Below, one piece after another: positions 1-39,733 of a stretch of DNA of 39,733 nucleotides. The stretch comes from Chrysochromulina tobinii (lineage: Eukaryota). Position 1 is the first letter of the stretch; every line of letters begins with the position of its first letter. Under the pieces are notes generated by a model. The model ran no database searches and was not told the DNA's origin. It saw nothing but the letters and a program-made list of their open reading frames with translations. The stretch spans positions 1-39,733 of the forward strand of contig JWZX01003151.1 in assembly GCA_001275005.1 (NCBI GenBank), read 5' to 3'. The position numbers were made by a program, and so were the translations under genes.

Positions 1-207
1 CACGACGGCGCCATCCGCAGCGCACGCGGTCGCCCCTCCTCGGGCTCGTCCACAGTAGGCAACTCCTCGGTCGCGGGCAACTCGGCACACTCGACCACTG
101 GGCGCGCGCCCGACACGACGCCCGCGAACCCGCTACGGCCCGCGTCCAGCGGCGCGCATGCGCGAAAGTGGGCCTCGAGCGCGGCCGTGTGAGAGGCGTA
201 GGAACCC
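1..207 (-). CDS. Possible coding exon running off the left edge (unknown product)
   Basis: Open minus-strand frame GSYASHTAALEAHFRACAPLDAG...DGAVV preceded by an AG. It could be a downstream exon of the coiled-coil gene or part of a separate gene. Confidence 0.25.
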
Positions 208-374
208 TTTACGGTGCAGAAAGCAGCAGATTTTGTTGAACTCGATCTCGGAAATCCCCGCACGCGCAGGTTCGTCATATTCTAAACGAAAATAGATATC
301 CGGATATTAGCTGATTCTGCGAGTCCTGGTCGCACGCGGCCGTCGGCATTGCATTTTTTGCACATATCCGATTC

Positions 375-1529
375 TCAATGAATGTATCCCGCGCGCCATG
401 ATCTGAGCACCTCGCTCTGCAGCTCAGCAGAGCCCTCCTCGAGCTGCTGCGCCCTCCGCTCGTGCCGCTTGCTTGCTGTCTTGAGGCTCTCGAGCTCACG
501 CGCGCGCGCCTCGTGGGCATCGGCGTCGGCCGCGTGCGCCTCCAGCTTAGTGCGCAGCGCCTTCACCAGCTCCGCCTGACGCGCCACCTCCGCCTTGAGC
601 GCTGCCATCTCCTTCTTCTCCTTCTCCTGCGCGCCGCTCAGCTTGCGAGAGAGCGCACCGCTCTCGCCGTGCGCTTCAGCAGCCTCCTCCTGCGCGCGGA
701 GCAGCAGCGCGCGCAGCCCACCCGCCTCGCCCTCGCGCTTGGCTGCCCCCTCGCACATACTCTCCAGCTCGGCGCGCACGCCCTCGAGCTCGGCCCTCAG
801 GCCGGCCACCATCTCGGCGAGCAGGGCGCGCTTGGCCTCGCCCTCGGCGCAACGCGCCTCGAGGCGGCTGGCTACCTCGGCGTGCGTCTGCTCGGCCGCC
901 GCGAGACCCTCCGCCGCCGCGCGCGTCGCGATCGTCTCGGCGTCGAGCCGCTGCGTGAGCTCCGCCACGCGCCGGGCGAGCGCGTCGCGTTCGGCGCATA
1001 TCTGGCCTCCGAGCTCCGGCTCTGGCGGGGCGGCGAGCTTTTGCTGCTGCTGCTGCTGCTGCTGCAAAAGTTGTTGCTGCTGCTGTGCGGTGAGCTGCTG
1101 CTGTGCGGTGAGCTGCTGGCGCAGGTCGGCCACCGTCGCCTGCAGCGTCTCGCGCGTTCGGTTCGCGTCTGACACCTGCGAGCGGATGAGCCGCAGCTCG
1201 TCGCTCAGAGACTGCACCTGCTTGTGCAGCTCGGAGGCCGGCTTGGCCTGCTCCTCGAGCTGCACGCATCGGTTCGTGAGCTCCGTGATCGCCGCGCGGT
1301 ACGCGCGGCAGTCCGCATCCAGTGAAACCACCAGGCCGCCGTGCACAGACTCGATCGCCGTTTTCTCGAGCGCAAAGCTGTTGGCGATAGCGACGGTGCT
1401 CGCCGTCTTGCGCAGCTTCCCACCGGGCTTTGCGGCCACGCCACGCGAGGCGAAGCGCTGACGCAGCGCCTCCATGCCAGAGGAGAGTTCAGGATCGTCA
1501 CCGTCAATATTCATGTCGAACGTTGCCAT
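375..1529 (-). CDS. Coiled-coil protein with poly-Q tract; 3' end uncertain (may be spliced)
   Basis: 384-aa ORF from ATG, heptad-like E/A/L/R/Q-rich sequence, GC-rich third positions. The last ~10 codons lose coding character after a possible donor (gag|gtgctc). Confidence 0.7.
   Translation of the reverse strand: MATFDMNIDGDDPELSSGMEALRQRFASRGVAAKPGGKLRKTASTVAIANSFALEKTAIESVHGGLVVSLDADCRAYRAAITELTNRCVQLEEQAKPASELHKQVQSLSDELRLIRSQVSDANRTRETLQATVADLRQQLTAQQQLTAQQQQQLLQQQQQQQQKLAAPPEPELGGQICAERDALARRVAELTQRLDAETIATRAAAEGLAAAEQTHAEVASRLEARCAEGEAKRALLAEMVAGLRAELEGVRAELESMCEGAAKREGEAGGLRALLLRAQEEAAEAHGESGALSRKLSGAQEKEKKEMAALKAEVARQAELVKALRTKLEAHAADADAHEARARELESLKTASKRHERRAQQLEEGSAELQSEVLRSWRAGYIH
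1043..1118 (-). repeat. CAG/CAA microsatellite encoding poly-Q plus a duplicated LTAQQQ unit
   Basis: (tgc)n runs and a repeated ctgctgtgcggtgag on the + strand. Confidence 0.8.
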
Positions 1530-1668
1530 GTTGCGGCGGCAACGCGAAGCGTAAATCGTCCCGCCTCACCTGTTCACACCTGCCAAGAAGAAGAGCTCCA
1601 CACACTGTGATCCTTCTCTCCGGTGCGCTCGCAACAACGCTTCCTCTCTTGCAAGGGCAGAGATCGCC

Positions 1669-2346
1669 ATGCACACGCTGCGGGCTGGCCTGAGGGCCTC
1701 CCGGCGGCTGCCCGTTCAGCCTGCGCTCGCGATGGCCCCGCTGCGTGCCGCTCCTGTTGCGGCGCAGCGCGCGCTCGTGCTGCAGGATCGCCGTGAGAGC
1801 TCCTCGAAGGCAGCGGTGTCCAAGATGGGAACACTGTCCGTCGACCCGCTCGCAAACTCGCAGGCGGTGCAGGGCGTCGAGTTCATGCTCACCGGCCTCG
1901 ACCGCCTGGTCAATTGGGCTCGCAAGTCCTCGCTCTGGCCCATGACCTTTGGCCTCGCCTGATGCGCGGTGGAGATGATGCACGCAGCGGCGGCCAGGTA
2001 TGACATGGACCGCTTCGGCATCGTTTTCCGCGCGTCGCCCCGCCAGGCCGACGTGATGATCGTCGCCGGCACGCTGACCAACAAGATGGCGCCCGCGCTC
2101 CGCAAGGTCTACGACCAGATGCCGGAGCCGCGCTATGTCATCTCGATGGGCTCGTGCGCAAACGGCGGCGGCTACTACCACTATTCTTACTCGGTGGTGC
2201 GTGGGTGCGACCGCATTGTGCCGGTCGACATCTACGTGCCCGGCTGCCCGCCGACGGCGGAGGCGCTCATCTACGGCCTGCTGCAGCTTCAGAAGAAGAT
2301 CAACCGCGAGAAGTCGGTCGTCAACTGGTTCCAAAAGAACTTGTAG
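1669..2346 (+). CDS. NDUFS7: NADH:ubiquinone oxidoreductase PSST/20 kDa subunit (NuoB homolog), 225 codons, with in-frame TGA at codon 98 (probable selenocysteine)
   Basis: ORFs 1669-1962 and 1969-2346 are one frame: mitochondrial-type R/A-rich presequence, then [16 protein letters not shown][TGA]-CAVEMMH...[15 protein letters not shown]...[42 protein letters not shown], the hallmark PSST sequence. TAG stop at 2344-2346. Confidence 0.95.
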
Positions 2347-2407
2347 GTGTGGCCGACCTTTCGCCATTTCGCGTGCGCGCAACGTTGCTGCCGAGCCGTC
2401 TCGGCGC

Positions 2408-2482
2408 GCCGACCGACATGAGCGCTGCCCCCAGAAACCACCCACCCGGTGGCGGGACGCAGCGTGAGTTCCACGGATCGGC
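2408..2482 (+). promoter_or_regulatory. Eukaryotic type II SECIS-like element in the NDUFS7 3' UTR
   Basis: ATGAG (2418-2422) and TGAG (2465-2468) give the tandem G.A/A.G core. Helix II is CGCTGC/GCAGCG plus CCC/GGG, unpaired AAA lies at 2435-2437, the apical minihelix is CCACC/GGTGG, and helix I is GCCGA-CCG/CGG-A-TCGGC. Confidence 0.85.
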
Positions 2483-3077
2483 CGCCCTTCGGCTCGTCGG
2501 CGAGGGCGACGCACACCAGGAGATAACGACACGTTTCGTTATCTCCTCGCCGACGAGCGTCATCTTTTCCTCGTTACGTTATCTCCGGTAATACTCGTTC
2601 GGGCGTTCAGAGTCTCGTCATGATTCGTGGCAACGTATGAATTGAGAGAGATGCGTTCTTGAGGAGCGCTACGAACGTATTTTATACAAAGACGTAAAAG
2701 TGTAACGGTAAGACGTCGGCGGCCGCGGGGAGCTGCCGGATCCGGGAAGCGGGATTACGGGACCGTGGTGCGTGGAGACGACGTCGTCGCGCTATACGCG
2801 CAACGCGGGCGATTCGCCGGTCCGGGAGCCGAAAGATTCCCATATTTGTCACCGCACACCGGTTAGGTAATACGCGATACCAGCGATTAAGCGTGTCAGC
2901 GTTTAGGATTCTTGGGGTCCACGCGACGCCGGACCGTCGGATACAGGCGAAAGTGGAAAGGCCCGGATGTGCACATGATAATGACACCACACATACAACA
3001 CATAAGCGTATTTGTCCGCACGAGGGACATCCGACGGACGAGAAAGTGGCGCGGACGAGCCTCTAATGTTCATCGGT

Positions 3078-3732
3078 TCACTTGAGCAAGTTCTTCGCAT
3101 ACCACTCGGCTGACGGCCTTGTCGGGCCATACAGGAAGGCGCTGCGAGCACGAGAGAACAGAACAGGGAGAGCAGTGAGCCATTGCAAGGGCAGGTCCAC
3201 CTGCGTTCGCTGCTCACGTGGGGCCACGGAAAAACGTGAGCTTCGTCGTCTCGCTGGTCGTGGCCTTGATGGCATCCAACGCGCCGTCGAAATCGCTGCC
3301 GGCAACCAGAACGGAGCCCACGCCCACCAGCTGATCGCCCTTCTCGAGTTTCGTGCCCTGCTTCGCTGCTGCGCCCTCGGCCAGCACCTCATCCACGTAA
3401 ACACCACCGCCACCAACGTTCTCCACGAATGCGATGCCCATCGGCTTGCGAAGCGATACGCTGAAATAGTTCTTCACGTCGTTGGGATCGATATATGCCG
3501 CCGATTGATCGGGCATCTCCTCCTCGACCAGCGCTTTGTCGAGGCCTAGCCACTTGTCAAAAGGTGTGACGCGGTCGGCCGCCGGGATTGGCTTGTCACC
3601 TCCAAAGGCATCCTTGACGCCGTCGAAGAGCCCCATGCACGGTGCGCTGCAGCGCTGCACCGGCGCACGCGCGGCGATGCTGAAGGCCTCGGCGCCGGAT
3701 GTGAGGAGCAGGAAGCATGGGAGGCGAAGCAT
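3078..3732 (-). CDS. Plastid-targeted PDZ-domain protein; exons 3732-3218 and 3141-3078
   Basis: Signal peptide ending AEA-F followed by a transit-like segment; PDZ signature (SLRKPMGIAF...GVYVDEV...LEKGDQLVGV). A 76-nt GT-AG intron (3217-3142) restores RGPTAFLYGPTRPSAEWYAKNLLK*. Confidence 0.8.
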
Positions 3733-4388
3733 CGCCTGTCGCGGCGCCAAGGCGGGCGCGTTCTCCGACGCACGAGATCCGAGACGAATCGACTTTTTTT
3801 TCAATACAGTTCTGGGCGCGATGAGTCTGCGACCTCACCGTCTCAGCGAATCTCCCCAGCTAACCGACCATCAACCAGTGATGTGCGAGAACGGAAGTCG
3901 AGTCCGCATGCCGATAACTCGAAAATGGGGGATAATGTATAAATCACGCGACGGACGACGGAGTCAGAGCCGCCAGCCGCGAGAGAACGAGTGTACGAGG
4001 CCCACTCATCATGATGATCGATCATGCTGGGCCCACTCGAGGCCCAAGCCCACTCCTTCAACCATTGGACTCAGAGGATCGCGGGGGCGCCAAGAGAGCA
4101 AGATGGCTACCGCCATCGTTGCCGTGGTGCTTAGCATGCCACAAAGCGCAGGCTGCCAAATACGCACGCGTTATTCGCGGGGAGGACCTAGCTCCTGGGA
4201 GGTCGAGGAGGACGCAGAGCATGAGGGGGAGATCAGAGGTTGTGCGTGTGCTTGCGCAGACAGGCAGCGCGCGAACGAGCACGCCCTAGCGCGTAGCGCG
4301 GCTCAGTCTACAGTGTGCCTCAGCATGGCCGCGCCGTTAAATCGCGCCGTGTTGATTAGAGGGACTGGATCGCATCTCCGCCGCGCGT

Positions 4389-4472
4389 GGGAAGTGAGGT
4401 GAAGGGGGGCTTGCGCACCATCGAGGTTGGGGGAAGTGAGGGAAAGGGGGGCTTGCGCACCATCGAGGTTGG
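4389..4472. repeat. Two near-identical ~42-bp tandem copies directly behind the PAM68-like stop
   Basis: gggaagtgagg...ggggggcttgcgcaccatcgaggttgg occurs twice. Confidence 0.85.
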
Positions 4473-4474
4473 GC

Positions 4475-5302
4475 TCACTCTCGCCTTCCCTTGCGCCCCA
4501 TCCGAATGCCCGCCTTCTCGGCGTCGGATTCCTCGGCGTCGCGCTTAGCCTCGGCGATGCGATCCATCTCTTGCCCTTGCATGGAGGCGATGTTAGGACC
4601 GACGTTCTCCCAACCGAGCAGCGAGCCCTCCTCGTTCTCATCCCACGAGGTGGACATGACGCCGTACGTAATGCCGGCAAAGGAGAGCAGCAGCAGCGCC
4701 TGCGTCGTGAAGGCGACAATCTGCGGCGGCAGGTCGAGCTCTAGCTGCGTGTTCGCGTAGTAGAAGCCTACAAAGGTGAGGAGGCCGCCGAAGACGGGCA
4801 GGCCCGCGAAGGGCACCACGCGCTTGAGCATGCGCTGTGAGACGACCTCCGGCATCACGCCCGTGGTGGGGTCGAGGGGCGCAAGCTCCTCGGGCGTGAG
4901 CGCAAGGCCCTTTTTCTTGAAGGGGTCGGCCGGCTGTGCGCCTGCCTCCTTGCGCATCTGCTCCATGATGGCACGGCCTCGCTCCTCGGCGCCACGCCTA
5001 TCGGCGTTTCCCACGCCCGCGTCGGTTACTGCTGACGCCATCGACACCGACGGTGAGCTGCTGCTCTCGGCCCTCGACTTGGACGCCTTCGAACCCTTGA
5101 CATCTTTGCCAGCCTTGCCAGTCGCCATGCCGCCGCCGCCAAAGCCACGGCCCGTGGTGCTGCCATCGTCGGCTGCGCAGCGCAGCGAGGACACGGTGGT
5201 CGATGCCGGAAGGGCGCGGATGCAAGAGTGCAGCGGACCGCCGGCGGCCTGCAGAGCTGTCGCACTCGTTGCCATTAGCGCAAAGAAGAGAAAGGCGATC
5301 AT
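4475..5302 (-). CDS. PAM68: PAM68-like (DUF3464) photosystem II assembly factor, plastid-targeted
   Basis: Signal peptide plus transit-like leader; motif MPEVVSQRMLKRVVPFAGLP, two TM helices, GITYGVMSTSWDENEEGSLLGWE. The extreme C-terminus may be spliced (ga|gtgagc overlaps the TGA). Confidence 0.85.
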   Translation of the reverse strand: MIAFLFFALMATSATALQAAGGPLHSCIRALPASTTVSSLRCAADDGSTTGRGFGGGGMATGKAGKDVKGSKASKSRAESSSSPSVSMASAVTDAGVGNADRRGAEERGRAIMEQMRKEAGAQPADPFKKKGLALTPEELAPLDPTTGVMPEVVSQRMLKRVVPFAGLPVFGGLLTFVGFYYANTQLELDLPPQIVAFTTQALLLLSFAGITYGVMSTSWDENEEGSLLGWENVGPNIASMQGQEMDRIAEAKRDAEESDAEKAGIRMGRKGRRE

Positions 5303-5520
5303 CGTCCCCTATTCCGCACGGGGTGGGGAGATCGCTTCAATTATCATTTTGGATAGAGGACGTACGTCCGCCCCCAAACCCCTACCCACTGGATGGGGCC
5401 GTAGGGAACTTCACTTGGTTATTTAATTCACATTGTTCGCCTCGCACTTCGCCGCGACCACACCACAACGGTCGACGGCGCGGCGCACCGCCGTACTCTT
5501 GCCGCAAGCCGCAAGCCGCA

Positions 5521-7973
5521 ATGGTGCGGATGTCGCTCTCGACCCATTACCGCGACGTGAACACCAAGAAGCACTCGGAGATCGTCACGGGCGCCTCGTG
5601 GTCGGGCGCCAACGAGCTCGTGACGGTCGGCGACGACAAAAAGGTGTGGCTCTGGAACGTGGAGGGTGAGCCACAGTCGCTGCTGCTCGACGTGGAGCAG
5701 TACTGCACAGAGCTGCGCTGGTTCCCGTCACTGCACGGCGGCAAGGGGTCCGAGGTCTTCGTCGTTGGCTGCACCGACGGCTCCTTCAAGCTCGTATCCA
5801 AGTCGGGCCGAGTCGAGAAGGTGGTGACGGGCGCGCACAATGGAGCGGTGACGACGCTGCGCTGGTCCAATGACGGCTCGTCGCTCGCGACGAGCGGCGA
5901 GGATGGGCAGGTCAAGTCGTGGAGCCGCAACGGCATGTTCCGCTCGCACCTCGCGCAGGCCGAGGGCGCCGTCTACACGCTATGCTGGTCAGCCGAGTCG
6001 GAGCAGATCCTCTTCTCGAATGGCAAGCACCTGGTGATCCGGCCGCTCACACCCTCGTCGAAGCAGACGATGTGGAAGGCGCACGACGCGCCCGTGCTCT
6101 GCGCCGATTGGAACGCCGTCACGAACCTCATCGTCTCGGGTGGCGAGGACTGCAAGTACCGCGTGTGGGATTGCTACGGCCGGCAGCTCTACGCGTCGAG
6201 CGCGAGCGAGTACTCGATCTCGGCGGTGGCGTGGGCGCCCAACGGACGGTACTTTGCGGTCGGCTCCTTCAACATGCTGCGGCTGTGCGACAAGGCCGGC
6301 TGGTCTCACTCGCGCGAGGTGCATGCACCCTCCCGCGCGCGTGCTCTCGTCCGAGTTGCTCTTGTCATCCTGCCTCCGATCGCTCGCTGGCCTACCCTGC
6401 GCCGCGCCCGCGCCCGCCCTCCCCTCCCCGCCTCGTGTCCGAGGCCTCACCGTCACGTTCCCGTGCCGCTGCCGCTTGCTCACAGGCGCCCGAGGTGGGT
6501 TCAGTGATGACCTTGTGCTGGACGGCCGACTCGACGCAGCTCGCGGCGGGCTGCGGCTCGGGCGCGGTGCTCTTCGGGCAGCTCGTGCACCGCGAGGTCT
6601 CGTGCGCCCACCTCGAGGTTCGTCAGGAGGAGCCGCACTCGCTCACGGTGCTCAACGTAACTGACGACACACGCGAGGACCTCCAGTTCAAGGATCGCGT
6701 CACCGAGATGTCGCTCTCGGCGACGCACCTTGTCGTGATCACCTCGACGCAGGCATGCATCTACTCGACGACCAACTGGTCGACGCCTCACATCATCGAG
6801 CTTCGTGGCACCGTGAGCCTCATCCTGCAGTGTGCGCGCCACTTTTTGATGGTCGACACGATGAACGGGCTGCAGGTGCTCAACTACGACGGGCGCGTCG
6901 TCTCGCAGCCAAAGTTCACCGCGATGCGCCCTGACGCGCTCAGCCCGCTTAACGTCGCGTACGCGCCCGACCTCCTCGCGATCATCGGGCACGCCGACCC
7001 GAAGGTGGTGATGCTCATCGATCCACTGACGGGCAAGCAGCTGGGCACGGTGCAGCACTCGATCGACGTTGAGCAGGTCGCGCTCTCGCAGCGCGGCGAC
7101 CTCTCCAGGCGCCGGCTCGTGGTCGTCGACAAGAATCGCGACCTGTACCTGACGCCAGTGCAGGGCGCGCAGGAGCTGTACAAGCTGCACATCATGGTGG
7201 ACTCGGTCGCGTGGAACACGGAGACGGACGCTCTCGCCGCGGTCTCGGACGGCCAGATGCTCGTCTGGTTCTACCCTGAGGTGGTCTACATGGACCGCGA
7301 GCTGCTGCCACTCACTCTCTCGAAGCAATCGGGCGATTGGGGCAAGACGGCTGAGATCGTCGAGTTCCGCGACACGCGCACGCAGGTGCGCCGCTCGGAC
7401 GGCTCGATCGTGTGCGCGGGCGTCTCGCCCTACCCGTCCATTCTCGAGCGCTTCTGCTCCGCCTCGGAGTGGGAGCCTGCCCTCCGCCTCTGCCGCTACG
7501 TTAAGTCAACTGAGCTGTGGGCGTGCCTAGCGGCGATGGCCATCGCGGGCAAGGAGCTGCACACGGCCGAGGTGGCGTACGCGGCCATCGAGCAGGTTGA
7601 CAAGCTGCTGTACATGTGCCACATCAAGGAGCTGCCCACCACCGAGGCGCGCGAGGCCGAGCTGCTCCTCTTCCGGCGCCGCCTGCCCGAGGCGGTCAAC
7701 GTGCTCGTGCAGGGCGGCTGGATCTACCGCGCGATCAAGATGTATGTTCGCCTTTTCCAGTGGGAGAAGGCGTACGAGCTCGCGCGCCAGCACCAGCAGC
7801 ACCTCGATACGGTGCTGCTGCTGCGCCAACGATTCCTGCAGCAGCAGCGCATCGAAGAGACGCTGCCCAAGCTCGCGACCGCCGCGCAGCAGCTCGGTGC
7901 GCTTAACGAGGAGGCCATCCAAGCCAAGATTCAGGCGGAGGAGGCGCGCGAGGCCGAGCGCGGCGGACAGTGA
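5521..7973 (+). CDS. IFT80: Intraflagellar transport protein 80 (WD40 beta-propellers plus TPR-like tail); exons 5521-6318 and 6486-7973
   Basis: WD40 repeats (SGRVEKVVTGAHNGAV, SGEDGQVKSWSRNGMFRS, SGGEDCKYRVWDCYGRQLY), then W..ALRLCR..K...LWACLAAMA. A 167-nt GT-AG intron joins the two ORFs in frame to give 761 aa. Confidence 0.92.
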
Positions 7974-8359
7974 GCTGCGGCAACACATGCGTGCCAGCGC
8001 GGAGCGGTGTGTGAGCAGGGAGCCGACAGGACTGGACGCGACAAGGGCGTGGTGACCTGTGAGCACGGGAGTGCGTGAGTGTCCTGCAGCTACATGATGA
8101 GTCCTGTAATGAGTGCGGCAGTGTGTGTGCTGCCGCGCCAGTGCAGCTTTGTGTATCTGTGACCTCTAGATCTAACGTAAGTTGTGGTCGTATTGTCGAA
8201 TATCAATAAATGTGTGTGGTGCGGTGTCGCGTTGCCGTACCGGTATGGTTGTCGCGTCAAGTTCACTTGACTTGACTTGACTTGACACTTGAATTTCCAC
8301 GTCTATTCACAAAACGTGCACAGGTCACAACGCGCCGCCCCCTCCCGGCAAGGACAAAC

Positions 8360-9433
8360 ATGGCGTCCTCGGGCGGTGCGGATGACTTTAGACGCGCGTG
8401 CCGTCGACTCCTCGCGGCGCACGCGGCGCACGCGCTGCCTATTCATCAGCTGTACTCTGGCCCGTTCGGAAAGCTCTCCGACGAGGAGCGTCTCGAGGCG
8501 CAGCGGCACGCGATCGCTGACGCCCTTCGGCGGAGCGGGCTTGCTGACGCGGCGCACATGACGATCGTCGAGTTCGGAGCGGGCGATGGCGCGCTCAGCC
8601 GCACGCTCAGTGCCAGAGGCATAGCATCTAAGTTTCTCCTCATCGACAAGAATAAGCGACGGATTGGCCGCGCCCTTGAGGGCACAGAGGCTGCGATGCA
8701 ACAGCTATGTGCAGACATCGGCATACTCGAGCCCGAGACGTTGCGCGCGGCGGCCCCTGACGATACGGTAGTCGTCGTGTGCAACCACCTATGCGGCGGT
8801 GCCCTCGATGACGCCATCCGGTGCGCGCTCGCCGCATGGGACCGTCCCAGAGAAGGCGGGATCGGCGGCGGCGGCAGCAGCAGCGACGCCTTCGGCGGCA
8901 GCCAACTCGCCGGCGTTGTGTCGGTGACGTGCTGCCACCACAACTGCAGCTGCACAACCTTGCTCGGCAGCCAACAGTTCTTACGCGATGTGTGCGGGCT
9001 GACAGACGGCGAGCTGGAGCTGGCGCGCGATTGGTCTCGTATGGCGCCGCGGCGGGAGAAGCCAGCGGAGAGCCGCCCACGGCTGGTCGATATGGCCCAG
9101 CAGCTCTGCATCAGCCCAGACGACGCGGCGGATCTGGGCATGCGCTGCCGTGTCCTCCTCGACAGCGCACGGGCCCTCCACCTGCAGCAGCGCGGCTTCT
9201 CGGTCGCGTTGGTGCACCACGTGCCCAACACGCTCACGGCCGACAATCTCATGATCTTGGCGTCGAGGAGGCGGCCGCTGCAAGCGGGCAGCGCGCACGC
9301 AGCGGTGGAGCTGGATCGGAACGGGCCTATTCCGTGCCCTCCGGTGCAGACCATCCAGCTGCCATCATCAGCGGTGGAGCCCTTGCCTTCATCATTAGTA
9401 TCACAGCCCATGTTTTGGAGCCTCTTTGGTTGA
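8360..9433 (+). CDS. SAM-dependent methyltransferase, TRM13-like
   Basis: IVEFGAGDGALS (motif I), LLIDK, HLCGGALD, TCCHH, CRVLLDSAR and terminal TADNLMIL resemble TRM13 (HLCGAATD, CCHH, CKxxID.GR, SPEN). Confidence 0.7.
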   Translation: MASSGGADDFRRACRRLLAAHAAHALPIHQLYSGPFGKLSDEERLEAQRHAIADALRRSGLADAAHMTIVEFGAGDGALSRTLSARGIASKFLLIDKNKRRIGRALEGTEAAMQQLCADIGILEPETLRAAAPDDTVVVVCNHLCGGALDDAIRCALAAWDRPREGGIGGGGSSSDAFGGSQLAGVVSVTCCHHNCSCTTLLGSQQFLRDVCGLTDGELELARDWSRMAPRREKPAESRPRLVDMAQQLCISPDDAADLGMRCRVLLDSARALHLQQRGFSVALVHHVPNTLTADNLMILASRRRPLQAGSAHAAVELDRNGPIPCPPVQTIQLPSSAVEPLPSSLVSQPMFWSLFG

Positions 9434-9960
9434 ATGGTCTGAGGTCGGGTCTCAGAGTTCGACGGTTCTGGGAGCGTGCTCACGTGCTCGGTGTACTACG
9501 CGACAACCTCGTAACAACCTCGTGCATAACCTCGTCATTACTCACTACTCCGAATCAAGCAGATTGAGATTCCCAATGAGGAATCATTCAATGACGATCG
9601 ACGCTCCGGCGATTCCGATTGCTGATTCCGACTCACGACACAGCGGACCGGACGCCGGTCGCCGCCCGCCCGCACCACAGCCAGCTCCTGTCCGTGTTTA
9701 CGTTTTTTTACGGACAACAATACACCCACCTCTGGAGGCCCACCCACGCCCCTCCTCAACACCTAATCCTGCGTGCCCTCAATAGATTCCTCATCAGCCT
9801 AACCCCCCAAACATGGGCACACCGCAGGTCCAATCTCCGATGCATTTTCGATTCATCCGTCTTCAACTTCCAGCACACACTCTCTCTTCGGGCTTTTCGC
9901 GGTAGGGTTTTCATCCGTGAGGCTAGTCCTCCGTGAGGTTAGTCCTCCACGCCGAAGTTT

Positions 9961-11466
9961 ATGTGGCGCCGTCCCACTCCCCCAGTCACCACCAGAACCT
10001 CCCACGAAGGGGACGCGCCAGCAGCAAACGCTCAACAGCCAGCGGCGGCGCTGAGGAACTGTCAAACGCTGGGGAATGCGGAGACGGGACTGGAGGCGGG
10101 GGTGACGGCGGCGCTTCTTCCAACCCGCCGAGCCTCTGCCATCGAACATCTCGACGGCAGAGGCTCGGCTCTCTGGAATCAAGGAGGCAAGGAGGAGGCG
10201 CTCTTGAAGATGATGTACCAGGATCGACGCGCGGCTGCTCTTCGAGATGGTTTGTTGCATGGCGTCAACTCGCTCGCGGCCGTGCAAACGGACAATTCGT
10301 CGTCGCTGCGCGGGGCGTTATTAGCTCTTTGTTTGATCTTCGCGAGTTACTTGCTGGTCGCGGCGCTTGTGCTACGACCCTTCGAAGGCTGGTCTCATGC
10401 GGACAGTGCTTACTTTGCCGTCGTGACGTTCACGACAATTGGGTATGGCGATATCACGCCCAAAACGGATGCGGGCAAGGTGATCTCGTTGATGCTGGCG
10501 ATAGGTGGGCTGCTGACCGTCACGGCGGCGCTCAACTATACCGGCACGATCATGGCCAAGGAGAACAAGCGGCAGGAGCTCGAGGAGCAGCTCCGTCACC
10601 TTGAGGCCGAGACGAGTGCAGCGGCCGAGACGGCCGAGTCGTTGAGCCGGAAGACCGGGCCGACGGCAACTGCGAAAGTGCCGCCCGATCCCCGCCCGTG
10701 GGTGCAGAGTGCGTGGTGGTTTTTCGGCGCGATACGCCCGCTGCTCGCCTCGATCACATGCATGACGCTACTCGGCATCATCTGCGAGGGTTGGAATCTT
10801 CTCGATTCCGTCTACTTTGCTCTCATCTCCATCCTCACGGTGGGCTACGGAGACTACGCGCCGAAGTCACGAGTGGGGCGCACGCTCTGCACCTTCTTCC
10901 TGCCCATTGCATGCGCCGCCGCGCTGGGTTCGATAGCGGCGCTCAGCTCGGCGCTTGTCCGGATGACCATCGCAAAGTCCGCAGCACGCGAGAACGATCT
11001 CGACGAGCAGATCACACGCATGCGCCGGATGGTCGAGTTCGGCGCGGGCGATGCGGGGCTTGTGAGCGAGGCTGACTTTATCTGCATCACCCTCGTCGAG
11101 CTCGGCCTTGTTGACAACGCAGCGCTCGGCAAGGTGCGTGAGCAGTTTTACCACTTCGACAAGCTGGCAGTGGGATACCTGAGCATCGATTCTTACAAGG
11201 AGCTGCTGCAGCTCAAGCAAGGCGGCCACAAGAGGAAGTGGCACCTGGCTTCATCCTCGTTGGTACGCCAGCGTCGCGTGGCCGACGTGCTGGGCGCCCT
11301 CATGGTCGCAGGGCCCGAAGCGCGCGCCGAGCGCGCGGCACGCATCGCCTCAGCCGAGAGCGTCGAGCCCGTGGCGATGACGAATGATCTACGCGCATCG
11401 CAACGGCGGCACTCGGAGCCAGAGTTGCCAGGGGCAGGACATCCTTCTCAGCTGAGAATGCTCTGA
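9961..11466 (+). CDS. Two-pore-domain potassium channel (TPK/K2P-like) with EF-hand-like C-terminus
   Basis: Two pore loops (YFAVVTFTTIGYGDITP; YFALISILTVGYGDYAP), four hydrophobic helices, degenerate EF-hand-like segments. True start uncertain. Confidence 0.88.
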   Translation: MWRRPTPPVTTRTSHEGDAPAANAQQPAAALRNCQTLGNAETGLEAGVTAALLPTRRASAIEHLDGRGSALWNQGGKEEALLKMMYQDRRAAALRDGLLHGVNSLAAVQTDNSSSLRGALLALCLIFASYLLVAALVLRPFEGWSHADSAYFAVVTFTTIGYGDITPKTDAGKVISLMLAIGGLLTVTAALNYTGTIMAKENKRQELEEQLRHLEAETSAAAETAESLSRKTGPTATAKVPPDPRPWVQSAWWFFGAIRPLLASITCMTLLGIICEGWNLLDSVYFALISILTVGYGDYAPKSRVGRTLCTFFLPIACAAALGSIAALSSALVRMTIAKSAARENDLDEQITRMRRMVEFGAGDAGLVSEADFICITLVELGLVDNAALGKVREQFYHFDKLAVGYLSIDSYKELLQLKQGGHKRKWHLASSSLVRQRRVADVLGALMVAGPEARAERAARIASAESVEPVAMTNDLRASQRRHSEPELPGAGHPSQLRML

Positions 11467-12906
11467 TGAGGCTCCAGAAGGGGCTGGACAGCTGCTGGTC
11501 CCCTGCCGTGCCTGTGCCCTCGCACACCTGTCGTGTGGCCTGGGGCGGTGAGCCGCCACTCCACTGAGGGTTCTGACCAGCCCACGGAAGCTCAGGAATT
11601 TGCAACAGATGCTGCGACTGTTTGAGAGTGTTTATCGGTGTCGTATCTGTCGTTGCGTTCAAACCTGTACGTACTGGACAACGAGTCATGAAAGAACATG
11701 CGTCTCGCGCCACAGGCTACAACCTACATCAACACGGGTTGGTGCCGTCTCCCTTTTCTCTCGAGATTACGAGGCTCGTGACGGACCCTCTCCCTACATG
11801 TTCGCACCGGACCAGCACAAAGAGGGAGACGGCACCAACACGTCTCGGAGATGGTCCGTCAAGCCTCGTAATGTCGGTTCTGCTGGTCCCGCGACTCTAT
11901 GGCCCAGCTCTTTGAGCTCGATTCATGGTTGTTGATCATCTTCAGCGTGAGCATTTCGAGATTTGTCTTGGTTGCCGCGCCGCCCGGATCATGATACGAG
12001 AGCATCGCGGTGGCCTGTGCCGGTAAAGGCGGTACGCATCCGATCATGGCAACCTCCATGGCGAGCTGCGAGTAGTTGGCGGAGTGTGTATGGTGAAAGG
12101 CGGGCAGCGGGCAGCCCTTGTGGGCCTCGAGCCTCATTGATTGTGAAAGCATGTAGTCTCGTTTCGATAGTCTCTCCCAAACGGGCTTTTTGTTGCTCCC
12201 GGGGAGCTTAAAGGGCAGCTGCTTCTCGATCTCTTCACGGTCACGGTTCATGGTCCAAGTGTGCGTCGAGGTGCGATTGTAGGTGAGGAACTCAGCTTCG
12301 CGAAGAGAAAATCACTGACGCTTTTCGCTCACCTCCTCTCTTGGCACAGGGGTTGGACACGTTTTCGTCGCGCTCAATTCGTCATGTTTCGCGTTTCGTC
12401 GAGTTTCGTCGTGCTCCACGCTGTTTCGCGTGAACGCTCTGACCCAGGCGCGCGATTTGACGTCGCGAAGTTTGACTTTGAGGCGAGGGGGCGTGGGGCC
12501 GACGGCCGGGTTATTTTGGTGGTCCCCTGCGGGGCGTGCGGTGCGATAGTTGGTGAAATTTCACCCATTCGGTTCGGAGCGTTATCCCAGCCGCGCCCCC
12601 CGAGGCCCGCCTCCTCGCTACGCTCCTGTGCATCGCCTCCACACACCTCCGACACCCGCCCGCCCCACGCTGCCTCGGCTAACGTGTGTCTCATTGCGGA
12701 CACGGGACCGCGGGCCCATGTCAGATGCCTTTCTCAAAATCGGCGTCCACCGCCTCTCAAAGCGCGCACCTCAACTTCCTCACAGTGGGCGCAGACCGCA
12801 CTGTTCCGCGCACTGTCAAACAGCATCGTTGTAGTCCTACGGCACGCGCGCCCAGTTGACCACCCAGTTGTAGTCAACTGGGTGCCGGCGCGGCCTCACC
12901 CATCCG

Positions 12907-14499
12907 CTATGCGCGCTTCTCTTTGGCGGTCTTGTGGAACACCCGGAGCGCGAGATGCGCCTGGCATAGCGTTGCGAGGGCATGTGCCGACGCACACATG
13001 AGGAAGATCTGGTGCTGCGGCAGGTAGTCAGAGAGCATCGTGCCCGCAGCCACGAGCATGTTGAGCGGCAGCCGGAAAAGGTTGTTCACCGTCGACTGCT
13101 GCGCATCGGGCACGTACTTGGAGCGGTGCGTCGCCACGCACGGCTGGAATGCGCCGACGCACATCTCGAAGCCCAGGAAGGCCGCGAAGTGCACGCCAAA
13201 AGAGGCGTGGATGCCGCAGCCGTATAGTCCGCAGACGACGGGCACGGCCATGCACACGAAAGAGAGCAGAAAGATGAGCACACCGATGGTCTCGACGGCG
13301 AGGAAGCGCGCGGCCAGTCCGTAAACCTCGCCGCCGATCGAGATGGCCGCCATCAGGCATGAGAAGATGAGTCCTTGCACGGGCGCGATCTTGTCGTAGC
13401 CTCCCAGCGCCGAGGCGAGCGTAGGTACCCAATTGAAGACGAATGTGTACATCGCACCCTCGAAGAGAGCGTACACGGCGCCGACGACGAGCAGCGCTGA
13501 GTCGCCGCGCACAACCAGCCACGCCGCCCATAGCCCCGCCTCGCTCGACTCGGCCGACTCGGCCGACTCGGCCGACGCGACAGCGCCTTTGGCATGGTCA
13601 TCAACAGTTGTCCGTTCAGTGCTGCGGTGCACGACGCCGTTGGGCCCAGCTGTGCCGCCCGCATTGGTGCTGCTGTCTCCGCCGCTGTTGCCGTCGCCGT
13701 GGTCGCCACCAGTGCTGCCGTAATTCTCGGTCCAGGATGTGATATTCAGGCCGGCGAGCGCGGTGAGTGCCATTGCCAGCTGGAAGGGCCCAATGTCGCC
13801 GCGAATGTCGGCGGAGATCTGCGCGAGCACGCCGGCCACAATGGCCGTGGCTCCATTCCACACGGCACAGAGCGCAAACGTGCGCCCGATCCACTCTTCG
13901 GGGAATCCCCGGATGCGGTGCTCCGTCACCATCCACGCCTCAAAGGCCGAGAAGAGGAGCGACGTCGAGATGCCGCCGAGCACGCGACCAACGAGCAGCA
14001 GTCCCATGTGGTTGAAGTGCTCGAGGAAATTGATGGTCAGCTCGAGTGCGATGTACACGAGGCACGCGCGCTTGCGGCCGTATCGATCCACAAACGGGCC
14101 TGTTGGCGTCCCGAAGACGGCAGCAGCCACAAAGCCTGTGAAGAACAGCGTGCCGACAGCGACGTTGCTGCCCTCCTCCTTGGCATAGCTGGAGTAGAGC
14201 GTGTACATGTGTGTGCCCTGCATCCAGTCGGCCAACATAATGATCACGTACACAGAGAGGTACGAGCGCTGGAAGGAAGCAAAATCGGCTGCCTTGGCCT
14301 GATTGGTGACGGTCGTCTTCTGCTGCGCAGCTCGGCTGTCTACAAACAACCGAACAAGCATGCAAAGCAGCGCCACAGCGACGAGGACGACAAATGCGCC
14401 GACTGCCCATTCGCGGCCAGCCGTTTGCGAAGCGACCGATGAGATTACCCATGAGCTCCAGCATGTCCCTTCGGACAAGGCTTTGGGCGAGCACCCCAT
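12907..14499 (-). CDS. Major facilitator transporter, MFSD5/MOT2 (DUF791, molybdate-anion transporter) family
   Basis: FQRSYLSVY...ADWMQGTHMYTLY, GRVLGGISTSLLFSAFEAWMVTEH, FEGAMYTFVFNWVP, RSKYVP...NLFRLPLN; multiple TM helices. Confidence 0.88.
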   Translation of the reverse strand: MGCSPKALSEGTCWSSWVISSVASQTAGREWAVGAFVVLVAVALLCMLVRLFVDSRAAQQKTTVTNQAKAADFASFQRSYLSVYVIIMLADWMQGTHMYTLYSSYAKEEGSNVAVGTLFFTGFVAAAVFGTPTGPFVDRYGRKRACLVYIALELTINFLEHFNHMGLLLVGRVLGGISTSLLFSAFEAWMVTEHRIRGFPEEWIGRTFALCAVWNGATAIVAGVLAQISADIRGDIGPFQLAMALTALAGLNITSWTENYGSTGGDHGDGNSGGDSSTNAGGTAGPNGVVHRSTERTTVDDHAKGAVASAESAESAESSEAGLWAAWLVVRGDSALLVVGAVYALFEGAMYTFVFNWVPTLASALGGYDKIAPVQGLIFSCLMAAISIGGEVYGLAARFLAVETIGVLIFLLSFVCMAVPVVCGLYGCGIHASFGVHFAAFLGFEMCVGAFQPCVATHRSKYVPDAQQSTVNNLFRLPLNMLVAAGTMLSDYLPQHQIFLMCASAHALATLCQAHLALRVFHKTAKEKRA

Positions 14500-14898
14500 T
14501 GCGCGTCCACGAGCGGGCCCACGCGGGCGCGCGAGATTCACCGGAGATCGGGTGTTTCATCGGGCGTCGTGTACATGTACGTCGTTCTTTTGCGCCAAGA
14601 AGCGATGTATTATCAGCGAGTGTCTTAAACTGCACGGCACCCACGCCCCATCTATGGGGTGGTCAAAGTACTGTGGGCACAGGCCACAGCTCCAGGGGTA
14701 GCCGCTTCATCCACTGGAACATCTGGGCTCTCCAGGGGCAGCACAAGTGTACGGAAACGCTCAGCAAAACCCAATGTTTTTGATAGCATGCATTTCAGTT
14801 CCGTGCGATGCAGCTGTGGAAGGAAGCGAAGGGGACCAGACTTCTATTTCTCGCAATTCGCGTCAGTCCCGTATTCGCACCACGAGGGTGTGTTTGCG

Positions 14899-16875
14899 AT
14901 GGACCCCACGCTGCCGATAGCGATGCCTCGTGGCATGTCTCTGAGCACCAAACGCAGAGAGCACGTGGTCGCTGACGCCACTCTGATAGCTGCCACAATC
15001 GTCCTGGCATTCCTCTCAATAGGTCTCGAGCTCCAGTGCCGGCGCTGGATCGATCGTGATGTTTTGCTCGGTAACTTTGACGACGACCGGCTGGCTGCTG
15101 AGCTGGCCGAGGTCGAGCAGGAAATAACAGCATCCTTCTCCCAGAGCGAGATCGATGCGAGCAGCGAAGACCGTCCGGGTCGCGACCCATCAACCATTGA
15201 CCCGATGACACCCAATGTCGACGGCGAGTTTGAGGTACCCTCGACGGCCATGTTGCAATCGACGTTGCAAAAAGGTAACGACGTCTTGCTCGCATCGCGT
15301 CTCCTCTTCCCCGTCCTGGACGAGGCATGGATGGCCCTCGAGCTCGCCGCGGACGTGCCAGCCGGAGCGTATGCCATCGAGACCAGTGAGATCATCGGCC
15401 GCTTGGCTGTACACCAGTCCGGCGGCTGCCTCCTCGTTCAGGTCCGCTTCGGCGGCGAGTGGCACGTGCTCGTCGGGGCGCCGCGCCGCCCCACATTCCC
15501 GCCTGCCGACGCACCACTCGTGTACCGCGTGAGCGTGCCGCATCCGTTCGACGGTATGCGCCTACTGGCGAGCACCAGCCCAGCTGCAGTGGGCAGCGAA
15601 GGCAGCAGCAGCGGCGGCCGCCTGAGCTTGCGCCACCTCGGCACGCCACTTCCCACACCGCCGCCACCACCACCGCAGAAGCGCTCGCGCTTCCTCCTCT
15701 TCGAACTGGATCGAGGGTTTGGCGCGGCGCACCTCGGCCTCTTCAACGGCATTGCGCTCGCCTGGCTGCTCAACGTCACCGCCGTGCTGCCGCGCATCCA
15801 CACGTACCACGATCTCGAGACTGGATTACGCCGAGCCGACGCGGGCGCGTCCTCCGCCTTTGTGCCCTTTGAGACCTTCTTCGACGCCGAGGCGTTCATC
15901 AGCGCGCTCTCGCCAATGGTGCGTGTCGTGCGCAGGCTGCCTGCTGCCCTTGATGAGCTGGCCGACCATGAGGTCACGCAGCCGGTCGCCTTCATCAACC
16001 CGGCCGTGCCGACCCAGATGCCTGGCGCGGCAAGTAACGGCAGAGCGGGTGCCGGTGGTGCACCGGCGTCGACGGGCGGCCTCGCGCTGCTTCCGACTGA
16101 CCTTCAGCGGCTGTGGGATCACTACAAGACGCACAACGTGCTGCGAGTGCGCTCGCTCGCACGCAAGCTTGTATGGAGCACTCCTGCCCTTGCCCACCTG
16201 CGGCTGCTTTTGCACGCGGCGATACGCCCCGCCGCTGCGATCGACAGATTGGCGGCGCATCTCGAGCGCGAGATGCTTGCCTTTGGCGAGCGCAAGAACC
16301 TCTCGGGCAGTTTCGTGAGCATGCACCTCCCGCTCGGCAGCGGCTGGGAGGAGTTTTGCAGGCAAGAGCGGCTGTCGACGCTCGGCGACGGCCACAGCGC
16401 AATGTTTGGCGGGGCCAGCGGCGCCAGCGCGAGGGGCCGTCATGCTGCAGGCAGCGATGTGGACGACGAGAGCGACTGGCGACGATGCGACTTGAGCGCC
16501 GAGGCGGTGACCCAAGTCCTCGAGGAGCGACAGGTGGGGGACCTCTCTCGGCTTCTCTATGTGGCAGGCACCCTCAACATTTCGCACATCCAGCAGCTAC
16601 ACAAGCAGCGCTTTGCGGTGATGTCGCGCGCCCGCTTCACAGTCGATATCCACCCGGACCTCGCACCCGCTGTCGACATGGCGCTGTGCCGGCGCGCGCC
16701 GCTCTTCATTGGCAACGCGTTCTCGTCCTTCTCGTTTGTGCTCCGCGAAGCCCGATTAGCAGTGGGCGAGAGCGAACGTGCCATGTACTACAATGCCGAC
16801 CACGAGGCGACCGCGGGCGATCTCACTCCCGAGGAGGCGCTGCGGTGGAACGTGCTGCCGTGGGTCCCGTCATAG
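14899..16875 (+). CDS. Type II membrane O-fucosyltransferase-like glycosyltransferase
   Basis: N-terminal TM; GIALAWLLNVTAVLP, FETFFD, FVSMHL, LYVAG and VDMALCRRAPLFIGNAFSSFS resemble O-FucT/GT-B fucosyltransferase motifs. Confidence 0.65.
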   Translation: MDPTLPIAMPRGMSLSTKRREHVVADATLIAATIVLAFLSIGLELQCRRWIDRDVLLGNFDDDRLAAELAEVEQEITASFSQSEIDASSEDRPGRDPSTIDPMTPNVDGEFEVPSTAMLQSTLQKGNDVLLASRLLFPVLDEAWMALELAADVPAGAYAIETSEIIGRLAVHQSGGCLLVQVRFGGEWHVLVGAPRRPTFPPADAPLVYRVSVPHPFDGMRLLASTSPAAVGSEGSSSGGRLSLRHLGTPLPTPPPPPPQKRSRFLLFELDRGFGAAHLGLFNGIALAWLLNVTAVLPRIHTYHDLETGLRRADAGASSAFVPFETFFDAEAFISALSPMVRVVRRLPAALDELADHEVTQPVAFINPAVPTQMPGAASNGRAGAGGAPASTGGLALLPTDLQRLWDHYKTHNVLRVRSLARKLVWSTPALAHLRLLLHAAIRPAAAIDRLAAHLEREMLAFGERKNLSGSFVSMHLPLGSGWEEFCRQERLSTLGDGHSAMFGGASGASARGRHAAGSDVDDESDWRRCDLSAEAVTQVLEERQVGDLSRLLYVAGTLNISHIQQLHKQRFAVMSRARFTVDIHPDLAPAVDMALCRRAPLFIGNAFSSFSFVLREARLAVGESERAMYYNADHEATAGDLTPEEALRWNVLPWVPS

Positions 16876-17414
16876 CTTTGAAGGTTTGAATCTCAGGTCG
16901 CGACGCGCGACCTTCGCGGTACACGCGAAACACGCGTTTTACCGTGCTGCACATATTCGTACACACAGAATACTCAGATCTCAGTAGAAGTGCCCAGTAC
17001 CGGTACAGTAGAAGTGCCTACCCACCCCCCCAACGCACACGATGTGAGTGTGTGAATGTGAATGTGTGTATGCTGACTTCTATCTGAGCGGGCAGTAACA
17101 GTGCAGCACCGGTTGTTGTGTTTGTCGTGTTAACGTTCACACGACATGACACGATAGTTCGGACGCGCCCCTATCCGCGCTCCCGCGACAACGAAGTTTA
17201 CTATCGCGTTAGCGCACTAGCTTTCTGGACGACCTACTTTCCGCACATAGCTTGGAGTGCGCTCCGCGCTCTCTCTCTTTCACACTGGAAGTTCACACGC
17301 TCCATTCCTCAACGCGTCAAGCACTCTCTCTTCGCTCTTTCCGCGGCCGCCGTCAGGCTGCTGCGCTGATATTTCAAAAGCCCAGGCCGACAAGCCGCGA
17401 GTGTTGTCGACGGC

Positions 17415-19502
17415 ATGGCAATTGCACCCGAAAGAAGGCATCTAGTCTCGGCCGCTTATGGTCGTGAGCTGTCCGACGAGAAGACAACGGAGACTACGCT
17501 GCTCACCACCGAGTCGGTCGTTGCTGGCGTGGCACACAGCTGCCTGCGCGGGTGGCGACTGTCCATGGAGGACGAGGCGGTGCTCGAGCTGCTCACACCA
17601 GCGCTCGGCTGCTTCGCCGTGCTCGACGGTCACGGGGGCAGCTTCTGTTCGCGGTGGGGCGCCGACGAGCTGCCGCGGCGGCTGCATCACATCGCACTGT
17701 TGGTGGAGCGCTCTACCGAAGCCGACGAGGCGCGGCAGGTCGCTCAGCAGCTCTCCGAGGCGGTGCGACAGATGGACGCCGACCTGCGCACGCGTGGCCG
17801 ACCCGCGTGGGCGTGCGGCTCCACCCTGGTGGTGCTGCTCGTCACGGAGCGCTCGCTCACGGTGGCCAACCTGGGTGACTCGCGCGCAGTGCTATGCCGC
17901 GCGGGCATGGCGCTGCCGCTCTCGCGCGACCACAAGCCCAAGTCGGCGGCCGAGCGGCAGCGCATCCTGCAGGCGGGCGGCTTCATCGTCGACGGGCGCG
18001 TGAACGGAGACCTCTCCCTCTCGCGCGCCCTCGGCGACTTTCGGCACAAGTGCGTCGCCAACCTGCCGCCCGCCAAGCAGCCGATCTCCGCTGAGCCCGA
18101 GGTGCGCTGCACCGCGCGACTGCGCACTGATCTGTTCGTGGTGCTCGCGTGCGACGGAGTATGGGACGTCATGTCGTCGGCCGACGTCGTGGCCTTTGTG
18201 GCGCAGTTCCTCGAGCGCGCACCCGTTGCCACCGGCGCCAACGCTGCCGCGCCGCCGCCGGCCACTGCGCCGCCTCACGGCGCCGCCGCTGCGATGAAGC
18301 GCTCGGAGCAGGAGGCTGCCACGTGCGGCGCAGCGTGCGCGGCCCACGCGACAGGAAACGGCGTCGTCGGTGGCATCGGCAGTGGGGCCAACGGGGCCAA
18401 CGGCCACGGCTACAGCAGCAACGGGCAGGGCGGCGGCGCTGCGGCTTCAGCGTGTGGCCGACGGACGGCGGCGGCGGGAGGGACGGAGGAGCAGCGCGTC
18501 GCGACGGGTCTGATAATGGAGCGGCTGCTGGACGAGTGCTTGCGACGTGGCTCGACGGATAATATCTCGGCCGTGCTCGTGCTCCTCGAGCCCTCGTTGC
18601 GACCCCGCGAGCCGCTGCTACAGGCTGCGCGCCTGGAGCCCACGCCACCGCTGCATGCTCTACCTGCTCTGGTGGGCGGCGTGCCTCGCTCCGTTCACGC
18701 GGCCGCTCAGGCGCGCGTGCACACCTCCATGGTGCCTTCGCCCACACGGGCGCTGCCGCCAGGAGAGCCCGTCCCAGCCGCGGCGGCCATGGCGCCGCCG
18801 CCGCAGCAGCAGCCGCAGACGCAGCCGCAGACGCAGACGGCCTCGCTGCAGTCGGCCTCGCTGCTGTCAGCGCCGCCGGCGCCGACGACGTCAGGTGCAC
18901 CCTGTGCATCGTCGACGCTTGCCAACGGAAATGGCGCCCAAGCTCACCATGGCCTCGATTACGGCAACGGCGCGCCATCCGCAACCTTGCATGGTGCCAA
19001 GCCCTGCGGCGGGCATGCAGGGTCCACAGGGCTCCCCGCGCCCCCGTTTGAACGCTCTGGGGCCTTCGACAGCCTCTTCGGGAGCGCGCTTGCCGAGGGG
19101 CTGGCGCTCGGAGGGGTGCGCAGTGCCCGGCGGGCGCTGATGCTTGTGTGCGTGCTCCTCACGTGCCTCACCCTCGCCGGCTCGCAGCTGCTCACCGCGG
19201 GAGCGCCCACTCCCATCACGGTTGTCACCGTGGCGCACCAGCGCAACAGAAGGCAGCCGAGGCCGAAGCTCGCATCCTCCTTCAAAGGGATCGCCTCGAC
19301 GGGGCCGCTGTGGCGCCGCGCCAATGCGACGGCGAGCGCCGCGAGCCGGCGGCTGCAGCAGACCTATGAGCTCGCGTACGCGTCGCAGAATGCAACGACG
19401 CTGCAGATGAGCGTTACCTCCGAGCGAGCGCGTGCGCCCAGTATCACGGACAGCCCGCCGCACAGGGGCACTTCTGCGCGGACAGTCCCCCTCAGCATGT
19501 AG
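17415..19502 (+). CDS. Protein phosphatase 2C (PPM) with low-complexity insertion and long C-terminal extension
   Basis: GWRLSMED, FAVLDGHGG, VANLGDSRAVL, LSRDHKP, LSLSRALGD, LACDGVWDVMS, GSTDNISAVLV. Confidence 0.9.
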   Translation: MAIAPERRHLVSAAYGRELSDEKTTETTLLTTESVVAGVAHSCLRGWRLSMEDEAVLELLTPALGCFAVLDGHGGSFCSRWGADELPRRLHHIALLVERSTEADEARQVAQQLSEAVRQMDADLRTRGRPAWACGSTLVVLLVTERSLTVANLGDSRAVLCRAGMALPLSRDHKPKSAAERQRILQAGGFIVDGRVNGDLSLSRALGDFRHKCVANLPPAKQPISAEPEVRCTARLRTDLFVVLACDGVWDVMSSADVVAFVAQFLERAPVATGANAAAPPPATAPPHGAAAAMKRSEQEAATCGAACAAHATGNGVVGGIGSGANGANGHGYSSNGQGGGAAASACGRRTAAAGGTEEQRVATGLIMERLLDECLRRGSTDNISAVLVLLEPSLRPREPLLQAARLEPTPPLHALPALVGGVPRSVHAAAQARVHTSMVPSPTRALPPGEPVPAAAAMAPPPQQQPQTQPQTQTASLQSASLLSAPPAPTTSGAPCASSTLANGNGAQAHHGLDYGNGAPSATLHGAKPCGGHAGSTGLPAPPFERSGAFDSLFGSALAEGLALGGVRSARRALMLVCVLLTCLTLAGSQLLTAGAPTPITVVTVAHQRNRRQPRPKLASSFKGIASTGPLWRRANATASAASRRLQQTYELAYASQNATTLQMSVTSERARAPSITDSPPHRGTSARTVPLSM

Positions 19503-20106
19503 CCGCGACGCAGCCGCGGCACGCGCAGTAATAGTTACTCGAGGTGCGGTCCGGATGGTTCGCGATGGAGTCGATGCCATTTCCGGTTCTTTCGAGTCGC
19601 CGAGGTGGCTTCATACAGTCTCCCACTCGGGTGCAGTCGTCAGTGATTCGACGCCCCTCCGCCCCCTCGCGCGCTCCCCGCCTCCTCCGCCGCCCGCGCG
19701 CGGCCGGCGTTCCGCGTTTTCGCGTTACCGGGGCGCCCCGAGGCCGGGCGCGTGCCGGCGACGAAACTTATTAATACGTACACGCGCGCTGGGCGATCGG
19801 TTACGTAATCACCTACCGACAGTTTACAGATTACACGTACTTCATATATTACTTCATATTACCGGCGGAGCACCCCGGGCGACCGGCCCATCGCGACGTC
19901 CGGTCCGCTCCGCTCGGTCAGCGGCTGCGCACGTTACGTTACCCCCGCCCGTACCGGTCGCGGTCCGCGTCCCGGGTCGGCGCAACGGCGCGTGCTCTGG
20001 CGAGAGAGAGGGCTGCTTGAGGTGCTCGGTACCGTTGTACACGACCACCGGAGCCTGAACGCCTAACGGCATGTTGCAATTACACGTTCGCACCTCCACA
20101 AAGTCC

Positions 20107-21651
20107 TCACGCCAGCCCCACCTTCTCGGCAAATTTGACAAGCGGCCCCATCGACTCCGAGTACACCTCAAGCGCGCTTAGCTGGATGCCCCAGCTAAGG
20201 CTCGGATAAGCGTGCATCACGTTGCCGAGTGCGCTCACCTTCATCTTACTGGCGAGCGCCACCGCGATCTCTCCGATCATTTCGCCAGCGCCGGGCGCAA
20301 CGATGGTGGCACCGATCAGCTCGGTACTCCCCGCCTTGTAAACCAGCTTGATGAAGCCATGCGCGTCATTCCGGCCGGCGATGGCGCCATCATTTTTGCG
20401 AAGCGGCTTGATCTTGGCACGCACCTTGCCCACGCCGAACTTGGCCATGGCCGCCGACTCCGAAAGGCCGATACTCGCCACCTCGGGCGAGGTGAACGTG
20501 CACGACGGGATCGACTCGCTATACACGCCGCCAAAGCCGAGTGCCAGGCGCAGCACCGCAGGCAACGACGAGAACACGACGTTGGTCATCGCCGCGACGC
20601 CCTGCTTGACTGCGTAATGTGTATACTGCTTATCGCCCGTGCAATCGCCCGCCGCATACACGCCGCGCGCCGTCGTCTGCAGCGTGCCGTCGACCTTGAT
20701 GCCGCCGCTCGGTGTGAGCTCGACGCCAATCTGCTCGAGGCCGAGCGAGCTTGTGAGTGGCTTGCGACCGACGGCGACGAGCAGCGCGTCGGCTCGCACA
20801 GAGGTCGTCGCGCCGCCCGTGAGCTCGATGGTGACCACCTTGGCGCCACCCGCCTCCGTGGCGACGGACCTAGCGCGCCCCGCGACCACTTGGATGCCCT
20901 CGTCCGCGAACGCCTCGGCGAGCACGCCGCCCGCGTCGCCGTCGGCGTCGGGCAACAGCTTGGGGGCGATGATGGTCACCGAACTGCCCAGCCTCGAGAG
21001 TGCCTGCGCGAGCTCGCAGCCAATCGGGCCGCCGCCAATGACGGCGAGGGACGCAGGGAGGCTCTCGAGTGACCAGATCGACTCGTACGTCAGGTAGTCG
21101 CCCTCGACCAAACCGGGCAGGTCGGGCGGCCGCGGCTGCGCGCCCGTCGCGATCACGATGCCCTTCCTCGCCGTGAAGAGCTCGGTTCTGCCGTCGCTGT
21201 TCAGCGTGACCTCCACCTGCTTGCGGTTGATAAAGCGCGCCGCGCCGAAGATGGGTGTCACGCCGAGCGACTCGAAGACCTCAGGCGAGTCGTCCGCATC
21301 GTAAATGCGCTGCCGAATCAGGTCAAGCTGCGCGCGCACGACCTTCATGTCGACCTTGACGTCGCTCGGACTGCCGCCGGTGCTCACGCCATACTTGTGC
21401 GCGGTGCGCACCGCGTGTGCCGCCTTGGCCGTCGCAATCAGCGTCTTCGACGGCACGCAGCCAACCCATGTGCAGTCGCCACCAAAGACGTTGGCCTTCT
21501 CGATGAGCGCGACCGACTTGCCGAGCGACGCCGCGCCCTTGGCCGCGCCGATGCCAGCGGAGCCCGAACCGATGACGAGCAGGTCAAAGGTGTTCTTCGA
21601 GGCGGAGCCGAGCACAGGAAGGGCGAGGATAAGCTTTGCGAATCTACTCAT
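20107..21651 (-). CDS. Class I pyridine nucleotide-disulfide oxidoreductase (mercuric reductase/dihydrolipoamide dehydrogenase-like flavoprotein) with a short N-terminal leader
   Basis: VIGSGSAG (FAD), GGDCTWVGCVPSK redox disulfide, VIGGGPIGCE (NAD(P)H), YAAGDC, HAYPS. Confidence 0.9.
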   Translation of the reverse strand: MSRFAKLILALPVLGSASKNTFDLLVIGSGSAGIGAAKGAASLGKSVALIEKANVFGGDCTWVGCVPSKTLIATAKAAHAVRTAHKYGVSTGGSPSDVKVDMKVVRAQLDLIRQRIYDADDSPEVFESLGVTPIFGAARFINRKQVEVTLNSDGRTELFTARKGIVIATGAQPRPPDLPGLVEGDYLTYESIWSLESLPASLAVIGGGPIGCELAQALSRLGSSVTIIAPKLLPDADGDAGGVLAEAFADEGIQVVAGRARSVATEAGGAKVVTIELTGGATTSVRADALLVAVGRKPLTSSLGLEQIGVELTPSGGIKVDGTLQTTARGVYAAGDCTGDKQYTHYAVKQGVAAMTNVVFSSLPAVLRLALGFGGVYSESIPSCTFTSPEVASIGLSESAAMAKFGVGKVRAKIKPLRKNDGAIAGRNDAHGFIKLVYKAGSTELIGATIVAPGAGEMIGEIAVALASKMKVSALGNVMHAYPSLSWGIQLSALEVYSESMGPLVKFAEKVGLA

Positions 21652-22019
21652 CTTCTACGACAAGGCACAAGAGCCCTGTGCGCCTGTGAAACGAAACTAA
21701 CCCTTGGCTGTGAAAACTACAAGTTGTGAAACACAAACGCGCACACTCTGATGTGCACCGCGGTGACCGATGGGCTCGAGTTTCGGGGGAGTGTCACGAC
21801 ACATGTGGTCGATGCATGTGGTCGACACGCACTGGATCTTCCGGATCAAAAACACCGGCGGGAGCCAGGACACACACGGCTGAACCGGTGATGCGTGAGC
21901 GCTAGAACCGCGGGTTTTCTTCAAGTCCACATTCGGTGCTTTGTTTGCAAGCAAGTTTGCGACTTTGCGACGAAACTTTCCAAACCACAAAAAAAAACAG
22001 CTTGACCCCTCATAAGCAT

Positions 22020-25000
22020 ATGCCCGGGAGCGGGAGCCCTCGTGCGTCTGGGCGAGGGCAGCACCGAGCCGCGAGCGCGGCCGGAAGTCCCTCCGCTGTG
22101 GCCGTGGCCGCGGCCGCGCGCTCGCCGCCCTCGCCGCCTGGTACGCCTTCTTCATCATCATCGTCTCCCAACGCGCGGACGACGACGCCGCGCGGCCGGC
22201 CACTGCGTAACCCGTCGCGGTCCCCCGCATCACAGCCTGAGAAGGCCGAGAAGGTGCCGCTCCGCGCCTCGGCGAGCGCCCTCTCTGGTAAGCCGAGTCC
22301 CACCTCATCCGGGCGCAGCCCATCCTCGTCTGCTCGGGCAGCCTCGCTCGAGGCGGAGGTGGCCGCTCTGCGCACGCAGCTGGCGGAGCAGTCCGAAGGC
22401 CACCAGTCTGACATGTCGGCTCTGCGGGCCGAACAGGCGCTCCGACGCGCCGCGCTTGAGGACGCCCTGCGCGCCGAGTCGGCCGAGTCGGAGCGCCGGC
22501 TGTGCCTGCAGTTTGCAGAGGAAGCGACGTCGTTCAAGGTGTCGGCGGACATCTCGCTGCAGCAGGCGCGCGCCGCCTCTCGCTCGGCAATGCGCCGCGA
22601 GATGGCCGTGCTGCGCCGCCAGCTCGAGGGGCTTCGCGGCGTGCTGCTCCTCATCGGCCCGCCTTGCAGCGGCAAGTCCGTCCATGCCGAGGTGCTCTCT
22701 GCCCAGCTCGGCGTTCAGCATGCCTCGCTGGGCACGCTCCTGCAGGACAGCTCCGCCGCGCGCGGGTACGGCGCTGCCGTTCGTGGCGGTCTCGCCGACG
22801 CGCCGGTGCTCACGGATGCGCTCGTGCAGAGAGCGGCGAGCGAACTGCCTCCTGGTGGTGTGCTCGAGATGCTCCTGCGGGCGGCCGCGAGCGCGGACGA
22901 TCGGCTCCTCCTCCTCGAGTGCCCCGCGCATGGCTCGTTGCTGCCACAGCTCCTCATGCGCATTGAGCCGGTCCTCATCCTGCTCGTCGACGCGACCGAT
23001 CGAGCGTGCTTGCGGCGCATGCAACGGAGGTGCCGGCTCGCCGGTCAGCCAACTCCGCCCGCTGCTCAGATGACTAGCTTAGTGGGCACCTACCGGGCGG
23101 TAGACGAGCGCCTTGCGCGCGCGTACGGCAAGAGGCACTATGGGCGGCTCTGCGTCCTCGACGACCGCGTCGCTCTCGAGGAGGCGCCTGCCATCGTCGC
23201 CGAGGCCCTCGTACACACTCTGCACAAGCCGCGTGCCCATTGCGGCGCCTCAGCTGAGCTGTCGCCGGTGCTCGTGGCGGGCGCGGGCAGCAGCGTCGGC
23301 AGCATCGGTGGCATGGGGATTGAGGGCAGTGGCGGCGCCGGCCACGTCACCGGCCACGTCTCCGAGGCGGCGGCCATGGCAGGCGCGATGGCCGCCGCGT
23401 GGGGCCTGGCGCATTTGTCGACAAGCACTCATGACGAGGCAAGTGCGATGGGCTCGGAGGCATCCGCGCTGCTCCTCGAGGCCATGCTCGAGTGCGCCAA
23501 GCGAGGGCAGCGATGTGTGATCTCGGCCAGCCCGCCCACGCTGCCCGCTGCGCTCCGCGCGCTCCGTCGCTACTCGAGCGAGCGATTAGCGCCCGCCTTA
23601 CCCGCGCCCTCCTTGCCCGCGCCGATGGCGCCCACGGCCGCGGCCATCGCGCCCGCCGTCTTTCGCTCGGGTAGCTCGCTGTCTGCAGCGGTGGCCACCG
23701 GTCAGGCTCGCGCAACTACCCCGGCGCTCAGCTCTCCGCCCAGCCCTCTATTGGCTGCCATCCCTCCCCCGCCTGTCTCGGTCGAGGCGCCAGCGGCGGC
23801 GGCGGAGCCGATGTGCCTGGCCTTCATCGTGTCCACGGACGTGCCAGTGACTGCGGGAGGGCGCCCGTCGGCTGTACGGCTGCGCGAGGTGGAGGGGCTT
23901 CGCTCGACGCTCCGAGCGGCCGGTCTGTCGCACGAAGCGCTCGGCGCGACCGTCGCGGCAGTCGGCGCACCCGCCGCTAAGGCGGAGGGCTTCGGCGCCA
24001 TGGTGGGCGCATCATCGCCGACGTCCTTTAGCTGGCAGGCGGCGCTGGCAGCGGTAGCCGAGAGGCTCGTCACGGCGAGCCTCGGCTTGCCGCGCGGGGC
24101 CGGTCCCGACGCCGCCGCCACCCCGTCGCCCACCTCCATCGTCCCCTCGCCCTCGCCCAATGTGCCCTCGTCCGTCGGCGCGTTCAACGCCGCTGCCCAC
24201 GTCACCTCGAGCCCTGGCCACGTGTCGAGCCACGTCACCTCGAGCCCTGGCCACGTGTCGAGCCACGTCACCTTGTCCTACCGCCCCCTTGACACGTGGC
24301 CAGGGGTCGACGGTTCTCATCTCAGAGGGCTGATCGTCGTGAGTGGCGCTGAGCCTCCCGCGGCCGGGAGCTCCAAGGCAGCGGTGGAGCCCTCGTTTTG
24401 CATGCGACTCGCCGAGAAACTCGGCTCGGCGCACGTCGCGCTGCCTTCGCTACTGCGCGAGCAGCTCGCCGCGCTGCACAAGACCTCTGCCTCGTGTCAG
24501 CTGTCGAGGCAGTTGCCGGGCTCGACTCATCCGGTGGATGAGCGCGGCGCCACCATCTCGGAGGGATTGCGCACCGGCAAGCTGCTCTCCGCCGACTCGA
24601 CCCTGCGCGCTGTCCAGACGGCGATCCACGCGGCTCCCGAGGGTCTCGTCCTCGTCGAACACTCGAAGACCGACTCGCCGCTTGAGCACCTCGTCGCACG
24701 CATCCGGCCGTCGCTCGTGCTGCTCGTGCGCCCCATGGCCGCCGCCCCGCCTTCGCCACGCAACAACGGCTGGGCCAATAGCCTCACCGACGTCGACGCG
24801 CGCCAGGCTTACGAGCTGCGCGCGCTCGAGGCGCTCGGCGACGACGCGCCGCAGGAGGTGCGCCTGTGCGCCGCCGTCGTCGAGGAGGCGGCGCAGCTCA
24901 TCTTCGCGCATCTGTCACGCGACGAGATGTACGAGGCTGACGAGGAAAGCGACGACGAACACCTCGAGTACTACGGCGGGTACGACTTGCCGCTCTTCAA

Positions 25001-25037
25001 AAATGTGGCGGAGGCGGCACTTCACCCGACCTGTTGA
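22020..25037 (+). CDS. Large protein with coiled coil and adenylate/nucleoside-monophosphate kinase-like module(s)
   Basis: Long ORF with S/P-rich N-terminus, coiled coil, LLLIGPPCSGKSVHAEVLSAQLGVQHASLGTLL P-loop, and later degenerate AK-like segments. Confidence 0.6.
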   Translation: MPGSGSPRASGRGQHRAASAAGSPSAVAVAAAARSPPSPPGTPSSSSSSPNARTTTPRGRPLRNPSRSPASQPEKAEKVPLRASASALSGKPSPTSSGRSPSSSARAASLEAEVAALRTQLAEQSEGHQSDMSALRAEQALRRAALEDALRAESAESERRLCLQFAEEATSFKVSADISLQQARAASRSAMRREMAVLRRQLEGLRGVLLLIGPPCSGKSVHAEVLSAQLGVQHASLGTLLQDSSAARGYGAAVRGGLADAPVLTDALVQRAASELPPGGVLEMLLRAAASADDRLLLLECPAHGSLLPQLLMRIEPVLILLVDATDRACLRRMQRRCRLAGQPTPPAAQMTSLVGTYRAVDERLARAYGKRHYGRLCVLDDRVALEEAPAIVAEALVHTLHKPRAHCGASAELSPVLVAGAGSSVGSIGGMGIEGSGGAGHVTGHVSEAAAMAGAMAAAWGLAHLSTSTHDEASAMGSEASALLLEAMLECAKRGQRCVISASPPTLPAALRALRRYSSERLAPALPAPSLPAPMAPTAAAIAPAVFRSGSSLSAAVATGQARATTPALSSPPSPLLAAIPPPPVSVEAPAAAAEPMCLAFIVSTDVPVTAGGRPSAVRLREVEGLRSTLRAAGLSHEALGATVAAVGAPAAKAEGFGAMVGASSPTSFSWQAALAAVAERLVTASLGLPRGAGPDAAATPSPTSIVPSPSPNVPSSVGAFNAAAHVTSSPGHVSSHVTSSPGHVSSHVTLSYRPLDTWPGVDGSHLRGLIVVSGAEPPAAGSSKAAVEPSFCMRLAEKLGSAHVALPSLLREQLAALHKTSASCQLSRQLPGSTHPVDERGATISEGLRTGKLLSADSTLRAVQTAIHAAPEGLVLVEHSKTDSPLEHLVARIRPSLVLLVRPMAAAPPSPRNNGWANSLTDVDARQAYELRALEALGDDAPQEVRLCAAVVEEAAQLIFAHLSRDEMYEADEESDDEHLEYYGGYDLPLFKNVAEAALHPTC
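24198..24273 (+). repeat. 33-bp coding tandem repeat, ~2.3 copies (HVTSSPGHVSS)
   Basis: cacgtcacctcgagccctggccacgtgtcgagc repeated exactly. Confidence 0.9.
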
Positions 25038-25473
25038 TGGTATCGATTGATAGTATGATCTATGATGGAGGTGCTGGGTGCGGGCGCGCGGTCACATGTC
25101 TTTCATGTACCTATGAGTACTCCTATCCATATTAGATTATTAATCACATAGATTAAAACTTATTCCTATAGCCGCAATTGTATAGCCGGAGGCTTCTGGC
25201 GTCCTCGGTATGTATTACGTTAAACCTGAGTTTAGAAGGGTAGCTACCCAGAATTTTTAACAGAAGTGGGCACGAGCGAGGAGCGCAACCGCAAGGTTAA
25301 ACCTTAAACCAAGGTTAAACCGAGGAGCGCAAGGTTGCCGAGCGCCTAGGTGGTAAACGCGGTGCTCTCGGCGCCGTTCGAGCACACTGTCGAGCTCTTC
25401 GTCACTGACGAAGTCTTTGCGGACTGATGCTGCGGACTGATGACGTGTGGACTGTCTTTTGTCTACCCCTGCA

Positions 25474-26509
25474 ATGTTGATGTGCACGCCATTGCTCGCC
25501 GTGGGCCTCATCATTCAGAGGGCACGGCCGCCGCAAATGGTAATGCTGCCGCGTCTCGGTGATGAGGCTGATTGCTTGTTCGACCTTTTGCTGCAGCGCG
25601 CGGTTCAGACGTGCTGCTTCACAGCGCGTTCCTGCCGCGATCCGCCGACAGCGACGTGGCTCGCGAGATCCGCCGACAGCGACGCACCGGAGGCGTTTGA
25701 GCGCATGCACGGCAGTCGGTATCCTGCGAATGCCCTGGCGGATCTACCTCTCTAAGATGCTAGCAGCCCCGCCCCAAGAGATCCAAGTTGAGTCCCTGCT
25801 GAAAACGAACAGGGGGGCATCTCCAAACAATCCGTTTTTAAGTCAAGAAAAAATGACCTACTCGTACGAGCTTGTACCGCAGCAGATCGCGGAGCGTGTC
25901 ATGCAGGCAGCGCAGCAGATTGCCGAGGAGTGGGCATATGAGGCACTTCCGTGCATGGCAGCCGAGAACGAGAAAGTGTGGAGGGATAGGAGGGCGACAG
26001 TCACCCGCGACGACGAGGAGGTGCGAACGACGATGCCCGCGTTTCAACAAGACCAGGATGATAGTGGCGCGGGCGACGGGAGCCCGTTCAAGGGCGGCAA
26101 CTACGACCTGCTTCTCTTCGTCGCAACTCGGCGCGCGGCGTACAGCACATTGGCCGAGCTTGCAATGAAGCCTAGCAAGCGCGGCGAGCACGCGCTGCTG
26201 GCGGAGCAGATGTCCAAGCTGCCACGCGACGGACTGGAGTTGGGGCACGGTGCTGCAGATACGTGGCTCATGGAGCTGCTCGAACTGCCCGTCGTGCTTC
26301 GTATGGACGACGTCGGGGCCGCGTCGGGCACACTGGTCGACCCTCGCGCCGTGGCAGGGGTCGTGCTAAACCATCGGCTTTCCGTGGCAAGGGAGTGGGT
26401 GGGGCTCCTGAGAGGGGCGTCGGAGATGTTCCTCGATGTCAAGCGCAATTATCTTGCGGAGCGCGCGGGCGAGTCGCTTACGGCTGACAGCGGCGAGGAG
26501 CCTTTGTGA
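25474..26509 (+). CDS. Uncharacterised, probably plastid-targeted algal protein interrupted by a frameshift near 25714
   Basis: Frame 1 has a signal-like leader and LLLQRAVQT..F....RDPPTATWL...MHG. Frame 2 continues VGILRMPWRIYL...GASPNNPFL...PQQIAERVM...IAEEW to TGA 26507-26509. Confidence 0.55.
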
Positions 26510-26788
26510 GGGCGGGCGCGGTCAACCTCGAAGCAGCCTCGACGAAGATAGTGCAAACCCGATCACAAACCCGATATGAACGCGCCTGCGTCGGTCCCGT
26601 AGTTTGATTCGATTGGCCAATGATGACGTGAACAACTAGCTTCAATGTGGCAGAGCGTGTTTTGCTGATCACCATCACGGGGGCCTTTGGGGGCCTGTCC
26701 GCTGTCGGCTGTCGGCCCCCCGAGCGTGGCGCGCCGCTCTAAACGACGTGTTCATAAAGTGAAAGATGAAACAAACTCAGGTTAAACC

Positions 26789-29062
26789 TCATCCTGGGCC
26801 GAAAGGCACATTACTCACCACCGCATCCGGTCGCCTCGAGCCGCCAAAGCGCGCATGGTCGCACAAGATCTGGCGCGCGTAATCGGTGCCGTGGAGGCCG
26901 GCGTTGCGCAGCGCGTGCCCGATCTTGAAGCGCACGTCCTTCATGAGCGTCGCATCGGCGTACCCATACAGCGGGAATAGATCCGTGCACGGCAAAGCCT
27001 CGGCCTGCGAGGCGGCCGTCGGCTTGTACACGTCATCCTCCTGCCGGTCGGCGGTGAGCGCCGCGATGCGCGCCTCCCGCTCCTGCTGCCGCCGGAGCGC
27101 CTGCTCCTCTCCGAGAAGCCGCTCGTGCTCCGCCTGCTCGGCGCGCAGTCGCTCGCGCTCGGCGTGCAGCTCGGCTCGGTACTGCACGCGCGACAAATTG
27201 TACTCAGCGCGCGCGAGGAGTTCGGCTTGAAGCCGCGTCGCCTCCTCCATCTTGTGCTGCTCCTCAGCGCAACGGTGCTCCGCCTGCTGTGCATGGTACT
27301 CGGCCACAAGGGCCTTCTTGTGCGCGCGTTCGGCCTCCGCCTTGACGTGCCGCGCCTCCGCGAGTGCCTCCGTAATCTCAACCTCTGCGGCCGCCCGTTC
27401 GGCCTCCTCTTGCTCACGCTGCAAGCGCGCTGCCTCGAGCACGGCGAGCTCCGCATGGAGCTCCTCCCGGCGTGCGTCGAGTGCTTCGCGCTCCGCGCGC
27501 TGCAGCTGCAGCCGGCCCTCCTCTGCGGCGAGCTGGTAGAGGAGATGGCGCGCGCTGCGCCCGAGTGCTTGCTGGCGCGCTTCCCACGCCAGCAGGAGCG
27601 CCCGCCGGCGCTTCCGGTAGGCGTGCCTCCGGCAGAGCGTGTGCAGCCGTGCCTCAAGCAGCTCGCCCGAGAAGGCGGGCAGCTCGAGTCGTAGCCGGGC
27701 GAGCAGAGCGTGGCGCGGCCGGCCGCGGAACTCACCCTCGAGCTTTGCGAGCCGAGCCTGCGCGGCGGCGTTCCAGCCGCACGCGGCCGTCGGCGCAGCC
27801 GATGACGTGCCGCCTGGCGGCACCGGCGACGGCCCACCGGCTGGCACTGACCCGCCTGCCGCTGCTGCCGTGGTGGCATCTGCCGGCAGCGGAGGCGGCT
27901 GCGGTGGCGACAGCCCAGCGGCCACGCCAGTGCCGTGGCCGCGGCCGCTGCTGCCCTTGTCGTTGGGATCCTCGAGCACGAAGTAATCGCCCGCCACGCG
28001 CAGGCCTGCATCGTTGCCGTTGGCGGGCTTGTCGGCTGGCACGGCCTCGTCGCCCGGCACCTCTTCCGCGCCCTCGGCGGCGGCTGCCGCCTCGTCTTCG
28101 TCCTCGTCGTTGCGACCGCCGGGCGTACCCGCTGCATCGAAGGCATCGCTAAACTCAGCCCGGAGCGCGCCAAGATGCTCCCGGTGCGCCTCGGCCTCGG
28201 ATTTGAGTTGCATACCGAGCGCCTCGAGCAGACGACGCTCTGCAGCCGAGCGAGGCTGCCCATGCGGCGTCGCGACTGCGCCGGCTGCGAAGAGCTTGGA
28301 CGCGAAGAGCGCCTCCACGGCCTCGTCGGACATGCCGCTGCCGCCCAGACTGCCCAGAGCGCTGCTGCTGCTGTTGCCGCCCACTGCCCCGGCGGCAGGG
28401 TCCTCAGCGAAGATGGCTGCCGTATGCACGATGAGCTCGCGCTCGAGCGCCGCCGCAGTCGCCGCAAGGCGGTCGGCCTGCACGGCGAGCGAGCGCGAGA
28501 CCTCGGTGAGCAGCGAGCGACCGAGCGACGCGGGCGTTGTAGCCGACGCCGGCCGAGATGACGAGGGCGCAGCGGCCGGTGCGCCCGAGGCAGCAGCCGT
28601 CGGCCGGTGGGTCTGACGCTGCTGTACGGCCGAGGCGGCGCAAAGCTCGCGCAGGTCGCGCAGCTGACTGCGCATCTCGACACTCCACTCGCGACGAGCG
28701 GCGGCGGCCGCATCCTCCGCCTGTGCTAGGTCGCGCAGCGGCGCACCCACTGCCTCGGCTGCGGACCGCTCTGACTCTGCTTGCAGCCAGAGCGCACGTG
28801 CAGTCTCCGCCTCGGCGCGCTGGCGCTGAAGATCAGCGTTTGTCTGCAGCCAATCGCGCTGGTGCGATTGCCTCGTGCCGCGCTGCTTCTGGCCACGCGC
28901 TGCGCCTTTGAGGGCTCGCATCATCTCCTCGATGTTGGTAGACGCTGCCTTGGTCGCGTCGACCTTGGCGCGCATCGCGGCTGTAGTTGTTCCTCGGCCT
29001 GCCGCAGGAATCCGTGCGGCCGAAGGCGGCGGTGGCGGGCGCAGGTCACGAAGGGCCTTCAT
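26789..29062 (-). CDS. CCDC148: Coiled-coil domain-containing protein 148-like
   Basis: Long E/R/A coiled coil and C-terminal LFPLYGYADATLMKDVRFKIGHALRNAGLHGTDYARQIL, matching my recollection of the CCDC148 terminal motif (D.R.R.E.ALREAGLH.T.YA..IL). Start codon uncertain. Confidence 0.72.
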   Translation of the reverse strand: MKALRDLRPPPPPSAARIPAAGRGTTTAAMRAKVDATKAASTNIEEMMRALKGAARGQKQRGTRQSHQRDWLQTNADLQRQRAEAETARALWLQAESERSAAEAVGAPLRDLAQAEDAAAAARREWSVEMRSQLRDLRELCAASAVQQRQTHRPTAAASGAPAAAPSSSRPASATTPASLGRSLLTEVSRSLAVQADRLAATAAALERELIVHTAAIFAEDPAAGAVGGNSSSSALGSLGGSGMSDEAVEALFASKLFAAGAVATPHGQPRSAAERRLLEALGMQLKSEAEAHREHLGALRAEFSDAFDAAGTPGGRNDEDEDEAAAAAEGAEEVPGDEAVPADKPANGNDAGLRVAGDYFVLEDPNDKGSSGRGHGTGVAAGLSPPQPPPLPADATTAAAAGGSVPAGGPSPVPPGGTSSAAPTAACGWNAAAQARLAKLEGEFRGRPRHALLARLRLELPAFSGELLEARLHTLCRRHAYRKRRRALLLAWEARQQALGRSARHLLYQLAAEEGRLQLQRAEREALDARREELHAELAVLEAARLQREQEEAERAAAEVEITEALAEARHVKAEAERAHKKALVAEYHAQQAEHRCAEEQHKMEEATRLQAELLARAEYNLSRVQYRAELHAERERLRAEQAEHERLLGEEQALRRQQEREARIAALTADRQEDDVYKPTAASQAEALPCTDLFPLYGYADATLMKDVRFKIGHALRNAGLHGTDYARQILCDHARFGGSRRPDAVVSNVPFGPG

Positions 29063-29219
29063 GGGTGAGGCGAAGCCGTAAAAAGACACCGGGGGAGCCT
29101 TTGTCGGAGAAAAAGGAGAACCGCAGACACGAGCACTGGCTCAAAAAAGGAACTTGCGTATAGGCCCCAGTGTGCAGGCGCGGGGGACCCTCTCTCGGTT
29201 GCTGGCTTGTTAGGAAATC

Positions 29220-29738
29220 ATGGCGAAATTCGGACCATCATGTGGCGAACGTGGAGATCTGGCCGTGTGGCGTGCCGCGTCACAAATGCCGTCAATGGCC
29301 GCGTACGGCCCGCGCTCTGGCACCTTTGGCCAATGTACTTCCGCAGGTGTGCTTCTGATGAAATCGGATGTGCTGCCGCCTCCACCACGGCCGCCGCGGC
29401 TCGCAGCGCTCATGGCATCCAACGCTGCCGCCAAAACGGAGAGCTTAGGCATGATCTCGAGCAGCGGCGACGCGGAATTGCGACGATCCTGCTGGCGCCT
29501 GCGCTGGTGTGCCTTTTGCTTGTTGGTCGCGACAGCCATGCAGGCATCGACCGTAGGCAGCTCGCTGCATCTCCTCTACTCTCTAGATGAAGGCGACGAC
29601 GGCAGGCTAACACTGCAGCTGCTGAGCGCAAGTATTGTTCTCCTGTTGCTCCTCATCGCCTTCTGGTCGTTGCTGTCTCAGCTGCTGCTGTGGTCAGATG
29701 TGCGCGTGCGGGACGGACGAAAAGGCGATCTCGTCTAG
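29220..29738 (+). CDS. Small putative membrane protein (two hydrophobic segments)
   Basis: 172-aa ORF with WCAFCLLVATAM and LLSASIVLLLLLIAFWSLLSQLLLW; no recognised family. Confidence 0.4.
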   Translation: MAKFGPSCGERGDLAVWRAASQMPSMAAYGPRSGTFGQCTSAGVLLMKSDVLPPPPRPPRLAALMASNAAAKTESLGMISSSGDAELRRSCWRLRWCAFCLLVATAMQASTVGSSLHLLYSLDEGDDGRLTLQLLSASIVLLLLLIAFWSLLSQLLLWSDVRVRDGRKGDLV

Positions 29739-30324
29739 ACGTTCGTTTTCAGGTTATAGGTTACAAGGTTATAAAGCGGTTCTGAACCACAGTGTGGCTT
29801 GTACCTCATTTGTACACGGTGATCCGTGATCCGGCCTCAGGTGCTCGCGGTAGGACGGGAGCACGATGCACGAGGCTCTTCAAGAGCGAGCTCAACTAGC
29901 CCGACGAGGCGCCGGCCCGCCGGGGCGCGCCGCACCCGCAGACCCCACCCACTCTCGCAGACGGCGACGGAACCATCCAGCGCGCCGGGTAGCCCTTGTT
30001 CTACCGCATGGCCTTGGCGATCTGAGTATTCACCGGGTGAACAGTCTGAACGTTATTGACCTAACGGTGTATGAGTGGTGGCTGTGACCTTTGAGTCGGT
30101 GGCTACGTGGCTTATGTGTTATGATGAGTGCACTTGTTACACTTGTACTTGATGATCTTGTGTGAAGTACGGAGACTCGGAGGGCTACTGTGCGCTCCCG
30201 TAGGCTCTTTTATGTGGGTCTCCGAGAAAGCTAGGTAAAACGCAAACACGACAGAAACTTCCGTTGACACTTGAAACGAACACATGACGAAAAAGGAAAC
30301 CTACGCCGCGCGGTCCCAAAATAA

Positions 30325-32749
30325 ATGGCCACTGACGGGAGAGACCTCCCGCGCCTCAAACCGCAACAGCGTTCGTCTCGTTCGTCCGAGAGCTCCCGAG
30401 CACCGACGCGCGCTCTGCGGAAGCAGTTCCCGCTCCTCGACTCGAATCTCGCGGAAGAGCAGGCCGTCAAATCTGCTGTGGCGCCCGCGATGCCGTTGGT
30501 ATCGGCTCCCTCAACGGGCTCTCCATCAGTATCGATGCCCACTTCGGCGCCCATGCCCCTGAAGGTTTCCATGCTCGGCCGCGAACTCTCCCCCGGAGAA
30601 CGGAAGCGCGTCGTGTGCATTGATGGAGTTGAGTTCCTGTTACGACCAGGGCCAAAAGATGGTGAGGATGGCGGCGGTGACAGTGGCTCAAAGGCAGCGA
30701 TGCAGTCACTTTGGGAGGCGCTCGTCCTCTGTGTCACAGGCGACTGGAGTCCTTGTGACAACCTTGACCCACAGTCATCATTATCAGAGCTGCAGCCATG
30801 GGTGCCGCCAATGCCATGCAGTGCGCCCACAGATTTGTTACTTCGTCTCGAGACGGCTGAAGATTGGGAGTCTCTCTGCTCCATGGAGATTTTGGGTAAC
30901 TTGCCTGGCCCTACGCAGACAGCTTTGCCGCCACTGCTCGGCGTCTCGTTGGCGTGCCTGCGAAGGTTCATGTCCGCCAATGATTTGCCGCCAGAGACGA
31001 CCGTGGAGAAGGTGGCCGGAATGATCAAAACGCTCACAACTTCGACACGCACGTCGGTTGCTCACTGTCTCGCGGCGGCTGGTGCGCACGACCTAGTTGG
31101 TCCTCTCTCGATCTTCGTGTGCCACCCGCGCAGCGGCCTTTTTGCAGACTTGGTCAGCGCCATCGCCTCCCATTTGGAGAGCTTCGAAGATGCCTCGGGC
31201 CAGTTCTTCTTCATCGATTTGTTTTGCGAGGCATCTGCGCACGCCGCAAAAGGCGGAAGCGCTGAACGATGGGCAGTCTGCACCCGCCATGCCATAGAAG
31301 CGTGCAAGTCGGCTTGCCTCGTGCTAACGCCATGGACGGCGCCTTTGGCCCTCCGCGATCTTTGGTGCCTATTTGAGCTCGGTCTGTGTAGGCAAGCTGG
31401 GGCACGCTTGAGCATCGCGCTGCCAGCCAAGGACCAGGTGGCAGTGCACAATTGCGATTGGAGTGTGAGAACGTTCGATGCTGTGCTGACAAATCTCGCA
31501 AGCGTGAAGTCGCGCGATGCGAAGTGCGCACCCGCAGATCGTGTACTTCACTCTCTAATCCAATCGGGGCCGCTACCACATACAGACCTCGACCATGAGG
31601 TATCGTTGCTCGCCCAAGAGTGGTTCGTCAAGGAGTGCCACAAAGTGCTCTGCCGGATGCCTCGTGAAATGCGTGCCATGGAGCCGCTGCTCGACAAGAC
31701 CGCCAAGCTCCTAAAAGATCTAAAGCAGCTGAATGCGGCCCTGCCGCTGCTCATCGAGAGCGTGCAGGAGAAGCGCAGGCTTCTAGGATGCGATCATGGA
31801 GATACGCTGACTGCGATGAGCAACTTGGGACTGTTATTCCGGGAACACAATGACAAGGAACACAATAGCAAGGCGGAGGCGCTCCTGACGGAAGTGTTGG
31901 ACAGGAGGCGAAAGACGCTTGGCGCGTGCGCAAGCACGCTCGTCGCTCTCCAACATCTCGCCTCATTGTATGAAAGCACAGGTCGTTTCGAAGAGGCAGC
32001 TGCGCTACATCGGGAGGCGCTCGGGATGAGCCGAGGGCTTGACAAGACGGGCACGAAGTCGCAGCGCACGTTCGCTTGCCTGATCGCGACGGGCCAATGT
32101 TTATGGGAACTAGGCCGTCTCGGCGAGGCTGAGACGTTGCTCAGCGAGGCGTTACTTTTCTCGAAAGCAAAAAGTGGCGAAGAGCACGTTATGACCCTGA
32201 ACCTGATGAGTCGAGTACGCGCTTGATCCAACGCCCTCCACCCTCAATCCCACCCTCCTCCCCGCCTGCGCAGTTTGAGCGCTGCTCACGCCGCTCACGC
32301 GCGTGCCCTGCTCTTGCTCGCAACAGCTTGGAGGGGTCCTCCAGGAGGCCGGCAAGCTCGAAGACGCTTTGCTGCACTTTGAGTCGGCAGTATCACTCAA
32401 CTTCAAGGTGTTCGGCGGCGTCCACAAGCGCACTCTGATGTCCATGAACGATTTGGCTTCCCTTTTCTACGAGATGGGCAGGTTAGAGAAGGCCCTGCCT
32501 CTATACGTGACAGTGGTCGCAGCCAATCGCGAGCTACTCGGCGTCCGCCATGGCGATTACTTGGCCGTTTTGTTCAATCTCGCGCAGCTGCTCATGGATC
32601 AAGGTGAGTTGCTCAAGGCCGAGCACCTGTTTGCCGAGGCTTGCCAGACAGCGGAAGAGGTGCTGGGCCCGGATCACCCGAGCACGCTCATGTACAAGGC
32701 GAGCTTCAAGGAGGTGAAGAAGCTCCAGCTGAAGAAAGGTAAGATCTAA
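30325..32749 (+). CDS. Protein with a TIR/HET-like central domain and kinesin-light-chain-type TPR repeats; exons 30325-32214 and 32327-32749
   Basis: 42-aa TPRs (LLGCDHGDTLTAMSNLGLL, VFGGVHKRTLMSMNDLASL, VLGPDHPSTL). A 112-nt GT-AG intron joins the ORFs in frame. Confidence 0.82.
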
Positions 32750-33297
32750 GAGGGAGCGACGAACGTCGAGACGTTACATGTACTCGCGCCGGGGCGCGCA
32801 ATCAAACTCGAGGAGCAGGCGGCAGCCCTCCAAGTCCAACTGATGCACAGACGCACGCGCGACCCTAGTTCGCGACTTTCACAGCATTTTTCAGAAGTTC
32901 GGGTGCCGGCGCGCGGGGCGCGTACGACGAAAAAACGATTCGAGTATAACGCGGACGCCCTAATCCGGCTCGGATCCGCTCGAATACGACCGCCCGTCCG
33001 TTGGGTTAACGCGGTGACTGCGCGGCCGGGATCTGCGCGCGCGAATTACACAAGTCACACGACCGGCGAATCGACAAGAATCGACTAATGTCCACACGTG
33101 TACAATGCGGACAGCTAACTGGATTCTGACATAATATGTACGTAGGGTATCTATGTATATGGTCTGGTTGTGATAGTAGGCTCTTCCAGCCTGCTCGCGG
33201 AGTTCTCGGAGCCCCTTCTCGCAAAATATTCCAACGAAAGGAAAGGTGCGAAAAACTCTTGTGCAAAACGCTTGTGCCCAATGGAGCAGCACGCGTT

Positions 33298-33769
33298 TCA
33301 GTTCCCTTTGCTCACCTGTCGAGTGCAGTTTGATTGGGTGGTGGGCATGGATATCGTTGCCGAAGTGGCCATTCAAGTGTGTGAAAGCTGTGCGTACCTT
33401 AGGAAGATCGTAGTGCTCTGTGAGGTTTCCAAGGTAATCGTTGAAGTCCTTGACACGATCTCGATGGGACTTGATCTCGCCCTTCTCAATCTTCTCAATC
33501 GTTCGCTGGGCTTTCACCTGTATGTGCCGCATCTCGGCGGCAGTGTGTCCCGTCGATCGACTCACGGCGGCGATGGCAGACGAGCTCGACGCCCCTGAAG
33601 ATCTCGACGCTGCTGAGGCAGCAGCAGTTACAGCCGCAGCTGCGGCGGCAGCAGTGGCGACGAGTTCTGCTGCTTCTGACGATTCCTTCAATCTCTTCTT
33701 CTTCTTCTTTTCGATTCCGCCTTTGAGGTTCAGCTTGCCGCCGACAATCGAGCTGTACGCGTCCGCCAT
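33298..33769 (-). CDS. FAM32A: FAM32A-like (DUF1754) small nuclear/spliceosome-associated protein; exons 33769-33398 and 33315-33298
   Basis: MADAYSSIVGGKLNLKGGIEKKKKK...T.AE...KSHRDRVKDFNDYLGNLTEHYDLPK|VSKGN*; 82-nt GT-AG intron. Confidence 0.88.
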
Positions 33770-34032
33770 GACGGCACTCGCCCTGTGCTCGCGAAGAAGC
33801 TCTAGCTCTGAAAATTGCCGGTATGAATACTTCACGATTCTGCTACTGGAGCGGCAAGTCAAGACAAGTCAAGACTTTAGCGCTTTTCGACACGGCGTAC
33901 TAGACACGGCGTGCTCCATGCTGCTCCAACACACCGGCGACCCTCTTATTAGCAGACTGCGTGGTGCTAAACCCCCAGCACGTATTTATGCACGCCCCCC
34001 AACACACCATACCGCTTGTTTTCAAGTTTTTT

Positions 34033-36057
34033 CTAGTCGACCTGTGAGGGAGGGGGGACCAGTGAGGGAGGGGGGTCAGTCAGAGGCGCTCTGGATAATC
34101 AAGGTGACAGGCGAAAGAGCCAATCGTGACACCTTGATCGCGCCGTAAATCACCCAGACGAAGAGGTGATAGGCGTAAAAGCCAATCGTGCCCGTGATCA
34201 AGAAGAACAGCATGGCGAACACGAACATGTATGTAAAGTAGATGAGCGTCGGCACGAAGCCGATGATATCCAGCTGCGTAAAGAAGTACATGATGGAATA
34301 GGCGAAGAGGTAGAGGCCCGATGAGCCCGCAGTGAGAAAGGAGCGCCACCACCAGTGGTAGTCCTCGTTGCACAACTGGAAGTAGCAGAGGACGATCGAG
34401 ATCTCTGCGCACGTGATCACGAGAATGAGCAACACGAGCGCGAGGAAGCCGAAGACGTAGTAGAAGCGCTGCAGCCAGACGGAGGTCATGATGAAGAAGA
34501 GCTCGATGAAGATGGCGCCAAAGGGCAGGATGCCGCCCATGAGGACGTTGAATGTGCCGCTCATGTACCACGCCTGCGACGGGATCTGCCGCGGGATCTC
34601 ATTGGTGCGCACCGGGTTGTCCTTGAGCTTCGCCTTGAAACCGAAGAAGGCGCCGAGGAAGACGAGCGGCACCGAGATGCCGAACCACATGAGCAGCAGA
34701 ATGAACATCGTGGTGAACGGGATGGCGCCTGAAGACCCCTGGCTCCAGATGAAAAAGTTGAGCACGAAGAAGATGCCCGCCATGATGCCCGGAAAGAGCG
34801 TGGCCGTGAGCACGGTGGTCGTCTTCCATTCGGTGCCCTTGAGACTCTTGTACGTGTTGGCCGCGTAGTAGCCAGCGGGCACGCCCATGAGCACGAAGAG
34901 CAGCAACACCGCCGTGAGCAATCCGCCGCGGTTTGCGGGCGAGAGGAAGCCGAGCATGGCGCAGAAGATGGCGATGGTCGACATCACTAGGAGCTGCATG
35001 CCCATCCCGAGTGACGAGCAGAGCAGAATGGCGTTCGGCGGCGGGCGAAAGACGTCCGCATGCACGAGCTTCCAGCCACTCTCCTCCTGCAGGTCCTCCT
35101 TATCCTGCTCGTTGTAGCGGTTAAAGTCGCGGCGCAGTGTGCGCATCATAATCATCGCCACGATGCCGGTGAGCAGCAGCACTATGGCAAGCGAGTTGAT
35201 GATCGAAAACCAATGGATCTGGTCATCGCCCATGTAGAGGTAGAGGTCCCATCGCGAAGCCCACCGGATGTCCGAAAACTCCCACTTGGTGTCGTACGTG
35301 TAGATGAGCTCCATGTCCGAGGCGCTCGGGGTCGCGTCCGCCTTGACCACGCCAACGGGCTGCGGCGGCAAGTCAGGTCCGACTGGCACCGTGAGCAGAT
35401 TGAGCTTCGACATGTCCGTTGTGAAGCTTCCCTTGTACTGGTGTTTGACCGAGAGCGGTTCCACCTCGAAACCAACGATGCGCGAGCCCGAGAAGGAATC
35501 CTCCTTGTGAAACTTGACGACGAAGCGCAGGTGGTTATACATGTACGGCGTGCCCGGCGTCGTTCCCGGCCGCTCTGCTGAGCCGACGAAACCGAGCGGG
35601 TAGCCGCGGTCGTACATCGTAATCGTGTTGCCGTTGGGCATCTCGCGGATCATCTTGGTTGCCGCCGGCAGGTTGTCCATGATCAGGTGTACGCGGTAGT
35701 CCTCCTTGATGCGCTTAGCAAGCAGCGCCGCCCGAAGCCTTCGTCAGCTCAATGCGGCAGAGCACCTTGAAGTCGGAGCGGTCCCATCCGCACCTCGTAC
35801 GCCGAGTTTTGGATGACCGAGCCGTGCAGTACCTCGCCCAGGTTCTCGACGCTGTTGTGCACCGTGTCTGGCTTGCAGAAGGGCAGTGTGTAGTAGTCAT
35901 AAGGCAGCTGGGTCTTCGTTGAGCTGAGCTTGTTGACCTTGATTTCCACCTTTTCGTCCTGCGCGTATTCGTACGGTGCGACGCCGGGCAGGTAGAAGGC
36001 GGATGTACGTCCGACGAGCAGCAACGGCAGGCCAGCGATAATAGAGTGCGACCGCAT
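34033..36057 (-). CDS. TM9SF: Transmembrane 9 superfamily (EMP70/nonaspanin, TM9SF2/4-like); two apparent 1-nt insertions (~35784, ~35732) and a 3' intron 34132-34042
   Basis: Signal peptide, FYLPGVAP, KTQLPYDYYTLPFCKP, ENLGEVL, DNLP, WASRWDLYL, IHWFSIINS, EESGWKLVHADVFRPP, nine TMs; spliced end IYGAIK|VD*. Confidence 0.92.
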
Positions 36058-36288
36058 CTTCGTGAAGGGCGCGCGTCGGAGCGATAGTCGTGAACAGGCT
36101 GTTAATACCGGTACTCTGACGCCTATCCCTTTTTGGTAAGCACTCGGCACTGCCACTGGCCTCTTTCCCTCTTTCGTCTTTGTCTGTGAAGACTGCAGTT
36201 ACACAGCTTGCTCTGAAGTTTATAGTCGTGCCCCGTATGCCACAGAAGTCACCGCATCACCACACAAAACCAAACCAAACCGTTTCTC

Positions 36289-37445
36289 TCAACGCCTGTC
36301 ATGGCGCTGCAAGGAGATCGCCTCCTTCGTGGCGCTCAACCTGCCGAGTGCCGCAAGGAGAGGCCGGTTCGGCCCCACGGCAGGCTGTCGTTTCGACGCA
36401 CGTGCCACTTCTCCTTCATGTAATCTAAGTTCCATTTCTAGCCGAGTGAGGTTAAAACTTGAGGGGGCCACGGGATTGCGTGGCCATGCGGGCTCAGATG
36501 GCAGTTTGCCATCATAGGCGGCCCACGCAGGCCCGTAGCGGCGGCCGTGAACGTCGAGACAATTGCGCACGCGGTGTTCAATGTCGCCGATCGGGTCGAC
36601 GCCGTGCGTGATGCGCCTGATGAAGGAATCATGAGCGTGGGCAAAGTTGGTGAGCTTGTGCAGAATGCGCTCGGTCGGCATGAAGTAACCAAAGTGCCAG
36701 CCAAGCCAGTCGGCTGAGGCGTCGCAGTCTCTGCCCTTGGCCAGCTTGCGCAGCTGCAGATGCGGACTCATATGCTTCTGCAGCCATTCTGAGCGTGCGC
36801 GAAAGAGTACGCTGCGCGCCCATGGCGGGTATGTCGCAGGGCACCGCTCGCCGTACACAAAGTTGCGCAGCTTGGGCGACACGCAACCAGTGAGAGTTAA
36901 ATTGCGCACAACATCTACGTCCAGCAGCTCGTCGAGGTCGCTCATGTGTACGAAGACGTCGTTCAAGCCGTGCTCGTTCATCGTACGCTGGATCATTGGC
37001 TCGAGCATAGCCATGATAAACCGCCTCTGCTCTACCTCGAGTAGCCACGTGCATCTATTGTTTGTGGTATTTCGGCAACCCGTCATTGTCTGCCGCAGCG
37101 CCGCTGAGAATGGCACATTGATCAGTTCGATGTGGTACCTTCGAATCTCATCGTCTGTGAGCGCATCGCGCACGTAGAGTGGTTTTGGGTATCCTGCATG
37201 CGAGAGATTGCTCTCGAGGATGATCGTCTTTATTGCCAACGGAGCATGCAGGCGGAGACGATAGCGTAGCATCGCGACTTCATCGTGTGCTGTCATCATA
37301 TCCTGCGAAACGCGGCGAGCGCGGCGTTAGACACTCATCAGCGATGCGCGCGCGGTACGCGCTGGCTCAAGCGTGCTACGGGACGTACGATCAACGGCAG
37401 TCCGAGTCCAGCCATGATGACCGCCGCCGCCGCGCCAGAGAGCAT
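36289..37445 (-). CDS. Glycosyltransferase family 17 (MGAT3-like); exons 37445-37389 and 37302-36289
   Basis: ILESNLSHAGYPKPL, E.EQR, MSDLDEL, GWHFGYF, KLTNFAH. An 86-nt GT-AG intron with a CTAAC branch point adds a hydrophobic leader in frame (MLSGAAAAVIMAGLGLPLI|DMMTAHDE). Confidence 0.78.
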
Positions 37446-38160
37446 TTTCGCCGACGCGTCGTCCCGTTCAGAGGTTTCTTCCGATCGCGCGTCGCGCAGG
37501 TACTACTATTATTGTATGGCCAATTTTTCTCTAATTTGGGTGCGAAGAGCAAGCAAGGGAGGTGTCGAAAGGAGGTGTGTCCTCCCCAGCGCTGTGCCCT
37601 GTTGACTGTGTATAACTTAACCACATGACCAAAAATAACTCCACTCGCGGTACAAATGTAAGCATGTAACTTCCGTCCCGGGTACAACGGCGGACGGGCG
37701 TTTGTATCGAATAACCGCGAATACCCCCCCGCCGCGCCAGGGGTACCACTTCCGGTATAGGACCTTAGAACGTAGGAGACGTGCTCTGCCGGCGGTAATA
37801 TTGTCTATTGTCGTTCCTTAGTCGTTCCTCGTCCGTCGTGCGTCGTTCGCAGTACGGCCGCGGACGCGGGGTGTGGCTTGGGTGTGGCGTGTCGGCGTAT
37901 GCGCAACGCGAGATGATTCCAGGAGATGAACTCAGATGAACCGACGTCGAGCGGTCTCGGGCCGAGCGGCCGACTAGCGACTTGTTTGGGCTCGGCCTCG
38001 GGTACGAAGTGTTTTAAATTAAGTGTTATACTGAGTGTTATACATACCTCGGTCTGCCGAACTCCGCGTTCGTCCGGAACGTCATGGCGTATAGAAGACT
38101 ACACGCCCATCGTCGTGCCGCAACATGGCGTGAAGCATCAGTCCACAGCGACAGAGGCTT

Positions 38161-39216
38161 CTACTGAGGGCAGTAGAAGGTAACGTCATACCGCGTGCCA
38201 GCGGGGCACTGAGCGAGACCCGTGCCGTCATCGTAGGCATACGCGTACACCCCAGGGCACAGGAGGTGGACGGCCGCTACGAATTGCGTTCTGATGATCG
38301 GTCCGCTCGAGCACTGGGCAGGCGAGATGGGTGGCGTTGGGCAGCAGAAGTCGCGCGCTTCCTTCGAGTCGGGCGTGAAGCCCAAGCCCTGGCCCCAGTG
38401 CGAGTAGGTTAGCTTGGCGCAGGGCGAGTAGCAGCCGATTGTTTCGCCGCTGCCCACCGGGTCGCGCAGACGCAGCGTCATGTTGGCGATCCCGAGGTCC
38501 TCAGCACCAGGGCACGAAGAGAGAGCGAGGCGCGAGCAGTCAATCGTCTTGGGCGCCATTGGGCAGTCGCCGACCACCTCGACCTTGTACGGCAGCGTCC
38601 AGCCATCCACATGGCTGATGTCCCACCAGTCGGTCGACCCGAGCCGCTCGGCCGGCGCTGACGGGTTGTGCGCGCACTCAGCGGTGCCTGGCATGCAGCC
38701 AAACGTCGCCTCAAACTTGCTGTCGACAGGAGGCGCGCAGCCTGCCGCAGGGCAGCTTTCACCGGGCCCGCCGCTCTGGCCGATCTTGCAGTTTGCGCCG
38801 GTCACGTCGCATCCCCACTTGGGCCAAAAGCGCGTCGATGCGAGGCCCACGTCAGGGATGGCAAACTCATGCGTTGCACCCGACTTGAGCTTGAGGTCCT
38901 GCGGGAAGTAGGGCGTCTGGAAGGCAAAGTGGGCGAGCCACAGGTCGTCCTCGGCGCAGCCATTTGTGATTCTTTGCCGGCCGCGTGCACCCTTGACCGC
39001 CGAGGGCTCGGCTTTCCAGCCGCTCTCCTCCTGGGCAATCACGGGCGGTGCGGGTGGCGCCGGCCCAGGCTGCAGTGAGATGAAGCCGAGAACTGATATG
39101 CCCACTACGACGAAGAAAACACCCACGCCGGGTAGCCACGAGCGTTCGGCGGGAGCTGCAGCCGCAGTCGCTGATGTGTCGCCCGCATTGCCCTCTAGAC
39201 GCTGGTAATCGACCAT
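38161..39216 (-). CDS. Thaumatin-like (PR-5) protein with N-terminal membrane anchor
   Basis: ITNGC..DLW, TRFWPKWGC, PPVDSKFEATF, WDISHVDGWTLP, GCYSPC, CPGVYAYAYDD, YDVTFYCP; Cys-rich. Confidence 0.88.
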   Translation of the reverse strand: MVDYQRLEGNAGDTSATAAAAPAERSWLPGVGVFFVVVGISVLGFISLQPGPAPPAPPVIAQEESGWKAEPSAVKGARGRQRITNGCAEDDLWLAHFAFQTPYFPQDLKLKSGATHEFAIPDVGLASTRFWPKWGCDVTGANCKIGQSGGPGESCPAAGCAPPVDSKFEATFGCMPGTAECAHNPSAPAERLGSTDWWDISHVDGWTLPYKVEVVGDCPMAPKTIDCSRLALSSCPGAEDLGIANMTLRLRDPVGSGETIGCYSPCAKLTYSHWGQGLGFTPDSKEARDFCCPTPPISPAQCSSGPIIRTQFVAAVHLLCPGVYAYAYDDGTGLAQCPAGTRYDVTFYCPQ

Positions 39217-39521
39217 TGCAAAGCTAGAGCGAGACGACTATGTATTTTGAGCTGTGAATCGATTGCGTGTCCTTCATCCCGCTTGGATTCCACGCGATTT
39301 CGTGGCGTACAGACACGACGCGCTGCTAAAAATTTTGTCGTATTCAGCGAGGACACAAAGCAAAACCCACTAGTCCGCGATACTCACAACAGTGCGGCAC
39401 AGTACACGGGCCCCCGAATGGGCCCATCAGATCCAAGTACAGTGGGGGGCGTCGCGGAGCAGCGTGGCAACGTTCAGCGCGCAGCGTGCCGCGTCCAGGC
39501 AGGGCAGTTAGTATGGTGCCA

Positions 39522-39549
39522 TCTCTCTCTCTCTCTCTCCATCTCTCTC
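39522..39549. repeat. (CT)n microsatellite
   Basis: tctctctctctctctctcc atctctctc. Confidence 0.7.
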
Positions 39550-39649
39550 CGAGACGCGCTTCGAGCAAGCCGCCGCTTCCTCCCGTAGCCGCCAGGCATC
39601 GAGAGGGCTCAACAAGGCAGTCTCAGGCGCGCGCGTACCCGACATCGGC

Positions 39650-39733
39650 TCAGCTCAACTGGAGCTCGTCAAACAGGCGGCGCGCGCGCTGCTTGGCATC
39701 GTACATGCACAGGGTCTCGAGCAGGTCGCGGCA
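39650..39733 (-). CDS. C-terminal fragment of a gene entering from the right edge
   Basis: Minus frame CRDLLETLCMYDAKQRARRLFDELQLS* with GC-rich third positions. Confidence 0.45.
   Translation of the reverse strand, partial: CRDLLETLCMYDAKQRARRLFDELQLS

Follow-up and report, generated by a model that had tools for sequence, protein, structure and literature searches.

A conserved in-frame UGA, very likely read as selenocysteine, at an N2 ligand position of prymnesiophyte NDUFS7

We found that the nuclear gene for NDUFS7/PSST in prymnesiophyte algae carries a conserved in-frame UGA that is very likely read as selenocysteine (Sec) with a SECIS-type hairpin in the 3′ UTR, so that selenium would be one of the four ligands of the iron–sulfur cluster N2. 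On this sequence evidence NDUFS7 very probably represents a selenoprotein family new to eukaryotes. In the wider reading, to which we give a good probability, N2 of mitochondrial complex I would have a selenium ligand in most prymnesiophytes, making NDUFS7 the first selenoprotein among the core subunits of a eukaryotic respiratory chain, and the same ligand would have become Sec separately in anaerobic bacteria.

The NDUFS7 gene and its ligand positions

The gene lies in a window of 39,733 nucleotides (the whole stretch of DNA analysed, contig JWZX01003151.1 of Chrysochromulina tobinii). The window is eukaryotic nuclear DNA, with IFT80, TRM13, EMP70 and PP2C among the neighbours according to profile matches, and mixed-culture and freshwater metagenome runs contain the stretch. 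NDUFS7/PSST is encoded on the forward strand at 1669–2346 as an intronless coding sequence of 225 amino acids when the TGA is counted as Sec. A first-pass annotation had placed a UGA at an N2 ligand of this protein, and the TGA is indeed there, at 1960–1962 in the context TTT GGC CTC GCC TGA TGC GCG GTG GAG ATG ATG. The frame reads MTFGLA, then this stop, then CAVEMM, and stays open to the TAG at 2344–2346, the TGA being the sole stop ahead of it. The other Cys positions of the gene are TGC or TGT throughout. Against PF01058 (Oxidored_q6) the protein scored 103.3 bits (E 1e-29; curated cut-off 27), and its best PDB match was a mouse-type mitochondrial NDUFS7 (E 2.4e-95), the top match shown reading CC; the closest solved structures are mammalian and plant NDUFS7. 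Over 201/201 aligned residues it is identical to P0346, a JGI model from Chrysochromulina parva, which identifies the source as a haptophyte of the C. parva/tobinii type and bears out the haptophyte assignment of the first-pass annotation.

The protein belongs to the same family as mitochondrial NDUFS7/PSST/NUKM (bacterial NuoB, Nqo6; PF01058) and has the same four ligand positions. By sequence, conservation and spacing, the TGA is U98 and takes the first place in the tandem pair of N2 ligands; the second is C99 (TGC, 1963–1965, +), and the GSCA and PGCPP motifs noted in the first reading hold the third and fourth positions, C163 (2155–2157, +) and C193 (2245–2247, +). The spacing of 0, +1, +65 and +95 equals that of C85, C86, C150 and C180 of Yarrowia, so that all four N2 ligand positions are present and the first is U. 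The available text of PMC8042128 gives these four residues as the Yarrowia N2 ligands and describes the tandem pair as strained, with C85 the most mobile. Compared with known NDUFS7, the haptophyte protein differs in that its first tandem ligand is a UGA accompanied by a SECIS-type element in the 3′ UTR.

If the UGA is decoded in the established eukaryotic way, Sec would be inserted by SBP2, eEFSec and tRNA-Sec while the protein is translated in the cytosol. The resulting precursor would be imported into the mitochondrion by an Arg-rich presequence, predicted from composition as an Arg/Ala/Leu-rich N-terminal extension at 1669–1785 (+, end approximate); the first 39 residues are rich in Arg and include no acidic residue. 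The 4Fe-4S cluster N2 would be held by U98, C99, C163 and C193, that is, by one selenolate and three thiolates. Selenium at the strained, most mobile tandem ligand would probably give steadier ligation or a shifted potential, which we take as the likeliest effect because Cys-type eukaryotic PSST proteins are otherwise ∼85–89% identical to the window protein in the core. Sec would fine-tune the subunit and confer no new activity.

Of nad genes, haptophyte mitogenomes carry only nad1–6 and nad4L in the available part of PMC9551565, which leaves NDUFS7 without a spare copy in the organelle. The earlier description of haptophytes as having large selenoproteomes agrees with the 96 selenoprotein genes given for Emiliania huxleyi (PMC7539508, section 5), and nine tRNA-Sec genes are given for D. 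lutheri (PMC13578239, available text); the machinery for Sec is thus documented in other haptophytes. ARAGORN found no tRNA gene in the window. Head-to-head with NDUFS7 lies an ORF of 384 amino acids (375–1529, −), coiled-coil-like, which contains a poly-Gln run and matches no Pfam family; the two starts are ∼140 bp apart and may share a promoter.

The codon and the 3′ hairpin in related loci

Type II SECIS elements are built from an AUGA core, an AAA and an apical mini-stem in this arrangement. Downstream of the window gene, where the first-pass annotation had seen a SECIS-like hairpin, there is such an element at ∼2406–2482 (+), 456 nt past the UGA: helix I, the AUGA core (2418–2421), helix II, AAA (2435–2437), the apical mini-stem and UGAG (2465–2468). 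Its AUGAG (2418) begins 72 bases past the TAG and is followed by a 42-nt arm that includes the AAA and the mini-stem and then by the UGAG, with the lower helix enclosing all of these. The hairpin folds at −51.9 kcal/mol (z −3.47), and none of 200 shuffles was equally stable. The element recurs with compensatory changes in relatives, as detailed below. An Rfam scan of the 3′ region in the window gave no SECIS match; the Rfam gathering threshold (35 bits) is a database threshold and not a biological criterion. The covariance model described below found no second SECIS in the window, giving only a weak partial match (E 0.81).

Contigs of JGI metagenomes were searched for a pattern that left the codon at the site free and required the context NWARKSS...CAVEMMH, which is haptophyte-like, so that TGA forms in other eukaryote lineages would escape this search. 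Among the 43 loci recovered, the codon was TGA in 34, TGT in 7 and TGC in 2, and it was never TAA, TAG or TGG. Clustered at 95% identity, the 34 TGA loci fall into 19 types, which are 78–94% identical to one another, and third positions flanking the codon differ among these loci while the TGA is constant. The expectation that related algae would have TGA at the same codon is thus borne out. Of the nine Cys loci, eight are non-haptophyte by sequence and GC content, and the ninth (L011) is Isochrysis-like. The same break is seen in protein records: when residues 45–97 of the query were compared with proteins of 53–170 amino acids there were 324 matches, and the top 90 of the 120 listed end exactly at ...FGLA.

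A sequencing error or a young pseudogene has in its favour only the general rarity of stops in NDUFS7, and we give it next to no credence. Against it stand the TGA in 34 of 43 loci with never a TAA or TAG, and the constraint on the codons that follow: when the window gene was compared with 13 loci that are intronless or spliced, pN/pS was 0.145 before the TGA and 0.094 after it, indicating that the region behind the apparent stop is translated and under constraint. In addition, window positions 1669–2482, gene and hairpin together, are identical to loci L016 and L032 of the same species, and the same-species loci L015 and L041 differ from them at two synonymous positions. We therefore regard error and pseudogene as refuted by the conservation data.

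The hairpin was sought in the same loci. We could place the true stop in 31/34 TGA loci and 8/9 Cys loci; L006, L017, L025 and L038 were left out. Within 300-nt UTRs, a SECIS descriptor found an element in 27/31 TGA loci (22/31 when the AA was required) and in none of the eight Cys loci; it found none on reverse strands and 7 in 620 shuffles (1 with AA). A covariance model built from 17 elements matched 30/34 TGA loci (E ≤1.6e-4) and 0/9 Cys loci, as expected if, as proposed earlier, the SECIS is co-conserved with the TGA. In a MAFFT alignment the AUGA is invariant and its flanks are unrelated, and both sides have changed in 8 of 12 pairs, a value that none of 500 shuffles reached. When helix II was anchored on the core, 77 of 85 cells in the first five positions paired, while swapped arms gave 2.9/5 and none of 10000 permutations did as well. 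These covariation figures lean upward because pairing was one of the grounds on which the 17 aligned elements had been selected and because 16 of the 30 model-matched loci are training rows.

Four TGA loci lacked a covariance match. In L017 and L025 the contig stops before the gene's stop, and L010 and L006 look like assembly chimeras: L010 equals L014 through the coding sequence and 96 nt of UTR and then departs inside the hairpin, and L006 enters unrelated sequence ahead of its stop. Elements of five TGA loci have the AUGA/GA core and, in place of the apical AA, a C-rich stretch or GAC (L014:1494–1571, L021:1865–1941, L022:253–328, L026 and L031); L022, L026 and L031 have GUGA.

The haptophyte gene shares with eukaryotic type II SECIS selenoproteins (RF00031; algal FeS oxidoreductase and FeS reductase) a UGA at a conserved Cys, the AUGA/GA core, the apical AA and the mini-stem. 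The core AUGA_GA and apical AA are described for SECIS elements in the available text of PMC11227280. The haptophyte elements differ from RF00031 in scoring below the Rfam cut-off; of 12 loci tested, Rfam SECIS_1 aligned to one, L042, at 32.3 bits (cut-off 35; E 0.0045). NDUFS7 also differs from eukaryotic selenoproteins in being a core respiratory-chain subunit, in which Sec would be a cluster ligand and not a thiol-redox site.

Transcripts, gene models and cysteine-reading records

The public C. parva model P0346 lacks the 24 residues encoded by 1926–1997 (+), a putative GT-AG intron of 72 nt whose removal takes out the UGA and both tandem ligands. Splicing as in this model would dispose of the stop: the GT and AG are suitably placed, the frame is kept and P0346 uses them. 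However, both tandem N2 ligands would be lost, and the two splice dinucleotides are present in just 12 of the 34 TGA loci. A spliced relative, moreover, retains the stretch. Locus L042 equals L029 minus two GT-AG introns (166 and 70 nt), with 700/702 aligned bases identical, and it keeps both the TGA and the hairpin. The mature mRNA of this relative keeps the UGA and the SECIS-type hairpin, in line with the earlier view that the UGA stays unspliced. Six RNA runs contain 0.96–1.00 of 99 sampled words of 1600–2600, one of them 1.00, figures to which library DNA may contribute. RNA contigs matched to the codon region came from two of four runs (25 contigs per run); they were short, derived from other organisms and with few exceptions <95% alike, and the TGT readings among them belong to those other organisms. 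We give scarcely any weight to removal of the codon by splicing; the 1926–1997 intron is most likely a gene-caller artefact.

Gene callers mishandle the gene in other ways too, as had been foreseen. The public record P0123 (76 amino acids) ends at the TGA, and automatic calls put W (P0379, JGI) or L (P0143) at the Sec position. Public protein sets hold NDUFS7 cut short, split or mis-spliced, which makes the complex I of these algae appear defective; the present finding corrects this annotation.

Some records read Cys at the site. In the 90% protein cluster of the species, 15 of whose 36 members were listed, four 225-aa records with C98 lie on 17 ENA contigs and eleven truncated records lie on 118 contigs. 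The C98 records are P0002, P0128, P0134 and one that is identical to the window protein except for the C. Three N-terminal haplotypes occur both as C98 and as truncated records, and the C98 form is found in ENA only, which suggests that the C98 records are a translation artefact. For ten other truncated clusters that were looked up, no full-length Cys record was found among the matches listed, which makes it possible that the C98 records are real Sec-to-Cys alleles of freshwater populations.

These records bear on two further explanations. The first is that the functional copy is another allele or a paralog that encodes Cys and that the TGA copy is dispensable or segregating, a situation named beforehand as one that would refute the Sec reading. 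The four C98 records in the same cluster, one differing from the window protein only in the C, speak for it, and this part of the objection stands in that such records exist in ENA. On the other hand, the C98 haplotypes are also truncated on more contigs, Cys is seen in ENA only, and P0379 reads the TGA as W. All four JGI loci of the same species have TGA under a pattern that permitted TGY, and the TGA form is constrained across the 19 types. Real Cys alleles would equally fit a Sec/Cys polymorphism and not a dead gene. We judge it highly improbable that a Cys copy does the work.

The second is that UGA is recoded wholly or largely to Cys, by a Euplotes-like code or by insertion of Cys via the Sec pathway under selenium scarcity, in which case N2 would stay sulfur-ligated. 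Cys insertion at Sec codons under selenium shortage is known from work on mammalian thioredoxin reductase, and the species is found in freshwater samples, where selenium can be scarce; the C98 records fit this explanation as well. Against it, 4 of 31 orthologous loci use TGA as their terminal stop, and the window ORF at 20107–21651 (−) also terminates at TGA, so UGA cannot be a general Cys codon here; the gene writes its other Cys residues as TGC or TGT. Furthermore, the SECIS-type element goes with the TGA, and Cys loci lack it. Decoding as Cys is thus, in our estimate, very unlikely. The Sec reading put forward in the first-pass annotation is supported by the joint conservation of TGA and SECIS and by the UGA kept in the spliced relative.

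The ORF at 20107–21651 (−) encodes a pyridine nucleotide-disulphide oxidoreductase with a CxxxxC site. As a candidate Sec thioredoxin reductase it was rejected: it has no GCUG-type end, and no match to the SECIS model lies nearby.

Origin, bacterial counterpart and significance

Diacronema, Isochrysis and Tisochrysis have Cys at the site. In a quick tree of 70 rows, with the codon's column masked, which supports haptophyte monophyly, the Diacronema-type Cys rows are sister to a set of 21 rows (SH-aLRT 96) that holds TGA rows together with Isochrysis, Tisochrysis and the Isochrysis-like locus L011, all three Cys, and these three nest beside L013 and L002, which have TGA and the hairpin. A careful tree of 26 rows keeps the nesting of the Isochrysis group (98/94, a six-row group); in that tree the haptophyte base and monophyly are unsettled, and monophyly of the TGA-only haptophytes was not rejected (p-AU 0.073). 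Because the Cys rows are nested among TGA rows, the likeliest history, though not a proven one, is that the TGA was gained in or near the prymnesiophyte ancestor, with a probable reversion to Cys in some Isochrysidales. Haptophyte NDUFS7 falls inside the mitochondrial-type clade, apart from the bacterial rows (100/100 in the 26-row tree, 99 in the 70-row tree), in a sampling with no clean alphaproteobacterial outgroup set.

Bacterial nuoB genes with TGA at the same ligand were found at 112 loci, reading FGLA-U-CAIEMM, with CAIEMM after the TGA in all of them and at least 100 open codons past it in 107/112. Among the 80 listed, they are mostly from Nitrospirota and Thermodesulfobacteriota, with some from Chloroflexota and others. 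A single clade of all TGA rows was rejected (p-AU 0.0005, with five bacterial TGA rows and a group named after the tree had been seen), and by the same value horizontal transfer from bacterial TGA-nuoB was rejected. This argues for convergence: the bacterial genes have their TGA at the same ligand position as the haptophyte ones and a separate origin.

In archaeal HdrA and FrhD/MvhD/VhuD, Sec ligates Fe–S clusters. Like the NDUFS7 proposed here, these are selenoproteins of Fe–S electron-transfer complexes; they differ in having other folds and in serving anaerobic pathways, and they are neither complex I nor mitochondrial. The available text of PMC11227280 names them as archaeal selenoprotein families. 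The first-pass annotation knew of no described Sec form of PSST, and we likewise found no report of Sec in NDUFS7 or NuoB in the searchable full-text literature, a body that leaves most subscription papers outside. The main text of an algal selenoproteome survey (PMC7539508) does not have NDUFS7 among its family names and contains none of the terms NADH, ubiquinone, complex I and Chrysochromulina, and its abbreviation list holds no NDUFS7-type family. NADH, NuoB and quinone are likewise absent from the main text and one supplement file, possibly incomplete, of a 2026 bacterial database paper (PMC13326102).

Prymnesiophytes make up a large share of the phytoplankton in oceans and lakes, and if the Sec reading is true, their respiration would be directly dependent on the supply of selenium. 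Several Chrysochromulina species are reported to require selenium (PMC6254913, available text), for which Sec in NDUFS7 would be a concrete candidate reason. Ubiquinone receives its electrons directly from N2, a cluster whose strained tandem-Cys ligation and potential, which is high and varies with pH, stand at the centre of the discussion on the mechanism of complex I (PMC8042128, available text). If the conversions to Sec were separate, they would mark this N2 ligand as a site where selenium is advantageous. A swap of selenium for sulfur at the more mobile tandem ligand, together with cultured and near-identical Cys relatives (Isochrysis, Tisochrysis and Diacronema), would make the role of the ligand testable. 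NDUFS7 would also add to the eukaryotic selenoproteome a family in which Sec ligates a respiratory-chain cluster, a role that differs from the one in the usual thiol-redox enzymes. The Cys revertants (Isochrysidales and possibly the freshwater C. parva alleles) would then be natural controls.

Among the Isochrysis-like loci, neither the descriptor nor the covariance model found a SECIS-type element in the Cys locus L011. This locus has a close counterpart in L013: L013 has TGA and the hairpin (1035–1110, −), and L011 has TGC and no hairpin, which makes them a natural pair in which to study the loss of Sec.
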